From positions 1-64,000 of the forward strand of contig JBFGLM010000019.1 of the NCBI GenBank assembly GCA_041576165.1: a stretch of DNA of 64,000 bases. The letters run 5' to 3'. Positions 1 through 64,000 of this stretch are shown here, one piece after another (positions within the stretch are counted from its first letter, which is position 1; the number at the start of each line of letters is the position of its first letter). The notes under the pieces are model-generated. The model was given only the letters and a program-made list of their open reading frames with translations, did no database searches and was not told where the DNA came from. The stretch comes from Acidimicrobiia bacterium (lineage in GTDB: Bacteria; Actinomycetota; Acidimicrobiia; Spongiisociales; Spongiisociaceae). The translations under genes and the position numbers were made by a program.

Positions 1-861
1 GCAAGCGAAGTGCTGATCGAAGTGGAGATTCCGCGCGGCGGTCGCCGCCGCGCGCAGGTCAACCGCCAGCGTCTGGGTCGGGTGGCCGACCTACTGGGTC
101 ATGTCCGCAGTGTTGTGTTTCTTCCCGACGATCTGGACATCGTGAAACGGAGCCCCTCATACCGTCGTGATTTCTACGACGAAACCGCAGTGCAGATCTG
201 GCCGGTCGCCGCCGGCGATCAGCAGGACTACGAGCGGGCCCTGCGGCAAAGAAACACTCTCCTGAAGCAAGGAGGCCGGGAGACGGACCGAGTCACACTG
301 TCGGTGTGGAACGAACGTTTGTCACAGGCGGGGGGCAAGCTGATGGCGAGGCGCCGCGACGCGATCTATGCGATCGCCGAGGAGGCCCAACGCGTGTACA
401 ACCATTTGGCGTCGACCGATCTCGAGGTGCGGATCGACTATCAAGCAACCTGGGGTGCAGATCTGGCCGGCACTGCACCGTCGTACTCGGAACTGCTTCG
501 GTCGGCCCTGGCCGAATCGGAGCGGGCCGACCTCGAGCGGCGGGTCACGACGATGGGGCCACATCGGGATGATCCTGTGATCCGTCTCGGGGGTCGTGAC
601 ACCCGTACCCGCGCGTCGCAGGGCGAGCAGCGAACCCTGGCGCTTGCCATGCGGATTGCCGCCCACCGGGCCGTGGAACAAGCGATCGGAGAGCCGCCGC
701 TGTTGTTGCTGGATGACGTGTTCTCCGAGCTAGACATGGCTCGGGCCAAGGCGTTGGCCGCGGCGCTCCCGCAGGCTCAGACATTCATCACCACAGCCCG
801 TGATGAGGAGGTGCCGGTGGCCGGGCGACTCTGGATCGTTGACGGGGGTTCGTTGCGGTGA
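1..861 (+). CDS. recF: DNA replication/repair protein RecF (5'-truncated by window edge)
   Basis: C-terminal RecF motifs GPHRDD, ASQGEQRT and LLLDDVFSELD; canonical recF-DUF721-gyrB-gyrA synteny. Confidence 0.95.
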   Translation, partial: ASEVLIEVEIPRGGRRRAQVNRQRLGRVADLLGHVRSVVFLPDDLDIVKRSPSYRRDFYDETAVQIWPVAAGDQQDYERALRQRNTLLKQGGRETDRVTLSVWNERLSQAGGKLMARRRDAIYAIAEEAQRVYNHLASTDLEVRIDYQATWGADLAGTAPSYSELLRSALAESERADLERRVTTMGPHRDDPVIRLGGRDTRTRASQGEQRTLALAMRIAAHRAVEQAIGEPPLLLLDDVFSELDMARAKALAAALPQAQTFITTARDEEVPVAGRLWIVDGGSLR

Positions 862-1202
862 CGGGCGAGCTGCGCAGCCTGACCGATCTGTTGTCGTCGA
901 CCCTGGCCGGGCTGGGCGTGGACGACCTGCCGATGCTGCTGACCCTCATCGATGAGTGGCCGGATCTCGTCGCAGCGCCCTGGGCCGAGCACTCGCGACC
1001 CGTGATCATGCGACAAGGAACCTTGATAGTAGAGGCTCTCAGCGCAAGCGCGGTGCGGCTGCTGCGCTACGGCGAGCAGGATCTGGTTCGCGTCTTGCAG
1101 GCCCGGTTCGGGGCGCGATCGATCACTGCCGTCGAGGTAGTGGCGCCATCTCGACCCGGGGCGTCCGGGAATCACAAAACCCCTGGTCAAAGGGGTTTTT
1201 GA
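858..1202 (+). CDS. DUF721/DciA family protein
   Basis: 114 aa with W-x-x-LV...AEHSRPV...GTLIV pattern; start overlaps the recF stop (GTGA); typical position between recF and gyrB. Confidence 0.85.
   Translation: MTGELRSLTDLLSSTLAGLGVDDLPMLLTLIDEWPDLVAAPWAEHSRPVIMRQGTLIVEALSASAVRLLRYGEQDLVRVLQARFGARSITAVEVVAPSRPGASGNHKTPGQRGF
1176..1200. terminator. Bidirectional-type hairpin at the end of the DUF721 gene
   Basis: AAAACCCCT-ggtcaa-AGGGGTTTT(T) inverted repeat with A/T tails. Confidence 0.55.
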
Positions 1203-1216
1203 GGGCCCTCCAAAGC

Positions 1217-1258
1217 TTGGGTCAGTTCGGGAAACCGACTATACTTACACATGTGTAA
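1217..1258 (+). promoter_or_regulatory. Candidate sigma-A promoter with overlapping 14-bp palindrome
   Basis: TTGGGT (1217-1222), 17-bp spacer, TATACT (1240-1245); perfect palindrome TTACACATGTGTAA at 1245-1258 in an unusually AT-rich patch. Confidence 0.5.
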
Positions 1259-1273
1259 AACGGACCGCGGCGG

Positions 1274-1296
1274 GGGCCACGCGAATGGCCCTTTTT
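1274..1296 (+). terminator. Intrinsic terminator-like hairpin in the gyrB upstream region
   Basis: GGGCCA-cgcgaa-TGGCCC followed by a T run. Confidence 0.5.
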
Positions 1297-1361
1297 CGTG
1301 TCCAGCCGAAACGCAACCTGGAGGAACGTGGAGGTGCGTGCCTGAGCACGTTCATCAAGCT

Positions 1362-1413
1362 GGCCGACCAGCAGGGCCGACCAGCAGGGCCGACCAGCAG
1401 GGCCGACCAGCAG
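1362..1413. repeat. Tandem repeat, 4 perfect copies of the 13-mer GGCCGACCAGCAG
   Basis: Copies at 1362, 1375, 1388 and 1401; no spacers. Confidence 0.95.
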
Positions 1414-1625
1414 GGTTAGCCACCAGGGTTCATCAACGGTCAGGCACCAGACCCGCGTGCTTTGGGTACGCCGGAGGTCCAGACCTGCGGTGGTTGTGCG
1501 TGAGACCCACCGGTGGTGGGCCGGGGCGAATCGACACCGCCTCGACGTGACGTCGGGATAGCCCATGAGGCGGTGAAACGGTCGGACAGTCCGACCGGGC
1601 CCCCGGCTGAGCGGAGTCCATATGA

Positions 1626-3596
<1,971 letters not shown>

Positions 3597-3612
3597 GACC
3601 CAGGAGAACCAC

Positions 3613-6060
3613 GTGGCAGACGACATCACAACCATGGAGGGCGTCCCAGAGCGTCCTGCGATCGACATCAACGACGAAATGGCGAAGTCGTTCGTGGACT
3701 ACGCGATGTCGGTCATCGTCTCGCGGGCGCTCCCCGACGTGCGGGACGGCCTCAAGCCGGTGCAACGGCGGATCATCTATGCGATGGATGATCTCGGGAT
3801 TGGGCCGGCGTCGCCACATCGCAAGAGCGCCACGGTGGTCGGTGAGGTCATCGGCAAATATCATCCGCACTCCAACGATGCGATCTACGACGCTCTCGTG
3901 CGAATGGGGCAGGACTTCTCGCTTCGCTATCCGCTCATCCACCCCCAGGGCAACTTCGGCACCACCGATGATCCGCCGGCGGCGATGCGCTACACCGAAT
4001 GCCGGATGGAGCAGATCACCACGGCACTGCTCGACGGCATCGATGAGAACACGGTCGATTTCGACGACAACTACAACGGTGAGGAGTCGGAGCCGATCGT
4101 GCTGCCGGCTCGCTTCCCCAACTTGCTGGTCAACGGCTCGCAAGGCATTGCCGTCGGGATGGCCACGAACATCGCGCCCCACAACCTGGGCGAGGTGATC
4201 GACGCCTGCCTTTTCGGTCTCGAAAACCCGGACGCAGGCCCCGAGGACTATCTATCGATCGTCAAAGGGCCCGACTTCCCGACCGGTGGCTACATCGTCG
4301 GCACGAAGGGGATCAAAGAGGCTCTGGTATCCGGCCGCGGGTCCATAAAGATGCGAGCCGTCACCGATGTGCAGGAAGTGCGAAAGGGCCGAACGGCCAT
4401 CGTCGTCACCGAGCTGCCATATCAGGTGTCCCAGGATCGGCTGCTGGCCAAGATCGCCGAGTTGGTGAACGACAAGAAGATCAGCGGGATTGCGGATCTG
4501 CGCAACGAGTCCGATTCGCGCACCGGGATGCGGCTTGTCATCGAGCTCAAACGGGACGCAGTACCGCAGGTGGTCCTGAACCAGCTAATCAAGATGACGC
4601 AGTTGCAGGACAGCTTCGGAGTCAACACCGTTGCGCTGGTCGACGGGGTGCCACGCACCCTGAACATCGCCGAACTGATCGGCTACTACCTCGACCATCA
4701 GATGGAGGTGATCGAGCGACGGACCCAGTTCCGGCTCGAGAAGGCCGAAACCGAGGCGCACATCCTCGAAGGCTTGATCATCGCCGTCGACAACATCGAT
4801 GAGGTCATAGCGATGATTCGGGCGTCGGATGACGTCGACTCCGCCCGCCGCGCCTTGATGGAGCGGTTCGAGCTTTCTGAGCGGCAGGCGCGGGCAATCC
4901 TCGACATGCCGCTCCGGCGCCTGACGTCGCTAGAGACGAACAAGCTCCGGGAGCGCTATCAGGAGCTGCAGGCCCTCATCAAGGAACTCCAGGAGATCCT
5001 GGCCGACCCGGCCAGGCGGCGGGGCCTCATCGCTTCCGAGCTTGGCGAGATTCGGGAGAAGTTCGCCGACGAACGCAAGACCCGCATCGTGCCCGACGAA
5101 GGTGACATGTCACTGGAGGACCTGATCGCCGACGACGAGCTCGTGGTCACCGTGTCGGCCAACGGTTACGTGAAGTCGGTTCCGGCCAACACGTACCGGG
5201 CGCAAGGTAGGGGCGGTCGCGGTGTGAGGGGCGCTGAGATGCGCGAGGACGACGTGCTGGAGCACGTGCTGCACACTACTGCGCATGCCTATCTGCTCTT
5301 CTTCACCAACCAGGGCAAGGTCCACCGCATCAAGGCGCACGAGATTCCGCGCCAGCAGCGAACGTCGAAGGGGGTGATGGCCCAGTCGGTGTTGCCGCTC
5401 GAGCCGGAAGAGCGAATCAGAGCCATCGTTGACACCCGTGACTATGAGACTGCCAAATACCTCGTGATGGTGACCCGCCAGGGCCAAGCCAAGAAGACGC
5501 CGTTCCGTGAGTACGACAGCCGTAATGCGACGTTGATCGCCATCAACCTGGCGGAGGATGACGAGGTTGTCGAGGTCCGCACCACCAGCGGCGACAACGA
5601 GATACTGATCTTCACCAAACAGGGCCAAGGCATCCGGTTCGCCGAGAGCGATCTGCGTCCGATGGGCCGAGCCACGCAGGGTGTACGCGGCATCAAACTG
5701 AAGCAAGACGACGCGGTGGTGGCGGCCGCCGCCAATGTCGACGGCGATGAGGTGTTGCTCCTGACATCCGGTGGGTACGGGAAGCGCACGCATATGGACC
5801 AGTTCCCGCTGCAGAAGCGGGGGGGAATGGGCGTGAAAGCCATCAAACTGACCCGGGTCCGCGGCACACTGGTGGGCGCAAAAGCCGTAGACGGCGACGG
5901 GCAGATCTTTGTCACGTCGTCGGACGGGATCGTGATCCGGATGGACGTCAAGTCGATCAGCCGCCAGAAGCGCGATGCCAGCGGCGTCAAGGTCATGAAC
6001 GTGGGCGAAGGCACCGCTCTGACTGCATTCGCCCGAGTTCCGAGCGACGAGGTGCTGTAG
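3613..6060 (+). CDS. gyrA: DNA gyrase subunit A
   Basis: RALPDVRDGLKPVQRR, catalytic AAMRYTE, GIAVGMAT, GyrA-box QGRGGRG and C-terminal pinwheel repeats. Confidence 0.98.
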   Translation: MADDITTMEGVPERPAIDINDEMAKSFVDYAMSVIVSRALPDVRDGLKPVQRRIIYAMDDLGIGPASPHRKSATVVGEVIGKYHPHSNDAIYDALVRMGQDFSLRYPLIHPQGNFGTTDDPPAAMRYTECRMEQITTALLDGIDENTVDFDDNYNGEESEPIVLPARFPNLLVNGSQGIAVGMATNIAPHNLGEVIDACLFGLENPDAGPEDYLSIVKGPDFPTGGYIVGTKGIKEALVSGRGSIKMRAVTDVQEVRKGRTAIVVTELPYQVSQDRLLAKIAELVNDKKISGIADLRNESDSRTGMRLVIELKRDAVPQVVLNQLIKMTQLQDSFGVNTVALVDGVPRTLNIAELIGYYLDHQMEVIERRTQFRLEKAETEAHILEGLIIAVDNIDEVIAMIRASDDVDSARRALMERFELSERQARAILDMPLRRLTSLETNKLRERYQELQALIKELQEILADPARRRGLIASELGEIREKFADERKTRIVPDEGDMSLEDLIADDELVVTVSANGYVKSVPANTYRAQGRGGRGVRGAEMREDDVLEHVLHTTAHAYLLFFTNQGKVHRIKAHEIPRQQRTSKGVMAQSVLPLEPEERIRAIVDTRDYETAKYLVMVTRQGQAKKTPFREYDSRNATLIAINLAEDDEVVEVRTTSGDNEILIFTKQGQGIRFAESDLRPMGRATQGVRGIKLKQDDAVVAAAANVDGDEVLLLTSGGYGKRTHMDQFPLQKRGGMGVKAIKLTRVRGTLVGAKAVDGDGQIFVTSSDGIVIRMDVKSISRQKRDASGVKVMNVGEGTALTAFARVPSDEVL

Positions 6061-6133
6061 TGATCGTCGGGAACTTGCGTCCCCTCGGTGAACGTTTCAC
6101 TCGCTTGAGGCGGAAACCCCTGGAGAACTGGGC

Positions 6134-6541
6134 ATGACCACGGCCGTTCCCACAACACGGCGCAGGGTGCGGAGAATCGTCCGCAAGGTCGACCCGTGGA
6201 CGATTCTCAAGGTCGGCAGCATCTTCTTCCTAATCGCAGGATTGGCTATCGTGCTGCTTTCGATCATCGCATGGACGATCGTCACGAATCTCGGTCTCCT
6301 CGACACCATCGACAGCGTGGCGCGAGACGTCAGCTTCATCGAGGCGAACGAGTCTCTGTTCCGCAGCGGCGAGCAGTACTTTCGGGTGGTCGTGTTTTTT
6401 GCGTTTGCGTGGAGTGTCATGATGACCGGAATGGCGACCCTGGGCGCCGTTGCCTACAACCTGGTGTCCGACATCGTCGGCGGCCTCGAGTTCTCCGTAA
6501 TGGAGGACGTTCCGGTCAGCCAGCTGCCGGAGCTGCCGTGA
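6134..6541 (+). CDS. DUF3566 family membrane protein
   Basis: RKVDPWTILK...YNLVSDIVGGLE signature, two TM segments, directly after gyrA. Confidence 0.88.
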   Translation: MTTAVPTTRRRVRRIVRKVDPWTILKVGSIFFLIAGLAIVLLSIIAWTIVTNLGLLDTIDSVARDVSFIEANESLFRSGEQYFRVVVFFAFAWSVMMTGMATLGAVAYNLVSDIVGGLEFSVMEDVPVSQLPELP

Positions 6542-6572
6542 TGCGCCGCTCACGGACCCGGAACAGCTGCTG

Positions 6573-7169
6573 ATGGCCCAGGTTCGCCGGATTCGTCGCG
6601 TCATCCGCAAGTTCGATCCGTGGACCGTGCTCAAGGTCTCGTTGCTGTTCCATGTCGTCGTGACCATCGGCCTGATTCTCGGCTTCGTCATTCTCTGGTC
6701 CGTCATCCTCAACGTCGGCATCCCACAGGCGCTGGACAGTTTCTTCGAGAACATCACCCTGCTGGAACCGGACCTGTCGTTCTTCAACAACGGCCGTCAG
6801 TACTTCCGGGTCGTGATCTTCCTGGGCATGATCTGGACGGTGGCCATGACGGTCGCCACCACGCTCGCCGCCATCCTGTACAACTTGATCTCCGACGTCG
6901 TAGGTGGCGTCGAGGTGGTCATGCTGGAGGAGAGCCTGCGAGTTTCGACGCCCGTCACCGGCACCCCGCCGGTCCGCCCCGCCCAGGCCTGGACTGCACC
7001 CGGCGCACCGGATCCCAGGCACGCCGACATCCCTACCGAGACGCAGGCGGTCATCGGTGCAGGCGGTCCGCTGCACCAGCCCCCGGCTGACGCCGCCGAA
7101 TCGGACGAGACCGGGGAGTTGGTCAGGGACGAGCTCGACGACGTCGCTCCCGTCTCGAGCAAGGACTGA
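6573..7169 (+). CDS. DUF3566 family membrane protein (second copy, Pro/acidic C-tail)
   Basis: RKFDPWTVLK...YNLISDVVGGVE. Confidence 0.88.
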   Translation: MAQVRRIRRVIRKFDPWTVLKVSLLFHVVVTIGLILGFVILWSVILNVGIPQALDSFFENITLLEPDLSFFNNGRQYFRVVIFLGMIWTVAMTVATTLAAILYNLISDVVGGVEVVMLEESLRVSTPVTGTPPVRPAQAWTAPGAPDPRHADIPTETQAVIGAGGPLHQPPADAAESDETGELVRDELDDVAPVSSKD

Positions 7170-7229
7170 TGCCCCGAGGACGGGCCCGCCCGGCCCGCCT
7201 GCAGCTCACCTCACGCCGATCTACCGCTC

Positions 7230-7970
7230 CTACGCTTGCGTGAACGTGGCTGCCTCGAGCCCGGCGCGCCGCACGGCTCGTAGATAGGACCCGCCCGGGT
7301 CGGCGGGGGAGCAGAAGCCGGACCCATATCCACCTTCGGCCGCGGCGATTGCGGCGCCCGCCACCATGACTGCGGCCAGGAAGTCACCGTCGTCCACCAC
7401 AGCCGTCGTGGTGGTCTGTAAGCCGGATTCGGTCATTGTCGTGACCCGAGCGAGGGCACCGGTCCATGGTCCCGGACCGGGGGCCTCCAGCGCCCTGTGG
7501 ACGCCGGCTTCTTTCACCGCTGTCTCCCCGGCCCAGCGCGCGCCGATGGGAGCGGGAAAGGTGACCGCCTGGCCGCGCCGGCGCGGTCGACCCTCCCGCG
7601 CCCATGCGATGGTCACCTCGACTGCCTCAGCGGCGGATCCGGCGGTGGATATCGCCAGCGCGTGGGCCAGACCTCGTGGGTTGGCCGCGTCGCCGACGAT
7701 CGCGCACAAGCAATGCTCGACCGCAGGTGGCTCGTCCAAGGTCACTATGTCGGTGCGCAGGGCCAGTGCTTCCTCGAACAACTCCGACCCGCGCCGGTCC
7801 AACCGGTCGATCAGTACGACGTCGTAGCCGTCCACTGAGTCGATTCTCTCGACCTTGGGATGGCGCACGTCTTCGCCTACTACGCCAAGCTGATCGAGGT
7901 GGCGCTCAGCGAGCAGGACCCGGCCGAGGCGCACGCCGAACGTGTCGTGACCGTACAGAGCGATGCGCAC
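7230..7970 (-). CDS. Hypothetical protein with Rossmann-like N-terminus
   Basis: MRIALYGHDTFG beta-alpha-like start; ORF composition looks coding; no specific family recognised. Confidence 0.6.
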   Translation of the reverse strand: MRIALYGHDTFGVRLGRVLLAERHLDQLGVVGEDVRHPKVERIDSVDGYDVVLIDRLDRRGSELFEEALALRTDIVTLDEPPAVEHCLCAIVGDAANPRGLAHALAISTAGSAAEAVEVTIAWAREGRPRRRGQAVTFPAPIGARWAGETAVKEAGVHRALEAPGPGPWTGALARVTTMTESGLQTTTTAVVDDGDFLAAVMVAGAAIAAAEGGYGSGFCSPADPGGSYLRAVRRAGLEAATFTQA

Positions 7971-7974
7971 GGCG

Positions 7975-8112
7975 TCAGCGCTCGCTGCCTACGTGGTCGG
8001 CAGGTTTCCAGTTGCCGGATTCGGCGCTCGGTGGACGGGGCTGCTGCAGCTTCCACGCGACCAGCGCCGCGGCGGCGGCCGCGAGCACGGCGGCGATCTG
8101 TGCGGGTTTCAT
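7975..8112 (-). CDS. Small single-pass membrane protein (45 aa)
   Basis: MKPAQIAAVLAAAAAALVAWKLQQ...: basic N-terminus, hydrophobic helix, polar tail; stop lies 4 nt before the next gene's start. Confidence 0.6.
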   Translation of the reverse strand: MKPAQIAAVLAAAAAALVAWKLQQPRPPSAESGNWKPADHVGSER

Positions 8113-8233
8113 GAACGTCGAGTGTATCGGCCGCCGGGATCTGCGGATGCCTCGATCCCGCCGCGCAGCCGGACCGTGCGGGAAGGTGCGGCTGGCGGCT
8201 ACCTCCGCCGTGGACTCGGCACCCTGGCCGGTT

Positions 8234-9013
8234 TCAGCGACTGCGGGCCGGAGCCGGCACGACGACGATCCCGTCTTCGATCTCCACCACCCGGACGTGC
8301 GCGTCGTAGTACTTCTCGATGTTGTGCTCGGTGAGGACGCTGCGGGCATCTCCCTCGGCCACCACCAGTCCTTCGGACAGGAGCACCAGCCGGTCCGAGA
8401 ACTGGCCCGCCAGAGTCAGATCATGCATGGCGCTGACGATGGTCACGGGCCGGTGTGCCCGGATTGCCCCGATCAAATCCAGGGCCGTCTGGCGGTGACC
8501 GATGTCGAGTGCGCTGGTCGGTTCGTCCAGGAGCAGGATGCTGGGTTCCTGTGCGAGGGCCCTCGCCAGGGTCACCCGCTGCCGCTCACCGCCGCTCAAG
8601 TCGCTCAACATCCGGTTGGCCAGCGACCGCAACTCCAGGACCTCCATCGCCGATAACGCCGTCGAGAGATCGTGGCGGCTTTCACTGCCCAGGTACGGGA
8701 GGTACGGCGTGCGGCCCAGCAACACATACTCGGTGACCGTCATTCCCGCCGGCATCACCGGCTCCTGGGCCACAAAGGCCACCAGCTGGGAGAGCTGACG
8801 GCGCGCAAGCGTTGCGATGGGTGTCCCGTCGAGTTCGATCTCGCCGTCGGCGGGGATGAGCCCAGCCAGGGCCCGGAGCAACGATGATTTGCCCGCGCCG
8901 TTGGGACCGATCAGCCCGACCCACTCGTTGGTAGCTACCTCCACGGTCACCGCGTCGACGACCGCCTGGCCCGGTGTGTAGGCCACCGTGAGTCGGCGGG
9001 CCCCGACACTCAT
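8234..9013 (-). CDS. Cobalamin/iron-chelate ABC transporter ATP-binding protein (BtuD-like)
   Basis: Start MSVGARRL overlaps the permease stop (ATGA); GPNGAGKS, LSGGERQR, LLLDEPT, MHDL. Confidence 0.92.
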   Translation of the reverse strand: MSVGARRLTVAYTPGQAVVDAVTVEVATNEWVGLIGPNGAGKSSLLRALAGLIPADGEIELDGTPIATLARRQLSQLVAFVAQEPVMPAGMTVTEYVLLGRTPYLPYLGSESRHDLSTALSAMEVLELRSLANRMLSDLSGGERQRVTLARALAQEPSILLLDEPTSALDIGHRQTALDLIGAIRAHRPVTIVSAMHDLTLAGQFSDRLVLLSEGLVVAEGDARSVLTEHNIEKYYDAHVRVVEIEDGIVVVPAPARSR

Positions 9014-10071
9014 CCGATGTACCTGCGGCTGGTGCGCAGCACCACCGCGAAGAAGGGTGCCCCGAGGAACGCCGTTATCACGCCGATCGGCAGCTCGGCG
9101 GGTGTTGCCACGGTTCGGGCCGCGAGGTCGGCCAGGATCAAGAACGCGGCACCGAACACCATCGAGAGTGGGATCAGAGATCGGTAGCTGACCCCGACCA
9201 TCAACCGCACCGCATGCGGCACCACGATGCCGACAAACGCAATGAGTCCGCTCACCGCTACCGCTGCGGCGGTGCCCAGCGTGGCAAAGATGATGACGAT
9301 CACCCGGACCCGACCCGAGTGGATGCCGAGGCTGTCCGCTTCTTCGTCGCCGACGCTCATGACGTCGAGCAGCCGGCGGTGGAGCAGGAGCACCACTGAG
9401 CAGACAGTCACGTACGGCAAGAGCACCAGCACCTCGTCCCAGCCGGTTGTCGACAGCCGGCCCAATATCCACGTGTACACCTGGCGGAGAGCGTCGGAGT
9501 TGCGCTGTTGAATGTACGTCTGCAGCGCCGTGAAGAACGCGGCCACTGCAATCCCGGCCAGGATGAGGGTCACAGAGCTCCGGCCTCCGACGGAGCGTCC
9601 GATGAGATACGTGACCAATACCGCCAGCAGAGCGCCGGCGAACGCTGCCAGCGGGAGCAGCCCCGTCCCGGAGCCCGGCTGGTAGGCGATGATCAGGGTC
9701 GCGCCCAGGCCGCCCCCGGCAGCGACGCCCAGGAGATACGGATCTGCCAGCGGGTTCCGGAAGACCCCCTGGTAGGAGGCGCCAGCCACCGCCAGCATGC
9801 CACCGACCAGTCCGCCCAGCACCACTCGCGGAACCCGGATCTCCCACAGGATCGCCTGCTGGGTCTGTGTCAGTTCCGACGGCCGATCGATCAGCAGCAG
9901 CGTCCCCAACAGCTCCCGTATGACCTCGATCGGATGCAGCCCGGCCGGGCCGAGGCTAGATCCGACCAATACCGCGACGGCCAGGACGCCCAACCCGAGC
10001 GCCATCCACCGCCACTTCAAGCGAACTGACGCCCGCTCCAGCGCGAGCTCGGACGTGCCGGAGAGTGCCAT
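9010..10071 (-). CDS. Cobalamin/iron-chelate ABC transporter permease (FecCD/BtuC family)
   Basis: IRVPRV, FRNPLADPYLLG, GDEEADSLG, IAFVGIVVPH, ELPIGVIT. Confidence 0.93.
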   Translation of the reverse strand: MALSGTSELALERASVRLKWRWMALGLGVLAVAVLVGSSLGPAGLHPIEVIRELLGTLLLIDRPSELTQTQQAILWEIRVPRVVLGGLVGGMLAVAGASYQGVFRNPLADPYLLGVAAGGGLGATLIIAYQPGSGTGLLPLAAFAGALLAVLVTYLIGRSVGGRSSVTLILAGIAVAAFFTALQTYIQQRNSDALRQVYTWILGRLSTTGWDEVLVLLPYVTVCSVVLLLHRRLLDVMSVGDEEADSLGIHSGRVRVIVIIFATLGTAAAVAVSGLIAFVGIVVPHAVRLMVGVSYRSLIPLSMVFGAAFLILADLAARTVATPAELPIGVITAFLGAPFFAVVLRTSRRYIG

Positions 10072-11070
10072 CTATGCCGCGGCCTCCTCCATTCCAGCCA
10101 GCGAGTCGCCGATCAGGCCCACGAAGTCCACTAGGCGCGGGCCCCAGCGACTGATGATGTCATCGTCGAGCTCAAAGAGCGCCCCGGATTCCACCGCAGT
10201 TATCCGCTCCCAACCAGGCCGTTCGGCGATCGATTCCGCCGAGGTCCCGCACCAGACCGCGCAACCGTAGAAGATCAGGTCGGGGTCGGACTCGATGATG
10301 AACTCTTCCGACAACTGCGGAAACCCGCTCCCGTTGCCATCGGCCGGGTCGGCAATGTTCCGCAGTCCGAACAGCCCGTAGATACTCCCGATGAACGTGT
10401 TCGAGGTTGCCGAAAACAACGTGTTGTCAACCTCGTGGTAGTAGGTGAGGGAGCCGTCGGGTATCCGGTATGAGTCGACCAGCTGGCTGATACTTGCCGA
10501 CATGTCTTCGATCAGCGCTTCGGCTTCTCCCACGTGGCCGGTCGCAGCGCCGAGCTCCCGGAGTTGGGCGTAGCTGTCTTCGATGTTCGTGGCCGCAACG
10601 TGGCGGATCACGGGTATCTCGAGAGCCTCGAGTCCGCTGGTGAAACTGCCCGGGTCGTGGAAGATGACGACCAGGTCGGGTTCGAGGGCGGCAACGGCTT
10701 CAACGCTGGGCTCGAACGCGCTCAAGTCGGTGACCGGTGCTTCCGGCGGATGATCCGAGAATGAGTCAACCGCGATGACTTGATCACCCGCTCCGATTGC
10801 GAACAACATCTCGGTAGATGTCGAGGACATCGAGATGATGGCTTCCGGTCGATCAGGAATCTCGGTCCCGGCGACATTCACCGGGAAACCGCCGGCCACT
10901 GTTGCGACCGTGGTGGCGGTCGTAGTCGTGGTGGCCGCAGTGGTGACTGCCGTGGTCTCCACTGCGGTGGTTTCGGTGGCGGCCGACGTGACCTCGGCAG
11001 TTTGATCGGTCCCCCCGCAAGCTGCTGTCAGCAGCGCGCAAGAGACCACGAGCGCAACGCTTCGTCGCAT
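10072..11070 (-). CDS. Cobalamin ABC transporter substrate-binding lipoprotein (BtuF-like)
   Basis: Lipobox LTAAC, Thr-rich linker, STEMLFAIG, SVEAVAALEPDLV, SRWGPR; downstream of a B12 riboswitch. Confidence 0.9.
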   Translation of the reverse strand: MRRSVALVVSCALLTAACGGTDQTAEVTSAATETTAVETTAVTTAATTTTTATTVATVAGGFPVNVAGTEIPDRPEAIISMSSTSTEMLFAIGAGDQVIAVDSFSDHPPEAPVTDLSAFEPSVEAVAALEPDLVVIFHDPGSFTSGLEALEIPVIRHVAATNIEDSYAQLRELGAATGHVGEAEALIEDMSASISQLVDSYRIPDGSLTYYHEVDNTLFSATSNTFIGSIYGLFGLRNIADPADGNGSGFPQLSEEFIIESDPDLIFYGCAVWCGTSAESIAERPGWERITAVESGALFELDDDIISRWGPRLVDFVGLIGDSLAGMEEAAA

Positions 11071-11147
11071 GTAAAAACACCCTCCTGTGGAGGATGAAGA
11101 GAGTTCGCCGGTTGCCCGTACGAGCCGCCCTTCCTCCGAGGACCTGT

Positions 11148-11262
11148 TCGTAGCCGATGGGCAGGCGACCTGGCTCGTCCTCCGTCAGGAGGCTTCACAG
11201 TTGCGGGACAGCGCCGGATTCTCACCGGACTTCGCTGACACCAGCGGCTCCCGGCTGTGTCT
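11148..11262 (-). ncRNA. Cobalamin riboswitch
   Basis: Minus strand reads GAAGTCCGGTGAGAATCCGGCGCTGTCCCGCAACTGTGA...GAGCCAGGTCGCCTGCC, matching the B12-element core; upstream of the btuF-like gene. Boundaries approximate. Confidence 0.92.
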
Positions 11263-11324
11263 CCGGGCTGCAGTCGATTGTAGAGATACGGCCAAGCGGG
11301 TGCCACAGCACCGTGCACCCACCA

Positions 11325-12725
11325 TCAAGCGAGCAAGACCGCCTCACCCTGGCCGGGCATGAGCAATGTCTGCCCGAATCGGGCGCCCACCGCCTGTGCG
11401 AGGCTTTCCATTGCGTCTGAGTCTCCATGCACGGCCACTATTCGATCGGGGTTGCGCGGGGCCGTGGCCATCCAATCCAACAATTCGGACCGATCGGCGT
11501 GCACGGAGAACGCCGGAACCGAGGCCACGTCGGCCTCAACCTGCCAGAACTCACCGTGGATCTTGATCGAGTCTTCCCCGCTGAGCAGCCGCTGGCCCCG
11601 CGTCCCCTCCGCTTGATATCCGACGAGGACCACGCTCGAGTCGCGGTCGGGAAGGATGCGTTTGAGATGGTGGAGCACCCGACCGCCGGTCGCCATACCC
11701 GAGGCCGAGATGATGACAACCGGGGGATCCACGAAGTTGATCGCCTTGGAGTCCTCCACGGACTCTGTGATCCGAAGGTCCCCAGGGTTGAACACATCGG
11801 GATTCCCGGCGACCTCGGGCCGTATCTCGTAGTGCGATTCCGCCACAGCTCTCAGGTAGAAACCCAGGGCCGACCGGGCCATGGGCGAGTCGAGGTAGAC
11901 GGGAAGTTCCGGTATTTCACCCGCGTCGGTCAGTTCCTTGAGGGCGACGAGGATGACCTCAGTGCGGTCTACTGCAAAAGCAGGGATGACCACGGAACCG
12001 CCTCGTTCGGCAGTGCCGGCTATCACCCGCCCAAGTGCTTTGGTGCCGTCCTCCTCGTAGTGCTCTGTGTCGCCGTAGGTCGATTCCAGCATGACCGTTC
12101 CAGACCCGGGGCAGGGATCGGGCGGCAGCAGGACCGGATGCTCTGGTCGACCGAGATCGCCCGAAATGTGCAGCGGCTCGGTCCCGTCATCGAACTCGAC
12201 GAGTATCGAGGCCGAACCCAGGATATGGCCTGCCCGACTCAGCCGGATCGAGATGCCGTCGGCAATCGGAACGGGGCTGGCCCAAGGAGCCATCCGGAGC
12301 TGGGACGACGCCCTGATTGCGTCTTCCTGGGTGTACAACGGTAAGGCCGGCTTGTGTTTCGTGTAGCCCTTGCGGTTGGCGCGCTCTGCGTCGGCCTCTT
12401 GGATGCGGCCGGAATCGGCCAGGATCAGTTCGGTGAGGCGTCCGGTCGACTCGCTCGCCCAGATGCTGCCGCCAAAACCGCGATTGCACAATACGGGGAC
12501 GTATCCGACGTGATCCAGATGCCCGTGGGACAGAACCAGGGCGTCGATGGTGGCGGGATCGACCGGGAACGGCTCCCAGTTCTTCTCCCGTAACCGCTTC
12601 ACACCTTGAAAGAGGCCGCAGTCCACCAGCACCCGGGCACGGGGAGTATCGATCAGAAACTTCGACCCGGTCACGGTTCGGGCTGCGCCGAGCAGGGTCA
12701 CCATGGGCCGTTGAGGACGATTCAT
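11325..12725 (-). CDS. MBL-fold beta-CASP metallohydrolase (RNA-specificity family)
   Basis: GAARTVTGS, DCGLFQG, SHGHLDH, AGHILGS, ESTYGD, SASGMATGGR, FSVHAD. Confidence 0.9.
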   Translation of the reverse strand: MNRPQRPMVTLLGAARTVTGSKFLIDTPRARVLVDCGLFQGVKRLREKNWEPFPVDPATIDALVLSHGHLDHVGYVPVLCNRGFGGSIWASESTGRLTELILADSGRIQEADAERANRKGYTKHKPALPLYTQEDAIRASSQLRMAPWASPVPIADGISIRLSRAGHILGSASILVEFDDGTEPLHISGDLGRPEHPVLLPPDPCPGSGTVMLESTYGDTEHYEEDGTKALGRVIAGTAERGGSVVIPAFAVDRTEVILVALKELTDAGEIPELPVYLDSPMARSALGFYLRAVAESHYEIRPEVAGNPDVFNPGDLRITESVEDSKAINFVDPPVVIISASGMATGGRVLHHLKRILPDRDSSVVLVGYQAEGTRGQRLLSGEDSIKIHGEFWQVEADVASVPAFSVHADRSELLDWMATAPRNPDRIVAVHGDSDAMESLAQAVGARFGQTLLMPGQGEAVLLA

Positions 12726-12830
12726 GGCGGGTGACGTTACCTGCGACCGACTCGAGTGATCAGCCAAAGTCGAGGGGCCACGGGTATCCCGTGGCCCCTC
12801 GGGCGGCGCGACAGACCTGCCTTCCTCCAA

Positions 12831-14522
12831 TCAGGGCTGTCGCAAGATGGCGACAGGCTCACCGGCCAGCGACGCCGCGACACTTGTGAGTTCGGCGAAT
12901 TCCCACACTTCAGGATCGTCGAGTTCGGCGGCGAGACGGCTTGCTTCCTCAGCCACCCAGCTGAACGTCACCTCGTTGGCCCACGGGCTGTCGCGCAGGA
13001 TCTCGGCGTAGGCCGCTGCCACCACATCCAGCTGGAACCGCTCTTCAGCCGATGTGAAGGAATCCGTCAGCACCGTGGCGGGAAGGAGGCCGTTGAACTC
13101 GGTGAACACCACTGCGCCCGGCTCACGCCAACGCAGGTTGACCGTGGCCAGCTCCGCCGAACCCAGGTCGGTCAGCGGACGGGTCAGGGTCACCTCGTAC
13201 AGTGCCGTCACCTCGTGACCGGCGCCGATCTCGCCGGCGTCCACCGCATCGTTGCGGAAGTCGCGATCAGCGATGGCCCGGTTCTCGAAGCCCAGCAATC
13301 GGTAGGAAGACACCGCCTGTGGGTTGAAATCAACTTGCACCTTGGCTTCCTCAGCCACGGTCAGGAGTGTTCCGGTCAGACCCTCGACAAAGAGCCGCTC
13401 GGCTTCGGCCAGCGTGTCGACGTAGGCGTAGAAACCATCGCCATTGTCCGCCAGCTGCTCGAGCAGCACGTCGTTGTAGTTACCAAGGCCCACTCCTACG
13501 GTGACCAGGTTGATGCCGATCGACGCCTGTTCCTGGATGCGAGCCAGGATGCCGCCCGGACTGGTGTTGCCGACATTGGCGACCCCGTCCGACGCCAGAA
13601 TTACGCGGTTGATGAGTCCCGGCTCGAACGTCGCGCTGGCAATGTCGTAACCCAACGTGAGGCCCGCTTCTGCGTTGGTCGAGCCGCCCGGCTGCAATGC
13701 GCCGATGGCGTCGAGGATGACATCTCGGTCGGTCGCGGCGGTGGGGCTGAGGACGGTCCACGCGTTGGTGTCGTAGGCCACGATGGCGACTGTGTCGGTC
13801 GGACGCAGCTGGTCGACCAGGGTCGCCAGGGCTCCCTTGACCATCTCGATCCGGTTGCCTTCCCGCATCGATCCGGACACGTCGACTACGAACGTCAGGA
13901 CGGCATCGGCCCGCGACTGTTCGGCGACCTCCCGGGCCTTGATACCCACCCGGATCATGTGATTGTTGGCGCTCTGCGTGAACGGGGTCGGCGCACCATC
14001 GGCGAAAACGGCAAAGGTGTCGCCGGCGGGTGCGGGGTAGCCCTGGTTGAAAAAGTTCACGAACTCCTCGACCCGGACCAGCTCGGGCAGCGGCAGCTCG
14101 CCGGCCTGAACCCAGCTGCGGGCCAGCGTGTACGAGCCCGTATCGACATCGAGCGCAAAGGTGGATTGGGCGTCCTGGCCGGTGGGCACGAACGGATTGG
14201 TGCCGTATCCCTGCGTGATCACTCCATCCGGTGCGTTCTCGATCGGCGGCTCGTAGAGCTGCTCGTCGGTCACCTGCCCGACGGCATCGGCGGCCGTCGC
14301 GGCAGTCGTCGCCGTTACCCGATCGGTACCACGTGCATATTCGGGCGCTGCAGATTCGGCCTCGACCTGTCCGGTCAAGTTCTGGCCTCCACCGGACTGC
14401 TCCTGGAACCCAATGATGGTGGTCTCGGTGGCGTTGAAAACCTCGTCATGGTCGCTATCGCCGCATGCGGTCGCAACGATCGAAAGCGCCAGTAGCACCG
14501 CTATCAATCTGACGTGTTGCAT
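12831..14522 (-). CDS. VWA-domain lipoprotein (YfbK-like)
   Basis: Lipobox VATAC; STFALDVDTGSY, VRVEEFVN, MIDAS DVSGS, SDGVANVG, YRLLGFENR, DAGEIGAGH. Confidence 0.9.
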   Translation of the reverse strand: MQHVRLIAVLLALSIVATACGDSDHDEVFNATETTIIGFQEQSGGGQNLTGQVEAESAAPEYARGTDRVTATTAATAADAVGQVTDEQLYEPPIENAPDGVITQGYGTNPFVPTGQDAQSTFALDVDTGSYTLARSWVQAGELPLPELVRVEEFVNFFNQGYPAPAGDTFAVFADGAPTPFTQSANNHMIRVGIKAREVAEQSRADAVLTFVVDVSGSMREGNRIEMVKGALATLVDQLRPTDTVAIVAYDTNAWTVLSPTAATDRDVILDAIGALQPGGSTNAEAGLTLGYDIASATFEPGLINRVILASDGVANVGNTSPGGILARIQEQASIGINLVTVGVGLGNYNDVLLEQLADNGDGFYAYVDTLAEAERLFVEGLTGTLLTVAEEAKVQVDFNPQAVSSYRLLGFENRAIADRDFRNDAVDAGEIGAGHEVTALYEVTLTRPLTDLGSAELATVNLRWREPGAVVFTEFNGLLPATVLTDSFTSAEERFQLDVVAAAYAEILRDSPWANEVTFSWVAEEASRLAAELDDPEVWEFAELTSVAASLAGEPVAILRQP

Positions 14523-14587
14523 CCTGTCTCCCTCTCATCTCTGGGTCTCGACTCTGACGCAGAGAGGGGAGTCAGGGGTTCCCGCGA

Positions 14588-15298
14588 CTATTCGCGGACC
14601 CGCGCGCGGATGCGAACTGCTCCTTCGAGGAAGATCTGGTGCGGGATTTCCCATGAGCCGTCGTCGCTGGTGACCCGGCTGGAAGCAAGGCCGATGCTTT
14701 CTAGCTCGCCGGTGATGCCGGCGACCTCCACATGGTCGCCGGCAGAGAAGCGGTCATCTACGTGGCGGCCCGCGGCGATCTGTCGGGCGAGCGGCAAACT
14801 GCCGAGCCCGAATACGAGCCCGGCCGCCAGGGCAACGGCGGCAAGTGCGGAACCAATGACCAAGAGCATCAAATCGGTCGTGATTCCAAACTGGTCCGCT
14901 GATATCACAGAGCCCATGACGATGATGGACACGGTCAGCGCCTTCCCGACTCGGTTCGCCATCAGTGGGGAGCGATTACGGAGTGCCTGACCCACTAAAA
15001 CACCGATGAGACGTCCCAGAACGATCGAAGCAACGAGGATCAATGTTCCGGCGATCGCGCGCGGCAAGAAAGCGATGACGCCCTGGGTCAGCTGCTGTTG
15101 AACGTCGGGATTGTTGGACGCGACCACAAAGAGAAAGCCGCCCAATACCACAAGGATGGTCAGCGACCGCAGCACCATCTTCCGGGCTTCCTCGTCCAGC
15201 AGACTGGCGATCCGGCCGCGACCCAGGAGCCACCGGATGATCAGAATGACCACGAGGACAACCGCGAGGGTCACCCCAATTTGGATCAACAACATCAT
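14588..15298 (-). CDS. MscS-family mechanosensitive channel-like protein
   Basis: Several TM helices, then RQIAAGRHV..RFSAGDHVEV.G.TG.LESIG beta domain. Confidence 0.78.
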   Translation of the reverse strand: MMLLIQIGVTLAVVLVVILIIRWLLGRGRIASLLDEEARKMVLRSLTILVVLGGFLFVVASNNPDVQQQLTQGVIAFLPRAIAGTLILVASIVLGRLIGVLVGQALRNRSPLMANRVGKALTVSIIVMGSVISADQFGITTDLMLLVIGSALAAVALAAGLVFGLGSLPLARQIAAGRHVDDRFSAGDHVEVAGITGELESIGLASSRVTSDDGSWEIPHQIFLEGAVRIRARVRE

Positions 15299-15570
15299 GT
15301 TCCCGTCCTCCCCGTCAGATAATGCACTGCAGCCGAGGTGATTCTCGACGCCACGCCCACGCCGGTCGAGAGCATTCCGCTGACCAGCCAATCGACTCGG
15401 ATCGCCCGGAGCACCGGCTCGGCCACGTTGACCTCCAGCAGGTCATCCCACAGCAGCGCGAGGTCGGCCTGGCACTCGTCACACGTGAAGATGTGGTCCT
15501 CGATTTCGCTGGTTTCACCATCGGCGAACGAGACCAGTTGCTCGTCCGTAATTACGCAGCTACGTGACAT
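15295..15570 (-). CDS. Zinc-binding anti-sigma factor (ZAS/zf-HC2)
   Basis: HIFTCDEC (HxxxCxxC) motif; overlaps the ECF sigma gene upstream. Confidence 0.8.
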   Translation of the reverse strand: MSRSCVITDEQLVSFADGETSEIEDHIFTCDECQADLALLWDDLLEVNVAEPVLRAIRVDWLVSGMLSTGVGVASRITSAAVHYLTGRTGT

Positions 15571-16096
15571 CCCACTCCTTCATGAGATCCCGAAGCTGAG
15601 CCTTGGCCCGAAAGATCCTGGTACGCACGGTGTTGAGGGGTATTTCGAGTTGCCGGCTGATGTCTTCGTACGACAGCAATTCGAACTCCCGCAGCATCAG
15701 CGGTTCGCGCAGCAAGTCCGGCAACTGGCCGAGCGCCTCGCGGAGCTCTTCTGACTGCACTGTGACCTCGACTACCCGGGCGGGAGTGCGATGTGACGGC
15801 TGCTCGGGTACGTGCTCTACCGGCCGTTCCCGCTGCCGCGCCACGAGGTCGATTGAAAGGTTGGTAGCGATCCGGTACAGCCAGGTTCGGAGCTTGGCTT
15901 CGCCCCGAAAACTCGCCAGTGACCGGTACGCCCGAAAGAAGGTTTCTTGCGCAACTTCCTCCGCCAGGGTGCCGTCCCGTGTCACCCGTAATGCGGCGCC
16001 AAAAACAAATGCTTGGTGCCGCCGCACCAGCTCTCCGAACGCGTCGGGATGTTCCAGCGCCGCTTCGACAAGTTCGGCGTCTGAACGGGTGTCCAC
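15560..16096 (-). CDS. ECF RNA polymerase sigma factor
   Basis: SDAELV, AEEVAQETF, LRTWLYRIATN, LSYEDIS..LEIPLNTVRTRIFRAK; GTG start at 16096 chosen. Confidence 0.93.
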   Translation of the reverse strand: MDTRSDAELVEAALEHPDAFGELVRRHQAFVFGAALRVTRDGTLAEEVAQETFFRAYRSLASFRGEAKLRTWLYRIATNLSIDLVARQRERPVEHVPEQPSHRTPARVVEVTVQSEELREALGQLPDLLREPLMLREFELLSYEDISRQLEIPLNTVRTRIFRAKAQLRDLMKEWDVT

Positions 16097-16207
16097 CTGG
16101 CAGAACCATAACCAGTGAGACGGAAATCCCCCGGAATAGTTCCCGGGAACCATTCCTCATTCCTAAAGTCACAGTCATGTAAGCCCTGGGAGACAGGAGG
16201 GAAGGGA

Positions 16208-16909
16208 ATGTTCCTGGCACAGAATTTTGTCGATGGACTTACGGACGGTTTCGTCGAGGTCGGTAAAGCGATTGCCGAATACCTGCCGAAGCTGATCGGC
16301 GCGTTGTTGATACTGATCATCGGCTGGTTTGTGGCACGCCTGATTCGGAATGTACTCAGGCGGGTTCTCGACCGGCTCGGGTTTGATCGTTTGCTCGATC
16401 GGGCCGGCGTCGGTGACACGATCAGAAACGCCGGATACACGGCGTCGGGAATCGTGACGTCCATCATCTACTACATGCTGATGGCCGTGGTCCTGCTGCT
16501 CTCGGCCGAAGCACTGGCAGTCGATGAGCTGACCAACCTGCTGCGTGACTTGATCGCCTACATTCCGCGTCTGATCGTCGCAGTGATCATCCTCGTGGTC
16601 GCAGCTGCGATTGCGAGCTGGGTCGCCGATTTGGTTCGGCCGCTCGCGGCGTCGCAGAATCTGAACTGGGTTCCGACGCTGGTCCGGGTCATCATCCTCG
16701 CCTTCGGCGTCATTGCCGCTTTTGAGACCCTGGATCTGGCTACGACGCTGGTCAACGCAGTAGTGACGTCGTTCTTCGGCGCACTTGGGATAGCGATCGG
16801 AGTCTCCTTCGCCATCGCCTTCGGGGTGGGCGGGATCGACACCGCCAAGAAGTGGTGGGCCCGTCTGGAGCCAGGCGCTCGCAGCGGTGCTACTCGAGTA
16901 GACAGTTAG
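16208..16909 (+). CDS. TM-helix repeat membrane protein (MscS/CmpX-associated)
   Basis: Repeated YLPKLIGALLILIIG / YIPRLIVAVIIL and terminal AIAFGVGG; strong RBS. Confidence 0.8.
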   Translation: MFLAQNFVDGLTDGFVEVGKAIAEYLPKLIGALLILIIGWFVARLIRNVLRRVLDRLGFDRLLDRAGVGDTIRNAGYTASGIVTSIIYYMLMAVVLLLSAEALAVDELTNLLRDLIAYIPRLIVAVIILVVAAAIASWVADLVRPLAASQNLNWVPTLVRVIILAFGVIAAFETLDLATTLVNAVVTSFFGALGIAIGVSFAIAFGVGGIDTAKKWWARLEPGARSGATRVDS

Positions 16910-17173
16910 ACACTGATTCGGCGGGTCAATGCGGCGTTCCCCCCTTGCCGCTTTGGCCCGTCGGACGGCTGAACGGGTCCGGCGCAACAAGCAACAACTC
17001 CCGGGGTCGGACCCGATCAGGACCACCAGTGATGGTTAGTGGACAGGTAGAGGCGATCGAACGCGGGCGATTCACGGGCCCCGCGCGGTGGGTGATGATC
17101 CGTTGAAGACCGGGACCGTTATCCGGACGGCGGCGGTGCCGCCGTCCGGTCGCGAGTGTGGCAGTCTCGCACC

Positions 17174-17698
17174 ATGCAGGGTTCCACGCTTACGGCCCGG
17201 TTGGCCGACGGCCTCACCGCCGGTCGGATAATCCTGGCCGCACCCCTGGCGGTCGTCGCCGCTCGGGGCTGGTGGTACGGCGTCGCGGTGTTGCTCTCCC
17301 TGGCGTGGTGGTCCGACTTCGGGGATGGTCGGCTGGCGCGGAAGGTGCCCGGCGAAACCAGATTGGGCCAGGTCGATCTCGTAGCCGACACCCTGGTCGG
17401 AGCCGTCTTGCTGGGTGGGATGGTCGCCGGCGGATATGTCCAGCTTGGCTGGACCATTGCCGGGACGGTGCTCGGCGCCGGCTACCTGCTCCGGCGTAAC
17501 CCCGCGTGGGGGATGCTTCTGCAGGCGATCGGCTACGGAAACGCCCTGTGGCAGATCGGCTTGAACGCCCGCCCGGCGCTCGGGCTGGCGCTGGGAACGG
17601 TCGCGGCGATCGTGGTCCTCGATCGATCGCGGCTCTTCGGCTTTGTCCTCCCCACGTTCTTCGATGGACTAATGGGACGCCACCCAGATGAGGGCTGA
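17174..17698 (+). CDS. CDP-alcohol phosphatidyltransferase family protein
   Basis: DFGDGRLAR...LG..DLVAD motif; hydrophobic. Confidence 0.8.
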   Translation: MQGSTLTARLADGLTAGRIILAAPLAVVAARGWWYGVAVLLSLAWWSDFGDGRLARKVPGETRLGQVDLVADTLVGAVLLGGMVAGGYVQLGWTIAGTVLGAGYLLRRNPAWGMLLQAIGYGNALWQIGLNARPALGLALGTVAAIVVLDRSRLFGFVLPTFFDGLMGRHPDEG

Positions 17699-17795
17699 AC
17701 GGTCCATCGCTAAACGGAGCCTGGCCTCGGCCGACGGGGATCGCTAGGAGAGTGGCCGATGTTGCCGCTCGACATTCCTTCCGAGGAGGAACGTC

Positions 17796-18980
17796 TTGGC
17801 GCGTGACCGGATTCTTTTTGTGGACGACGAGCCACAGATCCTGCAAGGACTGGCCCGTATGTTGCGCTCCATGCGTCACGAGTGGGACGTCGCGTTCGCC
17901 GAGAGCGGGGCGGAAGCGCTCGCGATGCTGGACGCGGAGCCGTTTGACGTAATCGTTTCGGACATGCGTATGCCCGGAATGAACGGCACCGAGATGCTCA
18001 CGACCATCGCCACCAGTCATCCATCGACCGTGCGACTGGTGTTGTCCGGTCAGGCGGGCGAGCGGGAATTGATGCAAGCCGTCAACGCAGCTCACCAGTA
18101 CATGGCCAAACCTTGCGAACCCGAGACTCTGAAGGCTGCTATCGGGCGCGCCGCTGCGCTCCGCGACCTCATGCACGAGGAGGCGCTGGTGGGGGCCGTC
18201 TCCGCCATGACCTCCTTGCCCAGCTTTCCTGCGGCGTACAACGAGATCATGGACATCGTGAACTCCGATGATCCATCGCTAGATGCCATCGCGGATGTGG
18301 TGGCCCGTGATCCGGGCATGACGGCCAAAGTACTTCAGCTGGTCAACTCGTCGTTCTTTGGTTTCTCGCGAACGATTGCGGACGTGAAGCAAGCCACGTC
18401 GATGTTGGGTGTCGACCGGATACTGTCGCTCGTCTTGGGCCAGCATGTCTTCCGCGAGCTGGAAGGTGCCAAACGGGCGGGCGTCGACCTCGACGTGTTG
18501 TGGCACCGGTGTGCCCAGATGGCTGAGGCGGCCCGGTCGGTGGCGGTGGCGGAAGGTGCATCAAAGGAGCTGGCCGGATTCGCCCAGGTGGCGGGTCTCC
18601 TCAGCACGGCTGGAACTCTGGTGCTGGCGGCCCAGTTCCCGGATCGGTACGTCCAGGCGCTGATGGCGAGTGGCGGCGGGGTGGCATCCGAGGAGGCCGA
18701 GCTGGCCGAGTTCGGGGCCACCAGCCCTCAGGTTGGGGCGTACCTCCTCGGACTGTGGGGCCTGCCCCCGTCAATCGTGGAGGCAGTGGCCTTCTACCGC
18801 GAGCCCGGTGTGCTTCCCGCCACCGAAGGCTTTCGCACTCTGACCGCGCTGCACGCCGCTGCGGCGTTGCGCCCAGGTCAGGAACCCGTGGTCCCGCTCG
18901 ATCACGGGTATCTGGAATCTATCGGCTTGTCCGACCGGGTTCCGGACTGGACTTCCCGGCTGAACGCGGAGCCGGTATGA
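17796..18980 (+). CDS. Response regulator with HDOD output domain
   Basis: REC (FVDDE, SDMRMP, KP) plus HDOD (LPSFP, DPGMTAKVLQLVNSSFFG, LGLWGLP). Confidence 0.92.
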   Translation: MARDRILFVDDEPQILQGLARMLRSMRHEWDVAFAESGAEALAMLDAEPFDVIVSDMRMPGMNGTEMLTTIATSHPSTVRLVLSGQAGERELMQAVNAAHQYMAKPCEPETLKAAIGRAAALRDLMHEEALVGAVSAMTSLPSFPAAYNEIMDIVNSDDPSLDAIADVVARDPGMTAKVLQLVNSSFFGFSRTIADVKQATSMLGVDRILSLVLGQHVFRELEGAKRAGVDLDVLWHRCAQMAEAARSVAVAEGASKELAGFAQVAGLLSTAGTLVLAAQFPDRYVQALMASGGGVASEEAELAEFGATSPQVGAYLLGLWGLPPSIVEAVAFYREPGVLPATEGFRTLTALHAAAALRPGQEPVVPLDHGYLESIGLSDRVPDWTSRLNAEPV

Positions 18981-20938
18981 CCTCGCGAGCACCGCTCAGC
19001 ATGGTTGCCGCTTCGGGGGGGCCGGCCCATGGGGTGAGCCGGCGCCAACTTGATTCGTCGGAGATCACCCTCTGGCGCCGCCGGTTCGACTCGATACCCG
19101 TTGCGATGTACGAAGAGGACTACTCGAAAGCGGCCGAGTCATTGGAAGCTCTCAGGCGAGAGGGTGTCACCGACCTCACGTCGTACCTCACTGAGCGACC
19201 AGACGAGCTCGAACGGCTCATCTCGCTGATCGTCGTCGAGGCGGCCAACGCGCAGGCCATCCGGTTGGTGGGGGCAGAACGCGAGGAACAATTGGTCGGC
19301 AGTCTGCCGCCGGAGATGTTCAAGGACCGAACCCGGCACTCCTTCATCGCCCAATTCCAGGCGATCTGGGACGGCAAGGATCATGTCGCAATCGAGCTGC
19401 ATGGCCAGCCTTTCGGCGGCGAGTCCATCGACTGCGTCATGAACTGGGCGGCTCCCGTGCTCGATACCGGGCCCGACTACGCACACGTCCAGGTGGGTTT
19501 CCTGGACGTCACGGCCCGGGTACGGGCCGAGCGCATTGCAATCGAAACCGCGGCGAAGCTGTCCCAGTTGTACGAGATCGGCACGTCGCTCACAGCTTCG
19601 CTCGACGTCGAGGAGATCCTTGCCATGACCCTCGACGGAGCAGTCCGGCTGGTCGACGCCGACAAAGTGGCGCTGTTCATGTTCGATCACGATTCTCGTC
19701 AGATCACACAGAGGATGGCGCGCGGCATTGACTCGGACGAGCTCGCGCAGCATACGTACGACGAACTGGAAGCCGGTATCACCGGCAGCGTCTGGCGGGA
19801 CGGTGTCGGCACCATCTCGGAAGACATCGCCAGCGACATGCGCAACACGGGCTTGGCCTACGAGCGGGCACTCAGCCACGGCCGATGGTCGGTGATCGTG
19901 GCGCCGCTCATCGCCAACGACCAGGTCTTCGGGACCTTGACGGCGGTGCGGGAAGCCGGTTCTGAAACGCCGCTGGGTGACAACGAGCACCTGTATGTGG
20001 AAATGCTCGCCTCACAGGCATCAATCGCCATCGAGAACGCCCAGCTGTATTCGGGCCTCCGTGACACGATGAGCGAGCTGCAGCGTACCCAAGCAAGTCT
20101 GCTCTCGGCCCAAAAACTGGAAGCCGTTGGTCAGCTGGCTGCGGGGGTTGCGCATGAGATCAACACTCCGGTGCAGTTCGTGTCGGACAACCTGAGGTTC
20201 ATGAAGGACGCCTTCTCGGATGTGATCTCGGCGCTGCAAAGCGCCGCCCAGATCACCGAAGCCGTGAAATCCGGTACCAACGTGGACGCTGCGATTGCCA
20301 CCCACGAGTCAGCGCTCGAGGACGCCGATTTCGATTTCCTCGTGGCCGAGCTACCGGACGCGATCGAGCAGTCGCTCGACGGCGTAGAACGGGTAGCAGT
20401 GATCGTGCGAGCGTTGAAGGAGTTCTCACATCCGGGCGGCGAGCAACTCTCGCCGGTCGATATCAACCGGGCTCTCGAGAACACGCTTGCCGTGGCGCGC
20501 AACGAGTGGAAATACGTCGCCGAGGCCGTCACCAACCTCGATCCCGCCGTGGGCTGCATCCCCGCCCTGTCCGGGCCGCTCAACCAGGTGATCCTCAACC
20601 TGCTGGTCAATGCCGCCCACGCCATCGGTGATGTGGTTGGTGATTCGGGTGACCTGGGCACGATAACGGTGACGACTCGACAGGACTGCAACTACGCCGA
20701 GATCCGCATCCAGGATACGGGCGGCGGCATACCCGAACACATACGTGACCGGATCTACGACCCCTTCTTCACCACCAAGGACGTGGGCAGGGGCACCGGA
20801 CAGGGGCTGGCTATTGCGCACGACATCATCACGGTCAAACACGGCGGCGAGCTGACATTTGAGGTCGAGGAAGGGGTGGGCACGACCTTCATAATTCGTC
20901 TTCCAGTCGAACCACCGGATGGCGAGGCGTGCGAATGA
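18977..20938 (+). CDS. PAS/GAF sensor histidine kinase (NtrB-like)
   Basis: GAF (APLIANDQVFG..LASQASIAIENA), H-box AHEINTP, NLLVNA, DTGGGI, PFFTTK, GTGQGL. Confidence 0.92.
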   Translation: MTSRAPLSMVAASGGPAHGVSRRQLDSSEITLWRRRFDSIPVAMYEEDYSKAAESLEALRREGVTDLTSYLTERPDELERLISLIVVEAANAQAIRLVGAEREEQLVGSLPPEMFKDRTRHSFIAQFQAIWDGKDHVAIELHGQPFGGESIDCVMNWAAPVLDTGPDYAHVQVGFLDVTARVRAERIAIETAAKLSQLYEIGTSLTASLDVEEILAMTLDGAVRLVDADKVALFMFDHDSRQITQRMARGIDSDELAQHTYDELEAGITGSVWRDGVGTISEDIASDMRNTGLAYERALSHGRWSVIVAPLIANDQVFGTLTAVREAGSETPLGDNEHLYVEMLASQASIAIENAQLYSGLRDTMSELQRTQASLLSAQKLEAVGQLAAGVAHEINTPVQFVSDNLRFMKDAFSDVISALQSAAQITEAVKSGTNVDAAIATHESALEDADFDFLVAELPDAIEQSLDGVERVAVIVRALKEFSHPGGEQLSPVDINRALENTLAVARNEWKYVAEAVTNLDPAVGCIPALSGPLNQVILNLLVNAAHAIGDVVGDSGDLGTITVTTRQDCNYAEIRIQDTGGGIPEHIRDRIYDPFFTTKDVGRGTGQGLAIAHDIITVKHGGELTFEVEEGVGTTFIIRLPVEPPDGEACE

Positions 20939-22071
20939 CCACCAAGATCCTGCTGGTCGACGATGAGAAGAACGTCCTGGATGGTTTTCGACGCAACCTC
21001 CGAAGGTACAAGCTGACAACGGCGCTCGGACCGCGGGAAGGCCTCGAGGAGATCGAGAAGAACGGCCCATTCGCGGTGGTGGTGTCCGACCTGCAAATGC
21101 CGCACATGAACGGCATCGAGTTTCTCTCCAAGATCGAAGCGGTGGCACCGAAGACGATCCGGATCATGCTCACGGGCCAGGCTGACGTGAACGTCTCCAT
21201 CGCCGCGGTCAACGAAGGCCATGTCTTTCGCTTTTTGACCAAACCGTGCCCGCCGGAGCTGCTGGCGGCGACCCTGAACGATGCGCTGGAGCAGTACCGG
21301 CTGATCGAAGCCGAACGAGAGTTGCTGGAGGAAACACTCCACGGCGCGGTGCAGGTGCTCACCGACGTACTTGCCCTGGTGGACGAGGGAAGTCAAACGT
21401 TTGCAGCTCAGGTGCAAGCGACCGTGACCAAGATGTGCAACGCGGTGGGACTGGAGGGATGGCAATACGAGCTGGCCGCAATGCTCTCGCAACTCGGCAA
21501 CCTCACGTTGCCCGGCGAGACAACCGCCAAGCTCAATCGCGGCGCGCCGTTGACCGACCACGAGAAGGCTATGGCCGATCAGGCGCCTCAGGTCGCCTTC
21601 CGCCTGCTGGAACGCATTCCCCGGCTGGATGTAGTCGCGGCCATCGTGCGCGGTCAGGCCGAGCCTCCCCCATTCATCCCCGGTGACCCGACCGACATCG
21701 TGGCCGCGGGCGCCAACCTTCTGCATTTCGCAGTCCGCTACCACCGGCTCGTCGCGTCGGACCGGCCGGATTCCGAGGTCAGAACGGTGCTGGAGAACGC
21801 CGCCGACGACGAATTTCGCGCTGCGTTGGTGGCCGCCCTGTTCACCACCGACGAAGCTGCGTGGGAGGAGGCGATCCTGCCCGTCCGCTCGCTGGACGTA
21901 GGTATGGTTCTCGGCCAGGCGGTTCGGGCAAACAACGGCGTGTTGCTGCTCTCAGAAGGGCAGGCCCTCAACGCAGCGTTGCTAGAGCGTTTACGGGTGT
22001 TCGCCGGCGGCGTCGGCGTGGAAGAACCACTCCGGGTCCGATACCAGACGAACCGAAGCGTCGCCGCCTGA
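20935..22071 (+). CDS. Response regulator with degenerate HD-like output domain
   Basis: REC (LVDDE, SDLQMP, TKP); AAMLSQLG where HD-GYP proteins have LHDIG. Confidence 0.82.
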   Translation: MTTKILLVDDEKNVLDGFRRNLRRYKLTTALGPREGLEEIEKNGPFAVVVSDLQMPHMNGIEFLSKIEAVAPKTIRIMLTGQADVNVSIAAVNEGHVFRFLTKPCPPELLAATLNDALEQYRLIEAERELLEETLHGAVQVLTDVLALVDEGSQTFAAQVQATVTKMCNAVGLEGWQYELAAMLSQLGNLTLPGETTAKLNRGAPLTDHEKAMADQAPQVAFRLLERIPRLDVVAAIVRGQAEPPPFIPGDPTDIVAAGANLLHFAVRYHRLVASDRPDSEVRTVLENAADDEFRAALVAALFTTDEAAWEEAILPVRSLDVGMVLGQAVRANNGVLLLSEGQALNAALLERLRVFAGGVGVEEPLRVRYQTNRSVAA

Positions 22072-22112
22072 GGTACCGGCGCCCGGCGTGGTGAGCCGAC
22101 CGGTCTATTCGT

Positions 22113-22433
22113 TCATCCGCCCGGCGGGCGATATTCGACTACCACCTCGGCGATCTCGTCGACTTCCTCCGGCGTGATCAGCACCGTTGTTGACGGGGCC
22201 ACCGAACCGGACGCGGCCACGGTCATCGCCACAGCAGCCGCGGTCGTGTTGTCGGGCATGGAACCGATCACGATGACGTCGTCGTCGCCGAATGCGTAGT
22301 AGAAAGCGTCGAGGCTGCCGCCCAGGCTCTCGAACAGCTTCTCGATCGTGGCGCGTCGGGAAGTGCCCCCTTCCTTGAGAGTCCCCTTCAATCCATCGCC
22401 GGTCAGCTTGGCCCGAATCAGATACTTGGGCAT
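22113..22433 (-). CDS. GYD domain-containing protein
   Basis: MPKYL...GG.SRR..ESLGG.L..FYYAFGDDDV pattern. Confidence 0.85.
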   Translation of the reverse strand: MPKYLIRAKLTGDGLKGTLKEGGTSRRATIEKLFESLGGSLDAFYYAFGDDDVIVIGSMPDNTTAAAVAMTVAASGSVAPSTTVLITPEEVDEIAEVVVEYRPPGG

Positions 22434-22503
22434 CCGTTTCCTCCTTGATGGAACCCGACACAGTGTCGCGCCGCGACCTGCGGCACGACAAGTAGCGGTT
22501 CGC

Positions 22504-23529
22504 TCAAGGCGACCTCGGGGTGGCCAGTGTGCCTGCCTGACGGTCTGTTATGTGCCCCGCTCGGTGGAGCCAGACGACGGTGTCGAGCATCGTCGTGTCC
22601 AGCGGTGTGAATTCGATCCCGAGATCGTGCACCGCGGCTGAGGACTCGGCGACGTCGCCGTTGGCCAGCAACCAGGGAGCCTCGAACGAGATTGCCGGCT
22701 CTATGCCGAACCGGTTGCGCGCCCAATCGGCCAGACGTCCCGTCCCTATCGCCACCCCGTGCGGCACCGGGATGGACCATAGGTTGCGCCCGGCCAGCTC
22801 GCCGACGCGGGCGATGGCGGCACGGAAGTCGATGTTGTGGCCCACAACCACATAACGGCGGGGCCCGCCACCGGGCTCGAGAACAGCGACGAGGGCGGCG
22901 GCGACGTCCCGGACGTCGCTGATCGGGAGGTTGCCGCCGTTGAGCACCCGCATCTTGCCCTGCAGCGCGTTCTTGACCAGCTGCGCACTCTCGCCGAGGT
23001 ACGGGTCGTCGGGGCCCCAGACGGACCCTGGATAGATGATGACCACCGGGTGGCCATCTGCCTGGAGCCGCCGGGCGATCAGGTCCGCCACAGCTTTGGA
23101 GTTGCTATAGGCCGGTTCGGGGGTCCCGACCTCGGAGTCGGGAGTGATCGGGCCGTCGGACGGCAGCAGGGCAACGAAACTCGACACGTGCACGATCGGG
23201 TCCAGTCCGGCCTGGACCGCCTCGCCGAGCACGAGTTCGGTGCCGTGTTGGTTGACGTGGTTCATGGTCTCGACCCGTCCAGGATCGAACGTGAAGACGT
23301 TGGCCGCATGGATAACCGCCTCACAGCCCGTCAACGCCTTCGTCACGGCGTTACGGTCGGTGACATCCCCGACCTGGACCTCAGAGGGATTGACGCCATG
23401 GGGGCTGAGCGCGGGCTCCACCCGGTCCTCGGAACGGACGAGGAGCCGCACCGAGTGACCCTGCTTGATGAGCGCCGCCACGGTGTGGGAGCCGACAAAG
23501 CCGGTACCGCCGGTTATCAATACCTTCAT
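22504..23529 (-). CDS. NAD-dependent epimerase/dehydratase (dihydroflavonol reductase-like)
   Basis: TGGTGFVG, HVSS, YSNSK. Confidence 0.88.
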   Translation of the reverse strand: MKVLITGGTGFVGSHTVAALIKQGHSVRLLVRSEDRVEPALSPHGVNPSEVQVGDVTDRNAVTKALTGCEAVIHAANVFTFDPGRVETMNHVNQHGTELVLGEAVQAGLDPIVHVSSFVALLPSDGPITPDSEVGTPEPAYSNSKAVADLIARRLQADGHPVVIIYPGSVWGPDDPYLGESAQLVKNALQGKMRVLNGGNLPISDVRDVAAALVAVLEPGGGPRRYVVVGHNIDFRAAIARVGELAGRNLWSIPVPHGVAIGTGRLADWARNRFGIEPAISFEAPWLLANGDVAESSAAVHDLGIEFTPLDTTMLDTVVWLHRAGHITDRQAGTLATPRSP

Positions 23530-23593
23530 AGGGGCCTGCCTCTCGCAAGTGTCCCAATGCTACCGGGAGCGACGCTGGGAACCCCGGGAGCAG

Positions 23594-24133
23594 CTATGAG
23601 GCCGAGCCGGACTCGGGTCCGGGCTGAAGCGTCCGCATGAACACTTGCATCCCGTAGTGAATGGCAATCAGGCCGCCCAGCTCCATGATCTGGGCCTCGG
23701 TGAAATGCTTCTTGCCCTCGTCGTAGAAGGCTGCGTCTACCTTTTTGGGATCCCGGTACATGAGGTGGGCGTAGCGCAGAGCCCATTTCTCGGCATCGGT
23801 GAAGTGAGGATCATCCTCGAAGTCCTCGCGTCCTGCCTCGATTTGCTCTTCAGTCAGCCCGGCGGTGATCGCCGGTTGGGAACGGAGTGCCGAGAAATAG
23901 GGGTCTCGTGCAGTCCGGGCCAGCTGAATCCGGATGATCTCCTTCAACCGGTGATCGACGCCGCCTTCGAACAACGCCTCCGCCATGGCCCCGGTTATGG
24001 CTTCGGCATACCCGGGCACGTGCGCCAAGATCTTGGCAAACCTCCCGTCAGCGTCTCCCAGGCGTTCCATGAATTCAAAAGCCGGACCTAATCGCTCGGT
24101 TTCGTGCTCGTCGAGGACCTTCGGACTGGGCAT
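23594..24133 (-). CDS. AhpD/carboxymuconolactone decarboxylase family protein (no CxxC)
   Basis: VDHRLKEIIRIQLAR, FTDAEKWAL.YA, FTEAQIMELG; Cys-free at the usual CxxC site (RDPYF). Confidence 0.85.
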   Translation of the reverse strand: MPSPKVLDEHETERLGPAFEFMERLGDADGRFAKILAHVPGYAEAITGAMAEALFEGGVDHRLKEIIRIQLARTARDPYFSALRSQPAITAGLTEEQIEAGREDFEDDPHFTDAEKWALRYAHLMYRDPKKVDAAFYDEGKKHFTEAQIMELGGLIAIHYGMQVFMRTLQPGPESGSAS

Positions 24134-24141
24134 GTCTTCTC

Positions 24142-24798
24142 CTAAGTCGGTGCGTCCGCCTCGGACTCAGCCAGCGCCTTCAGCACCGCTTCGCTGCGGT
24201 GCGAGCCGGGTGTGTCGCCATAGATCCGTTGCGATTCCTCTTGGCTCACCAGGCGCCCGTCGGGGGAGAACATCGGGTAGAAGTCGAGTGTCCGAAAGAA
24301 CGTGTGGTAACCGACGTTGAAGCCGATGAAGGTCCCAAGCTCCACGATCTCAGCCTCGCTGTAGTACTGACCGAGCCTGGCGTAGAAGACCGGATCGATC
24401 TTCTCCGGGGCAAACTGCATAAGCTCGCTGTATTCGAGGGCGATCTTCTCGGCTGGCGAGAACTCGGAGCTGTTGCGCCAATTGTCGATCCCCTCGTCGA
24501 TCCGCTCTTCGGTCAGTCCGTTCCGCTTCGCCGAAGCGGATCGCACGTTGCCTCAGTAGTTGCAGCTGGCGGCTCGGGAGAGTTGAACCCGGATGATCTC
24601 TTTGAGGTTGTGATCGATCGCGCCGGTGTTGAACACCGTACCCCACGCGACATAGAGCGCCTTGGACAGTGCCGGATTGTGACCCTGGATGGCGTGGAAG
24701 GCCGGGTCAGGGGCCCGGTGCTTCAGGCACTTCTTGACGAACCCGGCAAGTTCGGACTCCATGAGTTCGTCGATGTCGAGCAAGGTGATATTTGACAC
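24142..24798 (-). CDS. AhpD/CMD family selenoprotein (Sec82 at in-frame TGA 24553-24555)
   Basis: GGAGGAG RBS and GTG at 24798; frame continues IDHNLKEIIRVQLSRAASCNY-TGA-GNVRSASAKRNGLTEE...FSPAEKIALEY...YSEAEIVELG, colinear with the adjacent CMD paralogue; hairpin just 3' of the TGA. Confidence 0.82.
24522..24540 (-). promoter_or_regulatory. Candidate bacterial SECIS hairpin
   Basis: mRNA about 12 nt after the UGA reads UCCGCUUC-GGC-GAAGCGGA (8-bp stem, G-containing loop). Confidence 0.6.
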
Positions 24799-24854
24799 TG
24801 GTCTCCTCCGGGTCTTCCGAGACTCTATCTCACAGCGGTTCGAGTGGAATCGGG

Positions 24855-25304
24855 CTAGGCCTTCCAGCCGGACCCTCCGAACAGGCGAACCGCGTAATAG
24901 GCCAGTGTTCGGCGCCAGGCGGGTACACCTTCCTGTTCCATGATCCGGCGGAAGAGCTGGTCGGCCTCTTTGCGGGTATAGGTCCGGGGTGGCTCGGCTG
25001 CGCCCGGCGGTGGACGCCCTCCATAGGCGTAGAGCCAATCGTGCATCAGGGGTGCGGTCACCGATAACTCGAACGGCGAGATGAGCCACCAGAAGGCGCG
25101 CGGCACCGAAGCCAAGTCGAACTCGAACCCGGCGGCGACGGTCAGACGAGTCGGCCCGTCCACATACAGGTAGTCCTCTTCGAGTCTCCAGACCTCGCGT
25201 TCCGGCAAGTAGGTGAGGACCGGCGCCGGCAGTCGCGATGCGGTGATGTCGACCGGTTCGTGCTGAAGTCGGTACGCGGATTCGTCCACCGCCTCCCTCC
25301 CCAT
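24855..25304 (-). CDS. DUF1353 domain-containing protein
   Basis: AGFEFDLASVPR, MHDWLY, RKEADQLF, YYAVRLFG. Confidence 0.88.
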   Translation of the reverse strand: MGREAVDESAYRLQHEPVDITASRLPAPVLTYLPEREVWRLEEDYLYVDGPTRLTVAAGFEFDLASVPRAFWWLISPFELSVTAPLMHDWLYAYGGRPPPGAAEPPRTYTRKEADQLFRRIMEQEGVPAWRRTLAYYAVRLFGGSGWKA

Positions 25305-25401
25305 GTAGCCATACCGCCAAGCCTACGCCCACCGTCCAGGTTTGAGCCGCGGAGCGCGCCGCAGGCGCCAACCCCACCATTGGGTGGTGCACCGCCGCAG
25401 A

Positions 25402-27048
25402 TCATCGGACTTCGCAGTCCGTCACCGGCAGGCCAACCTCGAGCGCGTACGAGCGGATGGCCTCGCGGCGGCTCGATTGGATCTGGATCGCGTCGCATGT
25501 CGCCTCCAAAGCCGCTTCCGGCAACGAAACCGAGGAGTACAGCGACGCGGCCGCCAGCAGCATGGCGGCGCCGTCGAGTGGACCAACCGCATGGCCGAAC
25601 TCAGTCAAGCTGTCGGCCGCGCCTACCCGCCCGCGCCGTTCCTCGACCGGCGTGTAGAAGGTGAAGAAGCTGTCGACTTGCTGCTTGGTCCAGCCGGAGA
25701 CATCGGGTTGGGCTCCAAGCAGTGCCACGTATACCGGCGCATCCTGTGGCACCAGATTCGGGTCGGCCGCGATGTGCAAACTGAGGGGTGGGCGCAGGTC
25801 TCGTCCTGTGTAGCGGGGCCAGCCGGCGAACGGTGTTCGATATAGGCCGAACGGGCGTACCGAGTCGTACAGGACCACCGCACCATCCGCCGTCTCGGTG
25901 TCGAGGACGGCGGAGACCGCCCGCCAGTCGGGAAACTCCTTGGTGGAGAGCTGAGTCCAGAGCCCGCCCAGAGACCACAACGCCAGACCAGCGACAACCG
26001 CTAGGCCTGTTCCCGCCAACCACCAGCGGGACCGCCCCTCCACTGCGACATGGGTGATGGCTCCGGCCAGCGCCGCCAGCGGTGGCCACCAGGAGAAGAC
26101 GTAACGGTCGAAGTACGGCTGGCTCTCGGGGGTGCGTAGAAAGAAGAGCAGCGCGAAGCCGATCGGCACTGCCACCAGCGGCCAGAACCACCAGAGCCCG
26201 GCGACACGAGTTCGCACCGACGGCCATGCGCCGGCAGTCAACGCGACTACCAGTCCGAAGATGCCAATCTCCTGAGAGAGGACCTCTGGCAATTCGGAAC
26301 CAAAACGGGAAAGGCCACCCCAGGACACGCTGGCGTCCACCGTGTACTCGGCCAGCTCTGACGACAGGCGCACAAACACGGGTATCTCGACCAGCACCAA
26401 CCCGGCAACCGCGGCGGCAACGGGGAGTTTCCACCGTGTTTGGGTGACCTCATGGTTCTGGATGCGCAAAACCGCGAGCCAGGCGGCAGTGGCGGCCAGC
26501 ACTATCGGGGGCTCGACGGTCCGGGACAGCGGGAGCAGGAGAGCGGCCACGACGGCAATCGCTCCGCCGAGCTTGGATCCTTCCCGGAGCCATCGGTCGG
26601 ACTCCTCCAAGAACAGCAACGTGAGAAAGAGGGGGAGCGCGTACGGGCGCGCATACGCGGTCACTGCAACCAGGCCGGGAGCGATGGCCATCAACGCAAT
26701 CGCCACCGGCGCCCCGATCCCCAGCCTCGACCCGTTGAGGAGCAAACCCAGAACTATCAATGACCCGATTCCCCATAGCGCCGGCAGCAATCGTTGGTGG
26801 ATGTCGCCGACACCGATCACCCGTTGGAAGGTCGCGTTGAGGAGCGGATCGAGGGGCGGCTGCTCTTGCGCAAAACTCGCATCGACGATCTCACCAAACG
26901 ACCAGCTGTAGGACCGAACCTGGCGCAGCTCGTCGATGTTGTATGGCTCCTCCAGGACCGCAATGATGAGCACCAGCGCGCCCACCACCACGCCGAGGAC
27001 CGAAGCGATCAGAACTGCGCGGGACGAGGACTGTGTCACCCGGACCAT
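25402..27048 (-). CDS. GT-C fold membrane glycosyltransferase (ArnT/PMT-like)
   Basis: Acidic DE in the first loop (YNIDELRQ), QPPL, YARPYAL, roughly 11-13 TM segments and a soluble C-terminal region. Confidence 0.75.
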   Translation of the reverse strand: MVRVTQSSSRAVLIASVLGVVVGALVLIIAVLEEPYNIDELRQVRSYSWSFGEIVDASFAQEQPPLDPLLNATFQRVIGVGDIHQRLLPALWGIGSLIVLGLLLNGSRLGIGAPVAIALMAIAPGLVAVTAYARPYALPLFLTLLFLEESDRWLREGSKLGGAIAVVAALLLPLSRTVEPPIVLAATAAWLAVLRIQNHEVTQTRWKLPVAAAVAGLVLVEIPVFVRLSSELAEYTVDASVSWGGLSRFGSELPEVLSQEIGIFGLVVALTAGAWPSVRTRVAGLWWFWPLVAVPIGFALLFFLRTPESQPYFDRYVFSWWPPLAALAGAITHVAVEGRSRWWLAGTGLAVVAGLALWSLGGLWTQLSTKEFPDWRAVSAVLDTETADGAVVLYDSVRPFGLYRTPFAGWPRYTGRDLRPPLSLHIAADPNLVPQDAPVYVALLGAQPDVSGWTKQQVDSFFTFYTPVEERRGRVGAADSLTEFGHAVGPLDGAAMLLAAASLYSSVSLPEAALEATCDAIQIQSSRREAIRSYALEVGLPVTDCEVR

Positions 27049-27055
27049 GGCTGTG

Positions 27056-27742
27056 TCACCGAGACAATTCGCTCACATACAGCTTGAGAAAACGTAGGCC
27101 AGTGGGGATGGCCTTGGCGTTGGATTCGCCACCAATCCGTTGTCCCTCGTGGGTGGGAAACTCGACCACCTGAGCTCGGCGCTGGTAGGCCCGGATCGAT
27201 GTCTGGTATTCGATCGTGTATCCGGGCCCGTCCGGGTCCAGCCGGTCCCAGGCGTCCATCGTGATCGCGCGGTAACCGTTGATCATGTCGGTGATTCTCG
27301 GCTGTCCCCGGCCCCAGGTGAGATATGCGAGCCAGTTGAAGAACAAGTTCGCCCATTTGCGCGGTCGGAACCAGCTCGAGTCCTCTTCGTTGACCGCTCC
27401 CGGCATCATCCGGGAGGCAATGACCAGGTCGGCGCCCGTCTCCAGGTACGGCCGGAAACGAGGTATGTCGGCCGGATCCTCATTCCCGTCTGAACTGAAG
27501 AATATGAGGGCATCGGCCTTGTCCCGAGCGTGAGCGAATGCCAAACGGAAGGCTTCGCCTCGACCCGGGCTTGTCTGACCGAGAACCTCGATCCCGTGAT
27601 CCCGCAGGATGTCGGGCGAGGAATCGGACGAATTGCCGTCGACGGCGAACACCAGATCAACAGCCTCGGTGGGCAGGTGGGGGAGCAGGTGGGGCAGAGC
27701 TTCCGCTTCGTTGCGATTGAGGATGGCCAGCCCGATTCTCAC
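27056..27742 (-). CDS. GT2 polyprenol-phosphate glycosyltransferase (DPM1-like)
   Basis: [43 protein letters not shown]; GTG start overlaps the gmd stop. Confidence 0.85.
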
Positions 27743-28755
27743 TGCGGGCCGTCCCCGGTCGACTGTCCCGTCTCCAGACTCAGCCCGGCTTCTTGCATCT
27801 CTGCATGGACCATTTCCCTGACCAGCTCGCGGAACGTCACCTCCGGTTTCCAACCCAGCTGTTCCGTGGCTTTGGTCGCATCGGCACACAGGACGTCGAC
27901 CTCGGCGGGGCGGAAATAGCGCGGGTCGACCCGAACGTACCGTTCGGGGTCCAAGTTCACCAATGAGAACGCTTCGATCACGAACTCGGCCACGGAGTGG
28001 TCTTCGCCGGTCCCGATCACCCAATCGTCTGGATGCGGATGCTGCACGATCATGTGTACGGCGCGCATGTAATCCCGAGCGTGCCCCCAGTCCCGCCTCG
28101 CTTCCAGGTTTCCGAGGTAGAGGTAGTCCTGGGTGCCTGTGAGCAGACGAGGGATCGCCATGGCGATCTTTCTGGTGACGAAGGTCTCGCCCCGCCGGGG
28201 GGACTCGTGGTTGAACAGGATCCCGGTGGAGGCGTGCAAGTCGTAAGACTCCCGGTAGTTGATGGTCGCCCAATGGGCGTAGGCCTTGGCGACGGCGTAG
28301 GGGGAGCGGGGATGAAAGGGCGTGTGCTCGTTCTGGGGAGGCGTGGACGCCCCAAACATCTCGGAGCTGGAGGCCTGGTAGAAGCGGCAATCCACCTTGG
28401 AGTCACGGATCGCTTCGAGCAGCCTCGTCGTCCCGAGCGCAACGATGTCCCCGGTGTATTCGGGGACATCGAAGCTGACCCGCACATGGCTTTGTGCTGC
28501 CAGGTTGTAGATCTCGGTCGGTTCGATTCGGGTGATGAGGCGGGCGAGCTGAGACGAAGAAGCCAGGTCCCCGTAATGGAGATGGACCCGAACATCTTCT
28601 TCGTGCGGGTCCTGGAATATGTGCATGATCCGACCCGTATTGAACGACGACGACCGCCGGATGATGCCGTGCACCTCGTAGCCGTGCTCGAGCAAGAGCT
28701 CGGCCAGGTAGCTTCCGTCCTGGCCGGTGATCCCGGTGATGAGGGCTCGTTTCAT
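27739..28755 (-). CDS. gmd: GDP-mannose 4,6-dehydratase
   Basis: [61 protein letters not shown]. Confidence 0.97.
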
Positions 28756-28774
28756 CGTGTCCTTCCTCACGTCA

Positions 28775-29914
28775 TCATCGTGCCAACGAGTCAGTGAGCG
28801 CATCCACCATCTCAATCGAGACATGGTGCCCGTTGCCGACGTACAGGCCGCACTCGTGGATGTGATCCGCCACGGGAGAGGCTCCCCCGTAGGGGCGCAA
28901 ACCGTACTCCGCCGCAAATGGCTGGCGCAAAAGGTTGCCCGCCACCACTGGGCGGCTCTCTATGTCCAGCTTGGCGACGACCTCGACGACCCCGGCGGCT
29001 GCTGCCTGGTCCCGGGCGATCAGCGGGAGCGCGAACGAGCTCATGCCATCGGTTCGGTAGTCGGTCCACAACCACGCCGGGGCAGTATCCAGAAAATGTG
29101 CCATGTTCCGATTCCGAACGCCGATGCGCTCGTCGAGACGCTCGAGCTGACGCAGGCCCAAGAACGCGTTGACTTCGGTTGAACGGAAGTTGAGGCCCGC
29201 CGAGACGAACAGGAAGCGGGCGTCGTGGTTGGGATGCGCTGACGAATGTGCGGCGTATCGGGTTGTTTCGCGGGCCAACCCATGTCCCCGCATCAGTCGA
29301 AGCTCTTCGGCCAACTCCGGCTCGTTGGTGGAGATCATGCCCCCTTCGATGGTGGACATGTGGTGCCCGTAGTAGAACGAGAAGGTCGAGCCCAGACCGA
29401 AAGTGCCGACTTTGTCGGAACCGTGGCGGGCGCCATGAGCTTCACAGCAGTCCTCGAGGACAACGACGTTGTGGCGATGGGCCGCTTCCAGCACCTCGTC
29501 GGTGAGGGCATCGAGCCCGAGAAGATGAGTGACAAACAAGATGTCGATCTCATCGTGCTCGATGGCCGCCAGCACCTGCTGGGCATCCACTCCCAGGGTT
29601 TGGCGATCGACATCGAAGACCACGACTTCGTGCCCCAGCAGCAGCGACGGCGTGACGTTGGTGCTCCATGTGACTGCGGCCACCCCGACCCGGGGCCGGC
29701 GCGACAAACGGCGGGCGACGGTGGCGACAAGCGCAAAGTTGGCCGTGGTACCCGAGCTGACGAAGACGGAATCGGTGACCCCCAACCATGCCGACCACTG
29801 ACGCTCGAACTCCCACACGAGCTCACCCTGAGTGAGTCGCTGGTGCGTACGGAGCCACGAGGCCAGGGCGTCGACATCGTCTTCGGTGACCGTATCGCTA
29901 GCTAGTCGCCACAT
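28775..29914 (-). CDS. PLP-dependent sugar 3-dehydratase (ColD-like; DegT/DnrJ family)
   Basis: [20 protein letters not shown] and [14 protein letters not shown] (His at the usual Lys position), RPVVAGN. Confidence 0.8.
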
Positions 29915-30821
29915 GGTCCCGATACCAGTCGACAGTGGATTTAAGCCCCTCACCCAGACCGGTCTCGATCGCCGGCCACGCCGGAATGAGCGAGCGCAGT
30001 CGAGCGGCCGATACGTCCTTGCGGATCTGGCCATCGGGCCCACTGCCCGAGAACAGCACCTCGCCTGTGAAGCCGACAGCGTCTGCGGCCATGGCGGCCA
30101 GCTGCCGGATCGAATGCTGACGGGCGGGTGCCACGTTGAGGGACACGTTCAGCGCCGGCCCGCCGGCGATCTTCGCGACGAGCGCGGCGAGATCCTGGAC
30201 ATACACGTATTGGCGCAAAGCGATTCCGGTGCCGAAGAACTCGACCTTGTCTTCGCCGGCTACCCGGGCGCGTTCGGTTTTGTCGATAGCGGCCGCCAGA
30301 AAATGGCTGCTCTCTTCCCCGAAGTGGTCGCCGGGACCATAGAGGTTGGCCGGGATCAGAGCCGTGTACGGGACGCCGTATTGTCCGTGGAGCGCTTGGG
30401 TTCCGTGCCACAGAGCACGCTTGGCCGCGGCGTACGCGGCGTTGGTCGGCGGGGGCGGACCCGCCTCGATCATGTCTTCGTTCAGGGGATAGTGGTCGTC
30501 GGCCAGCCGGTCTGGGTACATGCACGTCGACAGCATTGAGATCAGGTGCTGGGGCCGGTGTCGTCGCAGAGCGTTCAGGATGTTGGCGTCGATCCGGAGA
30601 TTGTCGATGAAGAAGTCCGCCTGTCGGGCGATGTTGGCGGTGATCCCACCAACCCTAGCGGCCAGGTGCACCACGGTTGCCGGGCGCCACTCGTCAAAGG
30701 CGTCATCGACCGCCTTGCTGTCGGTGAGGTCGAGGTCAGTCGACGAGAGTGCGCGCGCTTCGGGAAGCTGGGCGGAGACGGCGCGCCCGAGGAAACCGCT
30801 GCCGCCTGTGATGAGAAGCAC
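29898..30821 (-). CDS. GDP-L-fucose/GDP-colitose synthase (Fcl/ColC-like epimerase-reductase)
   Basis: TGGSGFLG, HLAARVGGI.AN, STCMYP, YAAAK, PANLYGPGD.F, SHFL, GTG.ALR, PDGQ.RK. Confidence 0.9.
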   Translation of the reverse strand: MLLITGGSGFLGRAVSAQLPEARALSSTDLDLTDSKAVDDAFDEWRPATVVHLAARVGGITANIARQADFFIDNLRIDANILNALRRHRPQHLISMLSTCMYPDRLADDHYPLNEDMIEAGPPPPTNAAYAAAKRALWHGTQALHGQYGVPYTALIPANLYGPGDHFGEESSHFLAAAIDKTERARVAGEDKVEFFGTGIALRQYVYVQDLAALVAKIAGGPALNVSLNVAPARQHSIRQLAAMAADAVGFTGEVLFSGSGPDGQIRKDVSAARLRSLIPAWPAIETGLGEGLKSTVDWYRDHVATS

Positions 30822-30908
30822 GAAGTCCTCGCTGAAGATTGAACAAGAGGGTCGGGCCGGAGATTAGCCGCCGCGAACGCTCGCTCAGTCGCAGCCCCCT
30901 GGTACGTA

Positions 30909-31268
30909 TTGATTCGCCGCGAAGCCGGGGGACCGCTTGCCCCGTCGGTCATCGCGGAGCGGATGGTTGTGAGCCGTGCCACAGTGACCGGAATCGTGTC
31001 GACCCTGGAGAAGCGACGCCTGGTGACGCGGCGGCCTCATCCGGTTGACGGCAGGTCGCAACTGGTTGGCATCACCGCCAAAGGTCGGCGGCGCACCAGG
31101 GAGTTTCTGGAGGCGTTGCACCAGGTCGACCGCCAGATCATGAATTCCGTGAGCGAAAATGAGCAGGCGATGTTCTTGTCGTCGTTGGCGCGCATCCAAG
31201 CAAACACTCCCACCGTCGACGTACCACTGCCGCTGGCGCAGTCGGGCGAATGGCGCCGCGGGTCCTAG
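30909..31268 (+). CDS. MarR family regulator (appears N-terminally short)
   Basis: LAPSVIAERMVVSRATVTGIVSTLEKRRLVTR..HP.DGRS..V.IT.KG; only a TTG start is available in frame. Confidence 0.75.
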   Translation: MIRREAGGPLAPSVIAERMVVSRATVTGIVSTLEKRRLVTRRPHPVDGRSQLVGITAKGRRRTREFLEALHQVDRQIMNSVSENEQAMFLSSLARIQANTPTVDVPLPLAQSGEWRRGS

Positions 31269-31395
31269 CCGAACGCCACCACGCCGGGAGGCTCGGCGGC
31301 TTGCTGCCGGTGGAAGAGGTGAGACACCGCAAACGTCAGGCTCACCCACCGGGCATTTCGATATTGTGGCCGGGCGATCCTCGAAGGACATTGCT

Positions 31396-32682
31396 GTGGA
31401 GCTGATCACGCGAGAGATCAGGCTGCTGTTCTGGGCGATTCTTGGAGTGATTGTCCCGTTCGGGCTGTTGCTCTATCTCGTGCCGGGGAGCACCGGCCGC
31501 TACTGGGCCTGGGAAATCTCGGCCTTGGAGTCGGCGATTCTGATAGGGGCCGGGTATCTGGGAGCGGTCGTCTATTACGTACTCGCGCTGCGTCGTAACG
31601 ACTGGCTCCAGGTCCGGAACGGGATGGGAGGTCTCGTCGTCTTCAGTGCGGTGTTGTTGGTGGCCACCGCCCTTCACTGGGAGCAGTTCCGGTCGTACCA
31701 CATCACGACCCTCGTCTGGCTCGCCTTCTATTACGGCGGGCTGTTGCTGGTCCCCATCTTCTGTCGCACCCAGGCCCCGGCCGCAGGGCGGACTGAGATC
31801 CCCGAGGCGGAGACCGGACCGCTGCTGGCGGGTGGATGGCGGACGTGGCTGGCGGTGCGCGGGTTCCTCTATCTCGGCTTGGCGTTTGGCTTGCTGATAT
31901 GGGCCGGGAGGGCCACCGAGGCCTGGCCGTGGCCAATCGGTGAGTTGGAAGTGCGAGTGTTCGCAGGTCAGATCGCGGTAGTGGGGTGGAATGCAGTGGT
32001 CGTCGTCCAACAGCGAAGGCGCTGGGGCGATCATGTGCTCGGCTTGATTCTCACCGGAGTGATCGGTGTTCTCCAGCTCGTCGGCCTGGCATTCGCCGCC
32101 ACCACGTACCGGTGGTCGGCGGATCTGTCGATCATGCTGGTGCTGATGTTCGCTGAATGGGTGGCGACGCCGGCACTGTTGTTGCGGCGCTACGGACTTG
32201 GTGATGGGTCCAGAATCCCGCCGGAACCGGCCCGGCCAGGTGCGGATCGAGCGCAAGATGTGGCGCGTTTCGGGTTCTTGCTCATTGCGATCACGTACCT
32301 GGTGCTGGGCGTGCTGGGCTTCGCAGGTTTCGACGCTCTCAATCCGTTCGAGGATGCCGGGGTTGGCGCTCGTTACTTGCTGAATCTCATCGCGGTCAAT
32401 GCCCTGCATAACGTGGTCCACGTCGGGATCGGCGTGACCGGGCTCCTGTTGTTGCGAGTCGCTTCCCGAACCTGGGCATTGGTCGCAGGTGCGGCCCTCA
32501 TGGTCCTGTTCGTGGCCGGCATCATCCAGGCTGCGGTCGACGGTCTGCCCGGGGACCAACTGTTCCTGGGACTGGTGCCGCTCAACGCTCCTGGGCACAT
32601 TTTGCACGTTGTCACGGGTGCGCTGCTTCTCTACTTCGGGCTGACCTGGCGGGAGGATTCGAGCGTGGCGGCATCCGTCTGA
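31396..32682 (+). CDS. Multi-pass membrane protein with C-terminal DUF4383-like domain
   Basis: Internal WAWEI/WPWPI repeat; C-terminal NALHNVVH...LNAPGHILH. Confidence 0.65.
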   Translation: MELITREIRLLFWAILGVIVPFGLLLYLVPGSTGRYWAWEISALESAILIGAGYLGAVVYYVLALRRNDWLQVRNGMGGLVVFSAVLLVATALHWEQFRSYHITTLVWLAFYYGGLLLVPIFCRTQAPAAGRTEIPEAETGPLLAGGWRTWLAVRGFLYLGLAFGLLIWAGRATEAWPWPIGELEVRVFAGQIAVVGWNAVVVVQQRRRWGDHVLGLILTGVIGVLQLVGLAFAATTYRWSADLSIMLVLMFAEWVATPALLLRRYGLGDGSRIPPEPARPGADRAQDVARFGFLLIAITYLVLGVLGFAGFDALNPFEDAGVGARYLLNLIAVNALHNVVHVGIGVTGLLLLRVASRTWALVAGAALMVLFVAGIIQAAVDGLPGDQLFLGLVPLNAPGHILHVVTGALLLYFGLTWREDSSVAASV

Positions 32683-32772
32683 GAGGCGGCATGTCTCACC
32701 ATCGCGCGTGTCGGTGACGGCGATCCCCAGGCTGATTTCGAGCTGGTTGAAAACGGGTAGCGTTGCCCGGCC

Positions 32773-33969
32773 ATGGCCGACCGCACGACCTACCCGACAA
32801 TCTGGACCGCGCCCTTCATCCGGGTCTTCATCGCCGCGTTCGGCATGGAGGTGGCATGGGCGCTCACCATCCACCTCCCGCGCTTCTTTCACGACATCGG
32901 GGCGTCAGAGGGTCAGATCGGTTTGTTGTACTCGGTGGCGGCAGGGGCGGGGCTGGCTATGCGCCCCCTGGTGGGACGTCTCCTCGACGTCTGGGGTCGC
33001 AAGCCGCTGCTGGTGGCGGCCGCCATCACTGAGGTCGTATTCCTGGCCGCCTATCTGCTGGTGTCGGCGTTCGCTGCCCCTGCGTTCACGATCCGTGTGA
33101 TCCAGGCATCGGCCCAACTGGTGATGTTCACCGCACTGTTCACATACGCTGCCGACGCGCTGCCGGCGGCCCGACGGGCACAGGGCTTGGCGTTGTTTGG
33201 CTTGACCGGCCTGATACCGATCGGGCTCGGCGGAGCGCTCGGCGATGTCGTGATCGCGACCGGTGGCTTCACTGCCCTGTTCGTCTCGGCGGCGGCCGCC
33301 GCCGCGTTCGGTGCCACCGTGATGATCACGCTGCCTGTCCTGCAGACCGTTTCGCCAGACGACGAAGCGAGACGGTCGGTGTGGGCGGCCGCCATCCAGC
33401 GAGATCTGCTCCCCATGTGGGTTCTGGGCCTGTCGTTTGCGATCGGCCTCGAGACCCTCTTTGTGTTCATGGCGACTTTCGTTCAGGAGTTTGATGTGGG
33501 CTCCGCTGGCCTCTACTTCGTTGCGCATTCGGCCAGCGCGGTAACCGTGCGTCTGATTGGCAGCGGCTGGACCGATCGGTTTGGCTACCGCAGGGTGGTG
33601 ACGCCCTCCATCGCTCTCTTCGCCACGGCGTTCCCCGCGCTGGCGTTCACCAACTCGGCCACTCTGCTGGTGTTCGCCGGAGTGCTGGCCGGCACTGGTC
33701 ACGGGATCCTGTTTCCTGCGATCTCGTCTCAGATCGTGGCTCGCGCCCGCGCGGCGGAACGGGGGAGCGCCATCGCCGTTTTCACCGCCCTCTTCGACCT
33801 CGCTCTCCTGGCGGGGAGTCCGACGGTGGGCCGCATCATCGATACCGCCGGCTACCGCGCGGCGTTCCTCACAGTGGGAGGGATGATCGCGGCCGGGATC
33901 TTTGGCTTCGTCCTGTTGGACCGGCCGGCGGTGGTTGCGTCCCCGGTCGGATCCACCCGCGGCGCCTGA
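32773..33969 (+). CDS. MFS transporter
   Basis: GRLLDVWGRK and TDRFGYRR loop motifs; about 12 TM segments. Confidence 0.9.
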   Translation: MADRTTYPTIWTAPFIRVFIAAFGMEVAWALTIHLPRFFHDIGASEGQIGLLYSVAAGAGLAMRPLVGRLLDVWGRKPLLVAAAITEVVFLAAYLLVSAFAAPAFTIRVIQASAQLVMFTALFTYAADALPAARRAQGLALFGLTGLIPIGLGGALGDVVIATGGFTALFVSAAAAAAFGATVMITLPVLQTVSPDDEARRSVWAAAIQRDLLPMWVLGLSFAIGLETLFVFMATFVQEFDVGSAGLYFVAHSASAVTVRLIGSGWTDRFGYRRVVTPSIALFATAFPALAFTNSATLLVFAGVLAGTGHGILFPAISSQIVARARAAERGSAIAVFTALFDLALLAGSPTVGRIIDTAGYRAAFLTVGGMIAAGIFGFVLLDRPAVVASPVGSTRGA

Positions 33970-34012
33970 CACGGCAGCGAGTCAACATTCAGTCCTGGAT
34001 GCACCCTGGGCA

Positions 34013-35029
34013 TCATGTTCCGAAGACCTCGGCCGAGTTCGTCTCGATCCAATCGTCGACCTTCTCCCACTGGCCGTACAGCCAGTCGACCAGGTCCGTG
34101 TGACCTGTCGGCCGTTCGTCCCGGCCGACGTGCCAGTAGGTGGCGCGAACCGTGCGCCGAATCGGCACTCGTTGCCACAGGTCCCGGAGCGTCAACAGAT
34201 CGTCCAGCCCGACGTGCGCCACAAACGCAACACTGGCTTCCTGCGCTGCTCGCAGCGCCTCGATTGTCCCGCCGGTCCGTGGTGGTAGCACGTGGCGCAT
34301 GTGCCGGGCCCGCTTCGCCCGGGCGTGCTGTCCTCGTGCCTCGAGCCGATCGATGGCGGCGTGATGACGGCTGGGCGTGTAGTTGCCGCCCTCAGGGAAG
34401 ATGATCATCGCGCCGTCGGCTTCGATCGTCGCGGCAGCGCGGCTGACGGCGGCCAGCTCCATCTGTGAGTCCTTGGGGTTTTGCTCGCAGAAGTGGAAGG
34501 GCAGGCGCCGAGCGATGTGGTTGAAGAACGGATCCCACAGCAGTTTGGTGGTCCCGAGCATCCGGAGCTTGCGCCGGTGGTCGCGCATGACCGAATGAGC
34601 CACCAGCAGGGAGTCGCCCGGCCCGGCGTGCCGGCATAGGACCAGCACCGGTCCTGGAACCGGAGTCTGACGCGGGAATTCGAACTCGAAGCCGATGAAC
34701 GTCCGCAGGGCCCGCGTGATCAGCTCCAACCATGTGCGTAACACCCAGGAGTGGGCGCGCTGGACCGGCCCGGTCCGCATCCAGAGTCCGAAACCGCTCG
34801 CCACCCAGAGAATGAACGCCATGACGAGCCCGAACAGCTCCACCACGGAGAACGCGACGCCAAGGCCTCCGATGCGGGTGAAGCGCCAGTTGCGGCGGTC
34901 GATCAGGTCAGCTATCCCCAAGAGCAGGTGGATGACTGGTGACAGCAGCGTCACCGTCAGCGAACCGACGAACGCCAGCGGGGTAACGGCCAGCGTCCGG
35001 ACCAGCGGCGGCGGCACCTTCATGCCCAT
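34013..35029 (-). CDS. PlsC-family acyltransferase
   Basis: RHAGPGDS (HX4D), IFPEGGN, LPPRTGG. Confidence 0.85.
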   Translation of the reverse strand: MGMKVPPPLVRTLAVTPLAFVGSLTVTLLSPVIHLLLGIADLIDRRNWRFTRIGGLGVAFSVVELFGLVMAFILWVASGFGLWMRTGPVQRAHSWVLRTWLELITRALRTFIGFEFEFPRQTPVPGPVLVLCRHAGPGDSLLVAHSVMRDHRRKLRMLGTTKLLWDPFFNHIARRLPFHFCEQNPKDSQMELAAVSRAAATIEADGAMIIFPEGGNYTPSRHHAAIDRLEARGQHARAKRARHMRHVLPPRTGGTIEALRAAQEASVAFVAHVGLDDLLTLRDLWQRVPIRRTVRATYWHVGRDERPTGHTDLVDWLYGQWEKVDDWIETNSAEVFGT

Positions 35030-35088
35030 CCGGTGAAGCGTATCTCAGCTGGGCGGGGGAAGGGTGTGCCGGATCTAGGCTCTAGCGC

Positions 35089-35934
35089 ATGGAGTCGTTC
35101 GGTACCTCGAGAACCGCATTCGTCCTCGGCGGCGGTGGGCTGCGTGGGGCGGTGGAGGTCGGCATGCTCCTGGCGCTCGCGGACGCGGGAGTACAGCCCG
35201 ACATCATCGTTGGTACGTCGATTGGTTCGTTCAACGGAGCACTGGTTGCCAGCATGCCCATGGGGGAGGCCACGAGGCGTCTGGAGCTCGCATGGCGCGA
35301 CATCGCACAGCGACGAATCTTGAACGAGAGTCTGATCGCACGCGCCGCCAACGTGGTACGGCATCGTATCCACCTGCATTCGAACGCGCCGCTACGCGCC
35401 ATGTTCGAGGACTGGCTGCCGGTGCGCCGTTTTCGTGACACGCTGGTCCACTTCGAGTGCGTGGCGGCATGCATAGAAACATCTGCCGAATACTGGTTCC
35501 GCGACGGCTCGCTGGTCGACGCCATCCTCGCCTCGAGTGCCGTCCCCGGCCTGCTGCCACCGGTCGAGATCGATGGGCGACATTTCATTGACGGCGGTGT
35601 GGTCAACTCGATCCCGGTCTCACGAGCGGTGGAGCTGGGAGCGAGCGAGCTGTACGTGATGCATGTCGGGCATGTCGACGCCGCATTGCGAGTTCCGCGC
35701 CATGCGTGGGACGTCGCGTTCGTGGCGTTCGAGATCGCTCGCCGGCATCGATTCCACCGCGATATGAGAGAGCTCCCCGGGCACGTGACTGCCCATGTCT
35801 TGCCCACCGGTGACGAAGAGCTCATGCGGTTCAATGATCCGGCCAAGCTGAGATACAACCATCGCACCTCGATCGAACGCGACATCGCACGGGCTCGCGC
35901 GGCCACGGCCGCATATCTCGCGGCCCGGGTGTGA
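35089..35934 (+). CDS. Patatin-like phospholipase
   Basis: GGGGLRG, GTSIG, DGG. Confidence 0.92.
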   Translation: MESFGTSRTAFVLGGGGLRGAVEVGMLLALADAGVQPDIIVGTSIGSFNGALVASMPMGEATRRLELAWRDIAQRRILNESLIARAANVVRHRIHLHSNAPLRAMFEDWLPVRRFRDTLVHFECVAACIETSAEYWFRDGSLVDAILASSAVPGLLPPVEIDGRHFIDGGVVNSIPVSRAVELGASELYVMHVGHVDAALRVPRHAWDVAFVAFEIARRHRFHRDMRELPGHVTAHVLPTGDEELMRFNDPAKLRYNHRTSIERDIARARAATAAYLAARV

Positions 35935-35971
35935 CGGCCGGCGGGAGGCGGCCGGGGGCCCGATACCGTAC

Positions 35972-38332
35972 CTAGCCGCTGTGGGTTGTTGTGGAGTGAC
36001 GGCGAGTGACAAGCAGATCATTACGCGCATAGTTCTCATCCAACGACGAGTAGAGCTCCTCCTCCTGGTCGAAATGGAGCCGCAAGATCGCATACAGGCT
36101 GTAGAGCAGCCGCCGGAGATCCCGGAAGTCGGCGGGCTCGGGGCCGGATTCGGGCAACGCTGCGAGCGTGCGGGTGTATACGTCGGTCAGATGGAAGATC
36201 TCCCGATGCGACCTACTCATGCTGGCGAGAGGGTCTTCGCCGCCTAGCGCAGCTGCGATCTCTGGGTATATGACCCTCTCGTCCTCCATCTCGTGGGGGA
36301 GAATCTCTCGCTGCAGAAACTCACTCGTCCGCTGGAGCACCGCCAGTCGTTCTGCGGGAGCCATGCGGTCGAGTTCGTCCGCGGCCACGCGAATGGACTC
36401 GAGCTGCGGGATCAGCTCGTCATGTTCCAATCGCAGGCGCTTGGACAGGTCGAGTGGCAGCTTGGGCACGCCTTCACGCCGACTCTCGCCCCGCAAAGCT
36501 CGCAATGCGTTGGCAATCGCCACGACGTCGATGAGTTCCTGTGTGAGTGCCCCAGCGATAGGTGTGAGATAGCCGGCCGTCGCGACTGCCATCGCTAGGG
36601 CGGACAGTGTCATCCCGATGCCGACGCTCTGAATCGCAATCACACGAGAGCGGCGGGCGATGCGGATGCCGTCGACCAAGCGGTCTAGCCGATCGACCAT
36701 CAGTACCACATCGGCTGCTTCGGAGGATGCAGTGGCGCCTCGGGCACCCATGGCTACGCCGACGTCGGCAGCGGCCAGCGCCGGAGCGTCATTGATACCG
36801 TCGCCAACCATTGCGGTCGTTCCTGTCGTACGTAACGCTTCGAGAGTTTCCACCTTCTCTGTGGGGGTGCATTCGGCCAGCACCTCGTCGATCCCGAGAG
36901 CGAGTCCCACTGACTGAGCGACCTCAGGATGATCGCCGGTGGCCATCACGATATGCTCGACCCCTGTTCTGCGCAGCCGCCTGATCGCGGCTGCCGAGTC
37001 GTGGCGGATGACGTCGTCGAACGAAACGGCTGCTGCGACGACTCCGTCAACCGCGATGTACGTGCTGAGCGGCGCCATCCGCAACATGCGTCGTCGGTGG
37101 TGCTGCATGGCGTCGGGTTCCGGCCGGCCGCCGAGCACCCACGAGGGCTTACCAACGGCAACTGTGTGACCCTTCACCCTTCCGACGATCCCTCCACCCG
37201 CTTCCTCAAATGCCTCGTCCGGCAGGTGAAGCGCCAAACCCCGTCGCCGTGCCTCGGCGACGACGGCCCGGGCGAGCACATGAGTCGACACCTGCTCGAC
37301 AGACGCGGCCAGCTGCAGTGTCTCGTCCAGATCGACTCCGTCGTGGAGGCCGGTCACGGACCGCGCCACCGGTTCACCCATCGTCAGTGTCCCCGTCTTG
37401 TCGAGGACCGCATTCTTGGCACGGGCCAGTGTCTCGAGCGGCGCCCCGCCTCGGAAGATGATTCCCTGTCTGGTCGCCCGTGACATCCCCGAAACGATTG
37501 CGATTGGTACCGCCAGCAGCAGCGGGCACGGGGTGGCCACCACCAACACCGCAAGAGCCCGGACCGGGTCGCCCGAGACGCCCCACGCCAGGGCGGCGAC
37601 GGCGAGCGTCGCGGGTACGAACCACCCAGCCCACCTGTCGGCCAAGCGCACGACCGGCGCTCGGGACTTCTGCGCATCGCGCACCATCCTGATGATGCCG
37701 GCGTAAGTGCTCGTCTCGGCGGTAGACACAGCCTGCAGGTGAAACGCCCCGCCGGCGTTGACCGTCCCGCTCTGGACAACGTCGCCCGGCGGGTGTTCCA
37801 CCGGCAGCGGTTCTCCGGTCAGCGCCGCCTCGTCTATGAGCGCCGGCGATTCGATGACTATGCCGTCGACCGGAATGACTTCGGCGGCCTTGATGAGAAG
37901 CTGATCGCCCGGCCCGATCTGGTCGAGAGGCACATTCTGCACATCGCCCGACATCAGCTTGTGGGCCTCCTGCGGGGCACGGGACAGCAGGGTGGTCAAC
38001 TCACGTTCAGCGCGGCCGGCGGCGTACGCGTCGAGGAAGCGTCCGGTGGCGAGCATGAGTCCGATGACACTGGCCGCCAGGAACTCCCCGAGCAGCAGCG
38101 CGCCGACCACAGCAAGCAGCGCAATCACGTCGACCCCAGGTCGTCCCGCCCGCAACTCGGCCACTATGTCGCGGACGAGCCAGGTAAGCGGCGCCAATCC
38201 GGCGACCGCCCAGGCAACCTGGGCGAGTGACTGCAGCTCCGCTGCCCACAGCGCCCCACCAAGGGCGAGTGCAGCCCCAGTGACGGCCAGCATCCACGCG
38301 GCGCGACTGGTTGGTCTCCGCATCATCGTCAA
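35972..38332 (-). CDS. Heavy-metal P1B-type ATPase with C-terminal hemerythrin domain (P1B-5-like)
   Basis: LTGEP, ATPCP, DKTGT, GDGINDAPAL, QELID; hemerythrin motifs EH, HEMEDE..IYP, SHREI, LHFDQEEE. Confidence 0.9.
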   Translation of the reverse strand: MTMMRRPTSRAAWMLAVTGAALALGGALWAAELQSLAQVAWAVAGLAPLTWLVRDIVAELRAGRPGVDVIALLAVVGALLLGEFLAASVIGLMLATGRFLDAYAAGRAERELTTLLSRAPQEAHKLMSGDVQNVPLDQIGPGDQLLIKAAEVIPVDGIVIESPALIDEAALTGEPLPVEHPPGDVVQSGTVNAGGAFHLQAVSTAETSTYAGIIRMVRDAQKSRAPVVRLADRWAGWFVPATLAVAALAWGVSGDPVRALAVLVVATPCPLLLAVPIAIVSGMSRATRQGIIFRGGAPLETLARAKNAVLDKTGTLTMGEPVARSVTGLHDGVDLDETLQLAASVEQVSTHVLARAVVAEARRRGLALHLPDEAFEEAGGGIVGRVKGHTVAVGKPSWVLGGRPEPDAMQHHRRRMLRMAPLSTYIAVDGVVAAAVSFDDVIRHDSAAAIRRLRRTGVEHIVMATGDHPEVAQSVGLALGIDEVLAECTPTEKVETLEALRTTGTTAMVGDGINDAPALAAADVGVAMGARGATASSEAADVVLMVDRLDRLVDGIRIARRSRVIAIQSVGIGMTLSALAMAVATAGYLTPIAGALTQELIDVVAIANALRALRGESRREGVPKLPLDLSKRLRLEHDELIPQLESIRVAADELDRMAPAERLAVLQRTSEFLQREILPHEMEDERVIYPEIAAALGGEDPLASMSRSHREIFHLTDVYTRTLAALPESGPEPADFRDLRRLLYSLYAILRLHFDQEEELYSSLDENYARNDLLVTRRHSTTTHSG

Positions 38333-38627
38333 TTCTCATTTGGAGCCTTCGGTCCGATAAGGGCCGTTGGTCCACGCCTCGCGGCCGACACGCCCTGATC
38401 CTCTCACCCGGCCCGCAGAGACCAGTCGGGCCTCGCCAACTGCGGCTGGCAAGCCGGTGACCTCAACCGACCCGGCACCCGCTCGCCCCGGTGGGCCGCC
38501 ACCTGCTCGAACTATTACGGCCCGCAATCGGCGTTGCCCGAAGTGACAGAATGCTGTAGCCCGCGCCGGATCACCGTGGCAGCCTGAGCTCAGAGACCGG
38601 GCTGCAACGGGGTGAAAGGAGCGGTGT

Positions 38628-39488
38628 ATGTCGATTGATCAACTGGTGATCGGGGTCGACGGCTCTCCCGGCTCCTTGGCGGCCGTGCAGTGGGGGGCCC
38701 AACTTGCCAGCCAGTCCGGGGCGCACGTCACGGCCGTCTATGCGCAGTCACCGTGGCTGGCGATGGTGTTCTCCATTCCACCGCTCGACAGCGACGCGCT
38801 GAGGCACGAAGCGGAGGCCGAGCTGGAGGGCCGGTGGTCAGAGTCGCTGCGGCAAGCCGGCGTCGAGTACGACATCCGGCTCGGCGAAGACAGTCCGGCG
38901 CAGCTGTTGCTCGACTCTGCCAGCAAGCTCAACGCCGACCTCCTTGTCGTGGGCCGCCATGGGAATGCCCCATGGGCCCCCCACGTTCTCGGATCGGTGC
39001 CGCGCAAGCTCCTCCAAGCGTCTGGCTGCCCGTTGGTCATTGTGCCGCCTGAGGCAACACGCCAGGACGCCGGCGGGCGGGGCATCGTCGTTGGCGTCGA
39101 TGGCTCGGCCGTTTCGATCGCTGCCTTGGACTGGGCGATCGCTTTCGCCGCAGAGCGACAGATGGAGCTGCGGGCCATCACGGCGGTCCACGTCCCAGAG
39201 CTGGCGCAGGCGCCATGGCTGGCCAAATATGAGCTGAGCACCGCCCGCAAGCAGGCCCTGCAGGAGCTCCACACGATCGTAGAAGAGCGGGCCGGAAAGC
39301 CGCCGATCGAGATCCGGAGCGTGGTGAAACTTGGTCATCCCAATCAAGTGTTGACAGAAGAAGCGGCGCAATCGGATCTGGTCGTGGTCGGGTCTCGGGG
39401 TCGAGGGGCGACGGCTGCATTCCTCGGAGGCTCGGTCTCGCAGTACGTGGCCACCCGTGCGCACTGCCCTGTGGTGATCCACCCCTGA
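38628..39488 (+). CDS. Universal stress protein (tandem USP domains)
   Basis: Two GVDGS starts; VVGRHG..LGSV and VVGSRGRG..GGSV..CPV. Confidence 0.92.
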   Translation: MSIDQLVIGVDGSPGSLAAVQWGAQLASQSGAHVTAVYAQSPWLAMVFSIPPLDSDALRHEAEAELEGRWSESLRQAGVEYDIRLGEDSPAQLLLDSASKLNADLLVVGRHGNAPWAPHVLGSVPRKLLQASGCPLVIVPPEATRQDAGGRGIVVGVDGSAVSIAALDWAIAFAAERQMELRAITAVHVPELAQAPWLAKYELSTARKQALQELHTIVEERAGKPPIEIRSVVKLGHPNQVLTEEAAQSDLVVVGSRGRGATAAFLGGSVSQYVATRAHCPVVIHP

Positions 39489-39534
39489 GCGGACCCGAAG
39501 GGAGAACCTGCATACAAGGGGCGACCTGGGTCTC

Positions 39535-39933
39535 ATGCTCCTTGATCTGCATGTTGCGCAAGATATACTGCAAAAAGTGCAGAACATTACGCCACTCCTC
39601 CGCACCCGAACCTTGAAGGACCTGCTCGTCGAGTTGTTCTTCTGTTCGAACAAGCCGAGAACGCTGTCGGATCTGGCCCGCTCGATCGACGTTGACCAAA
39701 CGACAGTCATGCGCGAAGTGAACCGGCTGCTGAAGACCGGGGTCGTGGTGGAAGAACGGGTTGGTAGGTCGCGAACCATCGCCATCGACCCGGCGAGCCC
39801 GGTGGCGGCACCCCTGCGCGGACTGGTCCGCCTCGCTCATGAGCCTCCACCGGTCACCAACGATCAGGTCTCTGCGTATCACGCAGAAAAGCCGAGCCGG
39901 CGGCCGTTGCCTTCGTCGCGGAGACGGAACTGA
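39535..39933 (+). CDS. Winged helix-turn-helix protein
   Basis: TLSDLARSIDVDQTTVMREVNRLLKTGVV.EERVGRSR; stop overlaps the rpiB start (TGATG). Start uncertain. Confidence 0.72.
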   Translation: MLLDLHVAQDILQKVQNITPLLRTRTLKDLLVELFFCSNKPRTLSDLARSIDVDQTTVMREVNRLLKTGVVVEERVGRSRTIAIDPASPVAAPLRGLVRLAHEPPPVTNDQVSAYHAEKPSRRPLPSSRRRN

Positions 39934-40556
39934 TGGCTGCAGAGCTGCCGTCGGAGAGCGAGGTGCGGGCCTTGGTGAGCCGCATCGTGGCCGGCTTGCT
40001 TCCCGATCAGACCGCATCTTCTGCTCCGGCGTCGGCAGCTCCCGGTCCGGCTGACCCGGCGTCGGGTGCCGCATCGGGCCACCCGACGATCGCGGTGGGC
40101 GCCGATCACGGCGGTTATCCCTTGAAGGAGAAGATCGGGTTTCACCTCAAAGAGTCGGGTCACGAGGTCATCGACTGTGGCACGCAAAGCCACGAGTCGG
40201 TCGATTATCCCGATTTCGCTCACGCAGTGGCCCGGACGGTGGCCGGGGGCGACGCCACCTACGGAATCATCGTGGATGGAGCCGGGATCGGCTCGGCCAT
40301 GGTGGCCAACAAGGTCCCGGGGATCCGCGCCGCGCTGTGTTACGACCTCTCCAGTGCGCGTAACAGCCGGGAGCACAACCACGCCAACGTGTTGACCCTG
40401 GGGGCCGGTCTGATCGGCACCAACCTGGCAATACAGATCGTGGACACCTGGCTGGCCACTCCGTGGGCAGGCGGCCGCCACGCCAACCGGGTCGAGAAGA
40501 TCACCGCCGTGGAGCGGCAGTATGCGGGCCCCCTATCCCTGCGGAGCGCGTCATGA
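39933..40556 (+). CDS. rpiB: Ribose-5-phosphate isomerase B with N-terminal encapsulation-peptide-like extension
   Basis: [43 protein letters not shown]. Confidence 0.92.
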
Positions 40557-41401
40557 CCAATATGGCGCTGGTCGAAGCCGTCACTCGCGAAGTGCTGGCC
40601 GCCTTGACCGGCGAGGATCCATGTGCTGCCTGTCACGGATCCTGTGCCGCCCACAGCCCCGACGCAGTGCGCAAAGTGGTGGCCAACGGAGCCGACCGGG
40701 TCAGCTTCCATGGCCACGGCTCGGACGTGCCAATCGATCTGGCCAAATACATCGATCACACACTGCTCAAGCCCGACGCCACTACGGCGGACATCGACGA
40801 GCTATGTGCCGAAGCGGTCGAGTACGGATTCGCCGCCGTCTGCGTAAACCCGACCTGGGTGCGGCGAGCCGCCCGCGTCGTGCGGGGTAGCGGGGTGAAG
40901 GTCGCGTCGGTTGTGGCGTTCCCATTTGGTGCCACTCCATCAGAGATGAAGGCCATGGAAACACGGCGGGCGATTCGCGACGGCGCTCGAGAAATCGACA
41001 TGGTGATCAACATCGGTGCGCTCAAGTCGGGCGACCACGATCTCGTGCGAAAGGACATCGCCAAGGTTTCTGACGCCTGTCACGAATCGGGAGCGCTCAA
41101 CAAGGTGATCATCGAAACCTCGCTCCTGACCGACCAGGAGAAGGTGATCGCTTCGCACCTGGCACAAGAAGCCAGAGCCGATTACGTGAAAACCTCGACA
41201 GGATTTGGCGGGGGAGGGGCCACGATTCCCGATGTGTTGCTGATGCGCGAGACGGTGGGTCCCAAGATGGGCATCAAGGCTTCGGGCGGAGTTCGCAACA
41301 GAGAAGATGCCGAGGAGATGATCGCGGCCGGGGCCACCCGGATCGGTGCCTCCGCCGGCATTGCCATCGTGACGGGAGGCACATCCAGTGAGCGATATTG
41401 A
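40553..41401 (+). CDS. deoC: Deoxyribose-phosphate aldolase with N-terminal extension
   Basis: [43 protein letters not shown]. Confidence 0.93.
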
Positions 41402-42014
41402 TCTACGTTCATTTGTATTCCTCGACAGCTTGCAGCCGCAATACGCTGCATTCATCGGCACGACCGCCCAGGGGTTCTTGCCGTTGGCGTTTGAGGCAGC
41501 GCTGTTCGTCGAGATTTCCCCGGGGATCGAAATCAACCGCCTCACCGACGTTGCCCTCAAGTCGAACGAGGTCAAGCCCGGTATGCAGATCGTCGAGAGG
41601 GTCTTCGGGCTGCTCGAGGTCCACTCACCCGAACAAGGCGAAACTCGGGGCGCCGGCGCGGCCATCCTCGAGGCGATCGAGCTCGAAGAGACCGATCGCC
41701 TCAAACCCGACATCCTCTCCAGCCAGATCGTGCGCCGGATCGACGATCACCAGGCCCAGCTCATCAACCGCATGCGCCACGGCCAGATGATCACTCCCGG
41801 CCAAACGCTCTACGTCCTCGAGTGCCTCCCGGCAGCCTATGCCGCGCTGGCGGCCAATGAGGCTGAGAAGGCGGCCGACATCAACGTCCTGGAAGTTCGA
41901 GCGTTTGGGGCGGTGGGCCGGGTCTATCTGGGTGGGGAAGAGGCCGACATCGATGTCGGATGGCAGGCGGCGGTGACCGCCCTCGAAGGGATCGAAGGTC
42001 GTCAACAATCGTGA
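41388..42014 (+). CDS. BMC-T shell protein, double-stacking CcmP/CsoS1D type
   Basis: [62 protein letters not shown]. Confidence 0.9.
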
Positions 42015-42039
42015 CAGAACATATGAGAGGAGAGGCCAG

Positions 42040-42327
42040 ATGGCTGATGCCCTGGGAATGATCGAGGCCAGGAGCTTTCCGGCGATGGTGGAAGCGGCCG
42101 ACGCAATGGTAAAGGCGGCCAAAGTCGAGCTGGTGTCGTACGAGGAGACGGGCGGCGGTTACGTCACGGCGGTGATCAGGGGCGATGTAGCCGCTGTCAA
42201 GGCGGCCGTTGACGCCGGGGTTCGTGGCGCCGAGCGGGTCGGCGAAGTCGTCAGCAGCCACGTGATCGCGCGTCCTCACGCCGCGATCGACACGGTGCTA
42301 CCACTGGGACGTGTCGCGGCTGAGTAG
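42040..42327 (+). CDS. BMC-H hexameric shell protein
   Basis: ALGMIE, EAADAMVKAA, RGDVAAVKAAV, HVIARPH. Confidence 0.96.
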   Translation: MADALGMIEARSFPAMVEAADAMVKAAKVELVSYEETGGGYVTAVIRGDVAAVKAAVDAGVRGAERVGEVVSSHVIARPHAAIDTVLPLGRVAAE

Positions 42328-42345
42328 CGGTAGGGGAGGCAGCGC

Positions 42346-42633
42346 ATGCTGTTAGCGCGAGTGGCCGGAACGGTCGTCTCGAGCCGCAAGGAGCCACGCC
42401 TCGCCGGTTTGAAGTTCCTACTGCTGCAGCAGATAGACGTGGACAACACACCCACCGGAGGTTACGTCGTGGCCGCCGATGCGGTCGGGGCCGGACTCGA
42501 CGAGGTCGTGATGTACGCCAGCGGCAGCTCGGCCCGCCAGACGGAGTACACGCACGAGCGGCCGGTGGATTCAGTCGTCATGGCGATCGTGGACATGTGG
42601 GAAGTCGACGGCAATGAGCAGTACCACAAATAG
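42346..42633 (+). CDS. BMC-P pentamer (EutN/CcmL family)
   Basis: [37 protein letters not shown]. Confidence 0.93.
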
Positions 42634-42660
42634 CGGCGCCGAACGGAGCGGAGGTCGGCG

Positions 42661-44118
42661 ATGAAAACGCTGAGCGAGGCCGAAATCCAGGGAATCATCG
42701 ATCGCGTCCGCGGTCGCTTGGAGTCGGCGCCGGCCGCTCGGCCTGCGACCTCCTTGGCCGCCCAATCCGAACTGGCCGGTGATATCGAGCTGGGCGACGG
42801 TATCCACTTGGACGTGGATGGCGCGGTGGCCGCAGCTCGAAAAGCGCAGGACACGTACTCGCGAATGGGGCTTCGGACCCGTCACACCATCATCGACGCC
42901 ATCCGGGTCGAGATGCTGCGACAGGCCGAGAACCTGGCGATGCTGGCGCACACCGAAACTGGCCTCGGTCGCTACGAAGACAAGGTCATCAAAAACCGGT
43001 TGGTGACGACGAAGGCGCCCGGCCCGGAGGATCTGGAACCGGAGGCGGTGACCGGGGACGCCGGCATGACGGTCACCGAGTGGTCGCCGGTCGGCCTGGT
43101 CGGTGCGATCACCCCAACAACCAACCCGACGTCGACCATCATCAACAACACCATCTCGATCCTGTCCGCCGGCAACGCTGTAGTCTTCAACGTGCATCCC
43201 AATGCCAAGAAGTGCTCGGCTGAGAACGTCCGCCTGCTGAATCGGGCCATCGTCGGCGCCGGCGGTCCGCCAGATCTCGTGACCGCAGTGAGCGTGCCGA
43301 CCCTCGCGAGCGCCAAAGCGCTGATGGCCCACCCCGACGTGCGGGTGCTGCTCGTCACCGGTGGTCCCGGCGTCGTACAGGAGGCGCTGCGGGCCGGAAA
43401 GCGGGCGGTGACGGCGGGCCCGGGCAACCCCCCGGCGGTGGTCGACGAGACGGCCGACATCGGAAAAGCTGCCAGGGCGATCGTGGCCGGCGCCTCCCTG
43501 GATAACAACATCATTTGCACTGACGAGAAGGAGGCCATCGTCGTCGACTCGGTCGCCGACCATTTGGTGAGGGAGATGGCTGCGGCCGGCGCCTATGTGC
43601 TCAAAGGGCACGAGTTGAAGAAGCTGGAGCGGATCATCTTCAAAGAGATGGGCCCGCCCAACAAGCCGGGGGTCATCAATCCTGCCTTCATCGGCAAGAA
43701 CGCATCGGTCATCCTCCGCGAGATCGGGGTGACGGTGGGTGATGAAGTCCGCCTCGCCGTGGCCGAAGTCTCCAACGAGCACAACCTTGTCTGGACCGAG
43801 CAGATGATGCCGGTATTCCCGGTAACCCGCGTGTCCACCGTCGACGCCGGCATTGACCTCGCGGTGCGCGCCGAGCACGGTTTCCGTCACACGGCTGGAA
43901 TCCACTCCACCAACGTTGAGACAATCACCCGGATGGCACGGGCGATGAACTGTTCGATATTCGTCGCCAACGGACCGTTCTACGCCGGGTTGGGCGAGGG
44001 CGGCGAGGGGTACACATCGTTTTCGATCGCCAGCCCGAGCGGCGACGGCATGAGCCGGCCGCGCACGTTCTCCCGCCCCCGCCGCGTGAGCGTCGTCGGT
44101 GCGCTGAGGATCGTCTGA
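42661..44118 (+). CDS. BMC CoA-acylating aldehyde dehydrogenase (EutE/PduP family)
   Basis: PTTNPT, TGGPGVV, AGPGNPP, DNNIICTDEK (catalytic Cys), EQMMP, EHGFRH; N-terminal amphipathic extension. Confidence 0.93.
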   Translation: MKTLSEAEIQGIIDRVRGRLESAPAARPATSLAAQSELAGDIELGDGIHLDVDGAVAAARKAQDTYSRMGLRTRHTIIDAIRVEMLRQAENLAMLAHTETGLGRYEDKVIKNRLVTTKAPGPEDLEPEAVTGDAGMTVTEWSPVGLVGAITPTTNPTSTIINNTISILSAGNAVVFNVHPNAKKCSAENVRLLNRAIVGAGGPPDLVTAVSVPTLASAKALMAHPDVRVLLVTGGPGVVQEALRAGKRAVTAGPGNPPAVVDETADIGKAARAIVAGASLDNNIICTDEKEAIVVDSVADHLVREMAAAGAYVLKGHELKKLERIIFKEMGPPNKPGVINPAFIGKNASVILREIGVTVGDEVRLAVAEVSNEHNLVWTEQMMPVFPVTRVSTVDAGIDLAVRAEHGFRHTAGIHSTNVETITRMARAMNCSIFVANGPFYAGLGEGGEGYTSFSIASPSGDGMSRPRTFSRPRRVSVVGALRIV

Positions 44119-44121
44119 CCC

Positions 44122-44706
44122 ATGCCGTTCACGGCCGCGATCGCACTCGTGGAATTCGGATCCATCGCGGCCGGCATCGAAGCCGGCGACGCCATGGTCA
44201 AGCGGGCGGCGCTCGGAGTCATCCGGGCCGGTACCGTCCAGCCGGGCCGCTACCTGGTGCTGATCGGGGGCGCGGTCGCTGAACTGGAAGAGGCTATTGA
44301 TGCGGCGCTGTTGATCGGATCCGACCATGTGGTCGACCGCATGTTTCTGCCCGATCCCCACCCGCAGCTGGTGGCCGCACTGACCGGTATCAGAGAAGAG
44401 GGCGAGGGCGAGGCACTCGGCATCATCGAGACATCTTCAGTGGCGGCAATCATCAACGCTGCCGACGCTGGTCTGAAGGGGGCGGAGGTCACTTTGCGCG
44501 AAGTCTTCTTGGCCGACGGGCTGGGTGGCAAGGGTTACCTGTTGTTTCGCGGGCCGCTGATGGAGGTGGAGGCGGCCGTTGAGATTGGTGCCAGGCAGAC
44601 CGACGGACGACTGGTCGGTTCGCGGGTCATCGCCCAACTGCACGACGAGATGGAAGAAAACCTGGCGGCCCATGGCCGGTTCGGGGCCCGGGTGAGGGGA
44701 GCGTGA
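44122..44706 (+). CDS. BMC-T shell protein (PduT-like, single-layer)
   Basis: SIAAGIEAGDAMVK, QPGRYLVL, ALGIIET, AADAGLK, GLGGKG. Confidence 0.88.
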   Translation: MPFTAAIALVEFGSIAAGIEAGDAMVKRAALGVIRAGTVQPGRYLVLIGGAVAELEEAIDAALLIGSDHVVDRMFLPDPHPQLVAALTGIREEGEGEALGIIETSSVAAIINAADAGLKGAEVTLREVFLADGLGGKGYLLFRGPLMEVEAAVEIGARQTDGRLVGSRVIAQLHDEMEENLAAHGRFGARVRGA

Positions 44707-44707
44707 G

Positions 44708-45013
44708 GTGCATCTGGGGCAAGTGATCGGAACCGTGGTGGCCACGCAGAAGACGCCCGATCTAGAGGGCGTGCGATTTCTCATCGTGCAGCCGCTGACA
44801 CGGGATCTGGAAAAGCGCGGACGGCCGGTAGTTGCGGGCGACGGGGTCGCCATGGCCGGACCGGGCGAACTGGTGTATTTCGTGGGCTCCCGGGAGGCCG
44901 CCCAAGCGATGCCCGAACGGTTCGTGCCCGTTGACCATGCGGTCGTCGGCATCGTCGACCAACTGGCGGTCGATCCGCTCCCCGAGCCTCGATCCCCCGG
45001 GAGTGAGGAGTGA
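44708..45013 (+). CDS. BMC-P pentamer (EutN/CcmL family)
   Basis: GQVIGTVVATQK, AGPGE, PVDHAVVGIVD. Confidence 0.92.
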   Translation: MHLGQVIGTVVATQKTPDLEGVRFLIVQPLTRDLEKRGRPVVAGDGVAMAGPGELVYFVGSREAAQAMPERFVPVDHAVVGIVDQLAVDPLPEPRSPGSEE

Positions 45014-45276
45014 AGATCGCGCGCGTCGCAGGAACGGTGGTGTCGACCATTTGTGCACCGATCTTCGAGCACCAGCGCCTGCTGCTCTGCGACTATCTGT
45101 CTCCGAGCGGTGATGCCACCGGGGACTACGTCATAGCAGTCGACGTGGTTGACGCCGGGCCCGGAGAGACCGTCTTGATCCTGGACGAGGGCACGGGCGC
45201 TCGCCAGATCATGGAGACCGACGTGGGACCGATCCGGGCGGTCGTTGTGGGGATCATCGATGAGGTGGATGCATGA
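45010..45276 (+). CDS. BMC-P pentamer (EutN/CcmL family)
   Basis: [36 protein letters not shown]. Confidence 0.92.
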   Translation: MKIARVAGTVVSTICAPIFEHQRLLLCDYLSPSGDATGDYVIAVDVVDAGPGETVLILDEGTGARQIMETDVGPIRAVVVGIIDEVDA

Positions 45277-45424
45277 GCCGGGCAAGAAGCCGACAAGCGG
45301 TACGAATGGCCCGAGGGTCAGGTACTAGGGCCCGGCGCGCCTGACCCCGCCGGGCCCATAAAATGGAAAGGTGGTGGCTGGCGTCACGGGAGGGCCAACA
45401 CCGCGACCAGAGGGAATCGGGATA

Positions 45425-46231
45425 ATGACGGTATTCGGGCATCAGATCTTGAGCCCCATGACCGTGGGTTCGCGGTCCGAGCGGGCCGCCGCCCTGGCAG
45501 GCTGGCTGGCGGGTCGGATCGGCGCGGATCTTCGGCTACTGAGCGTCGTGGATCACCAGTCTGAGGCGTCCGCCCGGCAAACGTATCTGGAGCAAGTTGC
45601 GGCCTCAATCGCCAGTCAGTTCGAGGTAGCCCCCACCTGCGGCATCAGCCTCTCCGGAAAGATCGAGTCCGAGCTGGCGCGCGCGTTGCGGGACGACACC
45701 GGCGTCGTCATGGCAACTGCCGCCACCCGGCTCCCGCATGACGGGCACTTCGGTTCGATCGCCGACCACATCGTCCGAGAGGCATACCGGCCGGTCACTC
45801 TGGTCGGCCCACACGCCACCGCCCGCTTCGTGCCCGGACCCGCCCGGGTGGTCGTACCGGTGGATGGATCAAACCTGGCGGAGCGCGCCGTGCCGGTAGG
45901 CGGCTCGCTCGCGGAAATCCTCGGGCTTCCGCTGTCGATCGTGACGGTCATGCGACGAGGGTCCAGCGGCCACTCCCCAACTTTCGACCAGGCCTATGTC
46001 CGCGAGCTGGCCCGAAAACTGGAAGGTACGGGTCTCATCGTCGAACCCGAGGCCGTCTACGATGCGCGACCGCCGGCGCAAGTCGTGGTCTCGTTGGAAG
46101 ACGGTAACGCCATCCCGGTGATCGCCTCCCATGGACGAACGGGTATGAAACGGTTGGTGGCAGGGTCGGTGGCCATCGCGATCGTGCGGTCATCGAGGTG
46201 GCCGGTGGTTGTGGTGCCGCCGTATATGTGA
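45425..46231 (+). CDS. Universal stress protein (tandem USP domains)
   Basis: FGSIADHIVR, VVPVDGSNLAERA, ASHGRTG..RLVAGSVA..PVVVV. Confidence 0.88.
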   Translation: MTVFGHQILSPMTVGSRSERAAALAGWLAGRIGADLRLLSVVDHQSEASARQTYLEQVAASIASQFEVAPTCGISLSGKIESELARALRDDTGVVMATAATRLPHDGHFGSIADHIVREAYRPVTLVGPHATARFVPGPARVVVPVDGSNLAERAVPVGGSLAEILGLPLSIVTVMRRGSSGHSPTFDQAYVRELARKLEGTGLIVEPEAVYDARPPAQVVVSLEDGNAIPVIASHGRTGMKRLVAGSVAIAIVRSSRWPVVVVPPYM

Positions 46232-46292
46232 GACGGCCCGGCACCGGCGCGTGAGCGCGCCCGGGAGGAGGGGTGCCGCCGTTCGGTTCGGC

Positions 46293-46652
46293 TCACCGCC
46301 TCAGCCGGCGCAACTGCGACTCGATGTAGCTGCGTGCGCGACGCTGACCACCGCGAACTGCGATCGCCGCCTGCAACGATTCGGGGCAATCAACGATGAG
46401 GTTTCGGTTCGACGGCCAGCCGCGGCGCTCGCACTCTCCGAGCCAGTCCCCCAGACTGCGATGACCCCGCTCGCGATTGCACCTGCGGCATGCGGCGACC
46501 TCATTCTCCAGCCAGCTGGGGCCTCCCTTGAGGCGAGGAACGAGGTGTTCGGTGGTGGCCACGACGAGTCCGACGCCCAGGTCCCGCCCGCACCAGACAC
46601 ACTGCTCACCGTCACGGCTCAGTATGAGCTCCATCCGCTCTCGGCGATTCAT
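46293..46652 (-). CDS. HNH endonuclease
   Basis: RDG.QCVWC, TTEHLVPR..GG, N.VAAC..CN..RG. Confidence 0.88.
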   Translation of the reverse strand: MNRRERMELILSRDGEQCVWCGRDLGVGLVVATTEHLVPRLKGGPSWLENEVAACRRCNRERGHRSLGDWLGECERRGWPSNRNLIVDCPESLQAAIAVRGGQRRARSYIESQLRRLRR

Positions 46653-46805
46653 CTCCCATGACCCATCGATGCGCTGCCGGCGGGAAGATTACCGAGAGGG
46701 CTTCGAAGAGCGGGCTGGGGTGCTGTCCGGTCCACCGCTCGGGGGATCAGGCTCGTGACACCCGATTGATTGCCGGCTCCCCGCGAAGGCACATCCGCTT
46801 CTCGG

Positions 46806-47543
46806 TCACGGGAAGTTCACGACGAGTACCAGGCCGAACACGATGATCAGGGCTGTCAGCGAGACCTGGTAGCCCGCCTGGCTGGTCGCCCGAAATGCTC
46901 TGTTGCCAATCGAAATGTAAGTAGCGCCGGCCAGCATCGGCAGCAGCAGGAGCGGGAGGACGGCCACGACCAGGTTCTCAGCCGCGAACACCAATGTTGC
47001 GAGCTGAACGGACGCCATCAAGCCGTAGGCGAAAGCGATCTGGCGTCGAATGTCGTCTTTGGCCTCGTACACGGCTCCCACGATCACTGTCAGGACCCCA
47101 CCTCCGAGGTTCGACAGCCCATGGATGACCCCCAGCAACGCCAGAAACCCGCGCAGATGGCGCCTCGCCCAGCGGCTCACCATCTCCTTGGCGGGGCCCA
47201 ACATACGAATGACGCCGCTGAGGATCAGCATGGCACCGACGATCAGGCGAATGTCGACCCCGGCGCCGACCGTGAGGATCAGCACGGTGCCGGCGAGGAC
47301 GAGCGGTGCCGTGTAGACCAGAAACTGGCGACGCATCGAATCCAGCTGCAGCCCTCCGTAACTCCGTAACTGCAGGGCGCTGATCACGATCGAGGAAGGC
47401 AACAAGTACGCCAGCGTTTCCTCAAAGGAGAAGCCCAACAAGAGCAGGGTGGGCGTGCCAAAAACCAGCAGCCCGACCCCGAATACCGACTGGACGACGG
47501 CGAACAGAATCACCACAACGATCAACAAGAGATCCAACTGCAC
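46806..47543 (-). CDS. TauE/SafE (TSUP) family membrane transporter
   Basis: QSVFGVG..FGTP, GLSNLGGG; hydrophobic; GTG start after a G-rich RBS. Confidence 0.8.
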   Translation of the reverse strand: MQLDLLLIVVVILFAVVQSVFGVGLLVFGTPTLLLLGFSFEETLAYLLPSSIVISALQLRSYGGLQLDSMRRQFLVYTAPLVLAGTVLILTVGAGVDIRLIVGAMLILSGVIRMLGPAKEMVSRWARRHLRGFLALLGVIHGLSNLGGGVLTVIVGAVYEAKDDIRRQIAFAYGLMASVQLATLVFAAENLVVAVLPLLLLPMLAGATYISIGNRAFRATSQAGYQVSLTALIIVFGLVLVVNFP

Positions 47544-47797
47544 CCTCCCCGATGCCCTGGCGTGGCAGCACCACACAGTGTGGCATGGCGCCATCACAAA
47601 GCAGAATGGAATCTGTTCCGGAGCAGCCGGTTTGTTCGGGTCCCGGCGCCCCTTTTTCGCCCTCGCAGGCACTCCCCGCGAGCCGGGTTTCTCCGATGGA
47701 GACAATGTCGGCATCGCCGCAGGATTCATCACCAGAAACCCGGCGCTACTTCGGCGAGTTCGGGCCGGCGGTAGACCGCCGGCCCGCTCGCTGCGCC

Positions 47798-48575
47798 TCA
47801 GACGAGGTTTTCGATCTCCTTGGTCTTCTCACAGGCAGTGGCCGTATCGGAGCCTGCGCCACCGGCGCACCGATCCACACCGTCGGCCGGCACCGGCGGT
47901 GGAGCCGGCGCGCCCGGCGGTGGAGGCGGAATGTCTCCGGCCAGGAAGTCATCGCCGCCGCCGCCGATGAGCACGTCGGAATCGGGACCACCTGCGACGA
48001 AGTCGTCGCCGGGACCACCGCGAAGGTGGTCGTACCCGATGCCACCGATGATGGCGTCGTTGCCACTGCCGCCCAGACCGGTGTCGTTGCCCACTCCCAG
48101 CGCGATGAAATCGTCGCCGGCGTCGCCGCGGATCTTGTCATAGCCGGGACCGCCCAACATCTGGTCGTCGCCGTCACCGCCCCGGATGTTGTCATTTCCT
48201 CCCGGTGCATCGACGTTGCCGAAGAAGCTGATGTCATCGCCGGTGATATGTCGTTGCCGGCCCCGCCCTCGATGTAATCGTCGCCTTGACAGCCGGCGAT
48301 CCAGTCATCGCCGCCGAGGCCCTTGATGGTGTCGTTCCCGTCGAACCCGGCGATGGCGTCGACGCCGTCGGTCCCGACCAGATAGTCGTCGCCGTCGGTG
48401 CCGAAGATCGGGTTGGCCACGATGCCCTCCACCGTTTCCAGCCACTCGACGAATCCTTCCGGGTCGAAACAGGGGTCAGGCTCCTCTTGGGCTGATGCCA
48501 TCGCGAGTGTCAGAGCCGAGATCACAAGCGGCATGATGATGAGAGAGAGACAACGGTTCGCCTCGACCGTGTCAT
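47798..48575 (-). pseudogene. Secreted RTX/hemolysin-type calcium-binding repeat protein, frameshifted twice
   Basis: GGxGxDxI nonapeptide repeats continue across a frame break near 48248; the RBS-preceded ATG at 48575 is out of frame at a (TC)5 tract (48541-48550). Confidence 0.75.
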
Positions 48576-48813
48576 ATCCTCCCCCTTCCGGTAGGCGTTT
48601 CCGGCCGTTATGGCCGCTCCCCTCAGCGAGGTAGTTCCACCCCGCACAAGCGCTGGGCCAAGCGCCCCCCAAACCTACTCCTCGAATTGGCCGGTTTTCG
48701 CTGATACCGTCCCCCGGCGCCGACCGGTTCGTGACTGTTGTGGCCCGATCGAAACCAGCCAAGACTCGGGAGTGGCGCACGACGATCTTCGTCGGCAATC
48801 TGAGGGACGCAAT

Positions 48814-49197
48814 GTGAAGCACTTCACGGTTTCGGTCGTGATTGACGCTCCGGCGGAAAGGGTCTGGACGCTCCTCGCCGAGTTCGCTCGCTGGCCGCAA
48901 TGGGGCCCATCGATTCGAGCGGTTGAGACTGCTACCGAACGCGTCGCACCGGGGGCTGTCGGACGGGTGAAGACGGCGGCTGGCTTCTGGTTGCCATTTG
49001 AGATCACCGCCGTGGAGCCCGGCCGGGCGTGGGACTGGAAGGTTGCCAAGATTCCCGCAACCGGCCATGCCGTGATCCCACTCGGACCGACCAGAAGCCG
49101 CGCGACCTTCTCGGCGCCCTGGCTGGTGGCTCCCTACATGCTCGTGCTGCGGGTTGGCTTGGGTCGGGTGCGGCGACTGGCAGAAGAAGCGCCCTGA
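48814..49197 (+). CDS. SRPBCC/polyketide cyclase family protein
   Basis: IDAPAERVW.LL.EFARWPQW, EIT.VEPGR.W.W. Confidence 0.85.
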   Translation: MKHFTVSVVIDAPAERVWTLLAEFARWPQWGPSIRAVETATERVAPGAVGRVKTAAGFWLPFEITAVEPGRAWDWKVAKIPATGHAVIPLGPTRSRATFSAPWLVAPYMLVLRVGLGRVRRLAEEAP

Positions 49198-49239
49198 GGG
49201 GCGCGGGGTCGATGGGACGGACGCGCGATCGGGGATCGT

Positions 49240-49674
49240 TCAGCTCATCGCCTGTCTGACCATGGTCAGCGCTACGCCACCCCGCGCTGACCAGAGCGCC
49301 GTGCGCACCCAGTTGGACTGGACCAGGAGACGCTGCAGTTCCACGTCATAGGCGTGTGACAGGCGGCGATGAATGGGTGCCTGCCATGCGGCGGTCGACA
49401 CCCACAGGGCGACGACGAGAAGCAGCCCACCGATCGCGAGCGGAGCGCCGACGGATTCCGGTCGATCGGCGACCTACCAAATGGCGGTGATCGCCTCGAC
49501 GGGCATGAATACGCCTACCACCCAGGAGGTGCGCCGTGTGTGGAGGGCTTCGTATCCGACGAAATCAGCCTTTCCGACGGCGCTGAACAATGGGTAATGC
49601 ACGATCTGCACAAACCAAATCAGGCCGACCATGGCCCAGGTGGCGGCGACGTGGAGAACGAGCACCAGACTCAT
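49240..49674 (-). pseudogene. Four-TM membrane protein interrupted by an in-frame TAG (49474-49476)
   Basis: GLIWFVQIVHYPLF...W-TAG-VADRP...QAPIHRRL...SNWVRTALWSARG continues in the same frame to TGA at 49240. Confidence 0.75.
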
Positions 49675-49675
49675 C

Positions 49676-50413
49676 TCAGCGGCGCGGCCTGACGGAGGCG
49701 AGTCCGCCATCGACGGCGAGCACCTGGCCGGTGATCCAGTCATTGGCGGGGTCGAGAAGAAATGCGATCGCGGCTGCTATCTCTTTTGGATCTCCCAGTC
49801 TCCCAAGGGCATGCATGGCGATGGACGCATCTTCCGCACTCTCGCTGGCAGTGAGCCGCTGGGTGAGCGGAGTCCGCACGAGACCAGGTGCGACCGCATT
49901 GACCCGTATTTGGTCAGAGGCGTAACTGGCGGCGGCGGCCCGCGTCAGACCTTCGATCCCGGCCTTGGCCGCCGCGATGGCCTCGTGATTTGCCAAGCCA
50001 ACCCGGGCGGCCGCGGACGATACGAGAACGATCGATCCCCCGGTCGACCGCATCGCCTTGGTTGCGGCGCGCACCGCCGCAAACGCCGACCGCAGGTTGA
50101 CGGCGATTGTCTCGTCCCACTCCTCGTCGGTCGTGATGTGGGCCGGCTTGAGTAACAGTGACCCCACGCAGTTGGCGACGCCGTCGATGCGCCCGAAATC
50201 GGAGACGGTCATCTGTACGGCCTGGGCCACTTGGCCCGTATCGGTGGCATCCAGCTGCATCGCGATGCCGCCGGTCTCTCCGGCCAGTCTTTCGAGGGAC
50301 TCGGCTGTGCGTCCGGCCAGCACCAATCGCGCGCCACGATCGGCGAGCACGCGGGCGGTTGCCGCCCCGACCCCGCCGGCGGCACCCAACAAGAGGTAGG
50401 CACGCTGGTTCAT
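49676..50413 (-). CDS. SDR family oxidoreductase
   Basis: GAAGGVG, VSSAAA, IAAAK, IRVNAVAPG, WITGQ.L.VDGG. Confidence 0.9.
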   Translation of the reverse strand: MNQRAYLLLGAAGGVGAATARVLADRGARLVLAGRTAESLERLAGETGGIAMQLDATDTGQVAQAVQMTVSDFGRIDGVANCVGSLLLKPAHITTDEEWDETIAVNLRSAFAAVRAATKAMRSTGGSIVLVSSAAARVGLANHEAIAAAKAGIEGLTRAAAASYASDQIRVNAVAPGLVRTPLTQRLTASESAEDASIAMHALGRLGDPKEIAAAIAFLLDPANDWITGQVLAVDGGLASVRPRR

Positions 50414-50551
50414 CTCCACGTATACGGCGTCGAGGGCGATCTCGGTTGAAGATCCGTGCTGCCGGCGATGCAAACCCGCGCCGAGCAACTCCCGGCCGAG
50501 CACAGGCCACCAGGACGCGCCGGGGATCGGTGAGTGCGGGTTCGGCCGCGC

Positions 50552-51301
50552 TCAGGAGTGCTTGTCGATGAACGTCAGGGCCCGCTCCCACGCGTCCGTG
50601 GACTCGGCTTGGAACTCGTCGTATTTGCGATCGAAGAACGAGTGCGGCGCGCCCGGATAGGTGATGACCTCGTTGGCGATCCCGGCGGCGTCGAGCGCGG
50701 CCGCGAACTCGTCTACTGCTTCCTGGGGGATTCCGGGGTCGTCACCGCCCATCAGAGCCATGATCGGGCATGTCATTTCGCCGACCCGGTCGATCACCGA
50801 TATGTCATCGTCGTCTCGTCGAGGTCGACCATAGAAGCCAATCGCACCAGCCAGGTTGAAGCCGTTCGCCGCTTGGTGCCACGAGTTCGATCCGCCGAAG
50901 CAGAAACCCACGGTGAAGAGGGGACGGTCGGGTTCATTGGCCCGCAGCCGCTCGACAGCAGCTGCAACGTCCGCCCGGATCCCATCGAGCGTTGTCGCTT
51001 GCACATGTGGCCAGAAGTCCCAATCGTTCGGTCGGACTCCAATACCTGCGGTGCGGCCGAAGTAGTCGATGGCGATAGCGTCGTGGCCGGCGTGGGCGAA
51101 TCGCACGGCCAGGTCCTTGTAGAACTGGAACAAACCGCGCACGTCCGGCAACACGACCACCGCCGCAGATTTCGGTTGGTCGCCCGCAGCTTCGAAAACG
51201 GCGAACTCGTTGCCATCCCCCGCGCGCAAGGTCAGATCAGAAACCATGACGCGGCCACCGCCGTCTGGAATCGGTGGTTGCGAATCAGCGTCAAAACACA
51301 T
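50552..51301 (-). CDS. Dienelactone hydrolase family protein
   Basis: PDVRGL, GFCFGG, YPGAPHSF. Confidence 0.92.
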   Translation of the reverse strand: MCFDADSQPPIPDGGGRVMVSDLTLRAGDGNEFAVFEAAGDQPKSAAVVVLPDVRGLFQFYKDLAVRFAHAGHDAIAIDYFGRTAGIGVRPNDWDFWPHVQATTLDGIRADVAAAVERLRANEPDRPLFTVGFCFGGSNSWHQAANGFNLAGAIGFYGRPRRDDDDISVIDRVGEMTCPIMALMGGDDPGIPQEAVDEFAAALDAAGIANEVITYPGAPHSFFDRKYDEFQAESTDAWERALTFIDKHS

Positions 51302-51374
51302 CGCCCGGCCTCCATTCCGTACTGCGCGAGCGAACCTTACTGCCGGTGGGCGCCCGCCGGCCGAGGACTTCGTC

Positions 51375-52097
51375 TCAGGCCGCGAGGCTGGCGAGCAAAC
51401 GAATTGTGTATCCGGCCATCACCGTCCAGAACAACGCCGTGTAGCCGCTCTCGCCGATCGCGTGGTTGAGACTCCGTCCCCGGAGCGTTGCGAAGATCAT
51501 CAATGGAGCTGCCGTGGCCGCCAACATGATCGCTGAGCTTCCGATGAGGTCCGCCTCGGCGAACACGGCGGCTTTGGTGGCGTCGCCCACCAGCGACGCG
51601 AGCGAGGCGGCGCCCACGAAGTGGCTCCGGTCCAGGTTGAGTTGGCGGATCGCCATGCCTTTCAGTGGTCCTGAGGTCCCCGAGAACCCGGATGTCGCTC
51701 CCGAGCCGAACGCCAGGATGGGGCCGCCGGCCAGTCGCACCCGCGAGAGGTTCAGTCGTTCGGCGATGAGGGCAAGAGCGAAGCTTGTGATCACCGCCAC
51801 AGTGACGACGGCCTCCGGAGATGAGACCAGCATGCGGGCCCCCAGCGCGGCTCCGGCGGCGAGCAAAGCAACCACCACGACCGCCTTGCGGAACGGCAGG
51901 GTCTTGCGATAGGCGAACACCTTCACGACGTTGTTGCCGGCGAGCAGCAACGCGGCCATTGCCACACCCTCTTTGGTGCCCATCACCAGCGCCAGCGCTG
52001 GGACCAGGATCAACGAGCCGCCGAGCCCGGCGGAGGCCGACACCCCAAAGGCCAGTGTCACCGCCACCAACGTCACGAACACGAGCAGAGGATCCAT
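51375..52097 (-). CDS. TauE/SafE (TSUP) family membrane transporter
   Basis: GLGGSLILVP, SGFSGTSGP; hydrophobic. Confidence 0.82.
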   Translation of the reverse strand: MDPLLVFVTLVAVTLAFGVSASAGLGGSLILVPALALVMGTKEGVAMAALLLAGNNVVKVFAYRKTLPFRKAVVVVALLAAGAALGARMLVSSPEAVVTVAVITSFALALIAERLNLSRVRLAGGPILAFGSGATSGFSGTSGPLKGMAIRQLNLDRSHFVGAASLASLVGDATKAAVFAEADLIGSSAIMLAATAAPLMIFATLRGRSLNHAIGESGYTALFWTVMAGYTIRLLASLAA

Positions 52098-52182
52098 GAC
52101 TTAACTGGCTCGAGGCCGCCGTCTGATGGTCGATCCGCCCGGCACCCGCACCCCCGGTTTGGGCCCACCCCCGGACATGCCG

Positions 52183-55100
52183 CTACTCGACCGGCGGGAG
52201 GTCCAGCCCTTTGACGAGCTTGTTGAATTCAACGAGATCCGTATCGAGGGTCGCGTGTAGGAGACGCAGCTGGTCATCGATCTGTTCAGAGTAGGCCTCG
52301 GCGACCTGGATTGACTGAGTGGTGGGCTTGGCGTCGGCGCTGGCCACGACACTGATGACGGAGGCCAGCTTCTCATTGAGTCGCGACCGTTCGTTGAGGC
52401 CAAAGGTGTCTGTGTGTATCCCGGGCACCATCAGCTCGTCCTCGATCTCATCCAGCTTGGCCGCGAGGGCCTCGGCTGCGGCGGCGGCGGCAGAATCCGG
52501 AGCCAGCCTTCTGGCCCATGTCGCAATCTGTTCCTTGACTGACCGCAACCTCGTCACGGCGTTGTGCACCTCGGAGATCTTGTCCCGGATCTCGAGAAGC
52601 ACGTCGAGTTGCTGTTGGAGCTCCGCAGGCGAAGCGGTCGAGCGGGAGTCGTTGACCACGTCGAATTCCTGGAGGTGGGTTCGTTCGACACCGTCGTGCA
52701 CCACCTTGAGCTGCACCTGGTAGGTGCCCGGCACCACGAGCGGTCCCTGATTGGCCTCCGCTGCCAGTTTGTTGCCGAGTACCCGGGCGGCGCCCTCGTA
52801 GCGCAGATCCCACAGGAAGCGATTGACTCCCGCATTCACCGGGATCCATGGTCCCGGCTCGAGGCCCTTCTCGTCGTCGGAGCGGTCGTCGTAGTCCGCC
52901 GGCCTGGGATGAAACTCCCGGACCAGGTCTCCATCCGCATCGAGGAATGCCAGCGAGACGTCGGCCGCACCGCCCTCATCCGCGATCTCATGGCTCAAGA
53001 CATAGGTGACGGTCACGCCGATCGGCGCACCCTGACCGGCGTCGAGAATCGTGCGCACGATGTGACCGGTCTCGTTTTTGGATGCGACGAAGGTCGCGGT
53101 CTTGCCGAGCGACACCCAATAGTCCTTGCCCTCGTTGCCGATCCACCCGGCGAACAGATCGGGCAGAACCCGCCATGTCCGGCGGGGCTGGAACAGTCGG
53201 GCGCCGTCTATGTCTGTATCCGTCAGTTGATGGAGCGGAGTCAGATCGTCCAGCACCCAGAACGAACGTCCGTGAGTGCCGACGACGAGATCGTTGTCCT
53301 TGACGGCGAGGTCGTATACCGGCGTTACCGGCAGGTTGGACCGCCACCGGTGCCAGCTTGCGCCGTCGTCGGCCGAGACATACAGGCCGGTCTCGGTACC
53401 GAGATACAGCAGACCGGGCCGCGCCGGATCGGCCCGAATCACCCGCACGAAGTCGTCGTCAGGGAGCGCCCCGTCGTCGTCGCCGGTGATAGATACCCAG
53501 CTCTGTCCGTAATCGCTGCTCTTGAACAGGTAGGGCGTTGTGTCATCGAGCTTGTAACGAGTCGCCGCTACGTACACGGTGGCCGGGTCGTGGGGTGATG
53601 GCTCCACCGTACGGATGAAACTCCACTCGGGAAGCTCGGGAGGCGTCACGTTGTGCCAGCTGGCACCTCCGTCGCCCGAGAAGTGGACGAGGCCGTCGTC
53701 CGTTCCCACCCAGAAGACACCCGGCTCGTGGCTCGACTCGCGCAGTGTGGAGATCGTGCAGTAGTGCTCGGCGCCGCTCGTGTCCTTGGTGATGGGTCCA
53801 CCCGACGCCGCCAGCTTCGTCTCGTCACTGCGGGACAGGTCGGGACTGATCGGCTCCCAGCTGTGGCCCTCGTCGGTGCTGCGGAATACGACGTTGCCGC
53901 CCGTGTACAAGATGTTCGGGTCGTGGGGCGAGAAGAGGATGGGGAACGTCCAGGCAAATCGGTAGGTGAGGTCCTTGGGCCCGATCCCACCGTGCAGCTC
54001 AGGGCACACGTTGACCAGTTGGATCTGGCCGCTGCGGTGGTCGTATCGCTGGAGCGAGCCGCCACCGCCGGGTGAACTGCCTACCGCGCCGACGAACACA
54101 ATGTTCGGGTCGTCGGGGTGCACCGCCATGAATCCGCTCTCTCCAGTGCCGGCCGCATAACAATCCGCCCAGACGATGGCCCCATCGTGGGTGTTGCTCG
54201 GTACGGCGATGCTGGAGTTGTCCTGCTGGGTGCCGTACACGTAGTAGAAGGGTGTGCGGTTGTCTGTGGTCACTGTGTAGAACTGGGCCGTCAGCTGGTT
54301 GTAGACCGTGCTCCACGACTCCCCGCCGTTGAATGAGATGTTGGCCCCGCCATCGTTGCTCTGGATCATGCGCTGGTTGTCGCGGGGGTCAATCCACAGG
54401 TCGTGATTGTCGCCGTGCGGCGTGCCGATCTGCGTGAACGTCTTACCGGCGTCGGTCGACTTCCACATGTTGAGGTTGTTGACGTAGACCGTGTCAGGGT
54501 CCTGTGTGTCGGCAAAGACGTGCATGTAATACCAGGGCCGGTAGCGCAGCTTCTGGTCTTTGGTCAGCAACTGCCACGTCTCGCCGAAGTCATCGGACCG
54601 GTAGAGGCCCCCGGCGTCGGACGACTCGATGAGCGCCCACACCCGCCCTGCTTTGATCGGTGAGGCCGCAACCCCGACCTTGCCGATGATCCCCGATTGC
54701 GGCAAGCCCGGGTGGCGGGTGATGTCGGTCCAGGTGTCCCCGCCATCGGTCGATTTCCAGATGCCGCTGTCGGGACCGCCACTGCTGAGCTCCCAGAAAT
54801 TGCGATAGGTCTGCCACGTGGTGGCGTAGAGCACCTCGGGACTGCGGGGGTCAAATGTGAGGTCCACCGCACCTGCTCGATCGCTGACGTAGAGCACCTT
54901 GTCCCAGCTCTCGCCTCCGTCGATGCTGCGGAACACGCCGCGCTCCTGGTTGGGACCGAACGCGTGGCCCAACGCGGCCACATAGACGTGGTCAGGATTC
55001 TTGGGGTGGATCCGGATCTCGCCGATGTGCCGCGTGTCGCTGAGGCCGCGATGGGTCCATGTCTGACCTCCATCGCCCGACCGGTACACGCCATCTCCAT

Positions 55101-55410
55101 GCGACACGTCGAGGCGGATGGTGCTTTCGCCCATCCCGGCGTAGATGACACTGGGATCAGATTCGGAAACCGCCAACGAGCCGACAGACGAGGTCGCCAG
55201 GAATCCGTCGCTCACGTTGCGCCAGGTAGTGCCCGCATCCTCGGTCTTCCAGATGCCGCCCGCCACCGCTCCGAAGTAGAAAACAGCCCGACTTCGGGGG
55301 TCGCCTGCTACCGCCACTGATCGACCACCCCGGGGCGGGCCGATGCAGCGGAACGTCATGCTCGCGAGCAGGCTTTGAGCGGTCGGGGTGGCGAGCAGCG
55401 GCGTGGTCAA
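52183..55410 (-). CDS. BNR/Asp-box repeat (VPS10-like) glycosyl hydrolase
   Basis: IGPPRGGRS start; many SxDGGxTW Asp-boxes; HGDNHDLWIDP; GTHGRSFW. Confidence 0.88.
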   Translation of the reverse strand: MTTPLLATPTAQSLLASMTFRCIGPPRGGRSVAVAGDPRSRAVFYFGAVAGGIWKTEDAGTTWRNVSDGFLATSSVGSLAVSESDPSVIYAGMGESTIRLDVSHGDGVYRSGDGGQTWTHRGLSDTRHIGEIRIHPKNPDHVYVAALGHAFGPNQERGVFRSIDGGESWDKVLYVSDRAGAVDLTFDPRSPEVLYATTWQTYRNFWELSSGGPDSGIWKSTDGGDTWTDITRHPGLPQSGIIGKVGVAASPIKAGRVWALIESSDAGGLYRSDDFGETWQLLTKDQKLRYRPWYYMHVFADTQDPDTVYVNNLNMWKSTDAGKTFTQIGTPHGDNHDLWIDPRDNQRMIQSNDGGANISFNGGESWSTVYNQLTAQFYTVTTDNRTPFYYVYGTQQDNSSIAVPSNTHDGAIVWADCYAAGTGESGFMAVHPDDPNIVFVGAVGSSPGGGGSLQRYDHRSGQIQLVNVCPELHGGIGPKDLTYRFAWTFPILFSPHDPNILYTGGNVVFRSTDEGHSWEPISPDLSRSDETKLAASGGPITKDTSGAEHYCTISTLRESSHEPGVFWVGTDDGLVHFSGDGGASWHNVTPPELPEWSFIRTVEPSPHDPATVYVAATRYKLDDTTPYLFKSSDYGQSWVSITGDDDGALPDDDFVRVIRADPARPGLLYLGTETGLYVSADDGASWHRWRSNLPVTPVYDLAVKDNDLVVGTHGRSFWVLDDLTPLHQLTDTDIDGARLFQPRRTWRVLPDLFAGWIGNEGKDYWVSLGKTATFVASKNETGHIVRTILDAGQGAPIGVTVTYVLSHEIADEGGAADVSLAFLDADGDLVREFHPRPADYDDRSDDEKGLEPGPWIPVNAGVNRFLWDLRYEGAARVLGNKLAAEANQGPLVVPGTYQVQLKVVHDGVERTHLQEFDVVNDSRSTASPAELQQQLDVLLEIRDKISEVHNAVTRLRSVKEQIATWARRLAPDSAAAAAAEALAAKLDEIEDELMVPGIHTDTFGLNERSRLNEKLASVISVVASADAKPTTQSIQVAEAYSEQIDDQLRLLHATLDTDLVEFNKLVKGLDLPPVE

Positions 55411-55561
55411 GAAGACACGTTCCTTTCGTGTGGGTGCGAGAGCGGTGCCGAGACTAGTGAGAGCGCCGCTCCGGCACCGGCGCGCCTGTGGGTCCGGCTC
55501 ACATTCCTTCCGGGACTGGCCCGCCGCAGACGGTTGGCCCGGGGCCTACGCTGGCCCGGTT

Positions 55562-56788
55562 ATGGATTCCCGGAGATCGGCCGACGGCCTCGGCAACAAC
55601 CAGTTCATTGCGCTGATGGCATTCGTCATGGCCATGGGCGCCCTGGGGATCGACCTGATGTTGCCGGTCTTCGACGAGATCCGGGCCCACTTTGGCCTGG
55701 CGGAGGGGGCGACTGACATCGCCCAAATCGTGACGGTCTACTTCCTGGGAATGGCGTCGGGCCAGGTGCTGTACGGACCATTTGCCGACCGTTTCGGGCG
55801 GCGACCAGTTCTCTACGTCGGCCTGGCCGTCTACATGGCCGCCGCCATCGGCTCGACCCTGGCACCTACCTTGACGCTCATGCTCGTCGGGCGGTTCGTG
55901 TGGGGGATCGGCGCAGCCGGGCCCCGGGTCGTCGGCCTCGCCATCGTCCGCGACGTCTACGAAGGTGATTCGATGGCGCGGGCCATGTCATTCATCATGG
56001 CCGTGTTCGTCACCGTACCGATCCTCGCCCCGAGCCTGGGAGCGGCCATCGCGGCCTTCGGTCCGTGGCAACTCGTATTCTGGTTCTGTGTTCTGTACGC
56101 CGTCGCGGTCGGCCTGTGGTCGCTGCGGCTCTCGGAAACGCTCGACGACGCCAATCGTCGACCTCTCCGGCTGCGCCCGGTTCTCGAGGCAGGTCGAGAA
56201 GTCCTGGCCACCCGTCAGGCGCTCGGATACACCCTGGCGATGGCGTTTCTATTCGGAGGGTTCGCCTCCTATCTGGCGAGCTCCGAGTTGATCGTGGGGG
56301 AGATCTACGGCCGCCCGGGTCTGTTTCCGTTCATATTCGGCGGCGCTTCCGCGGTCATGGGTTCCGCCCTGCTGTTCAACGCCAGGTTCGTGGGCCGGAT
56401 CGGAGCTGTGACGATCGTGCGGGGCGCCGTGCGCGCGTACACGGCCCTCGCGGCGGCGCTGCTGGTGTTCACGCTGCTGGTCGGTGGCAAGCCGCCGTTC
56501 TGGATCGCCATAACGTGGATGACGGCCGTGCTGGTCATGCACGCGGCGATGATTCCCAACCTCAACACACTCGCACTCGAACCGCTGGGCCACATCGCCG
56601 GCACCGCGTCCGCGGTGATTGGCACGATCTCGATGGCCGGCGGGGCCGTCCTCGGAACCCTGATCGACCGCAACCTATCGACCACCATCACCCCGATGGT
56701 GGTCGGGTTCGTGGTCTACGGCCTCATCGCCGGTACCTGGGTGGCCTGGGCCCAGCGGGCCCGGCGCATCGTCTCGACCGTCCCGTAG
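55562..56788 (+). CDS. Bcr/CflA-type multidrug efflux MFS transporter
   Basis: IDLMLP, YGPFADRFGRRPV, AIVRDVYEG, AGTASA. Confidence 0.9.
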   Translation: MDSRRSADGLGNNQFIALMAFVMAMGALGIDLMLPVFDEIRAHFGLAEGATDIAQIVTVYFLGMASGQVLYGPFADRFGRRPVLYVGLAVYMAAAIGSTLAPTLTLMLVGRFVWGIGAAGPRVVGLAIVRDVYEGDSMARAMSFIMAVFVTVPILAPSLGAAIAAFGPWQLVFWFCVLYAVAVGLWSLRLSETLDDANRRPLRLRPVLEAGREVLATRQALGYTLAMAFLFGGFASYLASSELIVGEIYGRPGLFPFIFGGASAVMGSALLFNARFVGRIGAVTIVRGAVRAYTALAAALLVFTLLVGGKPPFWIAITWMTAVLVMHAAMIPNLNTLALEPLGHIAGTASAVIGTISMAGGAVLGTLIDRNLSTTITPMVVGFVVYGLIAGTWVAWAQRARRIVSTVP

Positions 56789-56800
56789 CCCTGGTTCGGC

Positions 56801-57766
56801 TCAGCTGAGTGCGATGGGCAGGTTGTGTGCTATCTCCTCGATCGCCTGTGCTTCGGCACTTCCATTGGTCTCCTTGTCCATCAAGTGGACGAGCAGTTGG
56901 ACGGCGGCGAAGACACGAGCCGCGGCCAGACCTTGACGAAATGTGCCGCCATTCGGTAACCCCGCGTTTCCCCGATAGGCGTCCTCACAGTCGGCAACCA
57001 GGTCCCGATCCCAGCTGCCCTGCGTGAGCACGGCGAGGTCGAGCACGCCGGGGCCCCAGCCGGCGCTCTCCCAGTCGAGCACGACGGGCCCGGTCTCGGT
57101 GAGGATGACGTTTTGGGGATACAGCTCACCATGGATGACGGTCTGGGGGGATCGGCGCATGAGATCGAACACCGTTTCCATCGAATCCTCGAATCGTCTC
57201 ACGGCGGGCCGTGGCGGGCCGGACCGAAGCAACATGTCCACCTGAGTAGCCCAGCGTTTGAAGTACGTCGCATCGAATGCGTTGAGCTGTGGGACCCTCG
57301 GTCCACGCATCCCGGCGGCGTGAAAGCTCCCCAGGTCGCGACATATATCGAGGAGCCCGCGGGGATAGGGCGAATGGTGTGAGCGGTATCCCTCGACGAA
57401 GTCGAGCACGAGACAGGATGCTCCTTTTGACACCTCGAACGCTCCATAGCACCTGGGCGTCGCCAGATCGGGGTGGGGCAGCACGATCCGGTAGATGACC
57501 GCTTCGTACTCAACGCCCCGGCGATGGCCGCTCACCTGATCTGAATACCCCGACCCGTACTTGCACCACAGTTCCCGGGGACCTGAGCTTGTGTCGACCG
57601 ATACCCGTTCGCACGGATAAGTCGACCGGTAGATGCTTGCCGCCCTCGATCGCATCGTCAGTTCTGAACCCAGCAACATTGTCAGCTCGAACTCGAGCTG
57701 AAGGTCGGACGGCGACGCAACGTGTGACGCAGACGACCCGCGGTCCCGCTTGTCCGTTTCAGCCAT
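56801..57766 (-). CDS. APH/choline-kinase-like phosphotransferase
   Basis: HGELYPQN, LDWESAG.G...LDL. Confidence 0.8.
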   Translation of the reverse strand: MAETDKRDRGSSASHVASPSDLQLEFELTMLLGSELTMRSRAASIYRSTYPCERVSVDTSSGPRELWCKYGSGYSDQVSGHRRGVEYEAVIYRIVLPHPDLATPRCYGAFEVSKGASCLVLDFVEGYRSHHSPYPRGLLDICRDLGSFHAAGMRGPRVPQLNAFDATYFKRWATQVDMLLRSGPPRPAVRRFEDSMETVFDLMRRSPQTVIHGELYPQNVILTETGPVVLDWESAGWGPGVLDLAVLTQGSWDRDLVADCEDAYRGNAGLPNGGTFRQGLAAARVFAAVQLLVHLMDKETNGSAEAQAIEEIAHNLPIALS

Positions 57767-58763
57767 TGCGGTCGCCCATGAGCTTCGACTCGATACAGGT
57801 GAGCGCCTTGGCCAGCCGGACATCGTACAGCGCCATGTTCCGCATCGGGCGTTCGACCCAGGGATAATCGAGCTTCGGAAGCTCCCATTCGATTGCAGAG
57901 ATGAGCCTGAGGGTCAGGCTGAGGGACTTCCAGCGCTCGATCGTCGCGATGGGAGACGCCAGACTGGTGGTGCGGACGGCGCGGTGGTACGTAGCGGTGT
58001 CCATGCCCCACAGATCGATGGCTGCCGGGCCCCAATGCGCCTCTCCCCAGTCGAACACAAGCACCTCCAATTTGCCGTCGCGGACCGCCAGGCCCATGTT
58101 GTTGCCTTTGAAATCCCCGTGCACGAGCACGACGGGTATGGCCGAGTATGCCTCGGCGATCGGCAGCCACCCGCTCCGCAAGTCGTCCAGCTGAGTTGTC
58201 AATCGCTCAAGGATCAGTCTGTGGTCCTTCGTGAGTGCCGGGTTCGTCATGCGCCGTGCAATGCCACGCAATGCCTGATCCAGACGGGACTCATAGAAGC
58301 CCGGATGGCGCGTCGGCAGGTGCGCTGCTACCGAGCTGCCCTCAGTCTCGGTTTGTAGGGTGGCGAGCCACTTCGTGGCCAGTTCGACGTGTCTGGGGTT
58401 ACGTTTGTCAAAGCCGGGTCCGGGCAGCGCTTCCAGGAAGAGCCACGCTTTGGCGCCGCCTTCGCACGGCAAAGACCCGAGGAAACGTGGCCCGCCGACC
58501 GCCAGCTCCGGGAGGACGTCGCAGTAGATGGTCCGCTCGACGGCGGCCGCCTCAGCATCTGCCTCCTTGGCGATCACTTCCATTCCGCCGGGTCCGACTG
58601 AACCGAGGTTGTAGACGGCTGACTTGCCCTGCTCGCGAGGAGCCTTGAGTACAACAACCTGAACGGGGCGGGGGCGGTGCGGCGCAAGGGCGGTCCACGC
58701 TCGGGCGGCCGGATGATCGGACGGCTCACGTCGGTCGACAACACCGGCAATCCCGCTGGACAT
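57759..58763 (-). CDS. APH/choline-kinase-like phosphotransferase
   Basis: VIAK, HGDFKGNN, FDWGEA.WG...IDL. Confidence 0.82.
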   Translation of the reverse strand: MSSGIAGVVDRREPSDHPAARAWTALAPHRPRPVQVVVLKAPREQGKSAVYNLGSVGPGGMEVIAKEADAEAAAVERTIYCDVLPELAVGGPRFLGSLPCEGGAKAWLFLEALPGPGFDKRNPRHVELATKWLATLQTETEGSSVAAHLPTRHPGFYESRLDQALRGIARRMTNPALTKDHRLILERLTTQLDDLRSGWLPIAEAYSAIPVVLVHGDFKGNNMGLAVRDGKLEVLVFDWGEAHWGPAAIDLWGMDTATYHRAVRTTSLASPIATIERWKSLSLTLRLISAIEWELPKLDYPWVERPMRNMALYDVRLAKALTCIESKLMGDRNG

Positions 58764-58766
58764 GGC

Positions 58767-60668
58767 TCAGTCGCTCCGCTCGGCGCCTGGACCATTCTCG
58801 GCCAGAGCACGCAGGCGCAGGATCACGTCGCAGCTCTGGAGGGTCGAGAGACGATGAGCGATCATGAACGTGGTGCGCTGATCCATCAACGCTGCCAGAG
58901 CGTCCATGATCTCGGCCTCCGTGTCGAGATCTACGGAGCTCGTCGGCTCGTCCAGGATGAGAATCGGTGCGTCTTTCAGAAAGGCCCGGGCCAGGGAGAT
59001 TCGCTGCCGCTCGCCGCCGGAGAGATGCATGCCGCGCTCCCCAACCAGCGTGTCGTAGCCCTCGGGCAGGGCCGCAATGAATCCGGCGGCCCCGGCCGCC
59101 TGCGCCGCATCCACAATCTCGGCCATGGAGGCGCCGGGTCTGGCGTAGGCGATGTTCTCCCGGATCGACGTCGAGAAAAGCAGAGGCTCCTGGGGCATGA
59201 TCGCGAACTGCGCGCGCAAGTCCTTGAGCCTGTAATCGCGGATGTCGGTCCCGTCCAGTTGGATGCTCCCGGAGTCCACGTCGTAGAAACGGGTCAGCAG
59301 CCCTACCAGCGTGGTCTTGCCGGTCCCGGTCTGCCCGGCAATGCCGAGTTTCGTGCCCGGCTCCACTTCGAACGACAGGCCTGACAGCACCGGCTGTTCC
59401 GGCTGGTATGAAAACGAGACGTTGACGAGTTGAATATTCCCGTGAGCCCGATCGAGCGGCTGGGCGTTGGGCCGCTCCAACACCTCGGGCAGCTCGTCAA
59501 TCAGATCGAAGACGCGGCCGGCGCTCGTCAGCTGGTTCTGCAAGCTGGCAACCTTGCGGCTGATGGTCTTGAGGGGGGTGTAGAGCTGGCCGACGTAGGC
59601 GAGAACCAGCAGCAACGCCCCGAGGGTGAGTACGCCCGCCTGCACATTGCGGACCCCGACGTAGAGCACGAGCGCCGTGCCGATGGCGGCGATGACGCTG
59701 ATGAGCACTCCAAATGCGCCCTCGGCGACAGCGAGTTGGATGCGGGCCTGGGCGCTCTCCCAGGATCTCGTCTCGTATCGACGATTCTCCCGATCCTCGG
59801 TCCCGAACGACTTGACCACCCGGAACGACGTGAGAACTTCCTGGACCACCGCAAGCGCCGAGCTCTCCAGGCGTTTGACCTCCCTGTAGCGCGGGCGCAT
59901 TCGCTGCTGATAGCCGCGCGCCAGCAGGTACAGCGCGGGTGAGATGGCGAGCGCCACAACCGCGAGTTGCCAATCGATTGTGACCACCACGTAGACCATG
60001 GCGACCAGCGTGAATGCGGATGTGATGAATGGGATCATCGTCATCACCGCAAGGTTCGAGATTGCCGGTGCGTCGTACTGGATCCGGTAGATCGAATCGG
60101 CGGTCCCGCGTTCATCGTGAAACGCGAACGACATGCGCTGCGCGTGCTGAAGTAATCGGGCCCTGAATTCGAGTGATAGGCGCTCCACGATCGATGTCGT
60201 CCAGACGGTCGAGGTCGCTGACTGCAGCTGGATGAGCAGCACAATCAACACCTGGAGCACTGCGGCCAGCCATAGGAGCCTTGAGGTCGAAGCCTGAAAC
60301 CACTCTGGTATGAGGGCGTCCGAGAGGCCGGACAGCGGTTGCAATCCGAGCACGTTGTCGACGGCCATCTTCAGTGGAACAGGCCCCAGCAGGGCGAGTG
60401 GAGCTGCCAGCAGACTGAGTGCAAACAGCGCAATGATGCGCCGCCGGTAGGTGCGAGCTTCTCCGAGCGCGCGGCGAAGTAATCCGAGATCGCTGCGTGC
60501 TGGAGGTCGAGCGGTCGGGCGGTGCTGACCTTGCGCCGTTGGCCTTTTGGTCTGCGGTTCCCTGCGCGATTGCCGTGCGGTCTCGGGATCGTCATGGTGG
60601 TCTTCGGTGGGCTCGGCGCCGGACCTCACCGGCTGCGTGGACGGGAGGAAAGTGCGTTTCGTGATCAC
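58767..60668 (-). CDS. ABC exporter, fused TMD-NBD (MsbA-like)
   Basis: GQTGTGKT, LSGGERQR, ILDEPTS, IAHRL; N-terminal TM domain. Start approximate (GTG overlapping the upstream stop). Confidence 0.9.
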   Translation of the reverse strand: MITKRTFLPSTQPVRSGAEPTEDHHDDPETARQSRREPQTKRPTAQGQHRPTARPPARSDLGLLRRALGEARTYRRRIIALFALSLLAAPLALLGPVPLKMAVDNVLGLQPLSGLSDALIPEWFQASTSRLLWLAAVLQVLIVLLIQLQSATSTVWTTSIVERLSLEFRARLLQHAQRMSFAFHDERGTADSIYRIQYDAPAISNLAVMTMIPFITSAFTLVAMVYVVVTIDWQLAVVALAISPALYLLARGYQQRMRPRYREVKRLESSALAVVQEVLTSFRVVKSFGTEDRENRRYETRSWESAQARIQLAVAEGAFGVLISVIAAIGTALVLYVGVRNVQAGVLTLGALLLVLAYVGQLYTPLKTISRKVASLQNQLTSAGRVFDLIDELPEVLERPNAQPLDRAHGNIQLVNVSFSYQPEQPVLSGLSFEVEPGTKLGIAGQTGTGKTTLVGLLTRFYDVDSGSIQLDGTDIRDYRLKDLRAQFAIMPQEPLLFSTSIRENIAYARPGASMAEIVDAAQAAGAAGFIAALPEGYDTLVGERGMHLSGGERQRISLARAFLKDAPILILDEPTSSVDLDTEAEIMDALAALMDQRTTFMIAHRLSTLQSCDVILRLRALAENGPGAERSD

Positions 60669-63064
60669 ATCCGCAGTCCTGCAGTTGTGAAAGCAAACGC
60701 TCGCTTGATGCGCCGCCCCAGCGCGACCCTGGCCGCGACGATCCAAATTCCCGTCATGCCGGCCATCGCCCATCCCCAATCGTGGCCGATCGCTCCCACA
60801 CTTGTTCCGGTGACCAATGAAGCTAGGGCGAACCAGCGCAGCCAGTACGAGACCCGCAGGCGCGGCTCCCACTGCCATACGACGGCCGTAGTGAGTCGCG
60901 CAGACACGACCGGGCCGCGACGAACCGCCAGATCCCACGAGGCGCCCGGCGGCCCTGGTCGAACCGAGCAACCGGAACGCTCGAGCGCTACGCGGAAGTC
61001 GTCGATCCATCTCAGCCGGTCGCCAACCCATGCCGGCACCGCTGGGGTAGTCGTGGCCTCGAGTGTTGGGCCCCACAGCCGTCCCCACGCTCGCGCCAGC
61101 GGCTGCATCACGTGGAGAAGGCCAACCAGTGCGCGCAGCCGGACCCGGTGCGGCTCACTCTCCGGGAGTTCGGTGGACAGGGCGATGGCCAACCCGAATG
61201 CACCCACCAGCCCGATCAGCGCCAGCGGCAGAATCAGCCACAGCGCCGACATCGCAGCCATGGCCAAACCCAGCACCATGGCCGGCACGACCAGCGGCAT
61301 GAGTGCGGTCATCCATGCCGATATGGCCTGCGACCGTCTACGGGCGATGGGCTGGAACGGCGCCGATCCCATCCATCCCGTGTACACGACCGGCCGCACC
61401 AGATATGGCAACAGGCGGCTGCTCCGGTACAGCACTCCGGACCATCGAGCTTGACCTAACCCGTTGAACCGATGCGGGTGGACGGATGCAAGCATCCGCT
61501 CTGCTCGTCCGTAGCCGAGCTGTTGTTTCAGGTAACCCGCGATCGTGTCACGACGGTGATGACGCACCTGGGCAGCCGGAGCGAAGCCAATCTGGTGACC
61601 CCGATCGAGGAGCTTCCAGCAGACATCCACATCGTCACCGGCGGATGTGAAAGCCGGGTTGAATCCTCCGACCTCGCGCAGGGCCTTCGCCTCGAAGGCC
61701 ATGTTGCAGCCGGGAACGTGCTCCGCGCGATCCGCTGTGATCAGAACCTCTGCTGCGGTGCCCGGCGACAAACCAACCGCTCGTTCCACGAATCCGGCAT
61801 TTTCGAATGGCAGATTGGGACCACCGGTTGCCGCCACCTCGGGATCCTCGAGCGTCAGAACCAGGTGATACGGCCAGTCGGGATGGCAGGCAGCGTCGGC
61901 GTCGAGGTACGCGACGATCTGACCGCTGGCGGCCTCGAGGCCGGCGTTGCGTGCTGCGGACAGGCCCATCGGCGGGAGCTCGAGGATCCGGAAAGGGAAC
62001 TGCTTGGCTATCTCGAGGGTTCGGTCTTGGGAGCCATCGTCGCACACGATGACTTCGAGTTCCGGGTACGTGGTACGGGTGAGGGAGGTGAGGCACGCAC
62101 CGATGTATTCCTCTTCGTCCCGAGCGCAGACGATGACTGAGACCGGCGGCCACTCCTGTCGGAGACCGGCGGGAACTTCGGCGCTTCCCCACGCCTGCAC
62201 GACGTTCAAAGCTGGTTTGGGCCTGCGATTGGCATCTGTGATACCGAAACCCCAACCTTCGACCGCCTGGTCGTTGACCGCCCAGTCATCCGTCCAAGCG
62301 AAGATCGTTCCGCCGGCGCTGCCGGTCTCATCGAGGATCATGACTTGGTGTTCCAGCGACTCGGCTTGCGCGACGTAGCCGTGGATTTCGCTGGCTAGTC
62401 CAAACTCTGTGACGAGGAGCGGCCTGCCTCCGGCCACGACCTGCAGGTGCTGCATGTACCGGCGCAGCGCGGCCGGCCGTTCGAGGAACACGTTGAACGC
62501 AACGAAATCCTGTCCGGCCGGTTCCAAATACTCGGTCGTCGGATAGTTGACGTAGGTCGCCAGCATCTCCGGGTCAGCGTCGCGGATCTCGGCGATCAGA
62601 GCGGAGAGCGTGTGCTCGACTGCGCCTGCTCCATGCAGTCGGACGAGGTCGACCGGGATCTCATTGGCCACGGCTATCCCGAGAACGGTGCTGTTGCCGG
62701 CCGCAACGTTCATGGCTTCGTCGACAGCTCTCCGACCGGCATCGAGGATCCGACGCCGCGCCCGCCGCCCGTGATGCGGCTCTGTGCGCCAGTCGTGGTA
62801 GTCGAGACCGATCAGCAATCGGAGTTCTAATTCACCGGCTATTTCGATCATGTCCGGCGGAGGGACGAGATAGGTCCGCACCGTATTGAGACCGACGTCG
62901 GCGATGGTCAGCAGGTCCTCTTTGATTTGGGCCCGGTCGGGAAACTTCCAGCCGTCGACTCGTGTCGCGAAGCTGCCGTAGGTGACACCGCGCGTGCGAA
63001 ACGGCTCACCGTTTGCCCGGAAGAAAGCACCGTCGACCGCAATGCGGTCGTTCGCCAAACCCAT
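60665..63064 (-). CDS. Fusion of a clan-A glycoside-hydrolase-like TIM barrel, GT2 glycosyltransferase and C-terminal TM region
   Basis: NTVRTY, ANEIP, TEFG, FAWTD (GH-like); CDDGSQD, LDADA, PGCNMAF, GDDVD, QQ.GY (GT2). Confidence 0.85.
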   Translation of the reverse strand: MGLANDRIAVDGAFFRANGEPFRTRGVTYGSFATRVDGWKFPDRAQIKEDLLTIADVGLNTVRTYLVPPPDMIEIAGELELRLLIGLDYHDWRTEPHHGRRARRRILDAGRRAVDEAMNVAAGNSTVLGIAVANEIPVDLVRLHGAGAVEHTLSALIAEIRDADPEMLATYVNYPTTEYLEPAGQDFVAFNVFLERPAALRRYMQHLQVVAGGRPLLVTEFGLASEIHGYVAQAESLEHQVMILDETGSAGGTIFAWTDDWAVNDQAVEGWGFGITDANRRPKPALNVVQAWGSAEVPAGLRQEWPPVSVIVCARDEEEYIGACLTSLTRTTYPELEVIVCDDGSQDRTLEIAKQFPFRILELPPMGLSAARNAGLEAASGQIVAYLDADAACHPDWPYHLVLTLEDPEVAATGGPNLPFENAGFVERAVGLSPGTAAEVLITADRAEHVPGCNMAFEAKALREVGGFNPAFTSAGDDVDVCWKLLDRGHQIGFAPAAQVRHHRRDTIAGYLKQQLGYGRAERMLASVHPHRFNGLGQARWSGVLYRSSRLLPYLVRPVVYTGWMGSAPFQPIARRRSQAISAWMTALMPLVVPAMVLGLAMAAMSALWLILPLALIGLVGAFGLAIALSTELPESEPHRVRLRALVGLLHVMQPLARAWGRLWGPTLEATTTPAVPAWVGDRLRWIDDFRVALERSGCSVRPGPPGASWDLAVRRGPVVSARLTTAVVWQWEPRLRVSYWLRWFALASLVTGTSVGAIGHDWGWAMAGMTGIWIVAARVALGRRIKRAFAFTTAGLRM

Positions 63065-63336
63065 GGGTACCCTTCCCCGGCTGGAGCTGTGTCGAGAACA
63101 GCTCCGCGCCACTCAGAGACAATAGTCCTAATTCGGTCACTCTGCCCGCTGGATCGGCGCTCGAGGTCAGCGGCTGAGGCCCTTTTTGATTGATCGGTTG
63201 CTGGTACGAGACGGCGGCCCAAATATTGTCCGCGGTCCGGGCGGTCGGAGTGCGCTGCCAGCTGCTGGGCATCGAGCTGACTCATGATCCAGTCACCGGT
63301 TTGGCGGCCACCCGGTTTGATCGCCATGCCGGAGGC

Positions 63337-63640
63337 GTGAGTTCAGACTGTTCGTTCAATCGGCTCCTCGGCACCGGATTCCGGCGACGATCGAGGGCTT
63401 TCGGGCGTGGTTCAACGAGTTCCCCTCGAACTTCCCAGATGCGGTGTGGTCGATAGACGACTGCCTACGGCGACCGGGTGGCGCGCCAACAGACGTTCAC
63501 CGCCACCCACGCCCCCACCGGCAGGAGGGTGAAGGCCGGCGCGGTGGGCATCGCCCGGCTCGAGACGGGAAGGTCGTCGAATATTGGGGCGTGTTCGACG
63601 AAAGGCCCTGGAGCACCAGCTTGCCGACAGCGAGCCCGCG
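63337..63640 (+). pseudogene. Degraded SnoaL-like ester cyclase gene
   Basis: Fragments in shifting frames: IEGFRAWFNEF..NFPDAVWSIDD / GDRVARQQTFTATH.PTGRRV / DGKVVEYWGVFD. Ends approximate. Confidence 0.65.
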
Positions 63641-63818
63641 GCGGTCTGAGGGCGGGCGGCTACGACGGCCCTTCGGATGGCTTCCAGAACATCCGGGCTG
63701 GGGGACGGAGCTTGGGTGAGAACTCCCCGTCGACCGGCCCGCCGAGCGCGGTTGAGATCCGCAACCAGCGTGGCGGCGCGGCACAGTGCAGCGGGGCGCC
63801 GGACTGATACTGAGCGCG

Positions 63819-63848
63819 GAGGAGCCCCGGCGACGACCGGGGCTCCTC
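63819..63848. terminator. 12-bp perfect hairpin
   Basis: GAGGAGCCCCGG-cgacga-CCGGGGCTCCTC just downstream of the CHRD gene stop. Confidence 0.7.
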
Positions 63849-63862
63849 TCTGTCCAGCTTTG

Positions 63863-64000
63863 CTACTTGATCTGACCGCGGGTTTCCCCGGGCGGGTTGG
63901 CCGGCGTGTGCACGTTCACGTAGAGCAGCCCAGCGTTGGCGTCTGCGATGAACGCAGGGTACGCGGCCATCGGGAACGAACCCGAGAACACCGTGGTCTT
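63863..64000 (-). CDS. CHRD domain-containing protein (C-terminal fragment)
   Basis: Minus strand reads ...ANAGLLYVNVHTPANPPGETRGQIK*, the CHRD C-terminal signature. Confidence 0.85.
   Translation of the reverse strand, partial: KTTVFSGSFPMAAYPAFIADANAGLLYVNVHTPANPPGETRGQIK

What the first reader, a model, noticed from the sequence alone, without database searches (positions are those of the whole stretch)
23594..24798. Hidden selenoprotein: CxxU AhpD/CMD gene paired with a Cys-free paralogue
Seen: two ORFs split by the ORF caller (one ending SCNY at 24553, one starting at 24546) are one reading frame, TGC AAC TAC TGA GGC AAC GTG CGA. The UGA sits where the second Cys of the AhpD CxxC motif belongs, and an 8-bp hairpin (UCCGCUUC-GGC-GAAGCGGA) starts about 12 nt downstream. 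The read-through protein (218 aa) is colinear with the next gene, a CMD paralogue 8 nt downstream that lacks the CxxC entirely. Established: AhpD-like proteins are a recognised bacterial selenoprotein family, and bacterial SECIS elements lie just 3' of the UGA. Inference: a two-subunit Sec-dependent redox enzyme (one catalytic Sec subunit, one non-catalytic partner) that automated annotation would miss, in a phylum where Sec use is patchy.
Basis: partly seen in the sequence, partly recalled or inferred. Interest (0 to 1): 0.85.

Follow-up and report, generated by a model that had tools for sequence, protein, structure and literature searches.

The report
Sec-containing AhpD-like gene with degenerate partner
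The in-frame TGA is a genuine selenocysteine codon in an AhpD/CMD-type redox protein that always travels with a non-catalytic paralogue; this selenoprotein family is already known, but this sub-family is mis-annotated as fragments in public databases.

Summary
On the minus strand, gene A (24798..24142, 218 aa) carries an in-frame TGA (24555..24553) in a C-N-Y-U motif. Twelve nt downstream lies an 8-bp hairpin with a GGC loop. Gene B (24133..23594, 179 aa, no Cys) starts 8 nt after A's stop.

- **Sec machinery:** the genome holds selA, selB, selD and tRNA-Sec.
- **Codon conservation:** the TGA column aligns with the second Cys of CxxC in Cys homologues. All 80 related loci examined, from several phyla, keep TGA at codon 82.
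- **SECIS:** the hairpin is kept, with a C:G/U:A covariation and frozen synonymous sites. Other AhpD-like Sec sub-families have different stems with the same geometry. Cys homologues lack it.
- **Partner gene:** B follows A in 79 of 80 loci; the exception ends at a contig edge. A and B are fused into one ORF in one locus and in 9 database clusters, which argues for a heteromer.

AhpD-like CxxU selenoproteins have been known since 2005, so this is a new, apparently Sec-only sub-family of a known kind. Its substrate is unknown. Sec use is common, not patchy, among this organism's relatives (selA in 57 of 61).

The parts
24142..24798 (-). Gene A: 218-aa AhpD/CMD-family selenoprotein (GTG start 24798..24796, TAG stop 24144..24142). 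It carries E67-x11-C79-N-Y-U82-x3-R86.
   Evidence: Read-through translation. Pfam CMD PF02627 36.7 bits against cut-off 23. Orthologues of 65-84% identity in 80 loci.
24553..24555 (-). UGA codon 82, read as selenocysteine.
   Evidence: Aligns with the second Cys of CxxC in Cys homologues. TGA in 80 of 80 related loci. No variant listed in the contigs laid.
24522..24540 (-). SECIS hairpin: 8-bp stem UCCGCUUC/GAAGCGGA with GGC loop, starting 12 nt after the UGA.
   Evidence: Conserved with C:G<->U:A covariation at pair 18-32 and invariant synonymous sites. Absent from 11 Cys homologues.
24803..24809 (-). Shine-Dalgarno-like GGAGGAG, 4 nt upstream of A's GTG start.
   Evidence: Read directly from the sequence.
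23594..24133 (-). Gene B: 179-aa CMD-family paralogue without Cys. D77-P-Y79-F80 stands in place of C-x-x-U. ATG is 8 nt after A's stop, and AGGAG overlaps that stop.
   Evidence: Pfam CMD 27.4 bits against cut-off 23. Directly downstream of A in 79 of 80 loci. D77, Y79, R84 and W117 invariant in 54 of 54.

Best explanation
Gene A encodes a selenocysteine-containing thiol/selenol oxidoreductase of the AhpD/CMD fold. During translation, SelB-GTP carrying Sec-tRNA(Sec) binds the GGC-loop hairpin 12 nt downstream of UGA-82. Sec is inserted, and the ribosome completes a 218-aa protein whose redox centre is C79-N-Y-U82. E67 sits 11 residues upstream, as in AhpD, and an invariant R86 stands where AhpD has His.

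Sec82 is the likely attacking nucleophile and Cys79 the resolving residue, forming a selenenylsulfide. An external thiol system then re-reduces it.

Gene B is translationally coupled to A. It is a degenerate paralogue (C->D, U->F) that most likely pairs with A as a non-catalytic subunit of a hetero-oligomer. This would be a split form of the two-domain arrangement seen in fused relatives.

Shown: the Sec codon, the SECIS, the Sec machinery, the conservation, the synteny and the fusions. Inferred: heteromer formation, the roles of the residues and the redox chemistry. The substrate is unknown.
For: - Sec machinery in the genome: selB and selA over their cut-offs (two copies each), selD (itself with an in-frame TGA), and two tRNA-Sec genes.
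- The UGA column aligns with Cys in 11 CxxC homologues and with U in 12 TGA-bearing ones.
- All 12 TGA-bearing homologues have a hairpin of at least 6 bp starting 12-14 nt after the UGA. Nine have a GGC loop. Stem sequences differ between sub-families. None of the 11 Cys homologues has this element: 6 have no hairpin and 5 have weak ones at other offsets.
- 80 of 80 related loci have TGA at codon 82.
- 73 of the 78 loci tested have a mismatch-free GGC hairpin.
- Pair 18-32 is U:A in 49, C:G in 17 and U:G in 2 of 68 distinct rows, with none unpaired. The third codon positions inside the stem are invariant, while flanking ones vary.
- 24 of 80 loci use TGA as the real terminator of the same gene, so TGA is not reassigned.
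- B lies directly downstream on the same strand in 79 of 80 loci. The exception has only 264 nt of contig left.
- Heuristic B starts lie mostly within a few nt of A's stop or overlap it.
- A and B are fused in one ORF in L103 (426 aa) and in 9 of the 16 database proteins that I read.
- B keeps its own invariant residues, so it is under selection.
Against: - No direct evidence of Se incorporation, expression or A-B binding.
- The AhpD His at +4 of the second Cys is Arg here, so the proton-relay chemistry may differ from AhpD. The motif is recalled, not tested against a reference.
- A scores far below the cut-offs of every specific NCBIfam AhpD-like model, so function cannot be transferred from any characterised equivalog.
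- Flanking genes differ between lineages and give no consistent pathway.
- Only 80 of the 138 relatives found were examined.
Confidence: 0.82

Rival explanations
1. A is a genuine selenoprotein, but B is an independent paralogue. It would be its own homo-oligomer with a separate, non-redox role such as a decarboxylase-like or binding function. It would merely be co-transcribed with A and would not be a subunit of a heterocomplex.
For: - CMD-family proteins are commonly homo-oligomers (recalled).
- B has its own invariant residues D77, Y79, R84 and W117, which could form a different active site.
Against: - Adjacency in 79 of 80 loci across several phyla, while the flanks vary.
- Overlapping or near-abutting stop and start.
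- Natural A-linker-B fusions.
- In the 61 relatives, B-type hits occur only next to A.
Confidence: 0.2
2. The TGA is a true stop. The locus then encodes two separate products: an 81-aa N-terminal peptide and a 134-aa protein restarted at GTG 24546. Alternatively it is a pseudogene or an assembly error.
For: Table-11 ORF callers give exactly these two ORFs. Databases hold many 119-151-aa C-terminal fragments.
Against: - The same in-frame TGA is in 80 of 80 loci with both halves conserved in one frame.
- The TGA aligns with the catalytic Cys.
- There is a conserved SECIS.
- The Sec machinery is complete.
- Contigs from two studies agree on the codon.
- No Shine-Dalgarno sequence is visible before the internal GTG.
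Confidence: 0.02
3. The UGA is decoded as an amino acid other than Sec, for example Trp through a reassigned code, or near-cognate read-through.
For: Seven database proteins that I read show W at this position.
Against: - One of them (P0004) is 97% identical to the product of locus L098, whose DNA has TGA there. The W is therefore best explained by gene calling under a TGA=Trp table (inference).
- 24 of 80 loci end the same gene with TGA.
- tRNA-Sec, selA, selB and selD are present.
- A SelB-type hairpin is conserved.
Confidence: 0.02

Closest known systems
AhpD-like (COG2128/YciW-type, TIGR01926-like) CxxU selenoproteins of marine metagenomes (Zhang & Gladyshev 2005, PMC1088965; Zhang & Gladyshev 2008, PMC2398784)
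   Same: CMD/AhpD fold, CxxU motif with Sec as the second residue, SECIS with G in the apical loop, and occurrence in marine and environmental bacteria.
   Different: - Below the TIGR01926 cut-off (28.9 against 81.8 bits).
- The papers' tables report many Cys homologues (902 for AhpD-like 1), whereas none was seen in this sub-family.
- The passages I read do not mention a conserved degenerate partner gene.
- Whether their 'AhpD-like 1' set already contains this sub-family could not be checked, because supplements are closed.
NF053654 'YciW-related (seleno)protein' (NCBIfam)
   Same: Best NCBIfam hit for both A (65.5 bits) and B (38.5 bits), and a family that allows Sec.
   Different: Far below the equivalog cut-off of 310 bits, so not a member.
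NF041238 'alkylhydroperoxidase-related (seleno)protein' (two-domain, 357 positions), and the split CxxC plus CxxC-less pair in relative G039 (L119)
   Same: A catalytic CMD domain combined with a degenerate CMD domain, either fused or as adjacent genes.
   Different: Neither A nor B matches NF041238 at E <= 0.1. In L119 the catalytic protein matches the C-terminal half of that model, so the domain order is the reverse of A-then-B.
Mycobacterium tuberculosis AhpD (alkylhydroperoxidase D)
   Same: Same Pfam family. Glu 11 residues upstream of the CxxC-type centre. The second position of the motif is the reactive nucleophile (recalled).
   Different: The His at +4 is Arg86 here, invariant in 58 of 58. 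Sec replaces Cys. A degenerate partner is present. An AhpC/TSA gene lies nearby in only 3 of 80 loci.
Bmp8 tetrabromopyrrole debrominase (PDB 6ohi/6ohj)
   Same: Closest solved structure to the B profile (E 2e-10). It is an AhpD-like CxxC protein that carries out thiol-mediated reductive dehalogenation (PMC5577590, passage read).
   Different: Only distant similarity. Bmp8 uses Cys, stands alone and sits in a bmp biosynthetic cluster. No halogenase context was seen here.
TIGR04030/TIGR04029 (Avi_7169 alkylhydroperoxidase-domain / Avi_7170 CMD-domain proteins)
   Same: A named pair of AhpD-like and CMD-domain models. That they are neighbours is recalled, not tested.
   Different: A scores 18.7 against 233 bits (TIGR04030) and 15 against 100.75 bits (TIGR04029). 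B has no hit to either.

Membership tests
Bacterial selenoprotein gene | In-frame UGA at a position occupied by Cys in homologues. | tested here: met
   the U column aligns with the second Cys of CxxC in 11 Cys homologues.
Bacterial selenoprotein gene | SECIS stem-loop immediately 3' of the UGA with G in the apical loop. | tested here: met
   An 8-bp stem with GGC loop, 12 nt after the UGA. Conserved in 73 of 78 loci without a mismatch. Covariation at pair 18-32. bSECISearch itself was not available. Rfam holds no match.
Bacterial selenoprotein gene | Genome encodes selA, selB, selD and tRNA-Sec. | tested here: met
Bacterial selenoprotein gene | Selenium physically present in the protein. | not testable with these tools
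   Needs 75Se labelling or mass spectrometry.
AhpD/CMD family (Pfam PF02627) | Profile match over the gathering score. | tested here: met
   A scores 36.7 bits and B 27.4 bits against a cut-off of 23.
AhpD-type redox centre (E-x11-C-x-x-C-x3-H; motif recalled) | Glu 11 residues upstream, two redox residues, and His at +4. | tested here: inconclusive
   In A, E67, C79 and U82 are present and invariant, but position +4 is R86 in 58 of 58. B has E65 but D77/F80 in place of the redox pair.
NF053654 YciW-related (seleno)protein | Score over the equivalog cut-off (310 bits). | tested here: not met
   A 65.5 bits, B 38.5 bits.
TIGR01926 peroxidase-related enzyme | Score over the cut-off (81.8 bits). 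| tested here: not met
   A 28.9 bits. B has no hit at E <= 0.1.
TIGR04030/TIGR04029 pair | Scores over the cut-offs (233.15 and 100.75 bits). | tested here: not met
   A scores 18.7 and 15 bits. B has no hit.
Heteromeric A-B enzyme (proposed) | Physical association of A and B. | not testable with these tools
Only indirect support: synteny in 79 of 80 loci and fusions.

The most novel reading that the evidence does not exclude
The A-B cassette is an obligately Sec-dependent, heterodimeric AhpD-fold enzyme. It appears to have no Cys-form orthologues and has spread horizontally as a two-gene unit through Acidimicrobiia, Nitrospinota, Alphaproteobacteria, SAR324, Chloroflexota and others. The absence of Cys forms would mean the chemistry needs selenium, for example a reductive dehalogenation or deselenation/desulfuration like that of deiodinases and Bmp8, rather than generic peroxide reduction. 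B would supply the substrate-binding half of a composite active site.
Probability: 0.12. Interest if true: 0.6.

Novelty: new member of a known kind. Interest (0 to 1): 0.35.

Why it matters
- **Annotation:** the gene is split or truncated in public records. Recognising it adds a selenoprotein to the selenoproteome of Acidimicrobiia-like and many marine or sediment bacteria.
- **Family description:** this well-delimited sub-family has three features that I did not find described in the passages I read. TGA is present in every member examined. A degenerate paralogue is strictly linked to it. Fused forms occur.
- **Experimental use:** these features make it a clean system for asking why some enzymes keep Sec with no Cys alternative, and what the non-catalytic CMD partner does.
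- **Limits:** it does not change what is known about Sec decoding, and the family as a class has been known since 2005.

Tried and rejected
- **Single-sequence fold:** the fold of the 81-nt region is not significant (z -1.25), and the MFE prefers a longer alternative helix. I relied on comparative evidence instead.
- **Rfam:** no family matched 24300-24800 at E <= 1.
- **Promoter and terminator scan:** nothing above the shuffle expectation, so the operon boundaries remain unknown.
- **Neighbourhood as a functional clue:**
  - The window's neighbours are an SDR/epimerase, a DUF1353 protein, a 548-aa membrane protein and a GYD protein. None of the four was found within the roughly 1.5-kb flanks held for three orthologous loci.
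  - Across the 80 loci the neighbours are lineage-specific. They include class-III aminotransferase plus FAA hydrolase, HMGL-like plus cupin plus MFS, aromatic amino-acid lyase, AhpC/TSA (3 loci), APH and an alpha/beta hydrolase.
  - No pathway could be assigned.
- **Sequencing runs:** no RNA holder was listed, so nothing can be said on expression. All runs laid were contigs, not raw reads.
- **Literature:**
  - A search for 'carboxymuconolactone decarboxylase' + selenocysteine + heterodimer found 0 papers.
  - 'Bmp8' + debrominase found 0.
  - 'tetrabromopyrrole' + 'Bmp8' found 3 reviews, and I read one passage.
  - That the A-B pairing is undescribed rests only on these searches and on the passages read.

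Full report
**What is in the sequence**

Both genes lie on the minus strand. Reading 24798..24142 with TGA as U gives a single 218-aa frame. It starts at GTG, with GGAGGAG 4 nt upstream, and ends at TAG 24144..24142. The only in-frame stop is TGA at 24555..24553, residue 82, in ...SRAAS-C-N-Y-U-G-N-V-R-S....

Twelve nt after the UGA lies UCCGCUUC-GGC-GAAGCGGA (24540..24522). Gene B (24133..23594, 179 aa) starts 8 nt after A's stop, and an AGGAG overlaps that stop. B has no cysteine and carries D-P-Y-F where A has C-N-Y-U. The two proteins are 40% identical over 145 residues without a gap. Both match Pfam CMD (PF02627) above the gathering score.

**Is the UGA a Sec codon?**

The genome (5.1 Mb, 161 contigs, 96.5% complete, 7.5% contamination) contains:
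- selB and selA over their curated cut-offs, two copies each;
- selD, which itself has one in-frame TGA;
- two tRNA-Sec genes.

I searched 61 related genomes with the read-through protein and read stops through. This gave orthologues of 79-81% identity in G059 and G049, both with one TGA. It also gave many more distant AhpD-like genes, some with TGA and some without. In the alignment, the window's U falls in the column of the second Cys of CxxC. That column holds Cys in 11 homologues and TGA in 12, the window included.

**The hairpin**

- Each of the 12 TGA-bearing genes has a mismatch-free hairpin of 6-8 bp starting 12-14 nt after the UGA.
- Nine have a GGC triloop and three have a CGUGA/CGUGC loop.
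- Stem sequences differ between sub-families (UCCGCUUC, UCCGUCCA, CCGUCUC, CACCGC), so the structure is kept rather than the sequence.
- Of the 11 Cys homologues, 6 have no hairpin in the search range. Five have weak 5-7-bp ones at offsets 10-18 with other loops.
- Of 4 B-type genes, one has a 6-bp hairpin at offset 18.

**Wider family**

A scan of one genome per species with an alignment of three A proteins found 138 relatives, of which the best 80 were kept (L039-L118, 65-84% identity). Their record titles name Acidimicrobiia/Acidimicrobiales, Nitrospinota/Nitrospinaceae, Rhodospirillales and other Alphaproteobacteria, Chloroflexota/Anaerolineales, SAR324, Candidatus Tectomicrobia and one Gammaproteobacteria bin. 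The other 58 were not examined.

- All 80 carry TGA at codon 82: 78 by pattern, two more read by eye, and all 80 again by codon walk.
- 73 of the 78 loci tested have the GGC hairpin without a mismatch; the other 5 have one internal mismatch.
- On an ungapped alignment of 83 sequences (68 distinct rows), 95.6% of pair cells are standard pairs. With slid partners the figure is 30-64%.
- Pair 18-32 is U:A in 49 rows, C:G in 17 and U:G in 2, and is never unpaired.
- The synonymous third positions of the codons inside the stem (GCU, UCG, GCG, AAG) are invariant in all 83, while third positions in the spacer vary freely. This indicates constraint at the RNA level.
- 24 of the 80 loci terminate the same gene with TGA. 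TGA is therefore still a stop in these organisms and is recoded only at codon 82.

**Assembly check**

Logan contigs of runs X1, X2 (one study, possibly the source sample) and X5 (another study, a diverged relative) cover the codon. They list no other letter at 24553-24555. These are contigs, not raw reads.

**The partner gene**

- A B homologue of 46-71% identity lies directly downstream on the same strand in 79 of 80 loci. The one exception (L057) has only 264 nt of contig left.
- With heuristic start picking, B's start is mostly within a few nt of A's stop. A 9-nt spacer occurs in 20 of 77 loci, and an ATGA-type 4-nt overlap in 8 of 77 (the printed figure is the gap plus 1).
- The flanking genes are not conserved, so A-B is a self-contained two-gene cassette.
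- In the 61 relatives, B-type hits occur only beside A.
- The two other TGA-bearing AhpD-like genes of this genome (C48, C18) have no paralogue within 1.5 kb.
- B is under selection of its own. D77, Y79, R84, E65 and W117 are invariant in 54 of 54, and F80 is present in 50 of 54.
- 'Cys-free' does not hold for the whole B family. 19 of 54 B proteins have no Cys, while 33 of 54 have a Cys at window-B position 102.

**Fusions**

In locus L103 (a SAR324 bin), A and B are one 426-aa ORF with TGA at codon 82 and a linker of roughly 50 residues.

The 5.8-billion-protein collection returned 321 hits, of which 120 were listed. I read 16 of them:
- Nine are ORFs of 307-371 aa that consist of A's post-UGA part, a linker and a B domain. 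These are the same fusion, truncated by the gene caller at the UGA.
- Seven are full-length or nearly so, with W at position 82.

One of the seven (P0004) is 97% identical to the product of L098, whose DNA has TGA at that codon. The W is therefore best explained by gene calling under a TGA=Trp table. No form with Cys at position 82 was seen among the proteins read. By length and coverage, the remaining listed hits are mostly 119-151-aa C-terminal fragments. Where named, they are called 'hypothetical protein', 'alkylhydroperoxidase family enzyme' or 'carboxymuconolactone decarboxylase family protein'.

**Mechanism**

Shown:
- UGA-82 with a SelB-type hairpin in a Sec-competent genome.
- A redox-type C-x-x-U centre with an invariant Glu 11 residues upstream and an invariant Arg at +4.

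Inferred from what is known of AhpD-type CxxC proteins (recalled):
- Sec82 attacks the oxidised substrate.
- Cys79 resolves the adduct to a selenenylsulfide.
- A thiol system regenerates the enzyme.

B most likely pairs with A as a non-catalytic half. The support is synteny, translational coupling and the fusions. There is also the precedent of catalytic-plus-degenerate CMD-domain combinations elsewhere. In relative G039, an adjacent CxxC protein and a CxxC-less paralogue match the C- and N-terminal halves of the two-domain model NF041238.

The substrate is unknown. The closest solved structure to the B profile is the debrominase Bmp8 (E 2e-10). Bmp8 is an AhpD-like protein that removes bromine by oxidising its cysteines (PMC5577590, passage read). 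That is a lead, not evidence.

**Comparison with what is known**

AhpD-like (COG2128) CxxU proteins were reported as a new selenoprotein family in the Sargasso Sea data, with 27 sequences (PMC1088965, passages read). They rank among the most abundant families in the GOS data: AhpD-like 1 has 299 selenoproteins and 902 Cys homologues, and AhpD-like 2 has 70 (PMC2398784, Table 2 text read). Recent reviews list several AhpD-related selenoprotein models (PMC13188914 and PMC9312934, passages read).

The window's proteins fall far below the cut-offs of all specific NCBIfam models: NF053654 65.5 against 310 bits, TIGR01926 28.9 against 81.8, and TIGR04030 18.7 against 233. This explains why annotation pipelines do not mark them as selenoproteins.

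The claim that Sec use is patchy does not apply at this level, because selA is over its cut-off in 57 of 61 relatives. That tally includes the unpublished genomes G032 and G043.

**Verdict**

The two-subunit idea is plausible and indirectly supported. As for novelty, this is a new, apparently Sec-only, partner-linked sub-family of a well-known selenoprotein family.

Not done:
- raw-read inspection (only contigs were served);
- any expression evidence (no RNA run listed);

Noticed in passing
G000 contigs C24:55512-58621 and C100:605-3619; C1:33378-33466 and C145:1292-1384: The assembly holds two selA-selB operons and two tRNA-Sec genes. With an estimated 7.5% contamination, the bin may mix two strains, or the Sec machinery may be duplicated.
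   Followed up: no
G000:C1:171385-172317 (locus L011): selD matches its family with one in-frame TGA, so SelD itself appears to be a selenoprotein here.
   Followed up: no
G000:C48:24157-24660 (L035) and G000:C18:12016-12516 (L037): Two further AhpD-like genes carry in-frame TGA (CDYU, and CAYU with a second TGA). Each has a hairpin 12-13 nt after the UGA and no paralogue partner within 1.5 kb.
   Followed up: partly
L119 (G039:C29:8300-11200), minus strand 1391-2032 and 831-1391: Another adjacent pair: a CxxC AhpD-like protein (CLYC) and a CxxC-less paralogue (SYYA). They match the C-terminal and N-terminal halves of the two-domain model NF041238.
   Followed up: partly
window 24518-24565: A 48-nt Logan unitig covering the TGA and the start of the SECIS has about three times the depth of the flanking contigs in runs X1 and X2. 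This is as expected if the ultra-conserved stretch is shared by several strains or species in the sample.
   Followed up: no
L039-L118 (A-B cassette in other organisms): The cassette is 65-84% identical across bins labelled as different phyla, while its flanks differ. This suggests horizontal spread of the two-gene unit. No tree was built.
   Followed up: no
window 24855-25304, 25402-27048, 22504-23529, 22113-22433, 20929-22071: The neighbours are a DUF1353 protein, a 548-aa protein without a Pfam match, an NAD-dependent epimerase/dehydratase (SDR), a GYD-domain protein and a response regulator with an HD domain. The first four were not found beside A-B in the three orthologous loci compared; the response regulator was not included in that comparison.
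   Followed up: partly
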